Assembly (NCBI GenBank): GCA_035998945.1
Contig: DASYHD010000040.1
Coordinates: forward strand, 57,062 to 121,061
Reading direction: 5' to 3'
DNA from: Flavisolibacter sp.
Lineage (GTDB): Bacteria; Bacteroidota; Bacteroidia; Chitinophagales; Chitinophagaceae
DNA: 64,000 bases
Shown piece after piece: positions 1 to 64,000 of this stretch. The notes beneath the pieces were generated by a model. It was given only the letters and a program-made list of their open reading frames with translations, was not told the origin of the DNA and did no database searches. Positions within the stretch are counted from its first letter, which is position 1; each line of letters begins with the position of its first letter. The translations under genes were made by a program, and so were the position numbers.

Positions 1-71
1 ATTTTTTCTATAACATTTGAAATCAGCCGACTGAAGGTTTATTTTGTACTGTATCCAAATTTTTCCGTCCT

Positions 72-761
72 ATGATACCGAATAGTTTATTTGGAATCAC
101 CTCTATTGCCTGTTTTTCACTTCCCATTTTTGCCATCCTGTATTTCCGGTTGTACAAGCATGTCAGCCTCATTGCGCTGATGGTGTATTACACATTGATC
201 ATTCTGCACTGCCTCGGCAGCAACACGGTGCCACCGGCGCCGGATCTGCAAAACACCTGGGAGGTAGCTTTCAACTTTATTGAAATTCCGCTCATGCTCT
301 CGGCTTTGCTCTTTTTCTGTCCGGCCAAGCAGAAAAAGCAGAAGATTCATTTTTTGATCGGCTTCTTCATTGCCTATGAATTTTTGATTGCAGCCTTTCA
401 TGGCTTTTCTGCGGTAGCCAGTATGTACGTAATGATGCCGGGTTTATTGGTGGTTGTGTTGTATTCCCTGTTTCTTTTCCTGCGCCAGTTACGGTTTACA
501 GTTGTACATGGTAAAAACTGGGGCCGTGTGCTGATGCTTGGTTCGCTGCTGTTTTCTTACAGTTGTTACCTTGCCATGTTTTACGCTTATTTTTTTGTAC
601 AGAAAGCTGATGTGGCAGGAATTTATTCGGCGCATTTTTTCTCCTCCAGTATTGCTGCGGTGCTGATGAGTGTCGGTTTGTTCCTGATGCGTAATCGCAT
701 TAAAGAGCTGCAGGAACTAAAAGTAACAAGAAGAGAGTTGCAGATGGTGTTCGGGAGTTAG
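72..761 (+). CDS. hypothetical polytopic membrane protein (~7 TM)
   Basis: 229-aa ORF with about 7 hydrophobic segments and a charged C-terminal tail; family not recognised. Confidence 0.75.
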   Translation: MIPNSLFGITSIACFSLPIFAILYFRLYKHVSLIALMVYYTLIILHCLGSNTVPPAPDLQNTWEVAFNFIEIPLMLSALLFFCPAKQKKQKIHFLIGFFIAYEFLIAAFHGFSAVASMYVMMPGLLVVVLYSLFLFLRQLRFTVVHGKNWGRVLMLGSLLFSYSCYLAMFYAYFFVQKADVAGIYSAHFFSSSIAAVLMSVGLFLMRNRIKELQELKVTRRELQMVFGS

Positions 762-840
762 CGGGTGGGAGGATAAAATTTAGGTTTAGGTTAAGGTTGA
801 GCAAATACAACAATTGGCTCTTGCATCTGAAGACTTTTAA

Positions 841-872
841 AAAAAGCTGGTTTGATATCAAACCAGCTTTTT
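841..872. terminator. perfect 32-bp palindrome, probable bidirectional terminator
   Basis: aaaaagctggtttgat|atcaaaccagcttttt, with A/T tails, between convergent genes. Confidence 0.6.
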
Positions 873-1002
873 CTTTTATACTATCCGTAGTAAAAATGGG
901 TTTGGGGTCGCTTTCTTTTATTCCTTCAGCAAAGCCTTTCTTTTTAACACCTTTACTATCTTAACCTTAATCTCAACCTTAGCCTCAACTTACTCTCACT
1001 TC

Positions 1003-2781
1003 CTACAATGCATACCGGTCATTATTGATTACATGTCCTGCAATGCGTCTGCGGGCCTCTTTCGAGTTAAAGGGTTGCGCCTTGGTAAAACGGCGCAGTC
1101 CCATCAGGATCATTCGCTGCTCGTCGCCTTCGGCAAACGCATTGATCGCATCTTTCCCGTTTTTCAGGATCCGATCCGCAGCATCGTACAGGAAGCAGTT
1201 GAGTATGTCTTTGTAAACGCCATCTGCACCTTGTTCCGAAAGCTTCATCACCCGTAACAGCAGGCTTTCAGCAACAAAGGTATCAATGCTCATGTCGGCA
1301 ATGTTGAGCAGAATTTCCTGTTCATTCTGCAACTGCATCATCAGCTTTTGTGCAGCCGCACCCGCTGTCAGCAGCACCGCTTTTTTAAAGCCTTCCACCA
1401 GCTTGCGCTCCTGTGCAAACGGTGTTTCGTCCTCCTCGCCAAAATCAGGAATGCTCATGAGTTCTCCCTGCACTTTCATGGCTGCCCCCATCATGTTCAG
1501 GCGGCCCTGCATGGCACGTTTCAGCGTCATGTCCACCGTCAGCAAACGGTTGATTTCGTTGGTGCCTTCGTAAATGCGGTTGATGCGGCTATCGCGATAG
1601 GCACGGGAAATATTGTATTCGGCGCTGTAGCCGTTTCCACCATGTACCTGCACGCCTTCATCCACTACGTAATCCAGAATCTCGCTGCCATATACTTTCA
1701 GGATAGCGCATTCGATGGCATATTCTTCTGCTGCACCCAGCAACGCTTCGTTGAAGGGCTTGCCTTCCTGCATCAATTCATGTTCCCTGTCGGCAATCCA
1801 TTTGGCCGTTCGGTACAAGGCGGTTTCTGCCGCAAAGGTGCGAATGGCCATCTCCGCCAATTTGTATTGAATAGCACCAAAATTGGCAATCGGGGTTTTA
1901 AACTGTTCTCTTGTTTTGGCATACTGAACCGAAGTGGTTGTGGCATATTTGGCACCGCCAACGGTTGCTGCGCAAAGTTTCAGGCGACCGATGTTCAGGA
2001 TATTAAAAGCGATCTTATGGCCTTTGCCGATTTCGCCCAAAACATTCTCCACCGGCACTTTGCAGTCCTGGAAATAGAGCTGAACGGTGGAAGATCCTTT
2101 GATTCCCATCTTATCTTCTTCGGGACCATTGCTGAAACCTTCAAAGCCTCTTTCTACGATAAAGGCGGTGAATTTGTCTCCATCTACTTTGGCAAAAACG
2201 GTATATACATCGGCAAAGCCGCCGTTAGTGATCCATACTTTCTGGCCGTTGAGCAGGTAGTATTTTCCGTCTTCGCTCAGCCGTGCCGTGGTTTTGGCGC
2301 CCAGTGCATCGGAGCCGCTGTTAGGCTCTGTCAGGCCATAAGCGCCGGTCCATTCACCGCTGATCAGTTTGGGAATGTATTTCTGCTTTTGTTCTTCGGT
2401 TCCAAAGTATAAAATGGGTAATGTACCAATACCGGTATGCGCCGAAATAGCTACAGAAAAGGAGTGGCCGGCACCGAGGTATTCGCTGACGATGGTGGAG
2501 GTGACAAAATCTTTTCCCAGGCCGCCATATTCTTCGGGAAAGGCAACAGCCAGCATGCCCTGTTCACCGGATTTTTGCAGCAGCGACCGCATATAACCCG
2601 GTTCCATTTTATCCATTCGCTCTACGTTGGGCAACACTTCGGTGCGAAGGAACTGATCGCACATGTCGCGGATCATGGTTTGCTCTTCGCTGAATTCTTC
2701 CGGGATAAATGTTTCCCCGGGTGTGCTGCCTTTTACAAGCCATTCGCCGCCTTTGGGGGTTGTGTTGATGGTAGCTTCCAT
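1003..2781 (-). CDS. acyl-CoA dehydrogenase (long form with C-terminal extension)
   Basis: Motifs AYGLTEPNSGSDA, NGQKVWITNG, GVQVHGGNGY and RIYEGTNEI. Start moved to MEATINT (ATG 2781); the ORF track extends to 2820. Confidence 0.93.
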   Translation of the reverse strand: MEATINTTPKGGEWLVKGSTPGETFIPEEFSEEQTMIRDMCDQFLRTEVLPNVERMDKMEPGYMRSLLQKSGEQGMLAVAFPEEYGGLGKDFVTSTIVSEYLGAGHSFSVAISAHTGIGTLPILYFGTEEQKQKYIPKLISGEWTGAYGLTEPNSGSDALGAKTTARLSEDGKYYLLNGQKVWITNGGFADVYTVFAKVDGDKFTAFIVERGFEGFSNGPEEDKMGIKGSSTVQLYFQDCKVPVENVLGEIGKGHKIAFNILNIGRLKLCAATVGGAKYATTTSVQYAKTREQFKTPIANFGAIQYKLAEMAIRTFAAETALYRTAKWIADREHELMQEGKPFNEALLGAAEEYAIECAILKVYGSEILDYVVDEGVQVHGGNGYSAEYNISRAYRDSRINRIYEGTNEINRLLTVDMTLKRAMQGRLNMMGAAMKVQGELMSIPDFGEEDETPFAQERKLVEGFKKAVLLTAGAAAQKLMMQLQNEQEILLNIADMSIDTFVAESLLLRVMKLSEQGADGVYKDILNCFLYDAADRILKNGKDAINAFAEGDEQRMILMGLRRFTKAQPFNSKEARRRIAGHVINNDRYAL

Positions 2782-2943
2782 ATTCAGGTTTTTTTTAGAG
2801 AAGCTAGTGGTTAGTAGCAAGAAGCCGTAGCCACTAGGCTTGGTTAGTCAATCGTTTTTATTTTCTTTTCCGACGCGTTCAAGGCGTTTTGTTGATCTGC
2901 TGGCACATCCTGTGTTCAATAACAACTGATAGCTTTCAGCGCA

Positions 2944-3387
2944 CTACTTGCTCAAATTGTCATACACTTTCTGCAGCACTTCTCTGCACATGTCTACCTG
3001 TTCCTGTGGCACCCCGGCCAGTGCTTCGTTCAGGGTTTCTTCGGCCAGTTGCATGGTCAGGTTTTCCAGTGGTTCCGCGTTTTTTGTCAGAAATACATTG
3101 TTAATCCGGCGGTCTTTACCGTCCGGCACCCGTTTCACCAGCGAAAGTTTTTCCAGGTTATCCACCAGGCGGGTAATGCTGGGCTTGTCGCGGAACGTGG
3201 CGTTACACAATTCCTGCTGGCTCATGCCATCGGCTTTCCACAGATGATACAAAACGCTCCATTGCTCAATGGTCAGGTTTACGCCGGCGCCGTTAAATTT
3301 TTTCTGCAGGCGTCGTGCAATGGCAGTTGAAGCCTTGCCTGTGATAAAACTGTATAGCTCTCCTTTTTTAAAGTGAGTCAGTATCAT
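2944..3387 (-). CDS. MarR family transcriptional regulator
   Basis: LTIEQWSVL...DKPSITRLVDNLEKLSLVKRVPDGKDRR winged helix. Start uncertain (ATG 3387 chosen). Confidence 0.9.
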   Translation of the reverse strand: MILTHFKKGELYSFITGKASTAIARRLQKKFNGAGVNLTIEQWSVLYHLWKADGMSQQELCNATFRDKPSITRLVDNLEKLSLVKRVPDGKDRRINNVFLTKNAEPLENLTMQLAEETLNEALAGVPQEQVDMCREVLQKVYDNLSK

Positions 3388-3490
3388 ATGGTTGTTTATG
3401 CAACTACTTAAAAATACAATTCCTTTTGAAACTGCAAAAAAAACTTTCAAAAAAAACCCTGCCGCCGTAAAAGGGCTAGTTTTGAGCCCC

Positions 3491-4624
3491 ATGATTTTGG
3501 TTGCTGTTTCCAGTTTGCTGTTGGCGATGTATGCCTTCCTGATCGGTTTTTATCACCGGCAGTGGAAGCGGTTGAAAACGTACCAGCCATCAGCGCCAAG
3601 CCAGGTAAAAGTTTCAGTGGTGGTGGCAGCACGCAATGAGGAACAAACACTGCCCCTCCTTCTAGAGGATCTGCAGCAGCAGGACTATCCCAAAAGTTCG
3701 TTCGAAGTGATCCTTGTAGATGATTTTTCTACCGATAAAACTGCATCGCTGGGCAAGCAGCTACCGCAAAACTTCAGGATGATACAACCGGGATGCACAC
3801 CTGAAAATTCATCCAAGAAAAAAGCGATTGCAGCAGGCGTGGCAGCAGCCCGTAGTGAACTTATCCTGATCACCGATGCTGATTGCCGCATAGGAAAGAA
3901 CTGGATTTCCATGCATGCCGGATTCTACAGCCAAACCGGTGCTTCCTTCGTTGCCGCCCCGGTCAGATACACTTACCGGAGTTCTCTTTTGCAGGTGTTG
4001 CAGACGCTGGATTTTATTACCCTGCAGGGCATTACGGCCGCCAGTGTGGCAGCCAACTTTGGAATGATGTGCAACGGGGCCAATCTTGCCTATACTAAGA
4101 AAGCATTTGATGCGGTTAATGGCTTTGAAAACATTGACAATATTCCCACCGGCGACGACATGTTGCTGATGCACAAGATCTGGAAACAGGAGCCGGAAAA
4201 AATAGCTTATCTCAAAAGCAAAGAAGCCATTGTTTCTACCGCTGCTGTGCAATCCTGGCGAGAGTTTATTATGCAGCGGCGGCGCTGGGCCAGTAAAACA
4301 CTGGTGTACGAGGATAAGCGACTAATTACCGTTTTAGGCTTTGTTTTGCTCTTGAACCTTTTTCCGATTTTCTTATTGATTGCGGGATTTTTTACACCGG
4401 CTGCCTTTCTTTATCTACTTTTTTATTTGTTGGTAAAAGCACTGATCGAGTGGCCGTTTGTCGCTGCTGTTGCCCGTTTTTTTAGCGAGCAAAAGCTGAT
4501 GCGCTACTTTCTGTTGTTGCAGCCCCTGCATGTTTTTTACACTGTGTTTGTAGGTATCAGCAGCCAGGTCGGCAGTTATGAGTGGAAAGGACGGGCCGCC
4601 AGCCGGCGCGGCGCATTGGGTTAG
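3491..4624 (+). CDS. GT2 family glycosyltransferase with flanking TM helices
   Basis: VVVAARNEE, VDDFSTD, ITDADC (DxD), GDD and QRRRW motifs. Start moved to ATG 3491. Confidence 0.92.
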   Translation: MILVAVSSLLLAMYAFLIGFYHRQWKRLKTYQPSAPSQVKVSVVVAARNEEQTLPLLLEDLQQQDYPKSSFEVILVDDFSTDKTASLGKQLPQNFRMIQPGCTPENSSKKKAIAAGVAAARSELILITDADCRIGKNWISMHAGFYSQTGASFVAAPVRYTYRSSLLQVLQTLDFITLQGITAASVAANFGMMCNGANLAYTKKAFDAVNGFENIDNIPTGDDMLLMHKIWKQEPEKIAYLKSKEAIVSTAAVQSWREFIMQRRRWASKTLVYEDKRLITVLGFVLLLNLFPIFLLIAGFFTPAAFLYLLFYLLVKALIEWPFVAAVARFFSEQKLMRYFLLLQPLHVFYTVFVGISSQVGSYEWKGRAASRRGALG

Positions 4625-4695
4625 AACTTTGTTAACCCTTTTTTGCTTCCGGTGTTTGATGGGGTAGAAGGGCTATTTTTGACGACATTAGAATT

Positions 4696-6063
4696 ATGAA
4701 AAAATTACTTTTTCTTTTCGCTGCTGTTACCACTGCTGCAACGTTGTTTGCACAACCGAAAAAAGTGGTAGCCGATAAAATCATTGCGGTAGTAGGTGAC
4801 AGGATCATCCTGCAATCCGACATTACCAACTCCATTGCCGATGCCCGGCGCAATGGAAATCCTGTTCCGGATAACGCCGAATGTGCTATTCTGGACCAGG
4901 CCCTGGTTTCAAAAGTGCTGATGATGCAGGCAATCAAGGATTCGCTCCCGGTGACCGATGACGAAGTAGAAGCTGACCTGGACCTGCGGGTACGGGAGTT
5001 TATTCGCGTTTACGGAAGCAAGGAAGCCCTGGAAACCATGGCGGGCAAAACCATCTACCAGATCAAGGACGATGCCCGTGAATCGGTAAAAGAAAGCAAA
5101 CTGGCGCAAGCCATGCAACGTAAGATTGTTGATAATGTGAAAGTAACCCCGGCCGAAGTAAAAGCCTATTTCGACAGGATCCCCAAAGATTCGCTTCCTT
5201 TCTTTGAAGCCGAATACCAGATTGGCCAGATTGTTATGTATCCCAAGGCTACCCGTGACATGGAAACTTACGTGGTGGGTGAACTGATGAACTATAAGCG
5301 GCAGGTGGAAAATGGAACCACAACGTTTGAGTCGCTGGCAAAACGTTATTCAGAAGACCCGGGCTCAAAAGACCGTGGCGGGCAATACCAGATCAGCCGT
5401 GCCGATAAAAGCTGGGACCCTGCTTTTGTGGCCGCCGCTTTCCGCCTGAAAGAAGGGCAGATATCCAATCCTTTTAAATCCAAATTTGGTTACCATATTG
5501 TGCAGTTGGTGGAGCGTAACGGCGATGAAGCGCTGGTTCGTCACATACTTCGCGTACCACCTGTAAACGAAGAAGAAGTGGCCGAGGCGACACAGAAAAT
5601 GGATTCAGTACGCAACCTGCTGATAAAAGGCACCATGGATTTCAATACCGCTGCCGGTAAGTTCAGTGATGACGAACAGGCAAAATTTGCCGGACCTTAC
5701 CTGCTGAACCGCTCCGGTGAAACACAGGTGACCATTGATGAAATGGACAAGAGCATCGTAACCATACTAGACCAGCTGAAGGTTGGCGATTACTCCCAGC
5801 CTATTCCGTTCACCGACGAACGCACCCAGAAGAAAGGTGTTCGCCTGATTTACCTGAAAGAAAAATCAGAGCCGCACCGCCTGAATCTTCGGGATGACTA
5901 CAACCGGATTGCCACTGCAGCGTTGGAAGAAAAAAAGTTCAAAGCGCTGGACAAATGGCTCACTGAAAATATGAATGCCCAGTACATTATGTTGGATACA
6001 GACGCGTCATGTCCGCAACTGCAGAAGTGGGCCGAAGCGGCTAAAGCATACGCTTCGAATTAA
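4696..6063 (+). CDS. surA: SurA-like periplasmic peptidyl-prolyl isomerase/chaperone
   Basis: Signal peptide, DKIIAVVG N-domain, parvulin motifs FESLAKRYSEDPGS and SKFGYHIVQL. Confidence 0.85.
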   Translation: MKKLLFLFAAVTTAATLFAQPKKVVADKIIAVVGDRIILQSDITNSIADARRNGNPVPDNAECAILDQALVSKVLMMQAIKDSLPVTDDEVEADLDLRVREFIRVYGSKEALETMAGKTIYQIKDDARESVKESKLAQAMQRKIVDNVKVTPAEVKAYFDRIPKDSLPFFEAEYQIGQIVMYPKATRDMETYVVGELMNYKRQVENGTTTFESLAKRYSEDPGSKDRGGQYQISRADKSWDPAFVAAAFRLKEGQISNPFKSKFGYHIVQLVERNGDEALVRHILRVPPVNEEEVAEATQKMDSVRNLLIKGTMDFNTAAGKFSDDEQAKFAGPYLLNRSGETQVTIDEMDKSIVTILDQLKVGDYSQPIPFTDERTQKKGVRLIYLKEKSEPHRLNLRDDYNRIATAALEEKKFKALDKWLTENMNAQYIMLDTDASCPQLQKWAEAAKAYASN

Positions 6064-6084
6064 GCTGTTGGAAAACATTCTTTG

Positions 6085-6136
6085 GAAAGGATTTCCTGCT
6101 CTTGATGAATATCATGGCGGAAATCCTTTCTTTTTT
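6085..6136 (+). terminator. intrinsic terminator after surA
   Basis: 12-bp arms gaaaggatttcc/ggaaatcctttc followed by a T-run. Confidence 0.6.
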
Positions 6137-6189
6137 ATCCCCAAACGATTACTTTAGTCACTTGTTTATCCTCTAATACGCCTATCTCC

Positions 6190-8037
6190 ATGAAAACCGG
6201 CACGGCTGCTTCTTTGCCTCGTTATGATGAGCTGTTATTTCAAAACGTCTCTGAGATCATCGTTATCACAGACCTGGCTTTTCATGTACAGGCATGGAAC
6301 AAAGCTGCCGAAAACGCCTATGGTATAGCTGCCTGCGAGGCAATTGGCAAATCCATAGGAGACCTGGTGCAGTTTCGTTTTTTAGATACCACACAGGAAG
6401 AATCCATAGCCGACTTGCGGCAAAAGCAGGTGTGGAAGGGCAGAGTGTCGTTTACAAATAGGGAAGGCGAAACCTTTTATTTTCTCCAAACAGTTAAATA
6501 CATTTTCGACAACCATGGCAGCGCTGTTGGCATTCTTGCCCTGGGTCATGATATTACGGCCAGGCAACGGGCCGAGGAGCAGTTGGTAAAAAGCGAACAG
6601 TTTTACCGTACGCTGATTGCAGACTCGCTTGACCTGACGATGTTGCTGAATGCAAAGGGAGAGATTACCTTCTCTACCCCGGCCATCAAGCGTATTTTAG
6701 GGTACACTGAAGAGGAGGTGTTGCATACCAATGCCTTTCAATACATACACCCCGAAGACCTGGGCTGGGCGCTGCAGTCCTTTGAACGGGAGGTAGAAGA
6801 AAATCCCGAGATCAAATTTATTGTGGTACGTATCCAGCGAAAAAGCGGTGAGTGGCTATGGTGCATGGTGCGTGGACACAACATGCTGAACAACCCCAAC
6901 ATCAATGCTGTCGTCATTTACATTCATGATGATACCCCGCGGAAACTGGCTACCGAAGCGTTGCTGGAAAGTGAAAAACGTTTTCGCAACCTGATCCGCG
7001 ATTTGCAGATTGGTGTGTTGTTACAAAATGCCGACGGCAGCATTGAAATGACCAACAATGCCATGTGCCGGATGTTTGATGTGAATGAAAGCGTTTTGTT
7101 GGGCGGTAAAATATGGGAACTTTACACCGATGTTACCCACGAAGATGGCCGTCGCTTTCTGCAGGAAGACCGTCCTTCCTATAGAGCTATGCAAACCAAG
7201 ACGCTGGTTAAGAATGTAGTAATGGGTGTGTGGCATCCCAAACAGCAGGAGCGCATCTGGATCATCATTAATGCCGATCCGATTCTTGACGAGGCGGGGA
7301 ATGTAAAACGTATCGTTTGTTCTTTTACCAATATTACGGAGCGTAAGAAACTGGAGCGAAAAAGCTTTGCCGAAAAGATGGCGCACCAGCGGCAACTGGC
7401 GCAGGCCACCATCGATGGGCAGGAGCAGGAACGGCTTGAAATTGGAAAGGAACTGCACGACAACATTGGCCAGCAATTAACTACTATCAAGCTATTCCTG
7501 GACCTGGCAAAGGCCACCGCCGACGAAGCAACGCAGATTATGCTCAACAGGGCCTTGCGCAATGTAACGGAGTTGATAAACGAAGTGCGATCGATTTCGC
7601 GGTCGCTGGTGCCGCCAACGCTCAAGGATCTTGGCTTTATCGATTCGGTGAATGACCTGATCGAATCCTTGCGTTGTACGCAGTCCATTGCGGTGGAACT
7701 TGATTATTACGAATTTGATGAAGACAAAATACCGGATAACAAAAAGCTGGCGCTATACCGCATTATACAGGAGCAACTGAATAACATCATCAAACATGCC
7801 CGGGCACAACAGGTAGCTATTATTTTACGCCTGACTGCCCATAATGTGCTGCTGCAGATTAAAGATGACGGAATAGGCTTTGAACTGGAAAAAGTAAAAC
7901 GGGGCCTGGGACTAAGCAATATTCATAACCGCGCCGAATTGTTTGGTGGGAAGGCTCTCTTTACGTCTTCGCCCGGCAATGGCTGTGAAGTAAATGTTTG
8001 TCTGCCGCACAATACCGGTGTGGTAGCAATAAATTGA
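6190..8037 (+). CDS. cytoplasmic 3xPAS sensor histidine kinase (HisKA_3/NarX-like)
   Basis: Three PAS/PAC repeats, ERLEIGKELHDNIGQQL H-box, EQLNNIIKHA N-box, DDGIGF and GLGL G-boxes; no TM. Confidence 0.92.
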   Translation: MKTGTAASLPRYDELLFQNVSEIIVITDLAFHVQAWNKAAENAYGIAACEAIGKSIGDLVQFRFLDTTQEESIADLRQKQVWKGRVSFTNREGETFYFLQTVKYIFDNHGSAVGILALGHDITARQRAEEQLVKSEQFYRTLIADSLDLTMLLNAKGEITFSTPAIKRILGYTEEEVLHTNAFQYIHPEDLGWALQSFEREVEENPEIKFIVVRIQRKSGEWLWCMVRGHNMLNNPNINAVVIYIHDDTPRKLATEALLESEKRFRNLIRDLQIGVLLQNADGSIEMTNNAMCRMFDVNESVLLGGKIWELYTDVTHEDGRRFLQEDRPSYRAMQTKTLVKNVVMGVWHPKQQERIWIIINADPILDEAGNVKRIVCSFTNITERKKLERKSFAEKMAHQRQLAQATIDGQEQERLEIGKELHDNIGQQLTTIKLFLDLAKATADEATQIMLNRALRNVTELINEVRSISRSLVPPTLKDLGFIDSVNDLIESLRCTQSIAVELDYYEFDEDKIPDNKKLALYRIIQEQLNNIIKHARAQQVAIILRLTAHNVLLQIKDDGIGFELEKVKRGLGLSNIHNRAELFGGKALFTSSPGNGCEVNVCLPHNTGVVAIN

Positions 8038-8100
8038 CCAGAAGTACGGAGGAGTTTTCCCGCAAAATGCTTTCTAACATTTCGCTAATGGGGATTGCTG

Positions 8101-8108
8101 TAAATTTG
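8101..8108 (+). promoter_or_regulatory. Bacteroidota -7 promoter element upstream of purF
   Basis: TAAATTTG matches TAnnTTTG, 8 nt before the ATG. Confidence 0.6.
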
Positions 8109-8116
8109 CCATCTTC

Positions 8117-9964
8117 ATGAGTGACGCTATCAAACACGAATGTGGTCTTGCCTTCTTACGGCTTCGTAAATCTTTTGCACACTACCAACAAAAATATGGA
8201 ACGGTACTCTGGGGCCTGAACAAGATGTACCTGCTGATGGAAAAGCAGCACAACCGTGGCCAGGACGGTGCGGGTGTGGCTTCTGTTAAGCTGGCTGTGG
8301 AGCCGGGTTACCCCTTTTTATCGCGTATCCGCAGCAACGAGTCGCAGCCTATTGCTGATATTTTCAAAAAAATCGGCGAGGAGTTCAATGAACTGCAAAA
8401 GTTCAATGTGGACATTGCCCAGTATCCTGGATTAATGAAAGGGCATCTTTCGTTCTTGGGCGAACTGCTGTTGGGACACCTGCGTTATGGTACGCAGGGC
8501 CGCAACAGCGTCGACTTTTGCCATCCCTTCATCAAACGTCATACGATCCCTGCACGCAACCTGGCGCTGGCGGGCAACTTTAACCTGGTGAACACCGATG
8601 AACTCTTTGAAAGCATCGGTATGGAACCGGGTAACTTTCAAAAGCAAAGTGATCTTGCTGCCATGATGGAAGTGCTGCATCATTTCCTGGTAAAAGAAGA
8701 TGAGGCTGCCCCACAACAGCTCGATATTGTTTCAGTGCTGAAAAAAACAATTCCGCTGTTTGATGGTGGCTTCCATGTAGGTGGGCTTACCGGCAACGGC
8801 ATTGGTTTTGTTTTTCGCGATGCACATGGCATTCGACCTTCGTACTATTTCATTGACGAAGATGTTGTGGTTGCTGCATCGGAAAGGGCTGCTATTCGCA
8901 CAGCATTTAACGTAGGCGAGAATGAAGTAAAAGAATTGATGCCGGGGCAGGCGCTAATCGTTTATGAGAACGGTGATGTAAAAATAGAACAGGTGGTGGA
9001 AGCCAAAGAGCGCCGGGCCTGTTCGTTCGAACGGATTTATTTCTCCCGCGGTTCTGATGAAAAAATTTACCGCGAACGGTCGCAGTTGGGGTATAACCTC
9101 AGTAAGCAGGTGCTGGAAGCCATCAACTTTGACCTGAAGAATACCATCTTTTCGTTTATTCCCAATACGGCCGAAGTAGCGTTTTATGGCCTTACCAAAG
9201 GCTGTGAAGATTACCTCAATAAGATTAAGCTCGAACGCATTCTTTCCTGGGGAAACAATGTGGACCCGGTTAAACTGGAGGAAATGATCCAGCGCCGTGT
9301 GCGGATGGAAAAGATTGCTATCAAGGATGTAAAGATGCGCACCTTTATTACGCAGGATGTAAGCCGCAACGAAATGGTGCAGCACGTATATGATATTACG
9401 TATGGTACAGTTCGCAAAGGACAGGATACGCTGGTGGTGATTGATGATTCTATTGTTCGCGGCACTACGCTGCGGGAAAGCATCATCCGCATGCTGGCAC
9501 GTCTGGAGCCCAGACGGATCATCATCGTTTCATCGGCGCCACAGATACGCTACCCTGACTGTTACGGCATTGATATGAGTAAGATGGGTGATTTTATTGC
9601 CTTCAATGCTGCAGTGGAACTGCTGAAAGAACGCGGCAAGGAAGACCTGCTGAAAACGATGTACGAACAATGCCAGGATCTGCATGCGAAGAATGAATTG
9701 CACACTGTGAATGTGGTGAAACAGCTGTACAAATCCTTCACCAACGACGAGATCACGGCCAAGATCGCGGAGCTTATTACACCCAAAAGTTTACCCATAC
9801 CGGTAGATGTGATTTACCAAACGATTGAGTCCCTGCACGAAGCCTGCCCCAGTAATTTAGGCGACTGGTATTTTACCGGCAACTATCCCACACCGGGCGG
9901 TAACCGCGTAGTGAACAAAGCCTTTATGAACTACATGGAAGGCCGGAACGAAAGAGGCTATTAG
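8117..9964 (+). CDS. purF: amidophosphoribosyltransferase (Bacteroidota long form)
   Basis: N-terminal HECG, HNRGQDGAG, GHLRYGT, CSFERIYF, PRTase VVIDDSIVRGTT, YGIDM. Confidence 0.93.
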   Translation: MSDAIKHECGLAFLRLRKSFAHYQQKYGTVLWGLNKMYLLMEKQHNRGQDGAGVASVKLAVEPGYPFLSRIRSNESQPIADIFKKIGEEFNELQKFNVDIAQYPGLMKGHLSFLGELLLGHLRYGTQGRNSVDFCHPFIKRHTIPARNLALAGNFNLVNTDELFESIGMEPGNFQKQSDLAAMMEVLHHFLVKEDEAAPQQLDIVSVLKKTIPLFDGGFHVGGLTGNGIGFVFRDAHGIRPSYYFIDEDVVVAASERAAIRTAFNVGENEVKELMPGQALIVYENGDVKIEQVVEAKERRACSFERIYFSRGSDEKIYRERSQLGYNLSKQVLEAINFDLKNTIFSFIPNTAEVAFYGLTKGCEDYLNKIKLERILSWGNNVDPVKLEEMIQRRVRMEKIAIKDVKMRTFITQDVSRNEMVQHVYDITYGTVRKGQDTLVVIDDSIVRGTTLRESIIRMLARLEPRRIIIVSSAPQIRYPDCYGIDMSKMGDFIAFNAAVELLKERGKEDLLKTMYEQCQDLHAKNELHTVNVVKQLYKSFTNDEITAKIAELITPKSLPIPVDVIYQTIESLHEACPSNLGDWYFTGNYPTPGGNRVVNKAFMNYMEGRNERGY

Positions 9965-10324
9965 GTATTTTGTGAGTGGTGAGTTGTAAAGGTCAGGGGG
10001 CGATAAATTATGCAAAACGTTGGTAGTAATGTCAACGTTTTTCTTTTGCCACATTACCTGGTTAGACGAAGCCGGTGTGTGATAACCGAGAGCTTCAGTT
10101 AAAAAATGCTGTTACGTCTTCTAAGAGAATTTTAATGTGTGTAAGGTTCGTGTTAAAAAACATGCGTGAAAACGTACAACTCTGTCCTTTCTTCTTCTGT
10201 TCCTTATCTGCCTGGTCTCCTTTTCGTCGATTCTTATTCGTCTTTCACATGCTTTTAATGACTTCATTCCGCTGTTTTTTTTAACTTGTGTCAATTATTC
10301 AATACGCGAAAGATTGCTTTATAA

Positions 10325-13234
10325 ATGAACATGAAGAAGTTTGTATTTGTTGTTACCTGTTTGCTCCTCTATGGTTCCTTTGTTCAATACAGCCGCCGTT
10401 CTCCTGCCGACGAGTGGGTGGACACTGTATTTAAATCGCTTTCCAAAGAAGAGAAGATCGCACAACTAATGGTGATCCGTGCTCACAGCAACCTGGGCCC
10501 CGATCATGTGCAACAAGTAACTGAACTGATTCGAAAATACAATGTTGGTTCGTTGTGTTTTTTTCAGGGTGGCCCTCTACGGCAGGCCAATCTGACCAAC
10601 TTTTATCAAGCCATTGCCAAAACACCGCTACTCATCACCATTGATGGTGAGTGGGGATTGGGCATGCGTCTCGATAGCGTAACCAAATATCCCTACCAAT
10701 TAACACTGGGCGCACTTTCAAATGAAAAGCTGGTGTACGACATGGGCGTAGCTGTTGGCGAACAGATGAAACGCATTGGTGTACACGTAAACTATGCGCC
10801 GGTTGTTGACATCAACAACAATCCGGCAAACCCGGTGATTGGCTACCGCTCCTTTGGCGAGGATAAAGTTAAAGTGGCCGATCTGGGTGTAGCTTATGCC
10901 AAAGGCATGCAGGCTGCAGGTATTATGGCCTGCGCCAAACATTTTCCAGGCCATGGCGATGTGGCGGTAGATTCGCACTACGACCTGCCGGTGATCAATA
11001 AAAGCAAAGAGAGCCTGGATACGCTGGAACTTTATCCTTTTAAAAAATTATTTGAAGCCGGCGTGGGAAGTGCCATGATCGCACATCTGGCCATACCGGC
11101 CATCGACAACAGAACCAATCGTCCTACTTCACTTTCTGTTTATAATGTAACAGATCTCTTACGGGAAGAAATGGGTTACGATGGCCTGACGTTTACCGAT
11201 GCGCTGGAGATGAAAGGCGTAGCGAAGTTCTTTGGTGGTGGCGAAGCGGCCGTGGAAGCCCTTATCGCCGGTAACGATATGCTTTGCCTGCCGGAAAGTG
11301 TGCCTGCCACGATTGATGCGGTGAAAAAAGCCATCAAAGAAAAGCGTCTGAGTTGGGATGATATCGATAAAAAAGTTCGTCGCGTTTTGCATGCTAAATA
11401 TAATTTGGGCCTTGATAAACCACAGGTTATTGATACGACAAACCTGTTGGAAGACCTGAACAAGAACACGGAAAGCATTCGCCAGAAAGTAGCCGCCAAC
11501 GTGATTACAGTCATGCGAAACACAGCAGGCCTGCTGCCGTTTGTAGCGGGTGAACGCACAGCCTATGTCGGTGTGGGTACCTCAACGCTCAACACCTTTG
11601 GTAAGCGCCTGGCGGCTGATTTTAAAGCCGATACCTTTTTACTTGATTATAAGGCTAACACCACCCAAGCCAATGCCATATTGAATGCGGTAAAAGGCAA
11701 ATATAACAGGGTAGTGATCGGGTTGCACAATTACTCTCCCCGTCCGTCCAATAACTATGGGATTTCAAAAGCCGCCATTGATCTTATTACTAACCTGCAG
11801 GATGGCAATGCGCTGACATTTGTGTTTGGAAATGTTTATGCAGCGCAAAACTTCTGCAACGCTTCTACGCTGGTTGCAATGTATGAGGATGATGCTGCTT
11901 TTCAGAATGCCGCCGCCGACTTTTTACAAGGCGGGCTTGCTGCCAAGGGAACGCTTCCGGTAACGGTTTGCGATGTTCAGTATGGTACCGGCATTGCACT
12001 TAACACCTTTATGCCTGTTGGCGATTCGCCGGAATGGAAACCTGTAGATGCCATTGTAGAAGAAGGCCTGGCAAAAAAAGCGTATCCGGGAGCTGTGGTG
12101 CTGGCTGTGCAGAACGGCGTTATTAAATACCACAAGGCGTTTGGCCGTTACGAGTTTGATTCTTCTTCAAAGCCCGTATCGCTGGAAAGTATCTACGACT
12201 TGGCTTCGGTAACCAAAATTTCAGCAACCACTGTTGCGGTGATGAAGTTGTATGAAGAAGGAAAGCTTGACCTGAACAAGACACTGGGTGATTATTTACC
12301 GATCACTGTGGGTACTGATAAAGCACCGCTCCGCATCAAGGACGTGCTGCTGCACCGAGCTGGCCTCAACCCCTATATTTCTTTTTATCGAGAGACAATT
12401 GACCAGACTACCGGCGAACCTTCCAACGCCATTTACCGTACAATAGCGGATACGCTGTATTCTATTCCGGTAGCAAACAATGTTTGGCTGCGCCGCGACT
12501 GGAATGATACTATGATGAAACGCATTGTGGACAGCAAGCTGGGGCCACACGGTAAATATGTTTACAGCGACAACGATTTTATTCTGCTGGGAAAAGTGAT
12601 TGAGGCCATTTCGGGCCTAACGCTTGACCAATACCTGCACAAAACATTTTACCGGCCGATGGGCATGGCTTCTACCAGCTTTCAGCCCTGGAAACGGTTT
12701 GTACAGGCAGGCATTGTTCCCACTGAAAATGAAAAATACTTCCGCCGGCAAGTGCTGCAGGGTTATGTGCACGACGAAGGCGCAGCCATGTTTGGCGGAG
12801 TATCGGGACACGCAGGCCTGTTCTCCAATGCATACGACCTTTCCATGCTTTACCAAATGCTCCTGAATAGCGGAACCTTTAACGGGGAACGTTACCTGCA
12901 GCCGGAAACGATAAAACTGTTTACGGCCTATGGCGCCAACGAAAGCCGCAGAGGATTGGGTTTTGATAAACCTGAAAAAGACAATGCCTCCCGCAAAGAG
13001 CCGTATCCTTCTGCCCTGGCCTCACCGGCAACCTTTGGCCATACCGGCTTTACCGGTACCTGCGTTTGGGTAGATCCTAAAGCTGACCTGGTATATATTT
13101 TCTTGTCGAACCGGGTATATAACACAAGGGCCAACAATCTTTTGGGGCAATTAAACATCCGCGGCCGCATCCAGGATGCGATCTACAAAGCGCTGGAAGA
13201 AGAACAGAAAATCAAAATGACGGCGAAGTTTTAA
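10325..13234 (+). CDS. GH3 beta-N-acetylglucosaminidase fused to a C-terminal serine hydrolase (beta-lactamase/AmiE-like)
   Basis: GH3 motifs IDGEWG, KHFPGHG and TDALEM; serine-hydrolase motifs ASVTK (SxxK), YSD and GHTGFTG; N-terminal signal. Confidence 0.92.
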   Translation: MNMKKFVFVVTCLLLYGSFVQYSRRSPADEWVDTVFKSLSKEEKIAQLMVIRAHSNLGPDHVQQVTELIRKYNVGSLCFFQGGPLRQANLTNFYQAIAKTPLLITIDGEWGLGMRLDSVTKYPYQLTLGALSNEKLVYDMGVAVGEQMKRIGVHVNYAPVVDINNNPANPVIGYRSFGEDKVKVADLGVAYAKGMQAAGIMACAKHFPGHGDVAVDSHYDLPVINKSKESLDTLELYPFKKLFEAGVGSAMIAHLAIPAIDNRTNRPTSLSVYNVTDLLREEMGYDGLTFTDALEMKGVAKFFGGGEAAVEALIAGNDMLCLPESVPATIDAVKKAIKEKRLSWDDIDKKVRRVLHAKYNLGLDKPQVIDTTNLLEDLNKNTESIRQKVAANVITVMRNTAGLLPFVAGERTAYVGVGTSTLNTFGKRLAADFKADTFLLDYKANTTQANAILNAVKGKYNRVVIGLHNYSPRPSNNYGISKAAIDLITNLQDGNALTFVFGNVYAAQNFCNASTLVAMYEDDAAFQNAAADFLQGGLAAKGTLPVTVCDVQYGTGIALNTFMPVGDSPEWKPVDAIVEEGLAKKAYPGAVVLAVQNGVIKYHKAFGRYEFDSSSKPVSLESIYDLASVTKISATTVAVMKLYEEGKLDLNKTLGDYLPITVGTDKAPLRIKDVLLHRAGLNPYISFYRETIDQTTGEPSNAIYRTIADTLYSIPVANNVWLRRDWNDTMMKRIVDSKLGPHGKYVYSDNDFILLGKVIEAISGLTLDQYLHKTFYRPMGMASTSFQPWKRFVQAGIVPTENEKYFRRQVLQGYVHDEGAAMFGGVSGHAGLFSNAYDLSMLYQMLLNSGTFNGERYLQPETIKLFTAYGANESRRGLGFDKPEKDNASRKEPYPSALASPATFGHTGFTGTCVWVDPKADLVYIFLSNRVYNTRANNLLGQLNIRGRIQDAIYKALEEEQKIKMTAKF

Positions 13235-13260
13235 GCGTTGCAAGACATAAGAGATAAAAT

Positions 13261-13288
13261 AAAAAAGTGGCCCGGGAGCCACTTTTTT
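13261..13288. terminator. bidirectional intrinsic terminator
   Basis: aaaaaagtggc/gccactttttt hairpin between convergent genes. Confidence 0.7.
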
Positions 13289-13321
13289 ATTTTATCAACC
13301 GTTAGGTTCATGTTTGTTTGA

Positions 13322-14779
13322 TTACTCTTCCGGCTTTTGATTGTTTTTACTGCCACCTCCTTGTTGCGGACGTTGCTGTTGTTGGCCGCCACCTTGCCGC
13401 TGCTGCTGGGGTTTTCCACCCTGTGGCCGTTGACCACCTGTCTGCGGCTTTTGTTGTTGCTGACCGCCGCCACCGCGTTGCTGCATATTGCCGGGCTTTT
13501 GCTGTTGCCCGCCTTGTTGCGGTCTTTGCTGCTGGCTGCTTCCTTGCGGTTTTTGTTGTTGTGGCTGGCCCGGGCCTTTTTTCTGCACCGGTAAATTGGG
13601 CTTTCCGGGTTGCGCAGTGCCGGGTGCCAATTGCTTACTGCCCTTTTGCTGCTGCTGGCGCTGATCACGACCCCTGTCGCGGCGCTTTTTGTCAGCTTTT
13701 TCAAGGCTGCGCAGGCTGATATGACCTACCACATCCACAAACTCCGGCTCCACCTCTTTCACTTTACTGGAAACAACTTCCACGGCCTCCAGTTCATCGG
13801 GAACAGCTCCCTGCATGTTCATGGATTTGATCTTTCGTACCCGCTCAATGGTCAGGGGGTATTGCTTGTTGCTTTGCGGCAGCACATACCACATCAGGTT
13901 TTTAAAGATGTCCTTTTTGATAAGGGTTGCCGTACCCTTGGCTACCTGCAGTATGTCGGCATTTTCGGGGAAGCCCTGCAATGCATCCAGATAAGTGTCC
14001 AGTTCGTAGTTCAAACAACATTTCAAACGGCCGCATTGACCGCTTAATTTGGTTTGATTGATAGATAAATTCTGGTAACGGGCCGCTGCCGTATTCACTG
14101 ATTTGAAATCGGTAAGCCATGTAGCGCAGCAAAGCTCACGTCCGCAGGAGCCAATGCCGCCTACTTTTCCGCTTTCCTGGCGGGCACCAATCTGCCGCAT
14201 CTCTACCTTCACCCGAAACTCGGAAGCAAAGATCTTGATCATTTCGCGGAAATCAACCCGGTCATCAGCTATGTAATAAAATGTTGCTTTTTTGCCGTCG
14301 GCCTGAAACTCCACTTCACTCATTTTCATGTTCAGATTCAGCTGCCGGGCAATGGCACGGCTACGAATGAGTGCTTCGGCCTCACGGGCTTTGTTGGTGC
14401 GCCACAGATCCAGGTCGCGGTCGGTAGCCCGGCGCAGGATTTTTTTCATTTCCGGCGCCATTTCGTTGACGCCCCGTTTTTTTAACTGGAGGCGTACAAC
14501 CTCACCAGTCAGTGAAACTTCGCCAACATCAAAACCGCTGACACCTTCCACGGAGATCATATCTCCTTTTTCCAGTTGGTGCAGCATTGTATTGCGGTAA
14601 AAATCTTTTCGGCTGCCCTGACTAAAGCTGACCTCCACTACACGGCAGGTATCAGCATCGTTGATTGGTAAATTGCGCAGCCAGTCGTAAGTATTCATCC
14701 GGTTACATCCGCCGGTACTGCAGCCGCCGTTGCTTTTGCATCCATTGGGTTTACCTGTGCCACATGAACCACATCCCAT
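13322..14779 (-). CDS. ricT: PSP1-domain protein (RicT/YaaT family) with Q/G-rich C-terminal tail
   Basis: Cys-rich MGCGSCG N-terminus, GGIGSCGRELCC and KLSGQCGRLKCCLNYE; adjacent to holB. Start moved to ATG 14779. Confidence 0.88.
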   Translation of the reverse strand: MGCGSCGTGKPNGCKSNGGCSTGGCNRMNTYDWLRNLPINDADTCRVVEVSFSQGSRKDFYRNTMLHQLEKGDMISVEGVSGFDVGEVSLTGEVVRLQLKKRGVNEMAPEMKKILRRATDRDLDLWRTNKAREAEALIRSRAIARQLNLNMKMSEVEFQADGKKATFYYIADDRVDFREMIKIFASEFRVKVEMRQIGARQESGKVGGIGSCGRELCCATWLTDFKSVNTAAARYQNLSINQTKLSGQCGRLKCCLNYELDTYLDALQGFPENADILQVAKGTATLIKKDIFKNLMWYVLPQSNKQYPLTIERVRKIKSMNMQGAVPDELEAVEVVSSKVKEVEPEFVDVVGHISLRSLEKADKKRRDRGRDQRQQQQKGSKQLAPGTAQPGKPNLPVQKKGPGQPQQQKPQGSSQQQRPQQGGQQQKPGNMQQRGGGGQQQQKPQTGGQRPQGGKPQQQRQGGGQQQQRPQQGGGSKNNQKPEE

Positions 14780-15085
14780 GCTATCTCTAATATTTATTCG
14801 GTTAATTAATAGAGGCAATAGGCAGGGGAGAAGGGAAAGTTCAGGGTAAGTTAAAAGTCAAAAGGTAAAAATCAAGACCTTTAGAACATGATCTTTTCAT
14901 ATAGGTTTACAGTTGCAACATGCTATTACATCGCTTCTGGTAAAAAGGAGATACAATGGTAGCTCCCTTTTCACTTTTACTTTTGAGTTTTTACTTATTT
15001 ATACTGAGTATAGAATAACTTTCGTTTCCTTCTTCACAATGCCGATAACCTCGGATATATATTGATCCTCTTTCGAGGGAATAAG

Positions 15086-15093
15086 CAAATATA
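15086..15093 (-). promoter_or_regulatory. -7 promoter element for ricT
   Basis: Reverse complement TATATTTG = TAnnTTTG, just downstream of the holB stop. Confidence 0.55.
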
Positions 15094-15126
15094 ATTTTTT
15101 TAGGTTAGCGAGAGGCAATTGCTTTG

Positions 15127-16347
15127 CTATACCGAAACAACCACCCCGTTTTTAACAATGTGGAACAGCTTGATGGTCAGTGCATGAAAAAGGATTTTGG
15201 CATTGGCGTTCCGCTCAATATAGTAGGAGGCTTTATCCAGTTCCTCAGCGATGGCTTCTTTTTGCTCTACTGAAATTTGTTTGTTCAGCTTCAGGGCAAA
15301 ATCCCGTTCGCCAGATGACATGGCTGCCAGTAAGGCTTCCTGCAAATGGCCGGAACTGATCTGTAGCCGCAGCGCCTGTTCCAAAAGGTGAATAAAATAG
15401 CGCAGAAACTGTTTTTGCGCCTCGCGGCCAAGGCGGGCAATCTCTTCAATGATTTTTACCTGTGCTGCCGGACCGGTCCGTAAAATGGCATTCAGCCATT
15501 CCCGCAGCGGGTTGAAATAATCTTCTCCGGCATGCTGCAAAAGCTGCAGGGCTTCGCGGTAGTTGCCCTCGCAGGCATTGGCAATCAGTTTAGCCTGGTC
15601 GGGGGCAATACCGGCTTTTGCCGCAAGGGTTGTTTGCACATCTTCGGGTTGCAGGGCCGGGACCTTTATCAACTGGCAGCGGGAGAGAATGGTATTGAGA
15701 ATGGCACTTTCGTTTTCGGCCACCAGTATAAACAAGGTGTCGGCAGGCGGCTCTTCAATGAGCTTCAGCAGCTTATTCCCTTCTTTACCCAGGTATTCTG
15801 GCATCCAGAGCACCAGGATCTTGTACCCGCTTTCAAAACTTTTCAGGTTCAGTTTGCGAATGATATCGTTACACTCCTGTGCCGTAATATTCCCCTGCTT
15901 GTTTTCGGCACCGATGAATTGCAGCCAGTCATAGACATTGCCGTAGGGCAATTGCTGGACAAACTCCCGCCATTCGGTGATATAATCTGTGCTAAGAGGA
16001 GGAGAGCCCGCTTTTTTGGTGATGACAGGGTAGGAATAGTGAATATCCGGGTGAACCATCTGCGCCGCCTTTTGATAAGATGCCTGCTTTTGCATCCAGG
16101 CGTCGGCTTCGTCGGGTGTAGAGGGCAGTTTCACTTCTACCGGTTCGCCGAACAGGGACGCTTCCCCGGCGGTAGCGGACGCTGTCGGTAAAAGAGAGAC
16201 ATAGTTTGCAAAAGCAAACGCCAGGGGCAGGGCACCGCTGCCTTCTTTCCCTAAAAAAAGAAGGGCATGGCTGATACGGTTGTGCTGAACCATTTCTACC
16301 AGGTGTTGTTTCACCTCCTGCTGACCGATAACATCTTTGAATAACAT
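15127..16347 (-). CDS. holB: DNA polymerase III subunit delta'
   Basis: HALLFLGKEGSG, HPDIHY, NKLLKLIEEPP, TILSRCQ. Confidence 0.92.
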   Translation of the reverse strand: MLFKDVIGQQEVKQHLVEMVQHNRISHALLFLGKEGSGALPLAFAFANYVSLLPTASATAGEASLFGEPVEVKLPSTPDEADAWMQKQASYQKAAQMVHPDIHYSYPVITKKAGSPPLSTDYITEWREFVQQLPYGNVYDWLQFIGAENKQGNITAQECNDIIRKLNLKSFESGYKILVLWMPEYLGKEGNKLLKLIEEPPADTLFILVAENESAILNTILSRCQLIKVPALQPEDVQTTLAAKAGIAPDQAKLIANACEGNYREALQLLQHAGEDYFNPLREWLNAILRTGPAAQVKIIEEIARLGREAQKQFLRYFIHLLEQALRLQISSGHLQEALLAAMSSGERDFALKLNKQISVEQKEAIAEELDKASYYIERNANAKILFHALTIKLFHIVKNGVVVSV

Positions 16348-16395
16348 TTATCTGAACTGGGATTTATGGGATAACCGGAATGTATGGATAAGAAA

Positions 16396-16418
16396 AGGCC
16401 GCCAACTTCAGGCGGCCT
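16396..16418 (-). terminator. hairpin/terminator after the glutathione peroxidase gene
   Basis: aggccgcc-N7-ggcggcct with an A-run on the + strand (T-run on the - strand). Confidence 0.55.
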
Positions 16419-16464
16419 CAAATATCTTTAAATCCCAGTTATCTTATCTATCCCGGTTCAGAAA

Positions 16465-16986
16465 TTAGTTGAGATGAACGGTAATTTCTTCACTTATGGG
16501 ACTAACCTTGCTTGGAAATACTTTTACCAGCTTCCCGTTTTCATCTACCAGAAACTTGGTAAAGTTCCATTTGACCACCGGGTCGGGAGTGCCCATTTTT
16601 TTGGCTTCTTCGGTGAGGTATTTGAACAGGGCATGCGCATCGTCACCGACAACAGATACTTTTTCGGCCATGGGAAAGGTTACACCATAATTCTTTTTGC
16701 AAAAAGCGCCAATCTCCTCGTTGGTACCGGGTTCCTGGTCGGCAAAGTTGTTGGCAGGGAAACCAACAATCACCAGCTTGTTTTGGTATTTTTCATACAA
16801 CTTTTGCAACTCGGCATACTGTGGTGTGAGCCCGCATTTGGAAGCTGTATTCACCACGAGTACTTTTTTGCCTTTGAACTTCGCAAAATCAATTTCTTTT
16901 CCGTCAAGTCCGGCCACTTTAAAATCGTAAAAAGAATTTCCTGTCAGCATAATGGATAGAATTGAAGCGAGGATGAAAATTTTCAT
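16465..16986 (-). CDS. Cys-type glutathione peroxidase family protein
   Basis: VNTASKCGLTPQY, GFPANNF, WNFTKFLVD; Cys rather than Sec; short hydrophobic N-terminus. Confidence 0.93.
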   Translation of the reverse strand: MKIFILASILSIMLTGNSFYDFKVAGLDGKEIDFAKFKGKKVLVVNTASKCGLTPQYAELQKLYEKYQNKLVIVGFPANNFADQEPGTNEEIGAFCKKNYGVTFPMAEKVSVVGDDAHALFKYLTEEAKKMGTPDPVVKWNFTKFLVDENGKLVKVFPSKVSPISEEITVHLN

Positions 16987-17068
16987 GTTTTAAGTTTTAT
17001 ACGTTAGCTGTATAACACAATAAAGATAAGTTGGTTGAACGGAGAAGAATTGCAAATCTTACGTAAAA

Positions 17069-18475
17069 TCAGGGCCGCCATTCGTAAGCACCAAGATCGG
17101 GAGCCGGCCCGAAGGGTCTTTGCTTTCCATCCAGGTCAAATTGTAAACCGGCAGGTGTGCCGGCATTGATGGCTGGCGAACCTTCCTTCAAGCGGAAATT
17201 ATAATACCGCTCTGCCGTATTGATGCTGTCGAAAAGCGGTTCGCTGGTCAGTGCCCTGTTGATGGTAGCATTGGCCGGAGGTGTTTGCACCCGCCACAAT
17301 ACATTGTCGAACAGAACAGAAAAGCTGGTATTGCCTTGCTTGGCGGTGACCACTTCGTCTTTGACGAAACCATTTTCCTCGCCCCAGAAAATACAGTTGC
17401 GGAAAGTGGCGGAAAGGTCATTTACGGTAATGCTGTTGCTCTGGGTAATAAAGTTTGTCAGCAACAGCACCGGGTCTTTGTGCTTAACATAGTTGTTGGA
17501 AAAGGAAGCAAATGTGCTGTGTGTAAACTGGTAGTTTCCACCCAATGCCAGTATTGTATTCTTGCCGCAGTTGGCGACAAGCAGGTTGCGGGCCGTGATG
17601 CTTGTATTAATGCCCAGCAGCCCGACATCGTAAGCATTTTCAATAATGGTTTCGTTCAGGGTAAGCTTGGTGCCTGAAGGTGCCGGGTCTGTTACAACAA
17701 TGCCCTGGTAAGCATTTCTAATAATAGCGTAGTTGAGCACATTGCCCTTGCTGCTACCCGTGAAAAACAGCCCTGGGTATGAAGCCGGAAAATTGCGATA
17801 AGGTTCGTCCAGCCGGTCGCCGGTAAAGACCACTCTTGTACTGTCGTACTGTTCACCGTTTACTTGTAATGACCCATGAACGACAAACGGTGCATCGGCA
17901 TGCATGTACACTTTGCATCCCTTGTTAATGGTAAGGGTAGCTGTGGTATCTACCGTAAGCCCGCCAAGGATTACGTAAGGCAGGTCATTGTTCCAGGCTT
18001 GCTGTCCGGTGATGGTATGGTTTCGCAAAAAATGTGCATTCTGCCCGAAAGCTTCTAACTGTACCCAATTGCTGTTGCCGTTGTAGGAAATCTCAATACT
18101 GTCCCGAACAACAAAGGGCAAATCTTGCGCTGTTGGATTGATGCTCACTGTTACATATATATAAACACTGTCGTTGCCCGGCACTTCAACATTGCTGATC
18201 TGCGGACCCGGTATCCCGTCTGCATTGATACGGAAAGGAGAGGAGGTGCCTCCACCCAATCGAACAGAAGAAATGCGAATGCCATCCTTATTGTTGTTGA
18301 TGACTTTTACAAATTGCGAAACCGAACCTGCTGTGGTAAAAACGGTATCAAAATGAAGTGTATCAACGCTGGGTTGAAGTAAGGCACTAGTGTCTGAAGT
18401 AAAGGATTCTTTCCGGCACGAAAAGAAAAAAAGGAGCAATGCGGCAATGCAAAAAAGGTTTTTCACCAGGTTCAT
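17069..18475 (-). CDS. lipoprotein with Ig-like domain, parallel beta-helix and choice-of-anchor-Q-like C-terminus
   Basis: Lipobox FFFSC; beta-helix-like repeats; C-terminal SPAINAG...DLDGKQRP...DLGAYE. Start moved to ATG 18475. Confidence 0.75.
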   Translation of the reverse strand: MNLVKNLFCIAALLLFFFSCRKESFTSDTSALLQPSVDTLHFDTVFTTAGSVSQFVKVINNNKDGIRISSVRLGGGTSSPFRINADGIPGPQISNVEVPGNDSVYIYVTVSINPTAQDLPFVVRDSIEISYNGNSNWVQLEAFGQNAHFLRNHTITGQQAWNNDLPYVILGGLTVDTTATLTINKGCKVYMHADAPFVVHGSLQVNGEQYDSTRVVFTGDRLDEPYRNFPASYPGLFFTGSSKGNVLNYAIIRNAYQGIVVTDPAPSGTKLTLNETIIENAYDVGLLGINTSITARNLLVANCGKNTILALGGNYQFTHSTFASFSNNYVKHKDPVLLLTNFITQSNSITVNDLSATFRNCIFWGEENGFVKDEVVTAKQGNTSFSVLFDNVLWRVQTPPANATINRALTSEPLFDSINTAERYYNFRLKEGSPAINAGTPAGLQFDLDGKQRPFGPAPDLGAYEWRP

Positions 18476-18492
18476 ACGGGGATAAAAATACA

Positions 18493-19191
18493 CTAGCGGC
18501 TCGAAAAACAAAGAGTAGCCAGGCTAAGTTGTACGTCCGACGCTTCCAGTAACGAAGCGCCGCAGGCTTCCAACGTGGCGCCGGTGGTGATCACATCATC
18601 TATCAACAAAATGTGTTTTTGTTCAACGGCTGCCGGCTTTTGCAGTTCAAATCGTCCTTCCATGTTCAGCCAGCGTTCAACGCGGTTCTTTTTAGTCTGG
18701 CTTTCGGTATGTGTGGTTCTGATGACCACATCTTTCAACACTGGTTTCTGTAAAACTGAGGCAATGCCTTCGCACAGAACGGTTGCCTGATTGTAGCCGC
18801 GTTTGCGTTCTTTGGCTGGGAATAAAGGAAGCGGTACCATTGCATCCACATAACGAAACCGGTTAGATGCTGCCAGGGCGTATCCCATTAACCTTCCCAG
18901 ATAAAGTCCCAGTTCTTTGTTACCCCTGTATTTCAACTGGTGCATCAGGTGCTGCATCATCGAACCTTTGGTAAAATAGTACTGTGCTGTGGCGGATGTA
19001 AGGGGTAGTCGTCCCCAATAAATCTTTTCTACAGGATTATTCGGGTAAAGATGAAACTCTGTTTTGGGAAGTGCTGCCAAACAACGCAGACAAAGATGGT
19101 GATCGGGTTCCACTACATCGGTGCCGCAGGTTTCGCATACATGCGGAAACAGAAAGTGAAGGATGGATTCTTTAATATCGTTAAGCAGCAT
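18493..19191 (-). CDS. comF: ComF family phosphoribosyltransferase-domain protein
   Basis: CETC...CLRC zinc site, RGYNQ, LLIDDVITTGAT. Start moved to ATG 19191. Confidence 0.92.
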   Translation of the reverse strand: MLLNDIKESILHFLFPHVCETCGTDVVEPDHHLCLRCLAALPKTEFHLYPNNPVEKIYWGRLPLTSATAQYYFTKGSMMQHLMHQLKYRGNKELGLYLGRLMGYALAASNRFRYVDAMVPLPLFPAKERKRGYNQATVLCEGIASVLQKPVLKDVVIRTTHTESQTKKNRVERWLNMEGRFELQKPAAVEQKHILLIDDVITTGATLEACGASLLEASDVQLSLATLCFSSR

Positions 19192-19197
19192 GGTTGG

Positions 19198-19286
19198 TAT
19201 GCAGATATGCGAATATGCAGATGAAAGCCTTCTAAATATACTCAATTCCTTTCATCCGCACATCTGCATATTCGCATATCTGCATA
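19198..19286. repeat. perfect 26-bp inverted repeat made of 9-nt periodic units
   Basis: tatgcagatatgcgaatatgcagatg (19198-19223) and catctgcatattcgcatatctgcata (19261-19286). Confidence 0.9.
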
Positions 19287-20663
19287 TTAGAATAAGTGGC
19301 GGTACACTTCTTCCACCTTGCTTAGCATTACTACTTCGATATTGAACTTATGCTTGCTTAATCCCTTTTGGTTGTACTTGGAGACAATGATCTTGCTGAA
19401 ACCCAGTTTTTCCGCTTCGGCAATACGTTGTTCAATCCTGTTTACTGCCCGGATCTCTCCGCTCAGGCCCACTTCTCCGGCAAAGCAGATGTCATGCGGT
19501 ACCGGCACATCTTCGTACGAAGAAAGCAGGGCTACCAGCACAGCCAGATCAATGGAAGGATCTTCTACTTTCAATCCACCTGCAATGTTGAGAAAAACAT
19601 CCTTTACTCCAAAATGGAAACCACCCCGCTTCTCGAGCACGGCTAACAACAATTGCAGCCGCCTTGTATCAAAACCACTAACTGTTCGCTGTGGTGTGCC
19701 GTATACCGATTGGGTCACCAGTGCCTGCACTTCTATTAATAATGGACGTTGGCCTTCAATAGTTGCAGCAATGGCAATGCCCCCTAAGGATTCTTCCTTT
19801 TGCGTCAGCAGAATCTCACTGGGATTCAGCACTGGGTTCATGCCATTATCATTCATTTGGTAAATGCCCAATTCGGCAGTGCTGCCAAAGCGGTTTTTCA
19901 GCGTTCGCAAAATACGGTAGGCATAGTGCCGGTCACCTTCAAATTGCAAAACAGTATCTACCATGTGTTCCAACAACTTGGGACCAGCAATGGCACCTTC
20001 TTTCGTAATATGTCCAATGAGGAAAACAGGCGTATTGGTTTCTTTGGCGAATTGTTGAAACTCCGCTGCGCATTCGCGTATCTGGGATACACTTCCCGGT
20101 GAGGATTCAACAAAGGATGATTCCAGTGTTTGAATTGAATCAACGATAATCAGTTCTGGCTTTAACTTTTTTATTTCCTGGAAGATGATATTGGTAGATG
20201 TTTCGGTAAGTAAATAGAAGTTTTCATTCTGCATGTTCAACCGGTCAGCACGCATCTTTATTTGCTGTTCACTTTCTTCACCACTGATATATAAAGTGGT
20301 GATGCCTTTAAGCTGCAGTCCCATTTGCAGAAAGAGTGTTGATTTTCCAATGCCTGGTTCTCCGGCAACCAACACAATGCTTCCGGGTACAATACCACCG
20401 CCCAATACGCGGTTCAATTCCGCATCAGATGATAGTAAGCGTGGTGATTCTTTGGTTTCAACTTCGTTGAGATGGCGGGTTCTTTTAGTGGTGTCTTTAT
20501 CAACGTAAGAAGCCCAGTCGTTGACGCTTGCTTTTTTAGTGTCTTTTTGAATGAGTTCTTCTACGAAGGTATTCCACTGTTGACACCCCGGACATTTACC
20601 TAGCCATTTTGCACTTTCATACCCACAGTTCTGACAGAAGTAGGCAGTTTTTACTTTCGACAT
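19287..20663 (-). CDS. radA: DNA repair protein RadA/Sms
   Basis: CQNCG...KCPGC zinc finger, GEPGIGKST, KNRFG, Lon-like C-terminus. Confidence 0.97.
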   Translation of the reverse strand: MSKVKTAYFCQNCGYESAKWLGKCPGCQQWNTFVEELIQKDTKKASVNDWASYVDKDTTKRTRHLNEVETKESPRLLSSDAELNRVLGGGIVPGSIVLVAGEPGIGKSTLFLQMGLQLKGITTLYISGEESEQQIKMRADRLNMQNENFYLLTETSTNIIFQEIKKLKPELIIVDSIQTLESSFVESSPGSVSQIRECAAEFQQFAKETNTPVFLIGHITKEGAIAGPKLLEHMVDTVLQFEGDRHYAYRILRTLKNRFGSTAELGIYQMNDNGMNPVLNPSEILLTQKEESLGGIAIAATIEGQRPLLIEVQALVTQSVYGTPQRTVSGFDTRRLQLLLAVLEKRGGFHFGVKDVFLNIAGGLKVEDPSIDLAVLVALLSSYEDVPVPHDICFAGEVGLSGEIRAVNRIEQRIAEAEKLGFSKIIVSKYNQKGLSKHKFNIEVVMLSKVEEVYRHLF

Positions 20664-21094
20664 AGTACGAATTTAACCTTGTTACAGATGAAAATTGTTA
20701 TCGGATATGCAGCTGGAGAAAGCGAATTCGGAAAGGAAAAAATTTAGTAAAAAGGGCTGATCTTGCGACCAACCCTTTTACTTACTAACCCATTAAATTC
20801 TGACACTAAATTACAATTCTGCGCCACTTTACAAAATAATTTTTTGGCGATGTGCATAACTTTTTGTGAATTTTATATAAAGCAGAGGGTCATTTTTACT
20901 TCTGTAAATGATTGTAAATTAAGCATTTAGGAATCATTCAAAAAACATATTATAAAAAATATTACTGATAAACTGTCATATAAATTCTTCTTTATTCCGC
21001 TGAAACTGACAAAAGGTTAAACCTGCCTGACGGGAACGCTTTTTTCGGTTTTTGGACATAGTTTTGAGGTAATAAAACCAAAAAAGGAGAGACG

Positions 21095-21787
21095 ATGACG
21101 CCATCCATTATGATTGTTTCATTAATTTTTATCGGTATCAGTATGCTTGTCTCCATGATACTGAAGAGCCGGTTTGCTGCCTATAGCAAAATTCCGCTTT
21201 CGGCCCGCCTGACCGGTAAGCAAGTGGCAGAGAGAATGTTACAGGAAAACGGAATTTACGATGTAAAGGTGGTTTCGGTGGAAGGGTTCTTGTCCGACCA
21301 TTATAACCCGGCTAATAAAACCATTAACCTGAGCCCTGAGGTATACAATAATTACAGCGTTTCGGCTGCTGCCGTGGCTGCTCACGAAACCGGGCATGCC
21401 ATTCAGCATGCGACGGCATATGCCTGGCTAAGCTTGCGGAGTAAACTGGTACCTGCGGTACAAGTAAGCTCTACAGTAGTAAACTGGGTTCTTTTGATCG
21501 GTGTATTCATGGCCGCCTCTGGTAACTCAACATTACTGCTGGTAGGTATTGCGCTGTTTGCGCTTTCGGTGATCTTTTCGCTGATTACGCTGCCGGTTGA
21601 ATTTGACGCTAGTCGCCGTGCCTTGGCTTGGTTGAACCGGACCAACGTTACCAATGCCCAGGAATATCCCAAGGCTAAAGACGCCCTGAAGTGGGCTGCT
21701 ATGACTTACGTTGTAGCTGCGCTGGCTGCCGTTGTAACGCTGTTGCAGTATGTTATGATTTACATGGCCGGCAGAGACAGGGAGTAA
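21095..21787 (+). CDS. membrane zinc metallopeptidase (YugP/Zn_peptidase_2 type)
   Basis: LSDHYNP, AAHETGHAIQH (HExxH), TLPVEFDASRRA, AAMTYV. Confidence 0.9.
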   Translation: MTPSIMIVSLIFIGISMLVSMILKSRFAAYSKIPLSARLTGKQVAERMLQENGIYDVKVVSVEGFLSDHYNPANKTINLSPEVYNNYSVSAAAVAAHETGHAIQHATAYAWLSLRSKLVPAVQVSSTVVNWVLLIGVFMAASGNSTLLLVGIALFALSVIFSLITLPVEFDASRRALAWLNRTNVTNAQEYPKAKDALKWAAMTYVVAALAAVVTLLQYVMIYMAGRDRE

Positions 21788-21808
21788 AAAAGGCCAAAAT
21801 TCATTCAG

Positions 21809-21832
21809 AAGCCACCTTCGGGTGGCTTTTTT
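21809..21832 (+). terminator. intrinsic terminator
   Basis: aagccacc-TTCG-ggtggctt followed by a T-run. Confidence 0.8.
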
Positions 21833-22078
21833 ATGGAAATATGTCAGTTTTGAAAGAAGCAGAATTACAGTTCAGTCGCTTCTTGTTACCGGCTGCAGTC
21901 AACCCTCAATACTAGGTAAACTCTTTAGAGTTGCTTTAAAATAGAGTTAAGGATGAGATTTCCAATAATCCTCACAAATTTTATTTGCCGTTCGAATAGG
22001 TATTTGTACCATTCAGCAAAATTGACGGAAATCATTCGGCAATTTAGAATAACCCGCGGGTCTAATGCTTTCGCCCCC

Positions 22079-22086
22079 TATTTTTG
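22079..22086 (+). promoter_or_regulatory. -7 promoter element for susC1
   Basis: TATTTTTG lies inside the ORF-track extension, which supports the real start at ATG 22104. Confidence 0.55.
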
Positions 22087-22103
22087 CACACCTTTTTAAA
22101 TTA

Positions 22104-25085
22104 ATGAGAATGAGAAGATTAAAACTGCTCCTTTCAACAGGACTCTTGTTCTGTGTCCAATTCCTATGGGCCCAGGTTCAGGTAACCGGAAGAGTTACCG
22201 ATCAAAAGGATGGGACACCCATTGCTGGTGTTACCGTAACCTTGAAAAACGCTCAAACCTCTACCATCACCAACGCAGAAGGTTCTTTTAGCATTTCTGC
22301 ACCGGCAAACGGTACATTGGTGTTCAGTTCTGTGGGTTACCAGAGCGCCGAACGGCCAGTCAGCAGCGTGATGAATGTAGCCCTGACGGCTGGTGAAACG
22401 GCCATGACCGAAGTGGTGGTAACAGGTTATACCAACATTCAGCGCCGGAAATTTGCGGCCGCTATCACCTCTGTAAATTCAACAGAAATCCGCAAGCAGC
22501 CGTTTGGGTCATTTGACCAGGCACTTCAGGGACAGGCTTCCGGTGTTTCGGTTGTCGCAAACAGCGGTCAGCCAGGTGCTAACGCTGTTGTGCGGATCCG
22601 TGGTAACGGGTCAATCAACGGCAGCAACATTCCCCTGTATATTATGGACGGAATCGAGATTTCTGCGGCAGATTTTGCTACACTTAACCAGGGTGACTTT
22701 GAACGTGTGGAAATACTGAAAGATGCCGTGGCTACCGGTATGTATGGCTCCCGCGGTGCAAACGGGGTTATTGTTATCTCAACCCGTAAAGGCCGTTCCG
22801 GTCAGATTCAATTGAACTATGATGCTCAGGTAGGTTTCAGTGATCTGCCAAAAGATCGACTGGAACTAATGAACAGTAGTCAGAAAATTGATTACGAGTT
22901 GCGAAGAGGCAATCCTTACGGATGGTCTACCGCTGAAGCAGACAGCCTGCGGAATGTAAATTTTAGCTGGAGAGACGCTCTTTTCCAAACCGGCGTTACA
23001 CACCAGCACCAGTTGAGTGCTTCCGGTGGAAGTCAAACCAGTCGTTTCTACGCTTCTTTATCCTACATGAATCAGGAAGGTATTGTAAAAACAACGGGCC
23101 TGAAACGCTATACCGCACGGGTGAATGTTGACAATACTATTAAAAGCTGGCGTTTTGGTCTGAATGTTCAGGGTGGATTTTCCAAGATCTCCCGTACGGC
23201 CGAAGGCGAAACATATACCAACCAACCACTGAATGCTATTCGTTGGGCAAACCCATATGAAAGGGATATTGATCCAAGAACAGGTACATGGCAGCAAACA
23301 GGTTTTGCACCCACACCAACTAGCCCGAGAGCCGGTCAGGGTACGCTTACATCCGGGCAGCCTAACCCCGCAATGGAATTGTTCCTGAACTATAATTGGA
23401 CCAACCAAATCAAAGGTATTGCAACCAGCTACCTTGAGTTCCATTTCCCCTTCCTGCAGGGATTATATGCCCGTACCAACTGGGGTATCGACTATGGGCA
23501 GAATGAATTAGCCGAGTTTAGCAGTCCAGAAGTTTCTACGGGGATTTCCCGTCAGGGTGCACTGAGTCGTTCTATGAACCGTACCTTCCGTTATACAGGT
23601 ACTACTTCACTGAATTACAAGCAGAATTTTGGCGATCATGAAATAGAAGGTGGTTTGTTTACAGAGGTTGTAAAAAGTGACTACCGCACATTTGGCTTTA
23701 CCGGTTATGGTTTCACCAATGGCTTTACCAATGAAACCGGTATTACGGCAGGTAGTGCTACCAATTCAAACTATATTCCTGTTGTTAACGGAAACGGAAG
23801 ACAAAACAGTCTGTTGTCATACTTTACGATTTTAAACTATGGCTACAGCGGTAAATATTATGTAACCTTAGTAGGCCGTCGCGATGGATCTTCCCGATTT
23901 GGTGTCAACCGCCGCTTTGCCAATTTTGGTTCAGTAGGCGTAACCTGGAACGTATTGCAGGAAAACTTCATGAAGAATGCAACTGCGTTCAACGAGTTGC
24001 GTGTTCGTGCCAGCTACGGTACCAATGGTAACCAATTAACGCCTATCGGTGATTATCCTATTCCTATCTTGGGTCGTGCAACCTACGGTGGTGTAACCGG
24101 ATGGCAGCCTACACAACCCGGTAACCTGGATTATACCTGGGAAACCAATAAAACCGCCAACCTTGGTTTGGACTTTGGCTTCTTTGGACGCCGCCTGACA
24201 GGTACAGTGGATTTTTATGACCGGAGAACAACAAACCTGTTTTATTCCCGTCCGGTTGACTATGCCGGATCTGGTTTTGGCGAGATTCCCGGAAACTTCG
24301 GCACCCTGCGCAACCGTGGTGTTGAACTGATGCTGCGTGGTGATGTTTTCCGCAGCCGTGACTTTAGCTGGTCAATTCAGGGTAACGTTACCTATAACCA
24401 GAACCGCGTAATGGATCTGCCGGAGGATTCTATCCCAACTAGCACAACCATCCTTGCAGAAGGCTTCCCGGTGAACAGCTTGTTCCTGGTACGTTATGCC
24501 GGTGTTAATCCAGCTACAGGTAATGCGCAATACTATGCCCGCGATGGAAAAATCACTGAGGTATTTAATACAGATGACAAGATCATCCTGGGAACATCCG
24601 ATGCTCCCTGGTACGGTGGTATCTCTACCACGGTTAATTACAAAGGTTTTGATCTGAGTGCGCAGGTAAACTTTTTCCTGAATCGTGTTATGTACAACAA
24701 TGACCTGAACAATGTTACCAACCCAGGTTACTATTGGGATAATCTGTCTGTACACCTGTTGAATGAGTGGCGTCAGCCCGGTGATATCACCAACGTACCT
24801 CGTCCAACATCCAGTGGTGGTAATGCCTACCAGGATGAAACTACCCGCTTTATGCAGGATGCCAGTTTCTGGCGCCTCCGGAACGTAACGCTGGGTTATA
24901 ATTTCCCTGTTTCAATCCTGTCAAGAGCAAAAGTGCGGTCAGCAAGGATCTTTGTACAAGGTCAAAACTGGTGGACGGCTACCAAGTTCGAAAGCTTCGA
25001 CCCTGAAATGAGCGGTACTTCACTGGTGGGTGCACAATACCCCGCTTTGATCCAGACCACGGTGGGTTTATCAATTGGTTTTTAA
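22104..25085 (+). CDS. SusC/RagA TonB-dependent outer membrane transporter (1)
   Basis: CarboxypepD-like N-domain, plug ALQGQASGV/IRIRG, ILKDAVATGMYGSRGANGVIVIST, WETNK, C-terminal Phe. Confidence 0.95.
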   Translation: MRMRRLKLLLSTGLLFCVQFLWAQVQVTGRVTDQKDGTPIAGVTVTLKNAQTSTITNAEGSFSISAPANGTLVFSSVGYQSAERPVSSVMNVALTAGETAMTEVVVTGYTNIQRRKFAAAITSVNSTEIRKQPFGSFDQALQGQASGVSVVANSGQPGANAVVRIRGNGSINGSNIPLYIMDGIEISAADFATLNQGDFERVEILKDAVATGMYGSRGANGVIVISTRKGRSGQIQLNYDAQVGFSDLPKDRLELMNSSQKIDYELRRGNPYGWSTAEADSLRNVNFSWRDALFQTGVTHQHQLSASGGSQTSRFYASLSYMNQEGIVKTTGLKRYTARVNVDNTIKSWRFGLNVQGGFSKISRTAEGETYTNQPLNAIRWANPYERDIDPRTGTWQQTGFAPTPTSPRAGQGTLTSGQPNPAMELFLNYNWTNQIKGIATSYLEFHFPFLQGLYARTNWGIDYGQNELAEFSSPEVSTGISRQGALSRSMNRTFRYTGTTSLNYKQNFGDHEIEGGLFTEVVKSDYRTFGFTGYGFTNGFTNETGITAGSATNSNYIPVVNGNGRQNSLLSYFTILNYGYSGKYYVTLVGRRDGSSRFGVNRRFANFGSVGVTWNVLQENFMKNATAFNELRVRASYGTNGNQLTPIGDYPIPILGRATYGGVTGWQPTQPGNLDYTWETNKTANLGLDFGFFGRRLTGTVDFYDRRTTNLFYSRPVDYAGSGFGEIPGNFGTLRNRGVELMLRGDVFRSRDFSWSIQGNVTYNQNRVMDLPEDSIPTSTTILAEGFPVNSLFLVRYAGVNPATGNAQYYARDGKITEVFNTDDKIILGTSDAPWYGGISTTVNYKGFDLSAQVNFFLNRVMYNNDLNNVTNPGYYWDNLSVHLLNEWRQPGDITNVPRPTSSGGNAYQDETTRFMQDASFWRLRNVTLGYNFPVSILSRAKVRSARIFVQGQNWWTATKFESFDPEMSGTSLVGAQYPALIQTTVGLSIGF

Positions 25086-25092
25086 TTTAAAA

Positions 25093-26625
25093 ATGAATTA
25101 TTCTATGTTTTCTAAAATAAAACGTTCACTAATTGCATTGGCTGTTTTCGGCATAGCCATGCAGAGTTGTTCCAAAGACGAGTTGCTGGAACTTCGCCCC
25201 GAGTTCAGCCTTGATGCTCTGGAAAATCCATCCAGCATGGATCAGGTAGAGCAAGTACTTCAGGGTGCTTATGCGCGATTCAGGATCACGGCTTTGCCTG
25301 ATCGTACCCTCACTTCTTATTTTTCATCTGGTAGCGGAACCGGCTCTGGCTGGGCCCTTATGCCAGACGTGATGAGCGATAACCTGTATGAGACTAATGA
25401 AACTCTGGCCAACTCAAGGGTCATGGCCGATTGGTTGTATCAGCCAAACACTGATCAGATTGAGGACATGTATGCGGCGCCTTATACTGTAATTGCTGCA
25501 GCCAATATCGTTTTGCGGGATGTAGATAAATTTACGACGGCTGATAATCAGAAGAGAGCCAACCGCATCAAAGGTCAGGCGCTGGCAATCAGAGCAGTGG
25601 CACATTTTGACCTGTTCCGCTATTTTGCTCCTAGATATGACAGAAACAGCACTTCTGACCTGGCTGTTGCTTATATCAAGGAGTTCCTGGTATCTACTTC
25701 CAATCAGCCTGCCCGTTTGAACAACAAAGAGTTCTACGACAACTTGTTTGCTGATCTTACAGCTGCTCAAACATTACTTGCTGATGTTGATGCAGCCATC
25801 AACCCGGCCAGCAAACCAAGCCGCCCCTATATTGACCTGGCAGGTGTTTACGCGATTCAGGCAAGGGCTTACCTGTATGCGCAGCAATGGAATGAAGCCA
25901 TCACGGCAGCAACCAATGCTATCAACCTGCGTCCGTTGGCTTCACAATCAGCTTTTGCCGGTATGTATACGGAGGCCAATGCAGGCGAGATTATTTGGAA
26001 CATACAGTTCGAGTCTGGCCAGAGCGGACCAACCTACCTGATTTATTTCCCTGCCCAGCAGCGTAGTTATTTCAGACCGGCTCCCGAAGTGGCAGATGCC
26101 ACTGGCCTTGTGGGTTTAATCAAAACCAACGATGTGCGTTACGATACCTACTTTAGTGAAGTAAATTCCAACATCAGCAGTGGTTTGGCGTTAGATAAGT
26201 ATCGCGGTAAAGGAACACAAACGGATGGTGCTGCCAACTTCATTGCCTTCAAAACCGGTGAAATGTACCTGATCAGGGCTGAAGCAAGAGCCAGAAGTAA
26301 CCAGGAGGGTTTGGCATTGCAGGATCTGAATGCGTTGCGTGCAGCAAGAATTACAGGCTATGTTCCTGCAGTTGGCCTGAGCGGCGATGCGCTTCTGACG
26401 GCAATTGCCCAGGAAAGAAGAAAAGAGCTGATCGGCGAAGGCCATCGCTTCTTTGACCTGAAAAGGACCACAAGAACTATTCAGCGTGGTTCTACCTGCG
26501 GAGATGTTCAGGTTTCTCCAAGTGGTGCCTGCACATTAGGACCGAATGCAAGAGAGTGGGCCCTGCCAATTCCGGAAGTGGTAATTCGAGCTAATCCTAA
26601 GACGGTTCAGAATCCTGGCTATTGA
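25093..26625 (+). CDS. SusD/RagB family lipoprotein (1)
   Basis: Lipobox MQSC, GQALAIRAVAHFDL, EMYLIRAEA, ERRKELIGEGHRFFDLKR, QNPGY. Confidence 0.95.
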   Translation: MNYSMFSKIKRSLIALAVFGIAMQSCSKDELLELRPEFSLDALENPSSMDQVEQVLQGAYARFRITALPDRTLTSYFSSGSGTGSGWALMPDVMSDNLYETNETLANSRVMADWLYQPNTDQIEDMYAAPYTVIAAANIVLRDVDKFTTADNQKRANRIKGQALAIRAVAHFDLFRYFAPRYDRNSTSDLAVAYIKEFLVSTSNQPARLNNKEFYDNLFADLTAAQTLLADVDAAINPASKPSRPYIDLAGVYAIQARAYLYAQQWNEAITAATNAINLRPLASQSAFAGMYTEANAGEIIWNIQFESGQSGPTYLIYFPAQQRSYFRPAPEVADATGLVGLIKTNDVRYDTYFSEVNSNISSGLALDKYRGKGTQTDGAANFIAFKTGEMYLIRAEARARSNQEGLALQDLNALRAARITGYVPAVGLSGDALLTAIAQERRKELIGEGHRFFDLKRTTRTIQRGSTCGDVQVSPSGACTLGPNAREWALPIPEVVIRANPKTVQNPGY

Positions 26626-26644
26626 TCTTCATGTATGAATAAAG

Positions 26645-26683
26645 AAAAGAGGCTGTCTCAATAATCAGAGACAGCCTCTTTTT
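26645..26683 (+). terminator. AGAGGCTGTC/GACAGCCTCT hairpin terminator
   Basis: 15-bp perfect arms aaaagaggctgtctc/gagacagcctctttt. Confidence 0.75.
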
Positions 26684-27192
26684 ATTTGATTTGGTGATGG
26701 AATTCGTTTTCATCTATGCGATTCTCAGCGCCTTCATTTCGCTTTTGATACAGCCTCTTTTTCAAAAAAGTCTTGCTCTTGTAATGTGCCTGGCAGCTTT
26801 CTTACATTCTCCGTTTGAGAATTGCTTGCTGACCAATTGCGAAAAACGTGACAGGCAGTGGTGTCTGGGCTTTGGTCAGAGAATGCACTTCTTCAGGCTG
26901 CAAGCACCGGTAATGTCGTAATGCCGTTTACCTTTCGATACCGATCGTTGTTATAAAAGATTGGCTCTTACCATAAGAAAAATACTATATTTAGTAAAAT
27001 GGCTGTTTATTGATTTGTTTTGGAGGGAATGCAGGCTTATTGCCCGTTGCGGCAAGACCTGTCTTCTGCAAAATCAAGACACAGAGTGAATCGAGTGAGT
27101 TGCAAAAAAATAGTTGCTGCTGCCAAAACAAAACGGGTAGTCCAGGGAAAATAGATCCTTATTCCTTTATAAATTACGCAAAACAACATGCT

Positions 27193-30100
27193 ATGATGCC
27201 TGTGCTTAGAGAAGTTGACATTATCTTGAAAAAGTACAACCGAAAGCAGCAGAAATTGTTTGTAAAATCAAATTTAGGGCTTCCTAAGGTAGCTTGTTTC
27301 ATGCTGCTAACCATCTTTCTTTTTCATATATCCGGACAGGCAAACGAAGGTGCAAAAAACCTGGACGAAACCTTTTCCGGATGGACGAAGAATAAAAAAG
27401 AAGTGGTACGAAATGCCGGACCCACGGGTATTTCCGGCTTCGTTGCTGATACTATTATCCGTGGTAAGGTGGTTGACAGCGCAGGGGCTCCCCTGCAGGG
27501 CGTATCCGTAGCGGTAAGAGGTACGCAGATCGGTACGACAACAAATGCGGCAGGGGAATTCATTCTTCGCGGATTACCGGCCAATGCGGTACTGGAAATC
27601 AGTAATGTGGGATATGAAATGCAGGAGATTACGGTAAGGCCCGGGCAAACCACCCTCGCAGTTACGCTGCTAAGAAATCAGGGTGTGCTGGCTGATGTTG
27701 TGGTAACCGGTTTCCAGCGGATCAGCCGGAAAAACTTTACCGGCGCTGCTGTTACATTAAAAGCCGAAGATGTACGGATTGAAGGCATGGCCGATGTTAG
27801 CCGGATGCTGGAAGGCCGTGCAGCCGGTGTTTCCGTGCAAAACGTGTCCAGCACGTTTGGCAGTGCCCCCAAGGTTCGTATCCGGGGCGCCACTTCTATC
27901 AACGGCGAAAACAAGCCCCTGTGGGTGGTGGATGGCGTGGTGCTGGAAGACATTATAAATATTTCCAACGACCAGCTTTCCAGTGGCGATCCCACGACTC
28001 TGCTGGGTTCTGCCATTGCCGGTATCAGCCCAAGCGATATTGAAAGTTTCGATATCCTGAAAGATGCCGCCGCCACGGCGCTTTACGGCGCCAGAGCTAT
28101 GAATGGCGTGGTGGTGATCACCACTAAAAGAGGCCGGTCCGGTAAAGCACAGATATCCTATACCGGGAACTTCAGTACGCAATTGAAGCCCCGCTATGCT
28201 GATTACAACATCATGAACTCGGCGCAGCAAATGTCGGTTTGGGGCGAACTGGAACGTAAAGGCCTTTTGAATACGGATATCTTAAGCAGTCCCAATTATG
28301 GTGTGTACGGTAAAATGTATGACCTGATGAACGCCGATGACAACGGAAATTTTCCCCTGCAGAATACAACGGCTGCCCGGAACGCTTTTCTGAAAAGTTA
28401 TGCACTGAAAAATACGGACTGGTTCGATATCCTTTTTCGCAACTCATTGATACAGGAACATGCCTTGAGTATCTCAACCGGTTCCGATCGGTCGCAATCC
28501 TTTTTTTCCACCTCCTTTTACAACGATAATGGCTGGACCATTGCCGATAACGTAAAACGTTATACGCTGAACTTTCGCAATAATTATAATTTCTCTGATA
28601 AACTGACGGGTGGCTTTCAAACCGTCGGTTCGGTGCGGCAGCAACAGGCCCCCGGTTCGCTGAGCCGCCAAAGCAACCCGGTAACCGGCCAGTTTGACCG
28701 TGATTTTGATATTAACCCGTTTAGTTATGCCTTAAATACCAGCCGCGCCATTACAGCTTATGACGATAATGGCAACCGGGAATACTTCCGGAGAAATTTT
28801 GCTCCATTCAATATCTTGACCGAATTGGAGAATAACAGGCTGCTGATAGATGTTATTGATTTAAAGCTCCAGGGCGAATTGAATTATCGCTTTGCTAACC
28901 ACTTCCGGTACGAATTTATCGGCGCTGTGCGGTATGTAAAATCAACCCGTGAGCACGAGATCACAGAAAATGCCAATATGGCGAATGCCTACCGGGCGGC
29001 CGGTAACCAGACCATCCGGAATGCCAACAAGTTTTTGTACCGCAACCCCGATGAGCCGGAGTCGCTGCCGGAGGTGGTGTTACCTTATGGCGGCTTTTAC
29101 AACCGCACGGAAAATAGCCTGCTGAGCTATGATATCCGGAACAGCGTGAATTATGTAAATACTTTTGGCGGCAAACACAATGTCAATCTGCTGGCTGGCC
29201 AGCAGATTAAACTTGCCGACCGTCAGAATTTCTCCAATACCGGTTATGGTTATCAGTACGAGAACGGCGGCATTCCCTTTATTGATCCACGTATTTTAAA
29301 ACAAACCATCGAAAGCAATTTTCCCTACTATGAAATGACAAAAACCTTTGACCGGTTTGCGGCTTTTTACCTGAACGGCCAATATACTTTCGACCGGAAA
29401 TACAACATTTATGGAACAGTACGTTATGATGGCTCTAACCAGTTAGGCTCGGCACCGACAGCCCGGTGGCTGCCCACCTGGAGCTTTGGCGGTGCCTGGA
29501 ATATTGACGAAGAAGGCTTCATGCAGAATGTTTCAAAAGTGGATTACCTGAAGCTGCGAGCCAGCTATGGATTGACTGCGAGCATGGGACCGGCCACCAA
29601 CTCCAATATCGTTTTGCGCAATTCCACCACCAACAGGCCCTATTCAACCGAAAGGGAATCAGTAATTCAGATATTCAATCTTGAAAATTCCGAACTGACC
29701 TGGGAAAAAAATTACCAGCTTAACATTGGGCTTGATGGAAGCCTGTTTGGCAACAGGATAAACTTCAGTGCGGATGTGTACAGAAGGCGCAGCTTCGACC
29801 TGATCAGCCTGATCAGGACATCCGGAATAGGCGGTTCTGATTATGATCCAAATACCGGCGAATTCCGGCCCTACAAAGCGGCTAATTATGCTGACCTCGA
29901 GTCCAAAGGTGTGGAATTCCTGATCGGCGGGAACATTATCCGCAAGCACAACTGGGGCTGGCGCACCAACTTGACATTTGGCTACAATACCAACGTCATC
30001 ACCAATGCCCGCAACCGGCCGCTAATTTTTGACCTGGTAAAACCGGAAGGTGGCAACCGGCAGGGCTATCCTGTTAATGGCTTATTTTCTATTGATTACC

Positions 30101-30735
30101 AGGGACTGGTTCGCGGGAATGGAAGTCCTTTATTTGTAAATGAAAAAGATTCTGTTACAGGACAGGTCTACCTGCAGGATGAGAATGTAGAGCGCCTGGT
30201 GTATGAAGGTCCGGTTGATCCCAAATTCACCGGCGGCTTTTCCAACACGTTCAACTACAAAAATTTTTCGCTGAATATTTTTATTACCTACCAAGCCGGC
30301 AATAAAATACGGCTTTACCCTGCCTTCAGGAACAGCTATACGGATTTCGATGCCATGCCGACTGAGTTCTACGACCGTTGGATGCAGCCTGGTGAAGACC
30401 TGGTTCCGGGTGTGCAGCCGGCCATACTGGATGCCTATACAGCCTACCTGCTAAGCGGTACGTATGCGTATAACAATTATAATTTTTCAACGGCCAGGGT
30501 GGCGAGTGGCGATTTTATCCGGTTAAAAACGGTATCGCTCACCTACCAGTTGAGCAAGGAAACTCTGAGCAGGATCGGATTCAATTCCTTGTCGTTAACA
30601 GCAGCGGCCATCAATCCCTGGCTGATATATGCCGACCCCAAGCTAAGGGGACAGGACCCGGAGTTTTTTAACGCCGGCGGCGTGGCCATGCCGATACAGC
30701 GACAATTTACGTTTTCCTTAAAACTGGGTTTGTAA
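27193..30735 (+). CDS. SusC/RagA TonB-dependent outer membrane transporter (2)
   Basis: Plug MLEGRAAGV, ILKDAAATALYGARAMNGVVVITTK, LTWEK, QDPE. Start uncertain: ATG 27193 chosen, ORF track starts at 27010. Confidence 0.93.
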   Translation: MMPVLREVDIILKKYNRKQQKLFVKSNLGLPKVACFMLLTIFLFHISGQANEGAKNLDETFSGWTKNKKEVVRNAGPTGISGFVADTIIRGKVVDSAGAPLQGVSVAVRGTQIGTTTNAAGEFILRGLPANAVLEISNVGYEMQEITVRPGQTTLAVTLLRNQGVLADVVVTGFQRISRKNFTGAAVTLKAEDVRIEGMADVSRMLEGRAAGVSVQNVSSTFGSAPKVRIRGATSINGENKPLWVVDGVVLEDIINISNDQLSSGDPTTLLGSAIAGISPSDIESFDILKDAAATALYGARAMNGVVVITTKRGRSGKAQISYTGNFSTQLKPRYADYNIMNSAQQMSVWGELERKGLLNTDILSSPNYGVYGKMYDLMNADDNGNFPLQNTTAARNAFLKSYALKNTDWFDILFRNSLIQEHALSISTGSDRSQSFFSTSFYNDNGWTIADNVKRYTLNFRNNYNFSDKLTGGFQTVGSVRQQQAPGSLSRQSNPVTGQFDRDFDINPFSYALNTSRAITAYDDNGNREYFRRNFAPFNILTELENNRLLIDVIDLKLQGELNYRFANHFRYEFIGAVRYVKSTREHEITENANMANAYRAAGNQTIRNANKFLYRNPDEPESLPEVVLPYGGFYNRTENSLLSYDIRNSVNYVNTFGGKHNVNLLAGQQIKLADRQNFSNTGYGYQYENGGIPFIDPRILKQTIESNFPYYEMTKTFDRFAAFYLNGQYTFDRKYNIYGTVRYDGSNQLGSAPTARWLPTWSFGGAWNIDEEGFMQNVSKVDYLKLRASYGLTASMGPATNSNIVLRNSTTNRPYSTERESVIQIFNLENSELTWEKNYQLNIGLDGSLFGNRINFSADVYRRRSFDLISLIRTSGIGGSDYDPNTGEFRPYKAANYADLESKGVEFLIGGNIIRKHNWGWRTNLTFGYNTNVITNARNRPLIFDLVKPEGGNRQGYPVNGLFSIDYQGLVRGNGSPLFVNEKDSVTGQVYLQDENVERLVYEGPVDPKFTGGFSNTFNYKNFSLNIFITYQAGNKIRLYPAFRNSYTDFDAMPTEFYDRWMQPGEDLVPGVQPAILDAYTAYLLSGTYAYNNYNFSTARVASGDFIRLKTVSLTYQLSKETLSRIGFNSLSLTAAAINPWLIYADPKLRGQDPEFFNAGGVAMPIQRQFTFSLKLGL

Positions 30736-30747
30736 AAACGACCGAAC

Positions 30748-32202
30748 ATGAAAAAACTCTTTATACCTATTTCCATTTTATTGCTGTTGTTGGCTACAGG
30801 CTGCAGCAAGTACCTTGAAAAAGAACCCGATAATAGAGCCCAGTTAAATACCCCGGCAAAGGTGGCACAACTCCTGGCAAGCGCTTATCCGCAGGCAAAT
30901 TATATGGCATTTGCCGAGTCTATATCGGACAATGTGGCCGATAAAGGAGCCGGCACAATTGAATTAAATAACCGTGATCCTTACTTTTTTGAAGATACCA
31001 AGGATAACCAGCAGGATTCGCCGGAATTTTATTGGAACGCCTGCTATAGGGCCATTTCGACGGCCAATCTTGCATTACAGGCGATCAACGACGCACCGGA
31101 TACAGCCAGCTACCGGGCACAGAAAGGCGAGGCTCTGGTGGCACGGGCCTATGCACATTTTATGCTGGTCAATTTTTTTGCAAAGTTCTACAACCCGGCA
31201 ACCGCTGCATCCGATCCCGGAGTGCCTTATGTGACAGAAGTGGAAAACGTGGTGTTTAAGCAATACGACCGCAGAACGGTGGCCTACGTGTACGAAATGA
31301 TTGAAAAAGATCTGCTGGCCGGGCTGCCCCTGCTAAAAGACGAAAGTTATAATGTGCCGCGTTATCATTTTAATCTTGCTGCTGCCAATGCATTTGCGGC
31401 CCGTTTTTACCTGTTTAAGCAGGACTACAGCAAGGTGGTTCAACATGCCAATGCGGCCCTGCCTTCCAGCAATGTAGCGGCCGTATTGAGGCCCTGGAAC
31501 ACCACCTATCTGACCATGACATATAACGAACTGTATGCGGTCTATGCAAAAGCAACAGAGCCGGCCAATTTATTGCTGATAGAGACTCAATCGCTTTGGG
31601 GCCGCAACTATTTTACAACCCGGTATGGGCTGGACGCCAGCCGGCGTGATTCCATCTTTGAAACGAATGTCACCGGCGGACGATGGGCCTTCGAGTTTCA
31701 AACCTATACGGCCGGTACCAACAACTATCTTCTTCCGAAAATAAATGAGTATTTTGTAAAAATATCGGTGAATGCCGAGATTGGCTTTCCCTACGTAATG
31801 GTACCGGCTTTTACAACAGAAGAAGTCTTATTCAACAGGGCAGAAGCGTACACCTACCTGAACAATACCGCGGCCGCCCTTGCTGACCTGAATACTTATG
31901 CCAGTACCCGTATTGCAAACTACAATGCAGGCACACATGCCATCACGGCTACAAGCATTAGCAATTATTATAATGCAGCTACACTGCAGCAGGGTTTAAT
32001 ACAGACAATACTCGATTTTAAACGTGCCGAGTATGTGCAGGAAGGCATGCGTTGGTTCGATATCCTTCGGTATAATATACCGGTGACACATGTGGCTGTT
32101 AATCCGACCAGGACAATGACATTGGGGCCAAACGATTTACGGCGTGTGTTTCAGATACCGGAATCGGCAGGCCTTTCCGGCGTTGGCCCAAACCCGCGTT
32201 AA
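30748..32202 (+). CDS. SusD/RagB family lipoprotein (2)
   Basis: Lipobox LATGC, GEALVARAYAHF, EEVLFNRAEA, EYVQEGMRWFDILR. Confidence 0.94.
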   Translation: MKKLFIPISILLLLLATGCSKYLEKEPDNRAQLNTPAKVAQLLASAYPQANYMAFAESISDNVADKGAGTIELNNRDPYFFEDTKDNQQDSPEFYWNACYRAISTANLALQAINDAPDTASYRAQKGEALVARAYAHFMLVNFFAKFYNPATAASDPGVPYVTEVENVVFKQYDRRTVAYVYEMIEKDLLAGLPLLKDESYNVPRYHFNLAAANAFAARFYLFKQDYSKVVQHANAALPSSNVAAVLRPWNTTYLTMTYNELYAVYAKATEPANLLLIETQSLWGRNYFTTRYGLDASRRDSIFETNVTGGRWAFEFQTYTAGTNNYLLPKINEYFVKISVNAEIGFPYVMVPAFTTEEVLFNRAEAYTYLNNTAAALADLNTYASTRIANYNAGTHAITATSISNYYNAATLQQGLIQTILDFKRAEYVQEGMRWFDILRYNIPVTHVAVNPTRTMTLGPNDLRRVFQIPESAGLSGVGPNPR

Positions 32203-32209
32203 CCTGTAA

Positions 32210-33139
32210 ATGATGAAGTACAAAGCAAAACGTATGAAAGTAAAAATATCTTTATTGGTCATCTGCCTAACAACTCTTTTTTCATCTTGTAAAAAGGAGG
32301 AGCCGTTGGGCAATGTTGACAATATTTCTGGCTTGGGCGGAGACATGTGGGCAGAAGGTCCGATTGATAAATGGATTTATGATAACCTGACGGTGCCCTA
32401 CAATATTGCAGTAAAGTATAAATGGGACCAGTCGGAGATTGCCCTGAACAGGACCGTGGTACCCGTGAAAGAAGAGCAGGTGATACCGGTGATGAGTGCC
32501 ATCAAAAAAGCCTGGATAGATGTATATGAAGCCGAGGCAGGCAGCTTGTTTGTAAAAAAATACACACCGAAATTTTTTATCCTGGAAGGAAGCGGCAGCT
32601 ATAATCCTGATGGTACAACGACCTTGGGTACGGCAGAAGGAGGCAGAAAGGTAGTGCTGTACCAGTTAAATTATTTCCGCACAAGGGGCATGCCCGGCTT
32701 TGTACCTGCAGACTCATCACTTATCAAAGAAGTATTTCATACCATTCACCACGAGTTTGGTCATATTCTTCACCAGACGGTCATGTATCCACTGGACTAC
32801 AAACGAATAAGCGTGGGATTATACACCACCAACTGGAATAATATAAGTGATGCCGCCGCACGACTGGACGGTTTTATTTCGCCGTATTCCATGTCGGGCC
32901 CTGATGAGGACTTTGTGGAAATGATTTCAATCATGCTTACGGAAGGGCGAGCCGGTTTTGACCGGATTGTGAACAGCATTACCGGCACCAGTCCGAATGG
33001 AACAACTGCCGACGAGGCAAAAAGCCGCCTCCGGCAAAAAGAGGATATAGTGGTGGATTATTTCAATAAGGTCTGGAAAGTTGACTTCTACAGCTTGCAG
33101 GCAAGAACCAGGACAGCCGTGGAAGGGTTGATTCAATAG
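32210..33139 (+). CDS. substrate-import-associated zinc-binding metallopeptidase lipoprotein (Peptidase_Mx1-like)
   Basis: Lipobox LFSSC, IHHEFGHILHQ (HExxH), GFISPYS...EDFVE. Confidence 0.85.
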   Translation: MMKYKAKRMKVKISLLVICLTTLFSSCKKEEPLGNVDNISGLGGDMWAEGPIDKWIYDNLTVPYNIAVKYKWDQSEIALNRTVVPVKEEQVIPVMSAIKKAWIDVYEAEAGSLFVKKYTPKFFILEGSGSYNPDGTTTLGTAEGGRKVVLYQLNYFRTRGMPGFVPADSSLIKEVFHTIHHEFGHILHQTVMYPLDYKRISVGLYTTNWNNISDAAARLDGFISPYSMSGPDEDFVEMISIMLTEGRAGFDRIVNSITGTSPNGTTADEAKSRLRQKEDIVVDYFNKVWKVDFYSLQARTRTAVEGLIQ

Positions 33140-33157
33140 TTTTAAACGCAACGCAAA

Positions 33158-34525
33158 ATGGTACAATATCTCAGTACAAAAACATTTTCTTTCTGCCTGA
33201 TTGCCTTGCTGGCCGTTTTTGCTGCCTGTAAAAAGGAGCAGGGCCCGGCATTTGACCAATCGCCGGACGAACGGATCAATGCAACACTGGCAAAATACCA
33301 GACCCTTCTTTCGGGCTCGCAGTATGGCTGGAAAGCCGTGGTGCAGCCAGCAGGGGGCGGCGCTTACAGCTTTTACCTGAAATTCAATGACGCCAACAGA
33401 GTGGTCATGTATTCTGATTTTGACTCCTCTACAGCCGTTACGCCGGGAGAAAGCAGCTATCGCCTAAAGTCGCTGCAACAGCCCAGTCTTATTTTCGACA
33501 CATATTCTTACCTGCACCTGTTGTCAGATCCCAACGAGAATACGACAACGATCCAATCCAATGTCAACGGGCTCAGAGGAGGCACCTTGGGCCAGGGCCT
33601 GCAGTCTGATTTTGAATTTGCCTTTGATACGGCTACGACCGACTCCATCAGCCTTACGGGAAGGCAGCACGGCACAAAGGCCTACTTTGTAAAAGCAACC
33701 CAGCAGGAGGCCGCCGCTTACGAAAACCGGCAGTTGGCCGCACCACTCCTGCAATTACAAAACATCAATAAGATACTCTATTATTTTAAACGGCTGACAC
33801 TCGGTGGAAAGCAGTATGACGTCAGCATCAATGATAACACAAAAACCATTTCCTTTACCTGGATTGACAACAATGGAGCTGTCAGGATCTTTAATACAAC
33901 CTTTTATTATACAACGACAGGTATTGTTTTTACAACGCCGTTTAATGACGGTTCGCAAACCATAACCGGTTTTACCGGCATTACCTGGAATGATGCGGCC
34001 AATTCATTTACCCTGTCGGCCAATAACACTACCGGCACCCTGGTAGGCGTCAATAGCCCTATAGTCGTGGACAGAGAGGCGCCAATCAGATGGTGGAATG
34101 CTGCTCTTAATGCAGGCAATACCTACTGGATTTCTGTAGATGGTTTTCATGTGAACGGTGTAGACGATGCCTATAATCTCAAATCGCTCCGGAGCGGTAC
34201 ATCAAGTTATTTCTATATGCTATACTGGCCGCAGTATGGCGCCACTTATGATCTCTTTGCACCAGTATTTCTCAATGAAGCCAAAACCGAGCTGGAACTT
34301 TTTTATGGGACAGCACCACGCACTCTGACGATCAATGCAGATGGGCGTGTCGTGTTCAGAGAATTGGGAACGCTGGGCGCTCAATATCCTGCCACCGGAC
34401 CGGCAGCCCTTTCCCGTACGCAGTTTTACAATGCAGGTGGTTATTATTTTGTGCAAACCAGTGCAACCTCGTATGATATGATCAGCGCTGCTGATGCAAG
34501 GATATGGATTACCTGGGAGATGTGA
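33158..34525 (+). CDS. DUF4302-domain lipoprotein
   Basis: Lipobox FAAC, PDER, YGW, SYRL...FDTYSYLHLLSDP, DFEF. Confidence 0.8.
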   Translation: MVQYLSTKTFSFCLIALLAVFAACKKEQGPAFDQSPDERINATLAKYQTLLSGSQYGWKAVVQPAGGGAYSFYLKFNDANRVVMYSDFDSSTAVTPGESSYRLKSLQQPSLIFDTYSYLHLLSDPNENTTTIQSNVNGLRGGTLGQGLQSDFEFAFDTATTDSISLTGRQHGTKAYFVKATQQEAAAYENRQLAAPLLQLQNINKILYYFKRLTLGGKQYDVSINDNTKTISFTWIDNNGAVRIFNTTFYYTTTGIVFTTPFNDGSQTITGFTGITWNDAANSFTLSANNTTGTLVGVNSPIVVDREAPIRWWNAALNAGNTYWISVDGFHVNGVDDAYNLKSLRSGTSSYFYMLYWPQYGATYDLFAPVFLNEAKTELELFYGTAPRTLTINADGRVVFRELGTLGAQYPATGPAALSRTQFYNAGGYYFVQTSATSYDMISAADARIWITWEM

Positions 34526-34641
34526 TAATTTGTGAATTATTTAAAACATTTATCTAAATTGCTAACGGTGCTGCTTATCTGAATGCCTATAGAATTACTA
34601 TGTACTTCACCTGCTAATATTCAAATTCAAAAGTAAAATGT

Positions 34642-35208
34642 ATGAACGCTAAATTATTTACTATTCCGGGTAGTTTGTTGTTAGTCGTTACACTGTTTTT
34701 TGCCTCCTGTACAAAGGAAGGACCTGCGGGTCCGGCCGGACCCGCAGGTCCGCAGGGTGCGGCTGGACCCCAGGGTTCAACAGGCCCCGCCGGTTCTCCG
34801 GGAACAGCCAATGTGTACTATTCTAGTTGGTTAGATGTGCCCTTTACGCCCAATACTGATTCCAGTGCTTGGACGGGTCTCATTACAGCAACACGATTGG
34901 TTGATTCCATTATCCAACGAGGTGATGTAAAAGTTTATTTGAATGTCAACACCGCCGCATCGCCTACCATTGTACCATTACCACTTGATGCTCTTGCATT
35001 TGGGATGATTGTGACGCCCCTTTATCAGGTGGGAAGGATTACTCTCGTTGCTTCTGATGATGCGGGCACATTTACCGATACAAATAATCAAAAGGCCTGG
35101 CAATATCGCTATATTCTGATTCCGGGCGGTACATCCACCGGCCGGATTGCGTCAATTGATTGGAACAATTATAAAGAGGTGAAATCCTATCTCGGTCTAA
35201 AAGATTAA
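34642..35208 (+). CDS. lipoprotein with a short collagen-like (Gly-X-Y)10 stalk
   Basis: Lipobox FFASC, then ten Gly-X-Y triplets at 34720-34809, then a globular domain. Confidence 0.85.
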   Translation: MNAKLFTIPGSLLLVVTLFFASCTKEGPAGPAGPAGPQGAAGPQGSTGPAGSPGTANVYYSSWLDVPFTPNTDSSAWTGLITATRLVDSIIQRGDVKVYLNVNTAASPTIVPLPLDALAFGMIVTPLYQVGRITLVASDDAGTFTDTNNQKAWQYRYILIPGGTSTGRIASIDWNNYKEVKSYLGLKD

Positions 35209-35230
35209 AAGCCCTTTATACGAAGCAACT

Positions 35231-35271
35231 AAAAAGAGGCTGTCCCGAATTTTTGGAGGCAGCCTCTTTTT
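35231..35271. terminator. bidirectional AGAGGCTG/CAGCCTCT hairpin terminator
   Basis: aaaaagaggctgtc ... ggcagcctcttttt between convergent genes; same arms as 26645. Confidence 0.7.
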
Positions 35272-35287
35272 AATGGGGAAGAAGTAA

Positions 35288-36841
35288 TCAGAGCTTTATC
35301 TCATCACCATTCTCGTCAAAAAATTTAAACTCTGTGAGGTGGTAGCTGGTATCGCCAACGGCAGTGATTTTTTTGCCAAACTTGCGTTTCCATTTCGCCA
35401 CTTTGGTTGCCCAAAAAAAGCCTTTGGTAAGATAAGCATGCAGGATTGGGTGGGTTACAATGGTAAGTTCTTTATGGTTGTGGGTAAAAAGATAGCTGAG
35501 GTTCTTTTCAATTTCGTCTTCCAGCAGGAGGGTGGATGAAATTTTTCCTGTACCGTTACAGGTAGGACAAACTTCCTGCGTGTTGATGTTCATCTCCGGC
35601 TTCATGCGCTGACGGGTGATCTGCATGAGGCCAAACTTGGAAATAGGAAGCACCGCATGCTTGGCCCTGTCGGGCTGCATGAACTTTTCCATGGCTTCCA
35701 TCAGCTTCTTTTTGTTTTCCGGGAGCTTCATGTCAATGAAGTCCACCACGATGATACCGCCAATATCACGCAAGCGCAACTGGCGGGCAATTTCTTCTGC
35801 CGCCTCAAGGTTTGTTTCCAGGGCATTTTGCTCCTGATTGTTGCTAACGCTTTTATACCCGCTGTTTACATCAATCACGTGCAGGGCTTCGGTATGCTCA
35901 ATGATGATGTAAGCACCGCTGTTCAGGTTTACCGTTTTGCCAAACGACGATTTAATTTGTTTGGTCACACCAAACTGGTCGAAAATGTGTGTACCATTCT
36001 GGTGAAAGGTCACAATCTCCGCTTTCTCCGGCGCTACTTTCTGGATGTAGGTTTTTGAATCGGTGTAAATGTTTTTGTCGTTGGTGATGATACGGTTGAA
36101 ATCTTCGTTCAATAAGTCACGAAGGATAGAAGCTGTTTTCGTTTGTTCACTTAAGATCTTCGTAGGTGGTACTGCGCCTCTCAGGTTATCCTGAATGGAC
36201 TTCCACATAGCTGTCAGTTCCGACAGGTCTTCGTGCAGTTCGGCCGTGTTCTTACCTTCAGCGGCTGTGCGGACAATTACCCCAAAGTTCTTTTGTTTGA
36301 TAGACTCAACGATACGCTGGAGGCGCTTGCGCTCTTCAGAAGAATGAATCTTGCGGGAAACGGCAACAATGTCGTTGAACGGCGTGAGAACTACAAATCT
36401 ACCGGGCAGTGAGATTTCGCAACTCAGGCGCGGGCCTTTGTTTGCAATGGGTTCTTTTAAGATCTGAACGAGGATGTTAGGCTTACCATTCAGGACCTCG
36501 TTGATTTTACCAGTTTTAATGATCTCCGGTTCAACCTGGAAAGTACCGAAGTCCATACCACCGGGTGTTTTGTCGTTGATAGCAAGCTGAGTAAATTTCA
36601 GGAGCGATTTGGCATAGGGGCTAAGGTCGGTATAGTGTAAAAAAGCATCTTTGTCAAAGCCTACATCCACAAAGGCGGCGTTGAGGCCGGGAATGAGCTT
36701 TTTTACCTTGCCCAGATACAAATCGCCAACAGCAAAGCGTGCATCAGTTTTTTCGCTGTGCAGCTCCACCAGTTTTTTTTCTTCTAATAGCGCAATTTCC
36801 ACACCCGACGAAGTGGAGTTAATAATCAATTCCTTATTCAC
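35288..36841 (-). CDS. rng: ribonuclease E/G family (RNase G-sized, no C-terminal scaffold)
   Basis: S1 domain LYLGKVKKLIPGLNAAFVD, VIDVNSG, RQLRLRDIGGIIVVDFIDM, CPTCNGTG. Confidence 0.93.
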   Translation of the reverse strand: MNKELIINSTSSGVEIALLEEKKLVELHSEKTDARFAVGDLYLGKVKKLIPGLNAAFVDVGFDKDAFLHYTDLSPYAKSLLKFTQLAINDKTPGGMDFGTFQVEPEIIKTGKINEVLNGKPNILVQILKEPIANKGPRLSCEISLPGRFVVLTPFNDIVAVSRKIHSSEERKRLQRIVESIKQKNFGVIVRTAAEGKNTAELHEDLSELTAMWKSIQDNLRGAVPPTKILSEQTKTASILRDLLNEDFNRIITNDKNIYTDSKTYIQKVAPEKAEIVTFHQNGTHIFDQFGVTKQIKSSFGKTVNLNSGAYIIIEHTEALHVIDVNSGYKSVSNNQEQNALETNLEAAEEIARQLRLRDIGGIIVVDFIDMKLPENKKKLMEAMEKFMQPDRAKHAVLPISKFGLMQITRQRMKPEMNINTQEVCPTCNGTGKISSTLLLEDEIEKNLSYLFTHNHKELTIVTHPILHAYLTKGFFWATKVAKWKRKFGKKITAVGDTSYHLTEFKFFDENGDEIKL

Positions 36842-36992
36842 ATTACAATGTCTTTAATAAATACAGGTGTACGTAAAAATACAGGCTATGCACTTGTTAC
36901 CGGTTGCTGAAGTTGATGGACTGATGGGATTGAGAGAGGCAAATTGATGGGAACTGCAATCGGTAAGAATAAGGCATCGCCACAAAAGGATA

Positions 36993-37022
36993 ACCGGAAG
37001 CTTCCGCTGGAGGCTTCCGGTT
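36993..37022 (-). terminator. hairpin 3' of bS22
   Basis: aaccggaagc/gcttccggtt arms. Confidence 0.5.
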
Positions 37023-37035
37023 TATCTATGAGAAC

Positions 37036-37128
37036 CTATTTACGCTTTTTATGACGGTTCTTACGTAATCTTTTTTTGCGTTTATGCGTCGCTATCTTAT
37101 GACGTTTTCTTTTTTTACCACAAGGCAT
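37036..37128 (-). CDS. 30S ribosomal protein bS22 (AURKAIP1/COX24-like), 30 aa, absent from the ORF track
   Basis: Hand translation MPCGKKRKRHKIATHKRKKRLRKNRHKKRK*; closely matches the Bacteroidota bS22 as I recall it (MPSGKKRKRHKVATHKRKKR...NRHKKK). Confidence 0.88.
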   Translation of the reverse strand: MPCGKKRKRHKIATHKRKKRLRKNRHKKRK

Positions 37129-37141
37129 AGTCTGAAAGAGT

Positions 37142-38017
37142 TTATTTATTGTTTTTTAAATCAGATACACGTTTTTCAATTTCCTTCTTTATTTCCGGGT
37201 TGGATACAAAGGGAATGGCTTGCCGGTAAGCTTTTGCCGCATCGTCTTTGTGTCCCATCCGTTCGTAGGTGTCGGCCAATAATAAGATGGCCTGCAGGTT
37301 ATCGGGTTGCAAGTGAAGCACGGTTTTTAACCGTTCTACTGCTTTATCCAACTGTCCTGACATAAGGCTGGCCTCTGCCAGGGTTATTTGGCCGTAGGTA
37401 TTGGTTGAATCTTTTTCCACCACTTCCCTGATAAGGGAAATTCCTTTCATGGGTTCGTGACCGCTGTAAAGGATGGTGGCACCCAAACCTACTTTTGCTG
37501 AATCATTTTGGGGATTCAGTTTCAAAGAACGTTCAAACAGATCAGTTGCCTGGTCCGCTTCCCAGTGTTTCATACGGTGGTCACCTTCACGGCCCAATGC
37601 TTCCAAAAATAAACGGGCAGCAAAGGAAAGGGATTTTTCGGAATTTTCCAACCGGGCTGCTTCGGCAGTATAATAAGCATAAGGATACCAGGCCATGGGT
37701 GTAAAAGCCCTGGCGCTGTCGGCCCAAAAACGGGCCAGCTGGTGCATGAGGTGTAATTTCTGTTCGGCTACATCACCACGGGTAATGCTGTTTTCCAGTT
37801 GTGCCAGCCGGCTGACCTGTGCCTGCGGTAACGACTTTTTGGCATAAAAAAGCACACTGTCAGTAGAAAGACCTTCATCGCTATGTGCTGCCTGAGCCGG
37901 TGCCGGACCCGAAGATTTTGCTTTTCTTTCACCAAAAAGCTGTCCCTGCGTAGCAGCAAATAAGCTGATAACAATTAAAATGGCTACTGAAAGTGTGATC
38001 CACTGGGGCTTGTTCAT
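37142..38017 (-). CDS. membrane-anchored tetratricopeptide repeat protein
   Basis: N-terminal TM, TPR-like helices (FERSLKLNPQND, LQPDNLQA). Confidence 0.85.
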   Translation of the reverse strand: MNKPQWITLSVAILIVISLFAATQGQLFGERKAKSSGPAPAQAAHSDEGLSTDSVLFYAKKSLPQAQVSRLAQLENSITRGDVAEQKLHLMHQLARFWADSARAFTPMAWYPYAYYTAEAARLENSEKSLSFAARLFLEALGREGDHRMKHWEADQATDLFERSLKLNPQNDSAKVGLGATILYSGHEPMKGISLIREVVEKDSTNTYGQITLAEASLMSGQLDKAVERLKTVLHLQPDNLQAILLLADTYERMGHKDDAAKAYRQAIPFVSNPEIKKEIEKRVSDLKNNK

Positions 38018-38051
38018 ACGTTTACCACTCTCCTGCTAAAGGAAAGAGCGG

Positions 38052-38059
38052 CAAAGTTA
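38052..38059 (-). promoter_or_regulatory. -7 promoter element overlapping the HU stop codon, for the TPR-bS22 unit
   Basis: Reverse complement TAACTTTG. Confidence 0.5.
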
Positions 38060-38347
38060 GTCGACGACAGTGGTTTTTTTCACGTCGGCTACAAACTCTT
38101 TGGCCGGCTTAAAGGCAGGGATGTGGTGTTCGGGGATGTGTACGGCCACATTTTTTTTGATGTTCCGACCAATTTTGGCAGCCCTTTTTTTGGTGATGAA
38201 CGAACCAAATCCCCGGATGTAGATGTTTTCACCTGCAGAAAGGCTTTCTTTGATTTCACGGAAAGCGGTTTCCAGTGTCATTAATACATCCACTTTGGGA
38301 ATCCCTGTCTTTTCAGAGATTTTGTTGACTAAGTCTGCTTTTCTCAT
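38057..38347 (-). CDS. HU/IHF family DNA-binding protein
   Basis: MRKADLV, IRGFGSF, AKIGRNI, PAFKPAKE. Confidence 0.95.
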   Translation of the reverse strand: MRKADLVNKISEKTGIPKVDVLMTLETAFREIKESLSAGENIYIRGFGSFITKKRAAKIGRNIKKNVAVHIPEHHIPAFKPAKEFVADVKKTTVVD

Positions 38348-38446
38348 AGCGATTTCTTTTGCGTATTAAGCAACAATATAGCGTAAAAAAGAGTGTGTGT
38401 CAATAGAATAGATAAATTCTTGCCCTAAATTAGGGTTTTTGGCCAA

Positions 38447-39535
38447 ATGAAAAAACAAAGGATTGAAAAAGAAGAGATTAGAAGTGAGCAGAGAGGTGCA
38501 GCCTTTGCCCGGGAACTCCTTCGGTGGAACCGGTATGAGAACAACCGTTCCATGCCCTGGAAAGGAGAGAAAGATCCTTACAAGATCTGGCTGAGTGAAG
38601 TGATACTGCAGCAAACAAGGGTAGAGCAGGGGCTGAAATATTATCAAAACTTTATTAGCACCTTTCCTGATGTACATGCGCTTGCCTCAGCCCCGGAAGA
38701 AAAGGTATTTAAGCTTTGGGAAGGACTGGGATATTATTCCCGTTGCCGAAACCTCATTCATGCAGCAAAATATATTTCAGAAGAATTAAAAGGACGCTTC
38801 CCGCAAACATATGAGGACATTCTGGCCCTGAAAGGTGTGGGTGCTTATACGGCCGCAGCCATTGCTTCGTTTGCATATAACCAGCCGTATGCGGTATTGG
38901 ATGGCAATGTGTTCCGGGTGCTGTCACGCATTTTTGATAAAGAGGTTCCGGTGGATTCTACAGCGGGTAAAAAAGAGTATGCTGCATTGGCACAGGCTGT
39001 TCTTCCTGAACAAAATGCAGGCGAGTACAACCAGGCCATCATGGATTTTGGCGCTACCATCTGCAAGCCCTCTCCACTTTGCGATGATTGTTTTTTTACC
39101 CAAGACTGTCTTGCTTATTTATCGGGCAAACAGCAATTGTTGCCGGTTAAAGAAAAAAAGCTGACACTAAAAAAGCGCTGGCTAAATTATTTTCTGGTAC
39201 AGTGCGGTAACGAAATGTTGATTCAGCAACGAACAGGTAAAGATATCTGGCAGAGCCTCCACCAGGGGTTTTTAATTGAAACCGAAAGAGCTTTCTCTTC
39301 CGGTGCTCTGCAGCAATTGTTTCAGCAGCAAAGCGGCTTCACGCAGTATCATATTCTGCAGGAATGGAAAAAGAAGCAGGCGCTTTCGCATCAAAGCATC
39401 TGTTTCCATTTATTTCACGTAAAGGTCACACGTAAGAAAAAGGTAGAAGGCTATCAGTGGGTACACCGTGATGAATTGCGGCAACTGGCTTTTCCCAGAA
39501 CATTGCAGCATATTGTAGAGGCGTTGTTTGGTTAG
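38447..39535 (+). CDS. mutY: A/G-specific adenine glycosylase
   Basis: IWLSEVILQQTRV, WEGLGYYSR, HhH LKGVGAYTA, LDGNVFRV, Fe-S Cys cluster. Confidence 0.96.
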   Translation: MKKQRIEKEEIRSEQRGAAFARELLRWNRYENNRSMPWKGEKDPYKIWLSEVILQQTRVEQGLKYYQNFISTFPDVHALASAPEEKVFKLWEGLGYYSRCRNLIHAAKYISEELKGRFPQTYEDILALKGVGAYTAAAIASFAYNQPYAVLDGNVFRVLSRIFDKEVPVDSTAGKKEYAALAQAVLPEQNAGEYNQAIMDFGATICKPSPLCDDCFFTQDCLAYLSGKQQLLPVKEKKLTLKKRWLNYFLVQCGNEMLIQQRTGKDIWQSLHQGFLIETERAFSSGALQQLFQQQSGFTQYHILQEWKKKQALSHQSICFHLFHVKVTRKKKVEGYQWVHRDELRQLAFPRTLQHIVEALFG

Positions 39536-39568
39536 CCTTAAATAGTAAAAAATGCATATATCTTTCTG

Positions 39569-39603
39569 ATTGCCAATTGCTCATTACCTATTGCAAACTG
39601 CAA
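39569..39603 (+). repeat. five degenerate heptamer repeats
   Basis: attgcca attgctc attacct attgcaa actgcaa. Confidence 0.7.
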
Positions 39604-39697
39604 CCCGGGCTATGCTGGCAGAAAATTTGATTATATTTTTTAAATTTACAGGTAGGCATAGTTAGACAGATTCAATTATCAGCAAAATCGTAATTGT

Positions 39698-40150
39698 ATG
39701 AGAGGCGTAAACAGAGTAATGCTCATTGGCAATTTAGGTAAGGACCCGGACATGCAGTACCTTGAAGGAAACATCGGGGTGGCAAAATTTCCACTGGCAA
39801 CTACAGAAACGTTTAAGGATCGATCGGGAAAGCTGGTTTCACAAACAGAATGGCATACTGTAGTGCTATGGCGTGGCCTGGCCGAACTGGCGCAGAAATA
39901 CCTGCACAAAGGTAGCCTGGTGTACATTGAAGGCCGTTTGCGTACCCGGAGCTGGGAAGACAAGGAAGGAAACCGGAAATTTGCCACGGAAGTAGTAGGC
40001 GACAACCTCATCATGCTGGACAAGCGTACGGATGGCAATATACACGCTGCACCTGGTGCCACTACTCAAAGCGATACCAGCATTGAAAGTTTCCCGGGCT
40101 CTGATTTACCCCTGGGCGATGAAGGAGATGTGCCTATTGACAAATGGTAA
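39698..40150 (+). CDS. ssb: single-stranded DNA-binding protein
   Basis: VNRVMLIGNLGKDP, TEWHTVV, VYIEGRLRTRSWED, acidic tail. Confidence 0.96.
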   Translation: MRGVNRVMLIGNLGKDPDMQYLEGNIGVAKFPLATTETFKDRSGKLVSQTEWHTVVLWRGLAELAQKYLHKGSLVYIEGRLRTRSWEDKEGNRKFATEVVGDNLIMLDKRTDGNIHAAPGATTQSDTSIESFPGSDLPLGDEGDVPIDKW

Positions 40151-40236
40151 ACAATATTGTTTATTTACATAAGGAAGTTTTTGCAGGCAGGCCATTGACC
40201 TGCCTTTCGCCTTATTTTTGAACCAAAATAATTGCT

Positions 40237-41580
40237 TTGGACGAACATTCGGTTAGCCCTCTGCTCCATATTATCCTACAAACCCCCGCAGCTTCACAGG
40301 CTACACTTTTACTGGTTGTTTTACTGTTGGTGCTCCTGTTTTTAAGCTTTCTTGTGTCAGGTGCCGAAGTAGCACTGTTCTCACTGAATGCCAAAGATGT
40401 GAACATGCTGAAAACAAAACAGCACGACGCGGCAAGGCGTATCACATCCCTGTTGGATAACCGCAAAGAAGTATACACCTCGCTACTGATAGCCGGCGGC
40501 ATTTTCAATATTTCCATCATCTTTCTGGTGTATTTGCTGCTGGAGCCCCTGCGCATTGATCCTGTTCACTTTGTTGTACCCATCAACCTGGAGCTGATGG
40601 TTAAGATCGTGATTATTGCATTCATTCTTGTTTTCATTTGCAACATTCTGCCCAAGCTGTGGGCCACCCAAAATACCCTGCGGTTTGCCTATACATCCTC
40701 TGCATTGGTAGAAGGCCTGCACTTTATATTGGGTTCGCTTAGCAGCCGTATGGTGGGCATCGCCGACAGCATCAGCAAAACCAGCGGTGCTGCCGAGTCG
40801 GAAACCGTCAGCATGCGGGAACTGGATGATGCCATTGATATTTCACAGGTAGAAACCACCCTGGAAGAGAAGAATATCCTGAAAGGTGTCATCAAGTTCG
40901 GCAACATCACCGTACGGCAGATTATGCGATCGCGGTTGGATGTGAACGGGATTGCTTATGATACACCCTTTGGTGAATTGGTGAAGAAAGTGGAAGAACT
41001 GCACTATTCCCGTTTACCGGTGTACAAAAACAATCTGGATGAAATTGTTGGCGTTATCAATACTAAAGACCTGCTGCCGCATCTGCAGGAAGAATCCTTC
41101 AACTGGCAGAATGTTATACGGCCACCGATGTTTGTACCAGAAACAAAACTGATCAGTGACCTGCTGAAAGTATTTAAGACCAAACGGGTGCATTTTGCTG
41201 TTGTAGTGGATGAATTTGGCGGCACCAGTGGTATTGTCACAATGGAAGATATCCTGGAAGAGATCATCGGCGATATACACGATGAATTTGACGAGGAAGA
41301 AAACATCGTTAAAAAAGTAGATGCCAATACTTACCTGGCTGATGCCAAAGTAATGCTACCCGATCTTTGCCGGGCCATGCGATTACCGATCGATACATTC
41401 GATGCGGTGAAAGGCGAAAGTGAGTCGCTGGGTGGTTTGATTCTGGAACTGGCGGGTGAGTTTCCGCAGGTGAATGAAAAAGTGACCAGCGGCGATTTTG
41501 ACTTCACCGTGCTGGAAACAGAAAAGAACCGGATCAAATCGGTAAAGATTTATATCAATCATATTATCAATGAAGAGTAG
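40237..41580 (+). CDS. gldE: gliding motility-associated protein GldE (CNNM/DUF21-CBS-CorC)
   Basis: SGAEVALFSL, VRQIMRSR, VVDEFGGTSGIVTMEDILEEIIG; adjacent to gldD; TTG start. Confidence 0.9.
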   Translation: MDEHSVSPLLHIILQTPAASQATLLLVVLLLVLLFLSFLVSGAEVALFSLNAKDVNMLKTKQHDAARRITSLLDNRKEVYTSLLIAGGIFNISIIFLVYLLLEPLRIDPVHFVVPINLELMVKIVIIAFILVFICNILPKLWATQNTLRFAYTSSALVEGLHFILGSLSSRMVGIADSISKTSGAAESETVSMRELDDAIDISQVETTLEEKNILKGVIKFGNITVRQIMRSRLDVNGIAYDTPFGELVKKVEELHYSRLPVYKNNLDEIVGVINTKDLLPHLQEESFNWQNVIRPPMFVPETKLISDLLKVFKTKRVHFAVVVDEFGGTSGIVTMEDILEEIIGDIHDEFDEEENIVKKVDANTYLADAKVMLPDLCRAMRLPIDTFDAVKGESESLGGLILELAGEFPQVNEKVTSGDFDFTVLETEKNRIKSVKIYINHIINEE

Positions 41581-41617
41581 AATACGTGAAACGGCAAACG
41601 TAAAATGTGAAAAAAGA

Positions 41618-42211
41618 ATGCAATTTTCATTTGCCGGTTGCCTGTTGCTGATCGCCTTTTGCTTTACAGCCTGCAACACTGATTTTGTACAGAAGGAGAG
41701 GGGGTATTTCAAGATTGATTTTCCTGAAAAAAAATACCAGGTCTTTGATCGTCCTGGTTTCCCTTACACATTCGAATACCCGGTGTACGGCAACATTGTA
41801 CAGGACTCACTTTTTTTTGATGAACAGGCCGAAAATCCCTACTGGATCAATGTTGATTTTCCGCAGTTTGATGGCCGGTTGCACCTGAGTTACAAGGAGG
41901 TTAGAAAATACCAGTTTGATTCGCTGGTGAACGACGCGTTCACAATGTCTTACAAACAACATACGTCAAGGGCCTCGGCGATTCAGTCCGAACCGTTTAC
42001 AACGCCCAACGGCGTGAGTGGTGTTTATTTCAACCTGAAGGGAAATGCCGCTACGGCTAACCAGTTTTTTGCTACCGATTCAGTGGAGCATTTTTTGCGC
42101 GGTGCCCTGTATTTCAATGCTACTCCCAACGAAGATTCGCTTCGTCCTGTGAACAACTTTTTGAAGCAGGACATGGATCACTTGATTCAGACATTGCGGT
42201 GGAAAGACTGA
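41618..42211 (+). CDS. gldD: gliding motility lipoprotein GldD
   Basis: Lipobox FTAC, GYFKIDFP, QFFATDSVEHFLRGALYF. Start moved to ATG 41618 because 41581-41612 is a heptamer repeat. Confidence 0.9.
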   Translation: MQFSFAGCLLLIAFCFTACNTDFVQKERGYFKIDFPEKKYQVFDRPGFPYTFEYPVYGNIVQDSLFFDEQAENPYWINVDFPQFDGRLHLSYKEVRKYQFDSLVNDAFTMSYKQHTSRASAIQSEPFTTPNGVSGVYFNLKGNAATANQFFATDSVEHFLRGALYFNATPNEDSLRPVNNFLKQDMDHLIQTLRWKD

Positions 42212-42214
42212 GTA

Positions 42215-42344
42215 GTGAGTGGTCAGTGGTGTGTAAAGTCTGTTCTGCAATTGGATTTCTTCATTTCCATCTGACGTTGCGAAAGCATTCAGCAGAAATT
42301 GCTGTTTTGGAGCATGTTTTAACGACTCACCACTGACCACTCAC
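42215..42344. repeat. 17-bp perfect inverted repeat of heptamer units
   Basis: gtgagtggtcagtggtg (42215-42231) and caccactgaccactcac (42328-42344). Confidence 0.85.
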
Positions 42345-42356
42345 CACTCACAATGT

Positions 42357-42364
42357 TATCTTTG
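42357..42364 (+). promoter_or_regulatory. -7 promoter element for the DUF3109-lutB unit
   Basis: TATCTTTG, 14 nt before the GTG start. Confidence 0.55.
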
Positions 42365-42378
42365 CCAAAATTGACTCC

Positions 42379-42963
42379 GTGATTGCAATCGACAATGTTC
42401 TGGTGAGTGACGATGTAGTGGAAGCAAAATTTGTTTGTGATCTGCACAAGTGCAAGGGCGGCTGTTGCGAAGACGGCGATGCCGGTGCCCCACTGGCCAA
42501 AGAAGAAAAAAAGATCCTCGATGAGGCCTTTGATGCCGTAAAGCCCTATCTCACCCCGGAGGGCCTTGCCGAAATTGAGCGCCAGGGCAAATACCTCTAC
42601 GATAAAGAATTTGGCTGGGTTACGCCAACAGTAAACGGTGCCATTTGCGCATATGGTGTTCGCGACCGCCAGGGCATTATCAAATGTGCCATTGAGCAGG
42701 CGTATTATGATGGAAAAGTAACCTGGAAAAAACCCATCAGCTGTCATCTCTATCCTATTCGCATTGTAGAAGCCAAACACGCTACCTATGTGAATTACGA
42801 ACCCCGTGAAGTCTTATGTAATCCGGCTTGTTCACTCGGTAAAAAATTAAAAATGCCGGTGTACCAGTTTTTAAAAGAGCCCCTGATTCGTAAGTTTGGG
42901 GAGGAGTTCTATGATGTTCTGCAGCAAATTGCAATTGAACATTATGACGAAAAGAAAAAATAA
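42379..42963 (+). CDS. DUF3109 family Cys-rich putative Fe-S protein
   Basis: CDLHKCKGGCC, GAP, CAIE, KPISCHLYPIR. Confidence 0.85.
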   Translation: MIAIDNVLVSDDVVEAKFVCDLHKCKGGCCEDGDAGAPLAKEEKKILDEAFDAVKPYLTPEGLAEIERQGKYLYDKEFGWVTPTVNGAICAYGVRDRQGIIKCAIEQAYYDGKVTWKKPISCHLYPIRIVEAKHATYVNYEPREVLCNPACSLGKKLKMPVYQFLKEPLIRKFGEEFYDVLQQIAIEHYDEKKK

Positions 42964-42967
42964 CTTC

Positions 42968-44350
42968 ATGTCTGAACAATCAACCTCGTTTCAAGCCAAA
43001 AGCACCATCAAAGCCACCGATAAAGAACACCGCCGCAAGATCAACTTCAATATATCCCGCTACAATGCCGTTGTGCCCAACGGCAAAAAGCAATTTACCG
43101 ATGTGCACCTGGCCCGTGAAAAAGCAAAGAACCTGAAATGGCAGGCTATTAGCACCTTAGACAAGCAACTGGAGAGTTTTGAAGCACAGATCACCGGTCG
43201 TGGCGCCAAAGTATTATGGGCCGAAACGGCCGACGATGCCCTGCAGGAAATTTTAAAAATCTGCAAGGAAAAATCCTGCACCACGCTTGTTAAGAGTAAA
43301 AGCATGGTAACGGAGGAATTGCACCTGAACAAATTCCTCGAGAAGAACGGTATTGAAAGTGTAGAAACTGATTTGGGCGAATACATCCAGCAACTGGATG
43401 GTGAGCCGCCGTACCATATTGTTACACCGGCCATGCATAAAAGCAAAGAAGATGTGGCAAAGCTTTTCAGTAACAAACTGGGAACTGACCCTGGTCTCAA
43501 TCCCAGCCAACTAACATTGGTGGCACGTGAAAAGCTGCGGGAAAAATACACCAGTGCACAAGTTGGCGTTACCGGTGCCAATTTCATTATAGCCGATACA
43601 GGCGCCATTGCCCTTACCGAAAATGAGGGAAATGGACGCTTGAGCTGCGCCTGGCCCAAAACCCATATTGTGATTGTGGGTATTGAAAAAGTGATTCCTT
43701 CTCTTACCGATCTTTCCCTGTTCTGGCCCCTGTTGGCAACATACGGAACAGGTCAAAGAGTAACTTCGTATAATTCCATTATCAGTGGCCCGCGACAAGA
43801 AGGTGAAACGGATGGCCCTGAAGAAATGTATGTGATCCTGCTCGACAACGGACGCACCAACATACTGGCTAATCCCAAAACCCGGGAATCACTTTACTGC
43901 ATCCGGTGTGGCGCCTGTCTGAACGCCTGCCCAGTTTACAAAAACATTGGTGGCCATGCGTATGAAACCACCTACAGCGGGCCCATTGGCTCTGTTATTA
44001 CCCCGCACCTCAAAGACTTGGGTGAGTGGAAGCACCTTAGTTATGCCTCCTCACTTTGTGGAAATTGCACGGAAGTATGTGCGGTGAAAATCAATCTCCA
44101 CGAACTGCTGCTCGAAAACCGCCACGAAGCGGTGGAAGATGGCAATGCTGCCATGGCCGAAAGAGTGGCATGGAAGTTTTGGAAAACTGCCATGATGAGC
44201 CGGCGATTGATGAATACAGGCTCGGGAAAAATGAAAAGCTGGGCCGTCAGCAGTTTTGTAAAAGACTGGAGCCGTCACCGCTCAAACCTTCAGTTCCCGG
44301 CCAAATCATTTAATCAGATGTGGAAAGAAAGAAATAACAAAAGGCCTTAA
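42968..44350 (+). CDS. lutB: LutB/LldF family lactate-utilisation Fe-S protein
   Basis: KSKSMVTEE, ETDLGEYI, HIVTPAMH, CIRCGACLNACP, SSLCGNCTEVC. Start moved to ATG 42968. Confidence 0.9.
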   Translation: MSEQSTSFQAKSTIKATDKEHRRKINFNISRYNAVVPNGKKQFTDVHLAREKAKNLKWQAISTLDKQLESFEAQITGRGAKVLWAETADDALQEILKICKEKSCTTLVKSKSMVTEELHLNKFLEKNGIESVETDLGEYIQQLDGEPPYHIVTPAMHKSKEDVAKLFSNKLGTDPGLNPSQLTLVAREKLREKYTSAQVGVTGANFIIADTGAIALTENEGNGRLSCAWPKTHIVIVGIEKVIPSLTDLSLFWPLLATYGTGQRVTSYNSIISGPRQEGETDGPEEMYVILLDNGRTNILANPKTRESLYCIRCGACLNACPVYKNIGGHAYETTYSGPIGSVITPHLKDLGEWKHLSYASSLCGNCTEVCAVKINLHELLLENRHEAVEDGNAAMAERVAWKFWKTAMMSRRLMNTGSGKMKSWAVSSFVKDWSRHRSNLQFPAKSFNQMWKERNNKRP

Positions 44351-44358
44351 TTTACAGT

Positions 44359-45660
44359 GTGATCATTTACAGCCATACGTTGTCGCCACGCTTACAATAC
44401 GTGGTTGATTTCCTTTCGCAATACTACAATACGCCCATCAAACTCCTGTGCGATGAGGAGAAGTATCTTGTTCATCCCGATCCGCACCGGATTAATTACA
44501 GCTATCATCGTTTGCAGGAAGGTGAAGTGTGGATTCACTCGCATGTGCTCCTGTTTGAGTCCACCATCCGGCCGGTGAAGATTGAGTGTTTTGAACACAA
44601 CAGGCACAAAGCATTTTTTAGAGCAGAAGGCGATACCGGCTTCGACCTCTTTGCCGGTATTTTCTTTTTGTTGACTCGCTACGAAGAATACCTGCCACAT
44701 CCAAAGGACATCTACGGCCGGTATGATCATCGGGCTTCGCTGGCTTTTAAAGAAAACTTTTTGCACTTGCCGCTGGTGAATCTTTGGCTGGAAAATTTCA
44801 GACAACTGCTGCAGGAGCGATTCCCGGACCTGAAACTTCCATTGCCCACGTTTCATTACAAAGCCACTTATGATATTGACATTGCATGGAGCTATAAGAA
44901 CAAGGGCTTTCAGCGAAATGCAGGAGCCATTGTCAAACTCTTTTTTACTGGCAAATGGCGGTCGATGCTGCACCGCTTCCGGGTAATCCGGGGCCGCCGG
45001 CAAGATCCCTTTGATGCGTATGAATGGATGGATGATTTGCACCGGCAGACGGGCCTGAAGCCTCTTTATTTTTTCCTGGTAGCGCAACAGCGCAGCAGGT
45101 ACGACAGAAACATTGATGTGCAGAATCCTGCCTTCCAGGACCTGGTTCGGGATGTCGCATCAAAATATGCGGTGGGCCTGCACCCCTCCTGGGCCAGTGG
45201 CGATCAGCAGCCCTTGCTGGCAAAAGAAAAAAGCTGGCTTGAAAACATCTCAGGACAACCGGTAACAGCATCGCGGCAGCATTTTTTGCGTTTCGATCTG
45301 CCCAATACGTACAGGCGTTTGATTGCTGCCGGTATCACCGATGAATATTCGATGGGTTATGGTACCATCAATGGTTTCAGGGCATCGGTTGCCACACCTT
45401 ATTACTGGTTTGATTTAAAAAATGAAAGCAAAACGGCGCTGCGTATTCATCCGTTTTGCTTTATGGATGCCAATGCATATTACGAGGAAAAAATCTCGCA
45501 TACTGACGCTTTTCAGGAGATGATGCAGTTTTATGAGGTCATTCGTTCTGTGAACGGAACAATGATCACCGTCTGGCACAACAGCTTTTTAGGCATCGAT
45601 CCGGCATTTGAGGGCTGGCGGGATGTTTACGAGCAGTTTAACCTTCGTATCAGCGAATAG
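44359..45660 (+). CDS. polysaccharide deacetylase-like protein (DUF7033 plus NodB-like)
   Basis: FFLLTRYEEY, TYDIDIAW, GLHPSW, RQHFLRF. Confidence 0.75.
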   Translation: MIIYSHTLSPRLQYVVDFLSQYYNTPIKLLCDEEKYLVHPDPHRINYSYHRLQEGEVWIHSHVLLFESTIRPVKIECFEHNRHKAFFRAEGDTGFDLFAGIFFLLTRYEEYLPHPKDIYGRYDHRASLAFKENFLHLPLVNLWLENFRQLLQERFPDLKLPLPTFHYKATYDIDIAWSYKNKGFQRNAGAIVKLFFTGKWRSMLHRFRVIRGRRQDPFDAYEWMDDLHRQTGLKPLYFFLVAQQRSRYDRNIDVQNPAFQDLVRDVASKYAVGLHPSWASGDQQPLLAKEKSWLENISGQPVTASRQHFLRFDLPNTYRRLIAAGITDEYSMGYGTINGFRASVATPYYWFDLKNESKTALRIHPFCFMDANAYYEEKISHTDAFQEMMQFYEVIRSVNGTMITVWHNSFLGIDPAFEGWRDVYEQFNLRISE

Positions 45661-45765
45661 ATGGCCTGGGGAGTGAATGGTTGATTGTGAATGGTGAATA
45701 AGAATTCTTTTACCGCAGCCTGTCTGGCTATAAATTGAAGACGTGGGGCAAGCACGATTGACACT

Positions 45766-46659
45766 TCATGCTTCACGTTTTGCCTGTTTGTTCACCATAA
45801 ATACGCCCAGCAACGTTATCAACACGCCGGCAACAATAGCACCTGTGATTTTTTCTTCAAACAAAACGGCACCGGCGAGAAACGCCACCATCGGGTTAAT
45901 GTAAGCATAGAGTGAAGCCTGCTCCGTTGGCAGGTTTTGCAGTGCATACAGGTAAGCTATAAAGGAAATCACGGATCCAAACAGCACGAGGTAAAGAATG
46001 GCAGCCCACGACTGCCAGGGAATTGCTGAAAAAGCAACGCTGTTATTGGTGGCACTGGCAATGAGGTAGAGCAGCGGACCCGAAATGATCATTTGCAGCC
46101 CCAGGGCAAAATACGGGTTAAAGCGAAGTGCATGTTCCTTGGTGTACAGCGTGCCAAAAGCCCACGACCAGGTAGAAAGCAGGGAAAGAAAAATGCCGAA
46201 ACGAAACTCTGCGTTGAAGAAGTCGTGCAGGTGTTCATAAAAGATAACGCATATGCCGGTAAAGCCCAGCACCAGCCCAATCACTGTTCCCCGTTTCATA
46301 TTGGCACGGGTGCCCCAAAAGCCAATGAGCACCAGCCACAAAGGAAAGATGGCTCCGATAATAGAGCCCAACCCTGCTGAAATGTATTTCACGCCCCAGG
46401 TAGAAAGTCCATTGCTAAGCATGAAATTCAGAATGCTTAAAACAAAGATGGGCCCCCATTCTTTGCCTTTTGGAAAACCGGTTCCCCGGAAAAGAAAATA
46501 AAGCACATAAATAAGGCCGCCCAGCGTTTGCCGGATGCCCGCCAGTTGCAGGGCTGGCATGTGCCGTACACCTTCCTTGGAAGCAATCCAGGTAGTGCCC
46601 CAGAAAAGACATACCACTCCCAGCGCAAACAGGGCTTTTGTTTTGGTGCCCCGCTGCAT
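45766..46659 (-). CDS. EamA/DMT family transporter
   Basis: About 10 TM, FWGTTW, YAYINPMVA. Start moved to ATG 46659. Confidence 0.92.
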   Translation of the reverse strand: MQRGTKTKALFALGVVCLFWGTTWIASKEGVRHMPALQLAGIRQTLGGLIYVLYFLFRGTGFPKGKEWGPIFVLSILNFMLSNGLSTWGVKYISAGLGSIIGAIFPLWLVLIGFWGTRANMKRGTVIGLVLGFTGICVIFYEHLHDFFNAEFRFGIFLSLLSTWSWAFGTLYTKEHALRFNPYFALGLQMIISGPLLYLIASATNNSVAFSAIPWQSWAAILYLVLFGSVISFIAYLYALQNLPTEQASLYAYINPMVAFLAGAVLFEEKITGAIVAGVLITLLGVFMVNKQAKREA

Positions 46660-46929
46660 AAAGTTGAATGGATTGAGCAAAGCAGCCTGGCGGGTAAATG
46701 CCACCGCTCCGTTCAATGCATCGCTGACTTTTGGAAAAGAAAAAATGAATTTTCTGCGCATGATCCCCACTCCGTTTTCGCCCCGCAAAGAAAAGAAGAA
46801 TCGCTAATGCGTTCTGCAAAATGAAGGATGAGTGGTTAGTTCAGCCTGTCGTAATTAATTAAATGAATGGCAATGACGCTGAGACAACAGGAATACATTT
46901 CAATCTCTTCGCATAACCATGCATCACGC

Positions 46930-48195
46930 TTAGTAGTCAATTTTTGTTTGCGAAGAATTGCCGCCACCGCCACCCAGGTTATCAACAAAGGCGGCCGTGC
47001 CAAGCGCAATCACAACAATAATCAGTCCTACCATAAACACCGTATACGCAATGCGCAGGTAGCGGTATTTGCGTGCCAGCACCACACCGAGATAATAAAT
47101 ATCCATCATCATGGTGTTATACAGGTATTCTTTGTCCCGGATCATCTGGTTCATACCCCACTGGTAATCTTCCAGCTGCATACGGTGAAAATTGCCAAAA
47201 AAGAGCAGGTTTGTTTTTTTATTGCGAATGTCTTCTTCCGTAAACCGTCCGCTGTTGATAGAAGGACGTGTGGCCAAAATGGCAAACGTTACGCAAACCA
47301 GACAGGTAAGCACCAGCATTACCGTTGGTATAATGTATTCTTCGTTGCCTGCTGCAATAATGCGCGGCAATCCGTACGACACTGCAACCGAGAGAATAAT
47401 TGAATTCACTGTGATCAGAATATGTGCTTTGCTGTCGGCCATGCCACTTAACTCAATATGGTTATTGGACGTGGTGCGAAACATGGTTTGTATGCCCCGC
47501 TCCGCATTTTTCTGATCCTGCGCACTGATGGCTTCTACTTCTGTGAGGTAGGGAAAAACTTTCTCCGGTTCCGCCGTTGCCGTTTCTTTTTTATCCGTTT
47601 TCTTTTTGGTAAACAGCGCCAGGTTATTTTGTTTTTTCGGTTCCAGGAATTCCTGGCCGTAATCCGTAAAATAGCGGTGGCTTGTCAAAAACTGAATGTT
47701 GCTTTTGCGCCATTCTTTTTTGTCGATCTTGTGCCCAAGCATGCTTTCTCTTTCCTGCTTCAGCAACTGGTTGCGGGCTTTGAAATCTTCTGTGGAAAGG
47801 TGAAAAAGGTCAGCATCGCACAGAATTTTTTCAATCAGGCTTACCGGCGACTGCGGCATTTTAGTGGCCTGTATACAGGAAGCAACGCGTTGAATGGTGG
47901 TATCATCTACCTGGTGACCTGTCAGGAACTGGGTAGCAATATGTACACTCACATCTTCATGTCCTTCGGCACGGCCGGCAGAATAACCGGTATCGTGAAA
48001 CCAGGCTGCCAGCATCAGCACCAACCGGTCTTCGTCGTGCAATTGATAGTGATTTGCCATATGGCTGCAGGCTTCCACCACATCCTCCGTATGTTCCAGA
48101 CTATGAAAAACAAATTCCGGATTTACTTTGTGTTGAAATACATCTGTAACGTAGGCCCGGGCTGCGCCCAACAAATGGCTGTTCGTTTCATTCAT
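46930..48195 (-). CDS. HD-domain phosphohydrolase fused to a Pycsar-type (DUF5706) membrane effector domain
   Basis: HD: FH31SLEH35, AAWFH67D68, GHE, CD127AD129L. C-terminal ADSKAHILITVNSII...NLLFFGNF...IYYLGVVLARKYRYLR with 3 hydrophobic segments. Confidence 0.85.
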   Translation of the reverse strand: MNETNSHLLGAARAYVTDVFQHKVNPEFVFHSLEHTEDVVEACSHMANHYQLHDEDRLVLMLAAWFHDTGYSAGRAEGHEDVSVHIATQFLTGHQVDDTTIQRVASCIQATKMPQSPVSLIEKILCDADLFHLSTEDFKARNQLLKQERESMLGHKIDKKEWRKSNIQFLTSHRYFTDYGQEFLEPKKQNNLALFTKKKTDKKETATAEPEKVFPYLTEVEAISAQDQKNAERGIQTMFRTTSNNHIELSGMADSKAHILITVNSIILSVAVSYGLPRIIAAGNEEYIIPTVMLVLTCLVCVTFAILATRPSINSGRFTEEDIRNKKTNLLFFGNFHRMQLEDYQWGMNQMIRDKEYLYNTMMMDIYYLGVVLARKYRYLRIAYTVFMVGLIIVVIALGTAAFVDNLGGGGGNSSQTKIDY

Positions 48196-48232
48196 GGTAC
48201 TTGGTGCATTGTTTGATAAGTAAAAGTAACAA

Positions 48233-49117
48233 ATGCGTAAAATGTTATTTCAAAAGAAATGCCTGCCTGCCTGGCTCTTGTTTTTCGTTTGTACGCTGCT
48301 GTTTGTTGCAGGATGTAAACAAAAAGGAACTTCACCTCCCGATTATGATTTGGGAAGCCCGCAAACCACCCTGCTGGGAAGCACCCTCAACGAAATTTCA
48401 GGCATCTGTTATTTTAGTGCGAAAGACAGCACCCTGCTGGGTATTGTCGATAGCAAAGAGAAAGTGTTTATGCTGAATATGCGTACAGCAAAACTAACAG
48501 ATTACACGGTCGATGTTGTACCGAAGAACAGCGATCTTGAAGATATCGTACGGGTAGATACTTCCCTTTTTCTTTTAATGAGCAAAGGCATCATACAGGA
48601 AGTGCCAGACGGTGCAAAAGACACCACTAATATCAAAATTTACAATCTCGGCCTGGAGGGTAAAAATGATTTTGAAACGATGTATTACGATTCGGCGGCA
48701 AAGTCGCTTGTAATCATGTGCAAAAATTGCGCCCATGAGAAAGGAGAGGGCTTTCGCACAGCCTATCGCTTTGACCTGGCCAGCCGCTCGTTCGATTCCT
48801 CGGAGTTTTATACCATTGATAAGGAAGAAGTGGGAAAGCTGGTAAATGACGCCAATGCTAAATTTGATCCGTCGGCTGCTGCCATTCATCCCATCAACAA
48901 ACGGCTGTACATTCTTTCTTCAGCCGGCAACCTGCTGGTAGTAGCCACAGTGCAGGGTGAGGTGTTGGAAGCCTACAACCTGAACCCGGATGTCTTTCCG
49001 CAGGCCGAGGGCATTGCTTTTGCACCAAATGGCGATATGTTCATTACAAATGAGAAAAAGCATGGCGAGCCCACGTTACTCCGTTTCCCCTATAAGCAAC
49101 AAAAAAGCAAAAAATAG
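48233..49117 (+). CDS. SdiA-regulated (YjiK-like) beta-propeller lipoprotein
   Basis: Lipobox VAGC, LNEISGI, LEDI, FDPSAAAIHP, QAEGIAFAPNGDMFITNE. Confidence 0.8.
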   Translation: MRKMLFQKKCLPAWLLFFVCTLLFVAGCKQKGTSPPDYDLGSPQTTLLGSTLNEISGICYFSAKDSTLLGIVDSKEKVFMLNMRTAKLTDYTVDVVPKNSDLEDIVRVDTSLFLLMSKGIIQEVPDGAKDTTNIKIYNLGLEGKNDFETMYYDSAAKSLVIMCKNCAHEKGEGFRTAYRFDLASRSFDSSEFYTIDKEEVGKLVNDANAKFDPSAAAIHPINKRLYILSSAGNLLVVATVQGEVLEAYNLNPDVFPQAEGIAFAPNGDMFITNEKKHGEPTLLRFPYKQQKSKK

Positions 49118-49121
49118 TGTG

Positions 49122-52100
49122 ATGAAAAGCCTCTTGTTTTGCGTGTTGACCCTGGTAACAACCACCTGCCTGGCACAGACCGACACTCTTACACAACGCA
49201 TTTTTTTAATAGGAGATGCCGGTGAAATATTTGCCGATGGCCGCCACCCCGTTATTGACTGGCTGCAGAAAAATGTTGACTGGAATGATGAGCGAAACAG
49301 TGCCATTTACCTGGGCGATAATATTTATCCCCTTGGCTTGCCCATGAGGGGAGAGCAGGATTATGAAGGCGCTAAACAGATTATTGATTACCTGGTAAAA
49401 CCGTACATTGGAAAAAAAGGAAAAGCTTATTTCGTTCCGGGTAATCACGATTGGGAGAATGGAAAGATTGGTGGTTGGCAACGCATTCGCAACCAGCACA
49501 ATTATATCAACGGGTTGGGTCAGAATAATATCCAGTCGCTGCCAACAGAAGGCTGCCCCGGACCCATTGCCATAGACTTCAACGATCAGGTAGCTGTTGT
49601 TTTTATCGACAGTCAATGGTTTTTATATCTTCACGAAAAGCCGGGACTGAGCTCAACTTGCAATAGCCGTACTGTAGAAGAGTTTGCCACTGAACTGCAG
49701 GAAATCGTGGCTCAGCACCAAAACCAATTACTGCTGATTGTTAACCACCATCCCATTTATTCGTTTGGACCACATGGTGGCGATTATACCTGGAAAGAAC
49801 ATCTTTTTCCCCTAACCGCATTAAACAAGAATCTTTGGATTCCGCTGCCTGTGCTAGGCTCTATTTATCCCATCGCCCGTGGCGTGTTTGGCAACCTGCA
49901 GGATATCAAACACCCTTTATATCAAACGATGGCCGAAGTGCTGGAATCAGCTATCCGTAAACATCCAAATGCTATCATTGCTTCGGGTCACGATCACAGC
50001 CTGCAATTCATCCGACGTGTGATTCAAAAGGATACCATATACCAGATTGTGAGCGGATCGGGTGCTAAAATCAGCCGGATAAAAGAAAACAAGGAAGGAG
50101 ACCTGCTTTTCCAGGACCTTATGTATGGCTTTTCAACGCTGGAAGTGTACAAAAGCGGACGAGCCGTAACTAAGTTTTATAACCTGAACAGTAAAGACCT
50201 TTCAGATACTACCTGGAGCCGGAACCTGGAATCCATTACAGCACCGCCTACTCTTATTTCAAAAGACAGCATACCAGTTCTGCCGGATTCAGTGACAGTT
50301 GCGGCTAATCCTACTCTGGCATCAAAAGGAATGCGTGATTTTTTCCTGGGAAGAAATTACCGTGCTGAATGGACAACCCCTGTTACCGCACCGGTACTGG
50401 ATATTGGAAAAGAATCAGGTGGTCTGAAACCGACCAAACAAGGTGGTGGCAAGCAAACCCGCTCGTTACGTGTGGCAGATGCCAGCGGAAAAGAATGGTC
50501 GCTCCGGTCTGTTGAAAAGTTTCCGGAAGCCGCTATCCCGCCAGACCTGCGGCAAACCTTTGTGCAGGACCTGGTGAACCAGGGCATCTCTGCATCCTAC
50601 CCTTTTGGCAGCCTTTCGGTAGAGCCGTTGGCAAGGGCTGCAGGGGTCCCCTATCATCGTAAAAAGCTGGTCTATATTCCTGATGACCCGCGGCTGGGAC
50701 GCTTTCGGCCAACCTTTAAGAATACGCTGGCTATTATGGAAGAGCGGGAGCCGCAAGGAATTACCAAAACCGACAACACAGATGAAGTGGTGTTGAAACT
50801 GGCAAAAGACAACGATGATCACATTGACCAGGTTGCTGTTTTGAAAGCCCGCCTGCTGGATAATTTTTACATGGATTTTGACCGTCATGAAGGGCAGTGG
50901 GATTGGGCAACACGGGACACCGGCAAAGGGAAAATTTATTTTCCCATTCCGAAAGACCAGGACCAGGTGTTCTTTGTGAATCAGGGTGTCATTCCGTACT
51001 TTGTAAAAAGGCCGTGGCTAGTGCCGGAAGTCCAGGGTTTTGAAAAGAGTGCCGACAACATCAACACGTTCAACCGGCCTGCCCGCAATTTCGATCGCTT
51101 CTTCCTGAATGAACTTGACAGGGAAACCTGGAGCAACCAGATCGATACCTTCCTGAGCCGCATGACGGATGCTGTTATAGAAGAAGCGCTGATGCGGCAG
51201 CCGAGAGAGGTGAGGGGTTTTCATTATGATGAGATTGCAAATACGCTAAAAGAGCGTCGTAAGCATTTCAAGTCCGATATGATGAAATACTACGATTTTC
51301 TGTCGGAAGAAGTGAATATTGTCGGCACCAACCAGCGGGAGCTTTTTGTGATTGATAAACTGGAAGGTGGCAAGGTGCATGTTAAGGTAAACAAGATCGA
51401 TACAAACGGTGCCATTGCCACCCGGGTATACGAAAGAACCTTTGATGAAAACGTCACCCGTCAATTAATGATCTATGGCCTGGAATCCAAGGACAGCTTT
51501 GTTGTAAGGGGTGGTGCCACCAGCATTAAAATGCGCATCATTGGCGGCCCCGGCGATGATCACTTCCGTAACGAAAGCAACGCAGGAAGACAGATAAGAG
51601 TGTATGATGTAAGCTTTGAAAACAACACGTTTGAGGGCAACCTGTCGGGCTTTATACAGCGGGTAAGCGGCAATCCCCGAAACAATGAATACAGTCGTAT
51701 TTTTTACCGCTATGGTTATGTTAAGCCAAGTTTGTTTGCAGCCTATAACATTGATGACGGTGTGTTCCTGGGCGGTCGTCTGGAGGTACTGACACATGGT
51801 TTCCGAAAAGAGCCTTTCAGCCAGCGGCATGTGATTACCGTTGGCCATGCGCTGCGGACTTCCTCGTATTTGTTTAACTATGCCGGAGATTTTACGAGAG
51901 CTGTTGGCATCAATGACCTGCTGATACGGGGCGACTTACGTGCACCCGTAAACGTAACGAACTTCTTTGGTATTGGTAACAATACTACGTACAACCGCGA
52001 TCGTGCCGGCAACCGGCTGCAGTACTACCGGGCACGGTACAACATCGGCAATTTATCAGTGATGCTCCGGCGCCACCTGCAGTCGTGGATGCGTATCAGT

Positions 52101-52778
52101 TATGGTCCTACATTCCAGTACTTTCATATTCACCGCGATGAGAATGCCGATAAATTTTTGGGGAAAGAACCCTTGCAGTTTGTAGATGAAAACACCTTGT
52201 ACAATCACAAGTCGTTTATTGGCGGGGAGTTCCGTCTTGACATCAACTCAAAGAACAGCGAAAATCTTCCCACCCGTGGTTTTAAAATGGATGCTGGCGC
52301 CAAACAATTATTTGGGCTGAATACATACAGTAACCGGCTGACACAATTGTTTTTTGACATGAGTGTATTTGCCTCTTTTACGCCGCGTTCAATTGCCGTA
52401 TATGCAGCACGATTAGGCTGGGCAAAAAACCTGGGTGCTTATGATATTCCGCAGGCGCAGTACCTCAGTGGTACCGAGAACCTGCGTGGATATCGTCGCA
52501 ACCGCTTTGCCGGCCGTGAGGTATTGTACAACAACCTTGAACTGCGTATCCGGGTAGCCGAATTCAGCACCTATCTTTTCCCGGGTTCATTGGGTTTGTT
52601 ATTCTTTAATGATGTGGGTCGGGTATGGGTCGATGAAGAGCAGTCGCGCCGCTGGCATCACGGGTATGGCGCCGGCATCTGGATTGCACCAATCAAACGA
52701 TGGGTGGTAACGGCGTCTGTGGCCCGTTCCAAAGAAGAAAGCCTTCTTCCATATGTAAGTGTTGGCTTCCGTTTTTAA
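49122..52778 (+). CDS. metallophosphoesterase-Omp85 (BamA/TamA-like barrel) outer membrane protein
   Basis: Signal peptide, five purple-acid-phosphatase motifs, Omp85 loop motif NLRGY (52482-52493), terminal VGFRF. Start moved to ATG 49122, 4 nt after the previous stop. Confidence 0.88.
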   Translation: MKSLLFCVLTLVTTTCLAQTDTLTQRIFLIGDAGEIFADGRHPVIDWLQKNVDWNDERNSAIYLGDNIYPLGLPMRGEQDYEGAKQIIDYLVKPYIGKKGKAYFVPGNHDWENGKIGGWQRIRNQHNYINGLGQNNIQSLPTEGCPGPIAIDFNDQVAVVFIDSQWFLYLHEKPGLSSTCNSRTVEEFATELQEIVAQHQNQLLLIVNHHPIYSFGPHGGDYTWKEHLFPLTALNKNLWIPLPVLGSIYPIARGVFGNLQDIKHPLYQTMAEVLESAIRKHPNAIIASGHDHSLQFIRRVIQKDTIYQIVSGSGAKISRIKENKEGDLLFQDLMYGFSTLEVYKSGRAVTKFYNLNSKDLSDTTWSRNLESITAPPTLISKDSIPVLPDSVTVAANPTLASKGMRDFFLGRNYRAEWTTPVTAPVLDIGKESGGLKPTKQGGGKQTRSLRVADASGKEWSLRSVEKFPEAAIPPDLRQTFVQDLVNQGISASYPFGSLSVEPLARAAGVPYHRKKLVYIPDDPRLGRFRPTFKNTLAIMEEREPQGITKTDNTDEVVLKLAKDNDDHIDQVAVLKARLLDNFYMDFDRHEGQWDWATRDTGKGKIYFPIPKDQDQVFFVNQGVIPYFVKRPWLVPEVQGFEKSADNINTFNRPARNFDRFFLNELDRETWSNQIDTFLSRMTDAVIEEALMRQPREVRGFHYDEIANTLKERRKHFKSDMMKYYDFLSEEVNIVGTNQRELFVIDKLEGGKVHVKVNKIDTNGAIATRVYERTFDENVTRQLMIYGLESKDSFVVRGGATSIKMRIIGGPGDDHFRNESNAGRQIRVYDVSFENNTFEGNLSGFIQRVSGNPRNNEYSRIFYRYGYVKPSLFAAYNIDDGVFLGGRLEVLTHGFRKEPFSQRHVITVGHALRTSSYLFNYAGDFTRAVGINDLLIRGDLRAPVNVTNFFGIGNNTTYNRDRAGNRLQYYRARYNIGNLSVMLRRHLQSWMRISYGPTFQYFHIHRDENADKFLGKEPLQFVDENTLYNHKSFIGGEFRLDINSKNSENLPTRGFKMDAGAKQLFGLNTYSNRLTQLFFDMSVFASFTPRSIAVYAARLGWAKNLGAYDIPQAQYLSGTENLRGYRRNRFAGREVLYNNLELRIRVAEFSTYLFPGSLGLLFFNDVGRVWVDEEQSRRWHHGYGAGIWIAPIKRWVVTASVARSKEESLLPYVSVGFRF

Positions 52779-52799
52779 AAGTTTATCAAAAGCTGTGAA

Positions 52800-52823
52800 G
52801 GAGGGAAAGCCTCTCCATTTTTT
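52800..52823 (+). terminator. probable terminator after the Omp85 gene
   Basis: ggagggaaagcctctcc, an imperfect hairpin followed by a T-run. Confidence 0.4.
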
Positions 52824-52933
52824 GTACTTAAACAAAATATAAAGTTGGTTTTCTGTAGCATTGGTTTCAGTTGCTGGCACAGTTTGGGCTATTAGCAAAG
52901 CGATAATGATTTCTTACCCGTAAAAACAAACCT

Positions 52934-53380
52934 ATGCGTCAGTTATCTACCTTCTCTGCCCTTGCTATTTCCATGTTGCTTGTTTTTAGCAGTTGTCAAA
53001 AATCAGATGTTATCAGGGATGAAAGAAGCCTGGATGGAACCTGGCTGGTTACTGGCATCCGTTCGGACAGGGCCTATGATTTTGACGGCGATGGCCGTAC
53101 CGAAACAGACATATATGGTGGCTATAATTCCTGCCAGCGGGATATTGTAATTGTTTTCAATGATGATGGTTATGGCCGCATGCGGCAAGGCTGTAATGCA
53201 TATTGGGAAAACATTACCTGGCGCCTTTCCAACAACAACCGGCAACTGGATATCCAATTACCCGGCGACCAGTTGAACCTTGCTATTTCGCAATTTGATA
53301 CGTATACCATTCGCGGTGTTGACCAGGTGTTCATCGACGGCAGCAGCTTTCAGATTACGTATACCCTGCAACGGCAGTAA
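52934..53380 (+). CDS. lipocalin-like lipoprotein (DUF5004-type)
   Basis: Lipobox FSSC, LDGTWLV (GxW), CQRD..VFNDDG. Confidence 0.7.
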   Translation: MRQLSTFSALAISMLLVFSSCQKSDVIRDERSLDGTWLVTGIRSDRAYDFDGDGRTETDIYGGYNSCQRDIVIVFNDDGYGRMRQGCNAYWENITWRLSNNNRQLDIQLPGDQLNLAISQFDTYTIRGVDQVFIDGSSFQITYTLQRQ

Positions 53381-53443
53381 CCCGTTACTCAAACGTTTTT
53401 AGCTGGTACGAATGAGACGTATAGCGGTTACTTGTATACGTTA

Positions 53444-55822
53444 TTAGCGCTTCGCCAACTGTTCTTTACCCAGTTTGGTATAGGCCTCCTTCTGGGGCAA
53501 TGTTTCCGTTTCAAACAATACATCTACCCGAACGGCTTTCAGGCCGCTGATGCCTTGTGTGTCTTCCAGGTCAAAGTGCTCAATGTTATCGCCAAGCAGT
53601 TTTTCTGCCTGCAGAAATTCAATGTACTCAAGGTATTCCATTAGCTCCTTGTGCTGCGAATATACAACGGCTATTTTGCCGGGTTGTGTCAGCCGCTCTT
53701 CCGAATCGCGGATGTGCACTTTGTCGATACGTTTTTTGATGATTTCATAACGGATGTTATAGGCGCCATCCACGTCAAACTTGCGTTCCTTTCTGCGGAA
53801 AGAAATTGTAAGCGGAATGGAATGCGCCAGGATAAGCTGCGTGGTTTGCAGGGTTAGCGGCAGGCGTTTTTCCAGGGCATGCGTAAGCCGGGCTGCTTTG
53901 GTTAAAAAGGAAAGCTGCCACAGCTTTAAATTACGCACATATATATCGCTGAAGGCGATGTGTGGCGTCAGCGACTGGCCAATATAAATATTGAATTCAA
54001 CACCATCGGTGATATAACGTTCAAAATAGTGCGGGTACACTTCCTGCACGGCCTTTTGTTCCTGGTCAATTAAGCGATCCAGTGCATCGTTGATGCGGGT
54101 GATGCTTTCCTCGTACTGCTTGCGGTGATGATAGATAATTTTCCGTGTAGGATCCAGTGCAGTGAAATAATCGTTGATCACCTTTTTCAGTTCCGGTTTC
54201 AGTTGTAACAGGTTTTGAAACACAGCATCCAGGTGTATCTGCAAAAAATCATAGATCTGCATTTCATCATCCGACAGCAGGGTGTCTGATGCCGCGTTGA
54301 TGTATTTGTCAATGCGGAATTGCGTTTCCTTCAGGATGGGGAAGTCAACTATTTTGCAGGCTTTCTTCAGCACTTCGCCGGCAATTGTTAATTGCTCCAA
54401 CAGGTCCAGTTGTATAGCATTGCTTCGCTCAACGGAAGAGTTGCGGACATCAATTGATCCATACAGCGGGTACACATCCTTGAACGAAATGGCCGGCATT
54501 TTGGCCATTTCAGATGTTTGCCGGTGCTGCAGGTAATGAAAGGCGGCTTCGGTAAACTTCCATTCTACTGCCGGCTGGATGGCCGTAAAATGTTCCTTGA
54601 TGGTTTTGTCGATCTGCATCTGCAGACTTTCATTGGTTTTCTTCAGCGCCAGCGTAAACAGTTCAATAGCCGGTATAATGCGGCTAACATGCTGGTACTG
54701 CAGTTTGCCAGCCTGATCGCTCATTATTTCCAGCAAGCCAATGAGGCTGCCGTCCTCGCATTTCAGCGGGCAAAGCAGCAGGCTACTGGCACCAAGATTC
54801 AGGTAAATCTTCAGCAATTCATTATGCCTTGTATTGTGCGTACTCAGCGTTTGATGCAGAATCGGTTGGGTTGTATGCTGGAACACCTCCTGGCATAGGT
54901 CACTGATCTCGTCCTTTCGGTGAATAACATCGTTGTTTTTGAACAGCAAACTGTTTCGGTAGTGCGTTTCTGTATAGAGGTAATAATTGTTCTTTTTGAA
55001 GAAAGGAGTAATACCGATTTTCACATTGCGCAAGCGGATAAGGCTTTGCACATGGTGTTCCAGTTCGTCGTACACTTCCACATTACTAAATGCATTGATG
55101 TTAAGCAGTGCATTTTTGATCTCGTTCGTGATCTGTGCCTGTGTTACATCGGCAACATCAATTACCACCAGTCCCTGGAACTGGAAGTTCTCCAGGGGCA
55201 ACAGTTCCCGCAGTTCATCAATCTCCAGGGTCCGGTAAGGGGAAAAACCGGCCGGCAATTCAAAATCTTTGTTGATGCACTGTACATCCACAAACTCAGC
55301 GTTCAGGTTCAGCTCAAAATATTTGGTAAGGTTGTTATCCTCATCCGGGAATGCGTGAACCGAAGTGGCAGTCAACGGCATTGATGCCGCGTATAGTTTG
55401 CGCAGGATCACATTATAAGCAAGCGATAAACTGGCTTTGGTGATATCCACCGTTGTACGCCGGTCAGGAACATTGATGGTGGTGCCACCCTTTAAAAAAT
55501 AGCGTTTAAAGCCTGGTGAAGCATATATGGTTTCGGAACTGAAAGGAAATGTAATGGCATACATGCCCTGGTTAGACGAAATGGAAGGAGGAAAAATTGT
55601 GGCCAGCAACGCTTCTACCAGGGCTTCGTGCCGGCGAAGCATCTCAGTGTCAATGCTGGGCTGTAGTAATTCGGGCTGCGCTTCTATTTCGGTTAACAGG
55701 TCCTGGTAAAGCTTTTTCGCACCGGGTTTATCTTCATTAACCATCCGCTTAATTACGGTTACCAGAGGCAGGATGGACAGAACAGAATTAAATCCGGTAT
55801 ATGTGTTTTCAACAGATGTCAT
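53444..55822 (-). CDS. large cytoplasmic GAF-domain-containing protein
   Basis: 792-aa ORF with no TM; GAF-like SLLLCPLK..GSLIGLLEI; conserved-looking C-half (AIQPAVEWKF, DVDGAYNIRYEIIKKRIDK, ERLTQPGKIAVVY). Confidence 0.8.
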   Translation of the reverse strand: MTSVENTYTGFNSVLSILPLVTVIKRMVNEDKPGAKKLYQDLLTEIEAQPELLQPSIDTEMLRRHEALVEALLATIFPPSISSNQGMYAITFPFSSETIYASPGFKRYFLKGGTTINVPDRRTTVDITKASLSLAYNVILRKLYAASMPLTATSVHAFPDEDNNLTKYFELNLNAEFVDVQCINKDFELPAGFSPYRTLEIDELRELLPLENFQFQGLVVIDVADVTQAQITNEIKNALLNINAFSNVEVYDELEHHVQSLIRLRNVKIGITPFFKKNNYYLYTETHYRNSLLFKNNDVIHRKDEISDLCQEVFQHTTQPILHQTLSTHNTRHNELLKIYLNLGASSLLLCPLKCEDGSLIGLLEIMSDQAGKLQYQHVSRIIPAIELFTLALKKTNESLQMQIDKTIKEHFTAIQPAVEWKFTEAAFHYLQHRQTSEMAKMPAISFKDVYPLYGSIDVRNSSVERSNAIQLDLLEQLTIAGEVLKKACKIVDFPILKETQFRIDKYINAASDTLLSDDEMQIYDFLQIHLDAVFQNLLQLKPELKKVINDYFTALDPTRKIIYHHRKQYEESITRINDALDRLIDQEQKAVQEVYPHYFERYITDGVEFNIYIGQSLTPHIAFSDIYVRNLKLWQLSFLTKAARLTHALEKRLPLTLQTTQLILAHSIPLTISFRRKERKFDVDGAYNIRYEIIKKRIDKVHIRDSEERLTQPGKIAVVYSQHKELMEYLEYIEFLQAEKLLGDNIEHFDLEDTQGISGLKAVRVDVLFETETLPQKEAYTKLGKEQLAKR

Positions 55823-55928
55823 TTATCGGTACTGAAATTATACAGTTACCTATTCAACCTCTACGCCAAATTTGATTTCTACCCTAAGTTCAGGATAAAA
55901 TGGGAAAGATTTGAGAAACAAGGCAGGA

Positions 55929-56588
55929 TCAGGAGCCTTTGGTTGCTTTTGAAACGACGGTTTGGTAGTATTTGCAAACCGGCCGCAAGCCGCATTCCCC
56001 ACATTTGGGGTTACGGGCTACACAAATGTACCGGCCGTGCAGAATAAGCCAGTGGTGAAAGATGTAGACCAGGTCTTTTGGAATGAATTTGATGAGCTGC
56101 AGTTCGGTTTGCAGGGGATTTTTTGCGCCAACGGTAAGGCCAATCCGGGCCGAAACACGAAAAACATGGGTATCCACCGCCATATTGGGCTGCTTGTCAA
56201 CAACGGAGGTGATTACATTGGCCGTTTTGCGCCCTACACCAGGCAACTGCACCAGTTCTTCCACCGTCATGGGGATTTCGCCGCCAAAACGTTCCACTAC
56301 CATGTTGGCCATGCCAATCAGGTGGCGGCTTTTGTTGCCAGGAAATGAAATGCTTCTGATCAAGTCAAACACATCATCATACTCGGCTCTAGCCAGGGAA
56401 GGAATATCGGGGTAACGGCGAAAAAATGCAGGCGTTACCATATTTACCCGCTTATCGGTGCATTGGGCCGATAGGATAACCGCAACCAATAGTTCATAGG
56501 TGTTGCTAAAGTTAAGCTCGGTCTCAGCATTGGGCATGGCTTGCTGAAAATAAGCCACGCAGGCCTCAAATCGTTCTTTACGGGTCAT
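55929..56588 (-). CDS. nth: endonuclease III
   Basis: LSAQCTD, LPGVGRKTA, VDTHVFR, CVARNPKCGECGLRPVC. Confidence 0.96.
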   Translation of the reverse strand: MTRKERFEACVAYFQQAMPNAETELNFSNTYELLVAVILSAQCTDKRVNMVTPAFFRRYPDIPSLARAEYDDVFDLIRSISFPGNKSRHLIGMANMVVERFGGEIPMTVEELVQLPGVGRKTANVITSVVDKQPNMAVDTHVFRVSARIGLTVGAKNPLQTELQLIKFIPKDLVYIFHHWLILHGRYICVARNPKCGECGLRPVCKYYQTVVSKATKGS

Positions 56589-56685
56589 AGGCCGCTAAGG
56601 TAAGCAGGGGATATGTACACTTGACAACCAGCAATTTGCACCGGGCAAACGGCAACAAGAAAAACAGTAGAAAAGGATAAGTTTG

Positions 56686-56919
56686 TTAACTGGTTTTTAC
56701 CGTTTGCTGGGCTGCTGCGTGTTTTAAAACAGCCAGAACCGTTTCGGTACGGGGAGAGACGGTAAGATTATTGAGACGTTCCTGTGCAGCTTTCATTACG
56801 GCCAGTTTTTCGCGGAGTGTCCAATCATTCTGCAACGCTTCTTCAATTGCGGCCGTTTGTTGAGTGGAGGTTTCTTTGTACAGATACAAGAGCAGATCCT
56901 CCGGCGTAAAATTGTGCAT
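56686..56919 (-). CDS. small hypothetical protein, anti-sigma N-terminal-like
   Basis: 77-aa helical ORF (EDLLLYLYKETS...IEEAL..DW.LRE) with good coding appearance in its own gap. Confidence 0.65.
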   Translation of the reverse strand: MHNFTPEDLLLYLYKETSTQQTAAIEEALQNDWTLREKLAVMKAAQERLNNLTVSPRTETVLAVLKHAAAQQTVKTS

Positions 56920-57010
56920 AAGCTTTCTTATAACTAGGTGGTGAGCAGGTTTTGCTTTTATGCTATTTTAAACGCAGAAAGAAAATGCTTATTGTGCGGA
57001 ACGGCTGAAT

Positions 57011-57316
57011 TTACTTTTCTTCAGCAGGCACAATGATAAACAGGTCTTCGTTTTCCCGCTTCATATGATACCTTTCACGGGCAAATTTTTCAATAGCCGC
57101 CGCATTGGACTGAATATCCCTCGAAAACTTTTTGCTTTCTTCGATCTTTTGCGAAAAATAAGTTTTATTGTCTTCAATCTCAGCGAGTTCATTGCTCCGC
57201 TGCAGTTGGGTGAATATGTCGTTTTTATCGAAGAAAAGCATCCAAACGGCAAATACCGACAGCGTAAACAGGTACTTGTTACGCAGGAAAGATGGAATGA
57301 AAGAAAGGAAATTCAT
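57011..57316 (-). CDS. ftsB: septum formation initiator FtsB/DivIC family
   Basis: NKY, TM, FFDKND, coiled coil, IEKFARERYHMKRENE; downstream of eno. Confidence 0.88.
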   Translation of the reverse strand: MNFLSFIPSFLRNKYLFTLSVFAVWMLFFDKNDIFTQLQRSNELAEIEDNKTYFSQKIEESKKFSRDIQSNAAAIEKFARERYHMKRENEDLFIIVPAEEK

Positions 57317-57374
57317 ATGAGATCAGATAACAGATGGTAGATGACTGATGATGGTGGTAAAACTATAAAAAAAT

Positions 57375-57432
57375 GATGACAGATGGAAGGTGACAGGAAT
57401 TATTCCTTGCCGGTCACCTTCCATCTGTCATC
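57375..57432. repeat. perfect 20-bp inverted repeat between eno and ftsB
   Basis: gatgacagatggaaggtgac (57375-57394) and gtcaccttccatctgtcatc (57413-57432). Confidence 0.88.
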
Positions 57433-57445
57433 TATCTGACTTCTC

Positions 57446-59700
<2,255 letters not shown>

Positions 59701-59773
59701 GGATCAAAGGTAATATGGAGATGTGATGAAGTGCGGATAAAAAGAACCCTCAATTCGCATATCCGCATATCTG

Positions 59774-60004
59774 CTAATCCGCATATCGATCATACTCGCC
59801 TTTCCACGCATACCAGCCAAACACGGTAAGGCCAATAGCGATGGGGGTAAAAATGGCAATGATGATGATCCAGGGGAGAGGCTTATTAATGTCGTCTGTG
59901 CCGTTGGGATTGATGTTGTTGATGGCACCCCAAATTAAAACGGCAATAGCGATGGGTCCCAGTACCATCCAGATTAATCCCAAAAAGCGTTTCAGTTGAT
60001 TCAT
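59774..60004 (-). CDS. small 2-TM protein (DUF6814-like)
   Basis: 76 aa with two TM segments, IFTPIAIG..FGWYAWKGEY. Confidence 0.7.
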   Translation of the reverse strand: MNQLKRFLGLIWMVLGPIAIAVLIWGAINNINPNGTDDINKPLPWIIIIAIFTPIAIGLTVFGWYAWKGEYDRYAD

Positions 60005-60057
60005 GCTAAAATCTTTTTACCGTGAAGCTGTTATTATACTTTCTGTGTTTTTGGCGC

Positions 60058-61530
60058 TCATTCCGATTCATTGCTTTCGGTTTTATTGGAGAGATACAAG
60101 GTTCCAATAATAAAGCTGAGTGCTGCTATACCAATCGGATACCAAAGCCCCGAAAGATGATCGGTACCCTTGATGGTGGTGATCAGCGTAGCAATAAACG
60201 GCACCAGCCCGCCAAATACACCGTTGCCAATATGATAGGGCAGCGACATTGATGTGTAACGGATTTTAGTAGGAAACAACTCTACCAGGAAAGCGGCAAT
60301 AGGGCCATAGACCATTGTGACAAACAGAACCATTGCGAAGATCAGTGCGATCATCTGCCATTTATCGGCTTCACTAAGTGTGACTTCGTTTTTGATTTTA
60401 GGCTCTCCCGCCGTTTGGGTAGCCGTTGTTTTTAACCGGCTGCCGTCTTCAAAATCTTTAATCACGGTGGTTACAGCGGCTTGTAAGGTAGCATTGTTGG
60501 CAGTAGCGGACGTAGTGGCTGCAATGTTCTTATGTGTTACATCTGAAAGCGTGTATAAGCGGTCGAAGATGGGGCGGTAGAATAAGACGCCGAGTAACAT
60601 ACCAATCATCATGATGTTTTTTCGCCCCCATTTATCTGAAAGACTGCCAAACAACACAAAGAAAGGTGTGGCTATCGCCAGTGCAATCAGGATGATGGTA
60701 TTTGCCTGTTCGTACTCCAGGTTGCATTTGCTGAGAAGAAAGGTCTGCGCATAAAACTGGCCCGTGTACCAGATCACCCCTTGTCCCATGGTAACGCCAA
60801 AAAGGGCCAGCAGCACCATCTTGAAGTTGGACTTGTTACCAAAACTTTCTTTCAAAGGGTTTTTCGAAGTTTTGCCTTCACCTTTCAACTTGGCAAACAG
60901 GGGCGACTCCTGCATGCGCAGGCGGATAAAAATGGAAACACCCACCAGTAATATGGAAAGAAGGAACGGATAACGCCAGCCATCGCCATTGGTAAATTCA
61001 TCCACGCCAACAATGCGGCGGATAGAAAGAATAACACCTAGCGAAAGAAACAATCCTAACGTAGCTGTGGTTTGTATCCAGCTGGTGTAAAAGCCACGTC
61101 TATTCGCCGGGGAATGTTCGGCCACGTAGGTAGCCGCGCCGCCATATTCACCGCCGAGTGCAAGACCTTGCAACAGCCGGAGAATGAGAACAAGGAAAGG
61201 TGCCCATGCACCAATGGTGGCATAGGAGGGAATGCAGCCAATCAGGAAGGTCGATAAGCCCATCAGGACCAGCGTCAGGAGAAAGGTGTACTTCCGCCCA
61301 ATAAGATCGCCAAGCCTGCCAAACACCAGCGCACCAAAAGGCCGTACAATAAAGCCGGCGGCAAACGTGGCTAATGTGGACAGCAGTGCTGCGGTTGGAT
61401 TTTCAGCGGGAAAAAACTTGGCTGCGATGATGGTGGATAAACTGCCGAAAATGTAAAAGTCGTACCATTCAATGAGTGTGCCTACGGAAGATGCGGTGAT
61501 GACCTTCCAGATACCTTTGGGTGATGCCAT
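60058..61530 (-). CDS. MFS transporter (metabolite:H+ symporter family)
   Basis: GTLIEWYDFYIF, GRLGDLIGRK, LRLLQGLALGGEYGG, ELFPTKIRY. Confidence 0.93.
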   Translation of the reverse strand: MASPKGIWKVITASSVGTLIEWYDFYIFGSLSTIIAAKFFPAENPTAALLSTLATFAAGFIVRPFGALVFGRLGDLIGRKYTFLLTLVLMGLSTFLIGCIPSYATIGAWAPFLVLILRLLQGLALGGEYGGAATYVAEHSPANRRGFYTSWIQTTATLGLFLSLGVILSIRRIVGVDEFTNGDGWRYPFLLSILLVGVSIFIRLRMQESPLFAKLKGEGKTSKNPLKESFGNKSNFKMVLLALFGVTMGQGVIWYTGQFYAQTFLLSKCNLEYEQANTIILIALAIATPFFVLFGSLSDKWGRKNIMMIGMLLGVLFYRPIFDRLYTLSDVTHKNIAATTSATANNATLQAAVTTVIKDFEDGSRLKTTATQTAGEPKIKNEVTLSEADKWQMIALIFAMVLFVTMVYGPIAAFLVELFPTKIRYTSMSLPYHIGNGVFGGLVPFIATLITTIKGTDHLSGLWYPIGIAALSFIIGTLYLSNKTESNESE

Positions 61531-61592
61531 GCAGTGGGTTGGGTTCTTTAACTTTAAAACTTAAAAAGAGAAAGATAACATGTTCGGTTCAT

Positions 61593-61633
61593 ATCAAAAA
61601 CAATCCCCGCACCGGGCGGGGATTGTTTTTGAT
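61593..61633 (-). terminator. intrinsic terminator after the zf-TFIIB gene
   Basis: 18-bp arms atcaaaaacaatccccgc/gcggggattgtttttgat. Confidence 0.75.
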
Positions 61634-61965
61634 TAAAAATCAAAGAAATCATCAAGAAAGCCTTTCTTTTTTTTATGCTTGTAATAAGGATCATTATACC
61701 GCTTGTCGCCATAGTAACGATCCTTCTTATAATAATCATCGTCATATGGCCTTTGCTGGAATGGCTGATTGGGCTGTGAAGGCTGGCTTTGTTGACCACC
61801 GGGCTGGCTTTGCTCCGGCCCTGAATAAAACGCATTGGAGCGTTCGATGATCTTATCGAGCTCTCCACGATCAAGCCAAACACCACGGCACTTTGGACAA
61901 TAGTCAATCTCCACGCCATTCCTGTCAGTCATAACCAAGGTTTCATTACAATTGGGACAATTCAT
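61633..61965 (-). CDS. zf-TFIIB zinc-ribbon domain protein
   Basis: CPNC...IDYCPKCRGVWLDRGELDKI, low-complexity linker, KKKKGFLDDFFDF. Confidence 0.88.
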   Translation of the reverse strand: MNCPNCNETLVMTDRNGVEIDYCPKCRGVWLDRGELDKIIERSNAFYSGPEQSQPGGQQSQPSQPNQPFQQRPYDDDYYKKDRYYGDKRYNDPYYKHKKKKGFLDDFFDF

Positions 61966-61990
61966 ATAGAAGGGTTTTGAAATGAGTTCG

Positions 61991-62638
61991 TTATTTTGTT
62001 GACTTCAAACCATCAAACTCATAGATGGGATCAATATGTGTGCCCGCTTTCATTTCGAACACACGCTTGATCAGACCGTCTTTTAGCCCATATACCCATC
62101 CGTGCAGATCGGGCCGCTGCTCCCGCTGCCAGTAGCGTTGAATGATACTGGTTTTGGCCAAGTTGTTTACCTGCTCCTGTACATTCAGTTCCACCAGCCG
62201 GTTTGTGCGTTCTTCCTCATCTTTAATGGCTTCAATCTCGGATCGGTGATTGCGGATCACATCCTTGATATTACGCAACCACATATTGAGCACCGGCTTA
62301 AAATCTTGTTGGGTTGATGCCGCTTTAACGCCGCCACAGCCATAATGGCCGCAAACGATAATGTGTTTTACTTTCAGGTGTGCAACGGCATAATCCAAAA
62401 CAGCCAACAGGTTCACATCTGTATGCACTACAAGGTTGGCAACGTTACGGTGAACAAAGATCTCACCGGGTTGCGTACCCGTAATTTCATTGGCTGGTAC
62501 ACGGCTGTCGCTGCAGCCAATCCATAAAAATTCAGGTTGTTGCAGGTGCGCTAACCGTTCAAAATACTCCGGGTCGTCCGCTATTTTTTCCTGTGCCCAC
62601 GCTTTGTTCTCCAACAATAATTTTTCGTATGAATACAT
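61991..62638 (-). CDS. can: beta-class carbonic anhydrase
   Basis: IGCSDSRVP, FVHRNVAN, CGHYGCGG. Confidence 0.95.
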   Translation of the reverse strand: MYSYEKLLLENKAWAQEKIADDPEYFERLAHLQQPEFLWIGCSDSRVPANEITGTQPGEIFVHRNVANLVVHTDVNLLAVLDYAVAHLKVKHIIVCGHYGCGGVKAASTQQDFKPVLNMWLRNIKDVIRNHRSEIEAIKDEEERTNRLVELNVQEQVNNLAKTSIIQRYWQREQRPDLHGWVYGLKDGLIKRVFEMKAGTHIDPIYEFDGLKSTK

Positions 62639-62668
62639 ATTCTAGTTTTTCTTTTTTAAATAGCGAGG

Positions 62669-64000
62669 TTAAGCGCCGGCTGGAACTACATTTTTCTCGT
62701 GTGTACGAATAATGTCTGCTTCATCACGGTTGTTTTCAATCACCAATTGACTGAATCCGTGGTTGCGGAATGGACTCGTTTTAATCTCTACATAAATATT
62801 TTTCAACGGCGCATGGATCATGAAGTCCTCTATTACTTCAATAATATCCTTATCAATAAAATCAGCGCGGCTGGTATCGATAATAACCGAAGAATTCTCA
62901 GGGATATCTTCCAGCTTGTTTTTTATGATTGGTTTGTTGAGAAACGATACGTCTTTCCGCAAACGAAAGAGATACTTGTTGTCATCATGTACAACAAATA
63001 CAGATGAACGGAAATTGCTGCGCATCACAAAGAAGATTCCCACGCCAATACCTATGACCACGCCAACCAACAGGTCCGTCAATAGAATGGCCACAATGGT
63101 AATTACAAACGGGAAGAATTGGTCCCAGCCTTTTTTGTAGTGGGAAATAAAAAGAGCCGGTTTTGCCAGTTTATAGCCCGTGAAAATCAGCACGGCTGCC
63201 AGGGCTGCTTTCGGAATCAGGTTCAATATACCAGGAATCAGTGCCACACAGCTTAGGAGCAATGCACCATGCATGATGGTAGACATCTTTGATTTGGCTC
63301 CTGAATTTACGTTGGCCGATGAACGCACGATTACCGATGTCACCGGCAAACCACCAATCAGACCTGAAAGCATATTGCCGACACCCTGGGCCCGAAGTTC
63401 ACGGTCTTTGTTGGTAACGCGTTGGTAGGGGTCCAGGTCATCTACGGCTTCAATGCTCAACAGGGTCTCTAAACTGGCAACAAGAGCCAGGGTAACACCT
63501 GTGATCCAAACATCTTTATTGGCAAATACACTAAAATCGGGGTGGGTGAAAAAAGAGAAAAATTCACCTGCTGATGAGGCCTGCGGTATTACCACAAGAT
63601 GTTCCCCGGAAAGTGCATTACCGGTATTCATATTCTGCACTACCAGGTTGATACCCACACCAATCAAAACCACCAGCAGAGGAGCTGGAATCATCTTGAT
63701 AAATCCTTTGCGGTTCGCTGTCAATTTTTCCCATATAAAATGAAAAGCAAGACAAACGCCTCCAATTAAAAATGCAACAGGCGTGATGTGTGCAAATCCG
63801 TTGAGAAAGTTAGCGAAGATATTGCCTTGCGCAGGAAGTGGAACATTCTCGTCAGTCTCAAAACGCGAATCATCGCCAAGAAGGTGAGGAAACTGGTTCA
63901 GGATAAGAATAAGGCCAATGGCTGCCAGCATGCCTTTGATCACTGCATTGGGTACATAGTCTCCAATAACACCTGCTTTTATAAAACCCAGGATTAACTG
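62669..64000 (-). CDS. SulP/SLC26 family anion (bicarbonate) transporter, 5' end outside the window
   Basis: VPNAVIKGMLAAIG, NKDRELRAQGVGN, GGLPVTSVIVRSSAN; the frame stays open to the window edge. Confidence 0.92.
   Translation of the reverse strand, partial: QLILGFIKAGVIGDYVPNAVIKGMLAAIGLILILNQFPHLLGDDSRFETDENVPLPAQGNIFANFLNGFAHITPVAFLIGGVCLAFHFIWEKLTANRKGFIKMIPAPLLVVLIGVGINLVVQNMNTGNALSGEHLVVIPQASSAGEFFSFFTHPDFSVFANKDVWITGVTLALVASLETLLSIEAVDDLDPYQRVTNKDRELRAQGVGNMLSGLIGGLPVTSVIVRSSANVNSGAKSKMSTIMHGALLLSCVALIPGILNLIPKAALAAVLIFTGYKLAKPALFISHYKKGWDQFFPFVITIVAILLTDLLVGVVIGIGVGIFFVMRSNFRSSVFVVHDDNKYLFRLRKDVSFLNKPIIKNKLEDIPENSSVIIDTSRADFIDKDIIEVIEDFMIHAPLKNIYVEIKTSPFRNHGFSQLVIENNRDEADIIRTHEKNVVPAGA

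Follow-up and report, generated by a model that had tools for sequence, protein, structure and literature searches.

The HD-PycTM protein, the SdiA-type lipoprotein, the purple acid phosphatase (PAP)/Omp85 protein and the GAF protein encoded in the window (the whole 64,000-nucleotide stretch of Flavisolibacter sp. DNA that was analysed) constitute one copy of a vertically inherited gene module of the Bacteroidota. No description of this four-gene module was found in the searched literature. We propose, with a probability of about 0.55, that it is, taken as a whole, a conserved module for cyclase-type nucleotide signalling in phosphate and envelope physiology, and that its use is probably in everyday phosphate-related signalling and not in defence.

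Results

Organisation and setting of the locus

The five open reading frames described in the earlier note were recovered at the same positions, with the domains and the 37-bp and 4-bp gaps attributed to them, by ORF calling and HMM searches including Pfam (Table 1). Since the gene for the Omp85 protein starts 4 bp past that of the lipoprotein (gap 49118-49121), the pair is presumably co-transcribed. The module is spread across three transcription units in this genome, a point against the proposed explanation. The flanking genes are of the housekeeping type (LutB, DUF7033, EamA, endonuclease III, enolase and an ABC ATPase), no mobile or defence genes occur among the neighbours of the locus, and the GC content is even across the region, with no compositional anomaly. 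The synteny with Nth, enolase and the ABC gene is kept between genera. The physiological setting suggested previously is thereby upheld, the locus being chromosomal, syntenic and vertically inherited, and not a defence island.

Table 1. Features of the locus, in window positions.
Feature	Position	Strand	Evidence
HD-PycTM, 421 aa	46930-48195	-	Pfam PycTM 1.9e-36, HD 2.5e-6; PADLOC PycTM 3.6e-17
PycTM module, residues 234-421	46930-47496	-	Pfam, PADLOC, homolog alignment
HD domain, residues 1-200	47596-48195	-	invariant metal-ligand residues, solved relatives
Divergent intergenic spacer HD-PycTM/lipoprotein gene, 37 bp	48196-48232	.	ORF coordinates
SdiA-regulated-type beta-propeller lipoprotein, 294 aa	48233-49117	+	Pfam PF06977 2.4e-9, lipobox
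PAP/middle-domain/Omp85 protein, 1218 aa	49122-52778	+	Metallophos 1.9e-5 N-terminus, Omp85 2.8e-9 C-terminus
PAP-type metallophosphoesterase domain, residues ~22-330	49185-50111	+	Pfam Metallophos 1.9e-5
Middle domain, residues 380-900	50259-51821	+	conserved motifs; candidate HipA/CtkA-like kinase fold
Omp85-type beta-barrel, residues ~920-1218	51879-52778	+	Pfam Omp85 2.8e-9
DUF5004/lipocalin-like gene, 148 aa	52934-53380	+	DUF5004 8e-8, Lipocalin_4 1e-3
GAF protein, 792 aa	53444-55822	-	PDB-profile match, AF2 model
Class III cyclase-like palm domain, residues 436-775	53498-54517	-	AF2 model, Foldseek
Helical insert, 134 residues (462-595)	54038-54439	-	secondary structure of models
PAS-like + GAF sensor region, residues 1-375	54698-55822	-	PDB profile, Foldseek phytochrome PAS-GAF matches

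Clustering, co-occurrence and inheritance

Of 40 HD-PycTM loci, taken from Chitinophagaceae genomes that belong to different genera, 36 encode the lipoprotein, 33 the Omp85 protein and 21 the GAF protein. The genes differ between loci in order and strand, and the co-directional order HD>Sdi>PAP>GAF is among those found. EamA, LutB, DUF7033 and DUF5004 occur in 0 of these 40 loci, and the DUF5004 (lipocalin-like) gene, previously counted as a member, is an unrelated local insert. Among 80 loci centred on the GAF gene, the cluster is again seen in Chitinophaga, Reichenbachiella, Algoriphagus and Flectobacillus, where its outer neighbours differ; it occurs in further families too. The GAF protein is found in 34 of 81 Chitinophagaceae genera, all 34 lying within the 41 genera that have HD-PycTM. 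Among 251 Bacteroidota genomes, PycTM is present in 98, the Omp85 middle domain in 101, both in 89 and neither in 141 (raw counts, kinship ignored). GAF is carried by 38 of these genomes, with PycTM in 38/38 and the middle domain in 37/38 (kinship again ignored), and 26 of the 38 GAF genes are no more than 15 kb from HD-PycTM, many of them adjacent. Only about 40% of the PycTM-positive genomes carry GAF, which counts against the proposed explanation. The module is present in about 40% of the 251 genomes, its distribution follows families, and the distance matrices of its four proteins correlate at r 0.84-0.91. Because the four families are found together and clustered well outside the Flavisolibacter genome, the linkage proposed in the earlier note is not refuted on the ground of non-co-occurrence, the outcome named in advance.

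Cyclases, PPK1 and PAP2 associated with the module

PPK1 adjoins HD-PycTM in 21 of the 40 Chitinophagaceae loci, seven of the 40 contain a class III cyclase, and PAP2 phosphatases are recurrent in related loci. Classical class III cyclases, matching the PADLOC PycC models at 2e-16, are embedded in module clusters of several lineages, and one lineage, L123, holds a minimal co-directional operon (PAP-Omp85 > Guanylate_cyc-TPR > standalone PycTM). The phylum-wide core consists of a three-helix PycTM inner-membrane protein, a PAP/middle-domain/Omp85 barrel and a nucleotide-cyclase-type protein, the last being a classical class III cyclase-TPR in the L123 lineage and the 792-aa protein in the Flavisolibacter lineage; added to this core in particular lineages are the HD fusion, the propeller lipoprotein, PPK1, PAP2 and the classical 6TM class III cyclase. 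The last three are unlinked in the Flavisolibacter genome, a further point against the proposed explanation. Since no cyclase HMM finds a match in any of the five genes, the previous statement that PycC is absent here is right at the sequence level; the genome does encode, unlinked to them, a cyclase matching the PycC HMM, at C37:187247-188275. The remark that PycTM is normally paired with PycC, with none here, needs qualifying, given that related clusters do carry a classical class III cyclase and that the Flavisolibacter genome has one at another place.

The HD-PycTM protein and the lipoprotein

HD-PycTM is predicted to combine a cytoplasmic HD phosphohydrolase with a three-helix membrane module of PycTM (pJV1-SpdB3) type, an architecture shared by at least 7790 homologs. 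The Pfam PycTM match covers residues 284-390, and that of PADLOC spans HMM positions 14-149 of 160, almost end to end. The hydrophobic helices lie at about 256-278, 288-310 and 378-402; the TM2-TM3 loop, of about 65 residues, is conserved, contains the invariant motif N329-LLFFG-N335 and would be cytoplasmic according to the positive-inside rule. The HD residues H31, H35, H67-D68, H79-E80, D127, D129 and H132 do not vary among 33 homologs, and with its metal ligands thus conserved the active site looks intact. The closest solved relatives of this domain, 2pq7 (E 5e-7) and E. coli YedJ 3gw7 (E 9e-7), are both uncharacterised hydrolases that stand alone, unlike the HD domain fused here to a membrane module. 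A stand-alone HD paralog of about 200 aa is encoded elsewhere in the genome (C23:114132-114668). The lipoprotein scores 37.2 bits against PF06977 (SdiA-regulated; cutoff 21 bits) and begins with a signal peptide and the lipobox FVAG-C.

The PAP/middle-domain/Omp85 protein

The 1218-aa protein comprises, in order, a signal peptide, a PAP-type metallophosphoesterase, the middle domain and an Omp85 barrel. The first domain shares with purple acid phosphatases and calcineurin-like metallophosphoesterases the five-motif pattern, including a Tyr-containing GDxxY block, and its Pfam Metallophos match is above cutoff. Across 62 long homologs, conservation is 90% or higher for each of the motifs GDAG, GDNxY, GNHD, HHP and GHxH; as far as metal ligands are concerned, the active site looks intact. 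No close solved relative of the domain was found (E 0.8 to human PAP); unlike purple acid phosphatases, it is placed N-terminal to a middle domain of about 520 residues and an Omp85 barrel. The middle domain, for which the Pfam search gives no family, contains a conserved GGGKQT loop and DFDRHxDQW...RDRDQAF motifs. It possibly has a HipA/CtkA-like kinase fold: the sole match of a 32-sequence profile is the catalytic loop of H. pylori CtkA (3akj, E 0.03), MDFDRHxDQWRW aligning with DMFVaD...FDRHNGNWGF of CtkA. This match is marginal, covers about 57 residues and has Gln in place of the catalytic-loop Asn; unlike HipA and CtkA, moreover, the domain would be extracytoplasmic, where ATP is not expected. 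The kinase label given to this protein earlier is therefore weakly supported. The barrel matches NCBIfam Omp85_fam at 3.9e-21, under the full-length cutoff of that model, and no POTRA domain was detected in the protein by Pfam.

The 792-aa GAF protein

As a single sequence, the 792-aa protein has no match in Pfam, NCBIfam or PADLOC. The GAF label assigned to it holds, since a profile built from 19 sequences finds solved GAF domains (3p01, E 3e-5; Cph2, 3e-4). The family comprises 1399 representative clusters at E <=0.001, and among the 150 listed most members are about 790 aa long and a few are shorter. The PAS-like and GAF N-terminal half is followed by a long coiled-coil helix (376-434) and a C-terminal half of cyclase fold, making the protein a candidate cytoplasmic sensor-enzyme. 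The full-length AF2 model (pLDDT 85.7) has as its top PDB match in Foldseek the phytochrome-linked adenylate/guanylate cyclase 6fht (E 5.7e-9), and sGC is matched as well. For the model of the C-terminal domain (pLDDT 91.2, pTM 0.86), every one of the 16 best PDB Foldseek matches is a class III cyclase (2w01, 1wc0-5, 3uvj, 3et6, 2bw7 and the cyclase portion of 6fht), Cya2, CyaC and sGC being the best; the target-normalised TM is 0.47-0.53 for single-domain targets and the E values are modest, about 1e-3. The models support a class III cyclase-type fold hidden from sequence searches, in agreement with the cyclase-like nature suspected beforehand. Pfam, NCBIfam, PADLOC and hhalign all fail to link the C-terminal half to cyclases (hhalign probability <1% against a class III cyclase alignment, insert in or out), which weighs against the proposed explanation.

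The succession of sensor, coiled coil and cyclase fold is that of sensor-linked class III cyclases (GAF/PAS adenylyl cyclases, sGC, 6fht). Unlike these, the GAF protein has no PF00211 match, carries a helical bundle between strand beta1 and the beta2-beta3 hairpin, and has an altered Asn/Arg motif in helix alpha4 (GAYNIRYEIIKKRIDK). The metal aspartates of class III cyclases are usually about 45 residues apart, whereas the two candidates here are spaced by 148 residues. D458 (YGSID-VRNSS), D606 (TDG hairpin), K696-K697-R698, D700-K701, R710 and R765 are invariant in alignments of 19 and 41 sequences, and N689 is invariant in the latter and at least 90% conserved in the former; the invariant acidic and basic residues stand where metal and phosphate binding would be expected.

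Discussion

We propose that the GAF protein would sense a cytoplasmic ligand and make a cyclic or linear nucleotide signal, which would act on HD-PycTM, probably via the conserved TM2-TM3 loop. The HD domain may hydrolyse this signal or another phosphoester, and in the periplasm or on the cell surface the lipoprotein and the phosphatase-Omp85 protein would handle phosphorylated substrates. The recurrent association with PPK1 and PAP2 suggests a role in phosphate/polyphosphate and envelope physiology and not in abortive-infection defence. The earlier reading of the genes as one trans-envelope circuit is partly supported, the circuit as drawn remaining an inference.

The same association lends support to the phosphate/polyphosphate alternative already raised in the earlier note. 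Here PAP, PAP2, HD and PPK1 would manage phosphate release and storage without a second messenger, PycTM being a mere anchor or scaffold and the GAF protein a regulator or a palm-type enzyme of non-cyclising chemistry. The PAP and HD active sites, which look intact, and the lack of a sequence-level cyclase signal in the GAF protein are in keeping with this idea, yet we regard it as rather unlikely, given the classical class III cyclases in the clusters of several lineages, the minimal L123 operon in which such a cyclase is the only cytoplasmic partner, and the specific resemblance of the modelled GAF C-terminal domain to class III cyclases among PDB folds. It is improbable that the locus is a secretion or display device, in which a barrel of Omp85/TpsB type exports its own phosphatase domain (type Vd-like) or the propeller lipoprotein and the cytoplasmic genes only regulate barrel expression. 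The order of N-terminal enzyme and Omp85 barrel, which we take to resemble PlpD-type autotransporters, would fit, as would the ShlB/FhaC matches of the L123 homolog's barrel and the lipoprotein gene lying immediately ahead of the Omp85 gene; the near-obligate link with PycTM and a cyclase would be left unexplained, and the missing POTRA match also speaks against it. That the genes are independent and held together by conserved synteny alone is scarcely credible and already largely refuted: their three transcription units, and the persistence in close relatives of Nth, enolase and ABC next to the GAF gene, are outweighed by coinciding phyletic profiles, by the loss of the true neighbours EamA, LutB and DUF5004, and by the four genes staying together through many rearrangements and differing outer contexts in several orders.

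In Pycsar and Pucsar, a class III cyclase (PycC/PucC) acts with a three-TM effector of the pJV1-SpdB3 family (PycTM/PucTM; bioRxiv 10.64898/2026.08.12.744502), and PycTM is described in the searched texts on Pycsar solely by association with cyclases. The module likewise pairs a cyclase-type protein genetically with a three-helix PycTM-family protein, its PycTM part matching the effector models of Pfam and PADLOC, and its cluster-associated classical cyclases those of PADLOC for PycC. An anti-phage system of this type, in which infection triggers the GAF protein as cyclase and PycTM kills the cell, is nevertheless highly improbable. The locus keeps its chromosomal position by enolase and endonuclease III across genera and lacks mobile or defence neighbours and any compositional anomaly; its four proteins co-diverge, and its family-wise distribution in the sampled Bacteroidota differs from that of patchy mobile defence islands. 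Unlike in Pycsar and Pucsar, PycTM is fused to an HD hydrolase with seemingly intact motifs, the local cyclase candidate is a PAS/GAF protein whose fold is missed by every HMM, and the phosphatase barrel and the propeller lipoprotein are constant partners that have no Pycsar counterpart, with PPK1 and PAP2 frequent in addition.

Conservation of the gene cluster

The five genes that the earlier note had placed at 46930-55822 of the window were recovered at their positions by ORF listing and translation. The HD-PycTM and lipoprotein genes are divergent, with a spacer of 37 bp, and 4 bp lie between the lipoprotein gene and the Omp85 protein gene downstream of it. The description of the context as housekeeping-like also stands, since the flanking genes encode LutB, DUF7033, EamA, endonuclease III, enolase and an ABC ATPase, and the base composition is flat, with a uniform GC over the region. 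By the names carried by its closest homologs, the organism belongs in or near Flavisolibacter (Chitinophagaceae).

Coordinates of the module genes, of related genes in the same genome and of variant arrangements elsewhere (C, contigs of the window's own genome; L, related loci from other genomes; G112:C1, contig C1 of another genome)
Feature	Sequence	Position	Strand	Size and features
HD-PycTM	window	46930-48195	-	421 aa; Pfam PycTM 1.9e-36 (residues 284-390), HD 2.5e-6
SdiA-regulated-type lipoprotein	window	48233-49117	+	294 aa; lipoprotein signal ...FVAG-C; PF06977 2.4e-9
Omp85 protein	window	49122-52778	+	1218 aa; signal peptide; N-terminal Metallophos 1.9e-5; C-terminal Omp85 barrel 2.8e-9
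DUF5004/lipocalin-like lipoprotein	window	52934-53380	+	148 aa; between the Omp85 and GAF genes
792-aa GAF protein	window	53444-55822	-	convergent with the plus-strand genes
DUF7033 protein	window	44359-45660	+	433 aa; sole domain DUF7033 (2.5e-32); directly downstream of a LutB-like gene
Class III cyclase	C37	187247-188275	-	six TM; unlinked; Pfam Guanylate_cyc 2.6e-10, PADLOC PycC 1.1e-11
Omp85-protein paralog	C18	204036-206645		shorter, unlinked
Omp85-protein paralog	C31	17918-20566		shorter, unlinked
Omp85-protein paralog	C33	265170-266732		shorter, unlinked
Minimal operon	L123	3719-10149	+	phosphatase-Omp85 (1262 aa) > class III cyclase-TPR (660 aa) > stand-alone PycTM (188 aa); gaps 24 and 68 bp
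PPK1-lipoprotein frame	L032	10735-13527	+	930 aa; no stop between the two parts
Tandem propeller protein	L002	4465-6150	+	561 aa; two SdiA-type propeller units
792-aa homolog	G112:C1	3519687-3521996		inside a 1383-aa open frame

HD-PycTM was sought in 81 Chitinophagaceae genera, one genome each, and a full-length copy was found in 41. When approximately 20 kb around 40 HD-PycTM copies (HD-centred loci) was queried with every protein that the window encodes between 42.9 and 59.7 kb, the lipoprotein was matched in 36, the Omp85 protein in 33 and the 792-aa protein in 21 of the 40 loci, whereas the EamA, LutB and DUF7033 proteins were each matched in none. The order and orientation of the module genes vary among genera, all four being co-directional in L021, L022 and L032 (HD-PycTM, lipoprotein, Omp85 protein, GAF protein). 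A cluster kept through rearrangement, with its true neighbours lost, bears the signature of a functional cluster, unlike simple synteny, and a reading of the five genes as unrelated neighbours is ruled out by the neighbourhood analysis. The DUF5004/lipocalin-like gene, which the earlier note listed alongside the other four, is missing from 40 of 40 related HD-PycTM loci and resembles an insertion peculiar to the lineage, not a member of the module.

The 792-aa protein was present in 34 of the 81 genera, all of them within the 41 that carry HD-PycTM. A profile built from the 792-aa family was also run against named genomes and gave at least 553 loci, of which 80 were retained (GAF-centred loci); among these the cluster recurs, flanked by other genes, in Chitinophaga, Reichenbachiella, Algoriphagus and Flectobacillus. 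In Flavisolibacter-like genomes the Nth-enolase-ABC genes on the other side of the GAF gene are retained, which indicates an old, chromosomal locus, and the position is syntenic across genera. At the level of the phylum, across 251 near-complete Bacteroidota genomes, the PycTM part was found in 98 and the middle domain of the Omp85 protein in 101, with 89 genomes having both and 141 neither (Fisher's exact test 2e-43, kinship between genomes being ignored). The 792-aa protein, found in 38 of these genomes, was accompanied by PycTM in every case and by the middle domain in 37. In 26 of the 38, no more than 15 kb separates its gene from HD-PycTM, and the two are often direct neighbours. The pairwise distance matrices of the four proteins are correlated (r 0.84-0.91, Mantel p 0.001, 36 loci), which fits inheritance as a unit. 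The proposed clustering and co-occurrence of the four families is supported by the 40 HD-centred loci, the 80 GAF-centred loci and the 251 genomes. The module is conserved and co-inherited, and we are highly confident that its four genes form one functional unit.

The 792-aa GAF protein

As a single sequence, the 792-aa protein had no match in Pfam (E up to 1), NCBIfam, PADLOC or the sequences of the PDB. The GAF assignment comes from a profile of 19 sequences, which matches solved GAF domains over residues ~320-405 (3p01, E 3e-5; 4bwi, 3e-4) and gave no match for the C-terminal half; one homolog carries a precomputed PF01590, and PF27174 is precomputed on some others. The C-terminal half contains the conserved motifs YPLYGAID-IRNSS, FRTDGVEYDIYIGQS, FDVEGAYNIRYxIIKKRIDK and ERLTQPGK in the 19-sequence alignment. 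The best PDB match of the full-length AlphaFold2 model (pLDDT 85.7) is 6fht, a phytochrome-linked adenylate/guanylate cyclase (E 5.7e-9), followed by DosP, phytochrome PAS-GAF modules and soluble guanylate cyclase. Residues 436-775, modelled alone with 41 homologs (pLDDT 91.2, pTM 0.86), gave class III cyclases as all of the top 16 PDB matches in Foldseek (Cya2, CyaC, sGC and others), with a probability of 1.00 for 13 and 0.99 for three, and a TM score normalised to the target of 0.47-0.53 for single-domain targets. By these models, the C-terminal half has the fold of a cyclase homology domain and is a candidate enzyme. D458 and D606, invariant in the 41 homologs, are candidate metal aspartates at the positions expected of the cyclase fold: as placed by the secondary structure of the model only, D458 closes strand beta1 and D606 lies in the beta2-beta3 hairpin. 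A helical bundle of 134 residues is inserted between them. No sequence match to PF00211 or to known cyclases was obtained with Pfam, PADLOC, hhalign or the PDB; the hhalign comparison with an alignment of classical class III cyclases gave a probability below 1%, with or without the insert, and the cyclase assignment consequently holds at the level of the fold only.

The family is coherent, with 1399 representative clusters, mostly of ~790 aa among the 150 listed, and its homologs, in the source names inspected, are annotated only as 'hypothetical protein'. The position of one homolog inside a longer open frame (G112) suggests a fusion with another domain. Tandem or fragmented duplicates of the gene were seen in L112, L044, L049 and L070, and L112, labelled 'Hyphomicrobiales', is probably a mis-binned contig.

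HD-PycTM, the lipoprotein and the Omp85 protein

The C-terminal ~180 residues of HD-PycTM match the PADLOC PycTM model (3.6e-17, HMM positions 14-149 of 160). This part (PF18967) is composed of three hydrophobic helices, and a conserved TM2-TM3 loop of ~65 residues, which bears an invariant NLLFFGN motif, would be cytoplasmic according to the positive-inside rule. The HD domain scores 28.2 bits against a Pfam cutoff of 22, and its metal ligands H31, H35, H67-D68, D127 and D129 show no variation among 33 homologs, nor do H79-E80 and H132, so that the domain is probably active. Its closest solved relatives are the uncharacterised HD hydrolases 2pq7 and YedJ, and class I phosphodiesterases appear only at E >0.2. 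The lipoprotein covers 235 of the 249 positions of the SdiA-regulated profile (PF06977), with 37.2 bits against a cutoff of 21. In the Omp85 protein, the Metallophos domain (25.7 bits, cutoff 21.5) keeps all five motifs of the predicted purple-acid-phosphatase metal-ligand pattern (DxG, GDxxY, GNH(D/E), VxxH and GHxH), the Tyr block included; they read GDAG, GDNIY, GNHD, VNHH and GHDH, each with a conservation of 90% or higher across 62 homologs. Judged from the alignments, the putative catalytic motifs of both the HD and the phosphatase domains are intact. The barrel is recognised by Pfam with 37.4 bits against a cutoff of 24 and by NCBIfam Omp85_fam (3.9e-21), the latter under the full-length cutoff. 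The middle domain (residues 380-900) matches no Pfam family, and a 32-sequence profile gave one marginal match, to the HipA-like kinase CtkA at its catalytic loop (E 0.03), so that 'kinase' is to be taken as a lead and not as a finding. HD-PycTM and the Omp85 protein, as single queries in PDB searches, gave nothing useful.

Proposed function and relation to Pycsar

We propose that a cytoplasmic ligand would prompt the GAF protein, or a classical cyclase in other lineages, to make a nucleotide signal; at the inner membrane, HD-PycTM would receive this signal and might break it down as well, and the lipoprotein and the phosphatase-Omp85 protein would act on phosphorylated substrates outside the cytoplasm. 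We estimate the probability of this composite explanation, the conserved module together with the signalling steps, at about 0.55. The passage of a nucleotide signal from the GAF protein to HD-PycTM is in itself a tentative step, for which the odds fall somewhat short of even. The repeated presence of a polyphosphate kinase (PPK1) and a PAP2-family phosphatase near the module genes points to phosphate/polyphosphate or envelope physiology; it also speaks for phosphate handling without any signalling, which we regard as unlikely. That the Omp85 protein, with its barrel, belongs to a device for secretion or display seems improbable to us, and simple synteny is hardly credible for a cluster that survives rearrangement while its true neighbours vanish.

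Among described systems, Pycsar and Pucsar come closest; in both, a class III cyclase is combined with a three-TM effector, PycTM or PucTM, of the pJV1-SpdB3 family (bioRxiv 10.64898/2026.08.12.744502). The pairing of a cyclase with a 3TM protein is common to the module and Pycsar, and both Pfam and PADLOC identify the PycTM of the module as an effector of this type. However, searches with Guanylate_cyc and PADLOC PycC among the five genes revealed no adjacent PycC recognisable by sequence. The statement of the earlier note that no PycC is present therefore holds at the locus, where no cyclase HMM matches, but not for the genome, in which contig C37 encodes a cyclase positive with the PycC HMM. 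Unlike Pycsar defence islands, which are patchy and mobile and sit in changing contexts, the module is syntenic, the distances between its components are correlated, its flanks are housekeeping genes and its GC is uniform; furthermore, it has partners without counterpart in Pycsar or Pucsar. We regard a defence system of the Pycsar type as most improbable. No paper on this architecture was found by full-text literature search, nor any on DUF5706 or joining PycTM with an HD domain; searches on Omp85, metallophosphoesterase and polyphosphate kinase returned nothing relevant, and the spdB3 papers do not concern this module.

A broader reading, possible but doubtful, is that the module is a previously unrecognised, envelope-spanning housekeeping second-messenger system, ancestral to the TM-type Pycsar and Pucsar systems. 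A hidden class of cyclases, in which a PAS/GAF sensor is joined to an insert-bearing cyclase fold, would signal to a PycTM-type gate in the inner membrane, and this gate would work with the outer-membrane phosphatase/kinase-like Omp85 barrel and the propeller lipoprotein. Cytoplasmic phosphate/polyphosphate status would thereby be coupled to the chemistry of the cell surface, and TM-type phage defence would have arisen as mobile offshoots of an ancestral cyclase-3TM signalling pair.

To our knowledge, PycTM-type proteins are known solely as suicide effectors in phage defence. The relative described here evolves slowly, is inherited vertically, regularly accompanies an outer-membrane phosphatase barrel and a cyclase-type protein, and occurs in ~40% of the sampled Bacteroidota. 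It would provide the PycTM family with a role in physiology and with a tractable, non-lethal model. The 792-aa family would add a class of cyclase fold missed by current HMMs, in which case the inventories of second messengers in Bacteroidota from soil and water probably have gaps. The link with a polyphosphate kinase and several phosphatases suggests a new regulatory layer in the cycling of phosphorus by abundant soil bacteria.

Additional members and variant arrangements

Clustering of the neighbouring proteins yielded three recurrent families, namely PPK1, the PAP2-family membrane phosphatase and a six-TM class III cyclase. PPK1, with all four Pfam PPK domains, directly follows HD-PycTM in 21 of the 40 HD-centred and 12 of the 80 GAF-centred loci; a neighbour of ~680 aa considered as a 'second SdiA' gene was rejected, Pfam identifying it as PPK1. 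In Flavobacterium johnsoniae, a phosphate-starvation study places the canonical ppk next to ppx (Fjoh_4535/4534) and reports a ~2^7.8-fold induction of a second PPK-like gene, Fjoh_3851, on phosphate depletion (PMC8115612). The cyclase embedded in the module matches Pfam Guanylate_cyc (9e-15) and PADLOC PycC (2e-16). The 21 GAF loci and 7 cyclase loci among the first 40 had no overlap; mutual displacement of the two proteins is ruled out by six GAF-centred loci that hold both in one cluster (L054, L055, L059, L063, L072 and L081). The window's genome also encodes both, unlinked, its C37 cyclase being 31-42% identical to the module-embedded cyclases of other genera, and PPK1 (C28) and PAP2 (C1) are likewise unlinked. 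The same genome has three Omp85-protein paralogs without the phosphatase domain, consisting of the middle domain and barrel or of the middle domain alone, and a phosphatase-less paralog of ~860 aa adjoins the long form in many related clusters.

The smallest arrangement is the co-directional operon of L123, from a family outside the window's class. The core common to the phylum is thus PycTM together with the Omp85 protein and a gene of cyclase type, to which some lineages have added the fusion with HD, the propeller lipoprotein, PPK1 and PAP2. With regard to the lipoprotein, two unusual frames were observed: a protein with two propeller units in tandem (L002), and a single open frame running from PPK1 into the lipoprotein (L032), with the lipoprotein's own Met and lipobox internal, for which a gene fusion, read-through or a faulty assembly may account.

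Follow-up and report, generated by a model that had tools for sequence, protein, structure and literature searches.

A GAF-containing protein of Flavisolibacter with a predicted, divergent class III-type cyclase domain and genomic linkage to PycTM-type membrane proteins

Genes and domains at the locus

The window analysed here, a stretch of 64,000 nucleotides from Flavisolibacter sp. (contig DASYHD010000040.1, positions 57,062 to 121,061), carries a gene whose family appears in public records only as 'hypothetical protein' or 'GAF domain-containing protein' (Table 1). Translation of its open reading frame agrees with that given in an earlier, preliminary description of the locus. The gene is flanked by the housekeeping genes nth and enolase, and stands convergent in strand to a cluster containing an HD phosphohydrolase-PycTM membrane protein, from whose gene it is separated by 5.2 kb and three genes. 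This HD-PycTM protein also matches the PADLOC PycTM and 2TM effector models. Within the cluster, the true start of the gene encoding a calcineurin-like phosphoesterase fused to an Omp85 barrel (Metallophos-Omp85) probably lies downstream of its overlap with the preceding gene. A scan for σ70 sites, which covers organisms with promoters of that type, was uninformative, returning fewer sites than shuffled sequence did.

Table 1. Coordinates of the gene, its predicted domains and candidate catalytic residues, and neighbouring genes (positions in the window)
Feature	Residues or length	Position	Strand	Basis
Sensor-GAF-cyclase-like protein, whole gene	792 aa	53444..55822	-	ORF and translation; stop codon counted in span
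N-terminal α/β sensor-like domain, PAS/GAF-like by fold	1-235	55118..55822	-	AF2 secondary structure; full model aligns with phytochrome PAS-GAF-PHY modules
GAF domain	236-403	54614..55117	-	Family profile against solved GAF domains
End of GAF exit helix (helix 376-411) and helix 417-436	404-445	54488..54613	-	DSSP of AF2 model
Strand β1 and helix α1 of predicted cyclase-like palm	446-491	54350..54487	-	AF2 model and alignment; β1 couples with β3 and β4
Predicted four-helix insert, α1 to β2	492-596	54035..54349	-	AF2 model
β2-β3 hairpin, α2, β4 and remainder of predicted cyclase-like domain	597-770	53513..54034	-	AF2; Foldseek of isolated domain finds class III cyclases
D458 codon, candidate first metal-binding Asp	458	54449..54451	-	Invariant; next-to-last residue of strand 446-459 (AF2)
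D606 codon, candidate second metal-binding Asp, β2-β3 turn	606	54005..54007	-	Invariant; hairpin 599-604 / 608-614 (AF2)
Candidate base, ribose and phosphate contacts	683-710	53693..53776	-	F682-D683-V-D-G686-x-Y-N689-I-R691 ... K696-K697-R698-I-D700-K701 ... E709-R710
HD phosphohydrolase and PycTM-type (DUF5706) membrane protein	421 aa	46930..48195	-	Pfam PycTM (PF18967) 1.9e-36, HD 2.5e-6
SdiA-regulated-like β-propeller protein	294 aa	48233..49117	+	Pfam PF06977
Calcineurin-like phosphoesterase and Omp85 outer-membrane barrel	~1220-1262 aa	48990..52778	+	Pfam Metallophos, Omp85; NCBIfam Omp85_fam

That a GAF domain precedes the C-terminal half, as had been proposed, is borne out by a family profile, which matches solved GAF domains at residues ~236-403 (3p01, with the best E-value of 8e-6, 3o5y and 6bhn). 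The Pfam GAF models PF01590 and PF13185 were missed by single-sequence hmmscan of the protein, and one or other is precomputed on some homologues. Residues 404-445, which leave the GAF domain, probably constitute a signalling helix or cyclase-transducer-like linker, a role suggested by the model; T413, V419, W421 and F423 within it are invariant or near-invariant in the family alignment. At E<1e-3 the family has 1399 representatives, of which almost all are ~790 aa long, and a search for related loci from the single protein alone returned close relatives only. 'Short' versions of 424-476 aa (Entotheonella and others) were rejected as a new architecture: they start mid-GAF, and represent split genes, fragments or wrongly called starts.

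The C-terminal half: conservation, covariation and predicted fold

Two motifs in the C-terminal half had been picked out by eye as a possible split metal-binding site of a nucleotide cyclase or palm nucleotidyltransferase, and translation confirms both, together with the spacing between them. The first, YGSIDVRNSS, spans residues 454-463 and contains D458; it is followed by ITRINDALDRLID (residues 574-586) and YFERYITDGVEFNIYIG (residues 599-615), the latter containing D606, 148 codons past D458. Only the extent of the first motif needs amending: it spans 54434-54463, the reported upper limit of 54472 having arisen because the three residues before the motif, YPL, were included. When 143 full-length representatives, mostly 30-45% identical to the query, were aligned with MAFFT, both aspartates proved invariant (143/143), as the proposal of a metal site had demanded, and so are S462, D473, G607, G615, K696, R698, D700, K701, R710, G760 and R765. 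The gap from D458 to D606 is 148 residues in 123 of the 143 sequences, and the spacings of the later invariant residues are fixed too. Around the first aspartate the family motif reads [YF]-G-x-x-D458-I/V-R-N/G-S462-S/T, and in the hairpin E601-K/R602-Y-K/R-T-D606-G607-V-E609. Since D458, D606 and the other residues are invariant across such divergent homologues, both motifs are far beyond chance. Invariant charged residues are numerous throughout this half of the protein.

Covariation, calculated from 403 sequences with a low effective number (Neff 234) and judged against a null whose 99th percentile is z 4.3, pairs β1 (453-459) antiparallel with β3 (608-614) in register i+j=1067 (z 5.5), brings β1 into contact with β4 (z 4.7), and recovers the β2-β3 hairpin through a 603-609 coupling centred on 606. 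The resulting sheet order, β2-β3-β1-β4, is that of a palm. The register therefore sets D458 opposite residue 609, beside the D606/G607 turn, and the juxtaposition of the two aspartates on which the preliminary description had hinged is predicted accordingly: topology and covariation register place them together, one where β1 ends and the other within the β2-β3 hairpin, the arrangement known from class III cyclases. This evidence is not fully independent of the AF2 models, because the same kind of alignment was used by both.

The full-length AF2 model (pLDDT 92.8, pTM 0.82) gives the C-terminal half the topology β-α-(insert)-β-β-α-β, and among PDB entries it most resembles sensor-cyclase proteins (6fht, soluble guanylate cyclase and DosP); the matches also include 6et7 and 5llx, which are phytochrome-diguanylate cyclases, because the PAS-GAF-PHY sensor part is shared. 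When the C-terminal domain was modelled in isolation (pLDDT 88.9) and compared with the PDB by Foldseek, as the preliminary description had advised, the catalytic domains of class III cyclases made up 28 of the best 31 matches, including 2w01, 1wc0, 3r5g, 3uvj and 1ybt, with probabilities of 0.9-1.0 for isolated catalytic domains and target-normalised TM-scores of 0.49-0.54, at modest E-values (best 2e-3) and RMSDs of 5-6 Å. Family A polymerase palms ranked below the class III cyclases, a designed generic ferredoxin fold reached a probability of only 0.28, and structures of GGDEF, Cas10 and mCpol were absent from the best 50 matches. The anticipated palm or ferredoxin-like fold is thus present in the prediction, in the form of a cyclase homology domain with a palm βαββαβ core and a C-terminal β-α-β-β, and most resembles the catalytic domains of class III cyclases.

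Between the two motifs the preliminary description had also envisaged a helical insert of about 100 residues, and the AF2 model resolves it as four helices (495-513, 517-541, 543-555 and 566-595) over ~105 residues. Its length is almost constant across the family, and it covaries with helix α2 and the β2-β3 hairpin (pairs 581-643, 584-642, 581-608 and 582-602). A hemerythrin identity for the insert was rejected: the PDB matches were weak (E ~0.6), and conserved His residues or metal ligands were absent.

The stretch of candidate contacts at residues 683-710 is conserved at 94-100%, and was modelled with high confidence in the full-length protein and low confidence in the domain-only model, built from a shallower alignment, in which the α4 region is poorly resolved. 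Its pattern resembles the Y-D-I-W-G-x-x-V-N-x-x-x-R of cyclases, an equivalence drawn by eye and from topology. In class III cyclases, helix α4 carries the transition-state Asn and Arg as N-x-x-x-R. Here, N689 (94%) follows D683-x-x-G686 as in cyclases, and E693 occupies the +4 position at which the cyclase Arg would be expected, with invariant basic residues (R691, K696, R698 and R710) nearby. The base-specifying pair of class III cyclases consists of a β2 Lys that precedes the second Asp by four residues, and an Asp/Thr or Glu/Cys ahead of α4. A K or R stands at position 602 in 125 of the 143 sequences and D683 is found in 134; aligned by topology, the two are compatible with a purine (adenine-type) pair.

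By sequence profile, the domain falls outside the canonical cyclase family PF00211, with no match even at E<=1 in an hmmscan of the 792-aa protein against Pfam. Searches against Pfam (in a copy without PF27174), NCBIfam, PADLOC and PDB sequences likewise left the C-terminal half unrecognised; the sole library match of the single protein, DUF1525 at E 0.14, was taken as noise. Alignment by hhalign of the family C-domain profile with 28 and 9 genuine cyclase domains, drawn from the same genome and class together with cluster-associated cyclases, was not significant with or without the insert (P 0.18-0.29). PF27174 is precomputed on the C-terminal halves of many homologues; full-text literature searches returned no mention of it, and those for PycTM, DUF5706 and PF18967-related work returned no paper describing the family.

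Genomic association with PycTM-type proteins

Among 301 sampled Bacteroidota genomes the gene occurs in 47 (~16%), of which 45 also encode a full-length HD-PycTM protein, within 15 kb of the gene in 32 and directly adjacent in 19 (Fisher p 6e-33 for co-occurrence, kinship ignored). The Metallophos-Omp85 gene is found in 46 of the 47, and the SdiA-regulated-like β-propeller gene recurs in the cluster at eight loci. Beyond Bacteroidota, in Entotheonella, the gene has no HD-PycTM neighbour. In ~36 genomes of another Bacteroidota family the gene itself is missing and a canonical PF00211 cyclase with a tetratricopeptide-repeat tail (cyclase-TPR) is present instead, either flanked by PycTM and Metallophos-Omp85 or immediately next to them, and two genomes (L104, L105) encode a PF00211+PF18967 fusion that unites cyclase and PycTM in one protein. 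The preliminary description had suggested that the protein would supply a missing synthase for the nearby PycTM-type effector. Co-occurrence, neighbourhood, displacement in the same slot and the fusion uphold the link to PycTM; the source genome as a whole does not want for a synthase, since five canonical PF00211 cyclases lie elsewhere in it.

Across genomes, neighbours of the gene include PPK1, CotH, PAP2, a porin O/P-like protein and a metallophosphoesterase, and the PycTM partner belongs to a wider envelope/phosphate gene cluster. In one Bacteroidota family almost all sampled genomes have this cluster, and the nth neighbour is kept at a Flaviaesturariibacter locus (L008); the surroundings suggest a chromosomal, vertically inherited locus. 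We judged a defence island unlikely, given this near-universal presence in one family, the absence of nearby mobile-element genes and an ordinary GC content.

Proposed function and comparison with known systems

Taken together, predicted fold, invariant residues and gene linkage lead us to regard the protein as probably a GAF-gated, two-metal nucleotidyl cyclase of divergent class III type, belonging to a new subfamily that sequence searches do not recognise, for which we propose a product and partners from the model. A second-messenger pathway not yet described is suggested by its linkage to a PycTM-type membrane protein. Such a soluble signalling enzyme would comprise an N-terminal α/β and GAF sensor, a long helix, and a catalytic domain whose palm core (β1-α1-β2-β3-α2-β4) has a rigid four-helix insert spliced between α1 and β2. 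Class III cyclases form their active sites as head-to-tail dimers, and here dimerisation would proceed through the helical linker. D458 and D606 would bind two divalent metals, basic residue 602 and D683 would face the base, and N689 with R691, K696, K697, R698, K701, R710 and R765 would hold the ribose and triphosphate. Binding of a ligand at the GAF/sensor region may then lead to cyclisation of an NTP to a cyclic nucleotide and pyrophosphate, with the co-inherited HD-PycTM membrane protein reading or degrading the product. The setting would be the conserved Bacteroidota cluster with phosphoesterase-Omp85 and, in some genomes, polyphosphate/phosphate genes.

An active palm nucleotidyltransferase of another kind (GGDEF- or mCpol-like), whose cyclic dinucleotide, oligonucleotide or other NTP-derived signal would be hydrolysed by the partner HD domain, could also account for several of these features, and we consider it unlikely. 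Its hairpin T-D-G-V-E-F, with a second conserved acid at E/D609, loosely recalls GG(D/E)EF; in other systems cyclic dinucleotides are broken down by membrane-bound HD proteins; and the canonical α4 Arg is unmatched. The resemblance of the full model to phytochrome-diguanylate cyclases would favour this alternative too, but is accounted for by the common sensor, whereas the isolated domain retrieves predominantly class III structures, with GGDEF, Cas10 and mCpol absent from its best 50, and a canonical class III cyclase is what other genomes encode at the target's position in the cluster.

It is more doubtful still that the likeness to cyclases is a prediction artefact or a convergent topology, with the C-terminal half performing some other phosphoryl chemistry within the phosphate/polyphosphate theme to which its neighbours, from PPK1 to the metallophosphoesterase, would be suited. 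The absence of profile similarity and Foldseek E-values of only ~1e-3 fit such an origin, but the top structural matches are almost all cyclases at TM ~0.5, the palm strand order is recovered from covariation (within the dependence on AF2 noted above), both invariant aspartates fall at exactly the two canonical positions, a canonical cyclase elsewhere fills its position in the cluster, and cyclase-PycTM fusions exist. A cyclase fold that is catalytically dead, serving as a regulatory or scaffolding pseudoenzyme, would explain why the position of the transition-state Arg is not conserved as Arg; we regard this as highly improbable, because ~40 positions, including both aspartates and the basic cluster, are invariant or nearly so in sequences only ~30% identical, which is typical of an active site and not of a decayed one.

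If the protein is an active cyclase, it would add a sequence-invisible branch, found in ~16% of sampled Bacteroidota genomes, to the class III superfamily, offer a candidate source of signal for the widespread HD-PycTM proteins, and show that PycTM modules are not confined to phage-defence islands but also occur in conserved signalling clusters of the chromosome. We tentatively entertain a wider reading, in which a cryptic GAF-gated or canonical TPR cyclase signals through a cyclic nucleotide to an inner-membrane PycTM-type protein (often HD-fused) in a non-defence pathway of many Bacteroidota, this protein acting with phosphoesterase-Omp85 in the outer membrane to control envelope or phosphate/polyphosphate physiology. 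Were this so, the pathway would be a housekeeping counterpart of the membrane module of Pycsar/CBASS phage defence, and the insert-bearing cyclase would represent a new subfamily of catalysts, regulated in its own way and perhaps making an unusual product.

Among known systems, the closest in architecture are CyaB1/CyaB2-type GAF cyclases, soluble guanylate cyclase and the chimera 6fht, in all of which a sensor or GAF domain leads through a long helix to a C-terminal cyclase fold. CyaB1/CyaB2-type and other sensor-helix-cyclases are the best structural matches, and share the pair of aspartates, one where β1 ends and one within the β2-β3 hairpin. In contrast to these proteins, the target lacks a PF00211 match, carries the ~105-residue insert between α1 and β2, has an apparently shifted α4 motif in which N689 is present and E693 takes the place of the expected Arg, and bears invariant motifs of its own (K-K-R-x-D-K, E-R-L-T-Q-P-G and G-x-x-G-L-K-x-x-R); its N-terminal domain differs as well, being PAS/GAF-like by fold only. 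GGDEF diguanylate cyclases are alike in their palm fold and acidic hairpin, often behind GAF/PAS sensors, but the target has neither a PF00990 match in Pfam nor the GG(D/E)EF motif, its hairpin reading T-D-G-V-E-F. With Pycsar (PycC and PycTM) the locus may share the pairing of a class III-type cyclase gene, here a predicted one lying 5.2 kb off, with a PycTM (PF18967) gene. It departs from Pycsar in that neither the target nor a 765-aa homologue gave any PADLOC match, PycC models included, the PycTM partner carries an HD domain, and the pair sits in a vertically conserved Metallophos-Omp85/phosphate cluster among housekeeping genes and not in a mobile defence island. The canonical cyclase-TPR, PycTM and Metallophos-Omp85 cluster (e.g. 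L091) differs in that its cyclases are ordinary PF00211 proteins with a TPR tail, free of GAF domain and insert, and most of its PycTM proteins are without an HD domain; together with the fusions (L104/L105), it nonetheless shares with the target both the conserved neighbours and the slot within the cluster.

Predicted fold of the C-terminal half

Both aspartates that the preliminary description singled out as candidate metal ligands, D458 and D606, lie in the translation of the 792-aa GAF protein, 148 codons apart. Searches with the single sequence gave no match in NCBIfam, PADLOC or the PDB sequences and only noise (E 0.14) in Pfam; close relatives of the protein, from Flavisolibacter (Chitinophagaceae), are annotated "hypothetical protein". 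A full-length AlphaFold2 model built from a 145-sequence alignment (mean pLDDT 92.8, pTM 0.82) places after the GAF domain a long helix (376-411) and a second helix (417-436), followed by a strand ending at D458-V459, a helix (462-491), four helices spanning 495-595, a β-hairpin (599-604 / 608-614) with D606-G607 in its turn, a helix (626-651), a strand (660-665) and a β-β-α-β-α-β-β region. The C-half is accordingly modelled as a βαββαβ palm core into which ~105 helical residues are inserted after α1 and before β2, and the four helices correspond to the ~100-aa insert previously guessed to separate the motifs.

The best PDB matches to the whole model are multidomain sensor-cyclases, among them a phytochrome-cyclase chimera (6fht, E 1e-7), soluble guanylate cyclase, DosP and phytochrome-diguanylate cyclases. 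To exclude any influence of the sensor part, residues 405-775 were modelled alone from 29 locus-derived sequences (pLDDT 88.9) and the PDB was searched again. Class III adenylyl/guanylyl cyclase catalytic domains make up 28 of the best 31 matches, including Cya2 (2w01), CyaC (1wc0/1wc1), CyaB (3r5g), soluble guanylate cyclase (3uvj/2wz1) and Rv1900c (1ybt), with probabilities of 0.9-1.0 and target-normalised TM scores of 0.49-0.54 for isolated catalytic domains, whereas a generic designed ferredoxin fold was matched with a probability of only 0.28; this structural comparison supports the cyclase-like palm first proposed by eye.

Conservation and covariation

Searched exhaustively with HMMER, 1.8 billion cluster representatives yielded 1399 relatives at E<1e-3, of which 667 reached E<1e-30; the relatives are almost all ~790 aa long and align over their whole length. 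The family profile confirms the upstream GAF domain, at residues ~236-403. Entotheonella-type versions of 444-472 aa begin mid-GAF with unannotated ORFs just upstream (L086:8001-9335, L088:8001-9419), and may be split or mis-started genes. Across alignments of 143-145 diverse members, most of which share 30-45% identity with the query, conservation is weak in the N-terminal half, and residues 410-770 are packed with invariant or near-invariant positions: D458, S462, R466, D473, E601, D606, G607, G615, N631, W635 and Q636; R676, E679, D683, G686, N689, R691, K696, K697, R698, D700 and K701; and R710, T712, E748, G760 and R765. Spacing is equally rigid, at 148 residues from D458 to D606 in 123 of 143 sequences, 77 from D606 to D683 in 141 and 27 from D683 to R710 in all 143. 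Such a pattern is characteristic of an enzyme active site, and the two motifs are therefore not a product of chance.

Mean-field direct-coupling analysis of 403 non-identical C-domain sequences (Neff 234) was scored against random segment pairs, for which the 99th percentile is z 4.3. Strand β1 (453-459) pairs antiparallel with β3 (608-614) in register i+j=1067 (z 5.5) and, in ambiguous orientation, with β4 (z 4.7; strongest couplings 456/457 with 661/662), while the antiparallel β2-β3 hairpin (z 4.2) has its 603-609 coupling centred on 606. Further pairings are β4 with β7 (parallel, z 4.8), β5 with β6 (antiparallel, z 6.4) and β8 with β9 (antiparallel, z 7.0). The resulting order, β2-β3-β1-β4, is that of a palm, in an analysis that is noisy and not fully independent of AlphaFold2. 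With the same limits, the register brings D458 across from residue 609, directly next to the D606/G607 turn, and so supports topologically the juxtaposition of the two aspartates. Couplings also connect the last insert helix to helix α2 and to the hairpin (pairs 581-643, 584-642, 581-608 and 582-602), which argues that the insert belongs to the domain proper and packs close to the putative active site.

Motifs and competing readings

Three motifs appear to have counterparts in class III cyclases: [YF]-G-x-x-D458-[IV]-R-[NG]-S-[ST] would correspond to the β1 motif F-x-D-I-x-G-F-T, E601-[KR]602-Y-[KR]-T-D606-G to K-x-I-G-D (the residue four positions ahead of D606 is basic in 125 of 143 sequences), and F682-D683-V-D-G686-x-Y-N689 to Y-D-I-W-G-x-x-V-N. 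Where class III cyclases carry their canonical Arg, at position +4 from the Asn, the protein has E693, and the invariant basic residues R691, K696, K697, R698, K701, R710 and R765 could stand in. Profile-profile comparison (hhalign) of the family C-domain with 28 cyclase domains of this genome and its class, with or without the insert, gave P 0.18-0.29, as did nine cluster-associated cyclases, leaving homology without statistical support. Fold and motifs thus make a good case that the protein works like a class III cyclase, whereas by sequence it falls outside PF00211.

We consider it probable that this is an active class III-type cyclase. Other palm nucleotidyltransferase chemistry would suit the same core and the unmatched Arg, but is unlikely: family A DNA polymerase palms matched the 405-775 model with lower probability than the cyclases, and neither GGDEF nor Cas10 palms appear in its top 50 PDB matches. 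A somewhat smaller chance attaches to the fold prediction being misleading and the protein a different enzyme, a reading with which the hhalign result is compatible; against it stand the covarying strand order and the predominance of cyclases among the structural matches. A pseudoenzyme, for which E693 might speak, is very improbable given the many invariant or near-invariant positions, both candidate metal aspartates and a cluster of basic residues among them.

Genomic setting and proposed role

Coordinates of the gene, its motifs, its neighbours and related loci
Feature	Coordinates	Strand	Remark
GAF protein ORF	53444-55822	-	792 aa; C-terminal half is the feature in question
YGSIDVRNSS	D458 codon 54449-54451	-	residues 454-463
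YFERYITDGVEFNIYIG	D606 codon 54005-54007	-	residues 599-615
nth	55929-56588		flanks the GAF gene, same side as DivIC-like gene and enolase
Lipocalin-like gene			other side of the GAF gene, convergent
Metallophos-Omp85	48990-52778	+	side opposite nth
SdiA-regulated-like	48233-49117		side opposite nth
HD-PycTM	46930-48195	-	side opposite nth
PycTM-only (188 aa), cyclase-TPR (651 aa), Metallophos-Omp85 (1244 aa)	L091:7122-13505	-	three-gene run
PF00211-PF18967 fusion	L104:7245-8315	+	adjoins CotH-like gene
PF00211-PF18967 fusion	L105:4349-5437	-	adjoins CotH-like gene
PPK1/porin O/P-like/CotH/PAP2 cluster versions	L045:1831-3873, L097:8042-10090, L097:13589-16552	+ (all)	

Among 301 evenly sampled Bacteroidota genomes the GAF protein occurs in 47, from 31 genera, with one copy per genome except in a single case. 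Full-length HD-PycTM, present in ~70 of the 301, is found in 45 of these 47 (the other two have a PycTM-only gene), lies within 15 kb in 32 and is directly adjacent in 19; a Metallophos-Omp85 homologue is present in 46. Outside Bacteroidota, in the Entotheonella loci, no HD-PycTM neighbour was seen, and downstream of one of these versions lies a gene for a 429-aa RidA-domain (Ribonuc_L-PSP) protein. Several genomes encode HD and PycTM not as a fusion but in two neighbouring genes. No solved structure is significantly similar in sequence to the HD domain of the window's protein. In the window's 1262-aa Metallophos-Omp85 product, a calcineurin-like phosphoesterase and an Omp85 barrel are separated by a long unassigned stretch; the true start of the gene is probably further downstream, since the ORF overlaps the SdiA-regulated-like gene by 128 nt. 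A shorter paralogue in the same genome lacks the phosphoesterase part (G000:C31:18083-20551).

In ~36 sampled genomes of another Bacteroidota family, which lack the GAF protein, a canonical PF00211 cyclase of ~650 aa that carries TPR repeats is encoded between or beside PycTM-only and Metallophos-Omp85 genes; its adjacency to the latter is established by coordinates. The arrangement of locus L091 recurs in L090, L092 and L101, and in L093 PycTM lies ~9 kb off. The slot is thus occupied by either a recognisable cyclase or the GAF protein. Two genomes fuse PF00211 to PF18967 (PycTM) in one protein of 356-362 aa, which would be a one-protein cyclase-plus-membrane-module. Adjacency and fusion link PycTM to class III cyclases in repeated instances and, with the shared slot, support a cyclase role on grounds independent of the structure. 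The GAF protein had been proposed as the missing synthase for the PycTM-type effector: a recognisable cyclase is indeed missing from the cluster, but not from the genome, which encodes five PF00211 cyclases elsewhere (L052-L056, on contigs C23, C37, C27 and C5), two of them of 660-684-aa cyclase-TPR architecture.

Near-universal within that other family, the three-gene run with the canonical cyclase has the look of a housekeeping cluster, not of phage defence. The setting of the GAF gene looks chromosomal and vertically inherited, not a mobile defence island, because GC content is ordinary, nth is kept in a Flaviaesturariibacter locus (L008) and the GAF protein has no PADLOC hit. Some cluster versions also hold PPK1, CotH kinase-like, PAP2 phosphatase and porin O/P-like barrel genes, which suggests a link to phosphate/polyphosphate physiology at the envelope.

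In a working model that starts from the observed conservation, predicted fold, strand order and gene linkage, an unassigned α/β domain and the GAF would form a ligand-gated sensor controlling, through the helical linker, a presumably dimeric two-metal nucleotidyl cyclase with D458 and D606 as putative metal ligands; the cluster's own HD-PycTM membrane protein may sense or hydrolyse the cyclic nucleotide that the enzyme would make. In public records the family appears as hypothetical or GAF-domain-containing proteins, and its C-half falls under a very recent Pfam accession, PF27174; our literature search found no paper on the family or its PycTM link. The class III superfamily and its regulation by sensor-GAF modules are already known, and the protein would share that mode of control; what would be new is a member unrecognisable by sequence, bearing a helical insert and set in an undescribed cluster.
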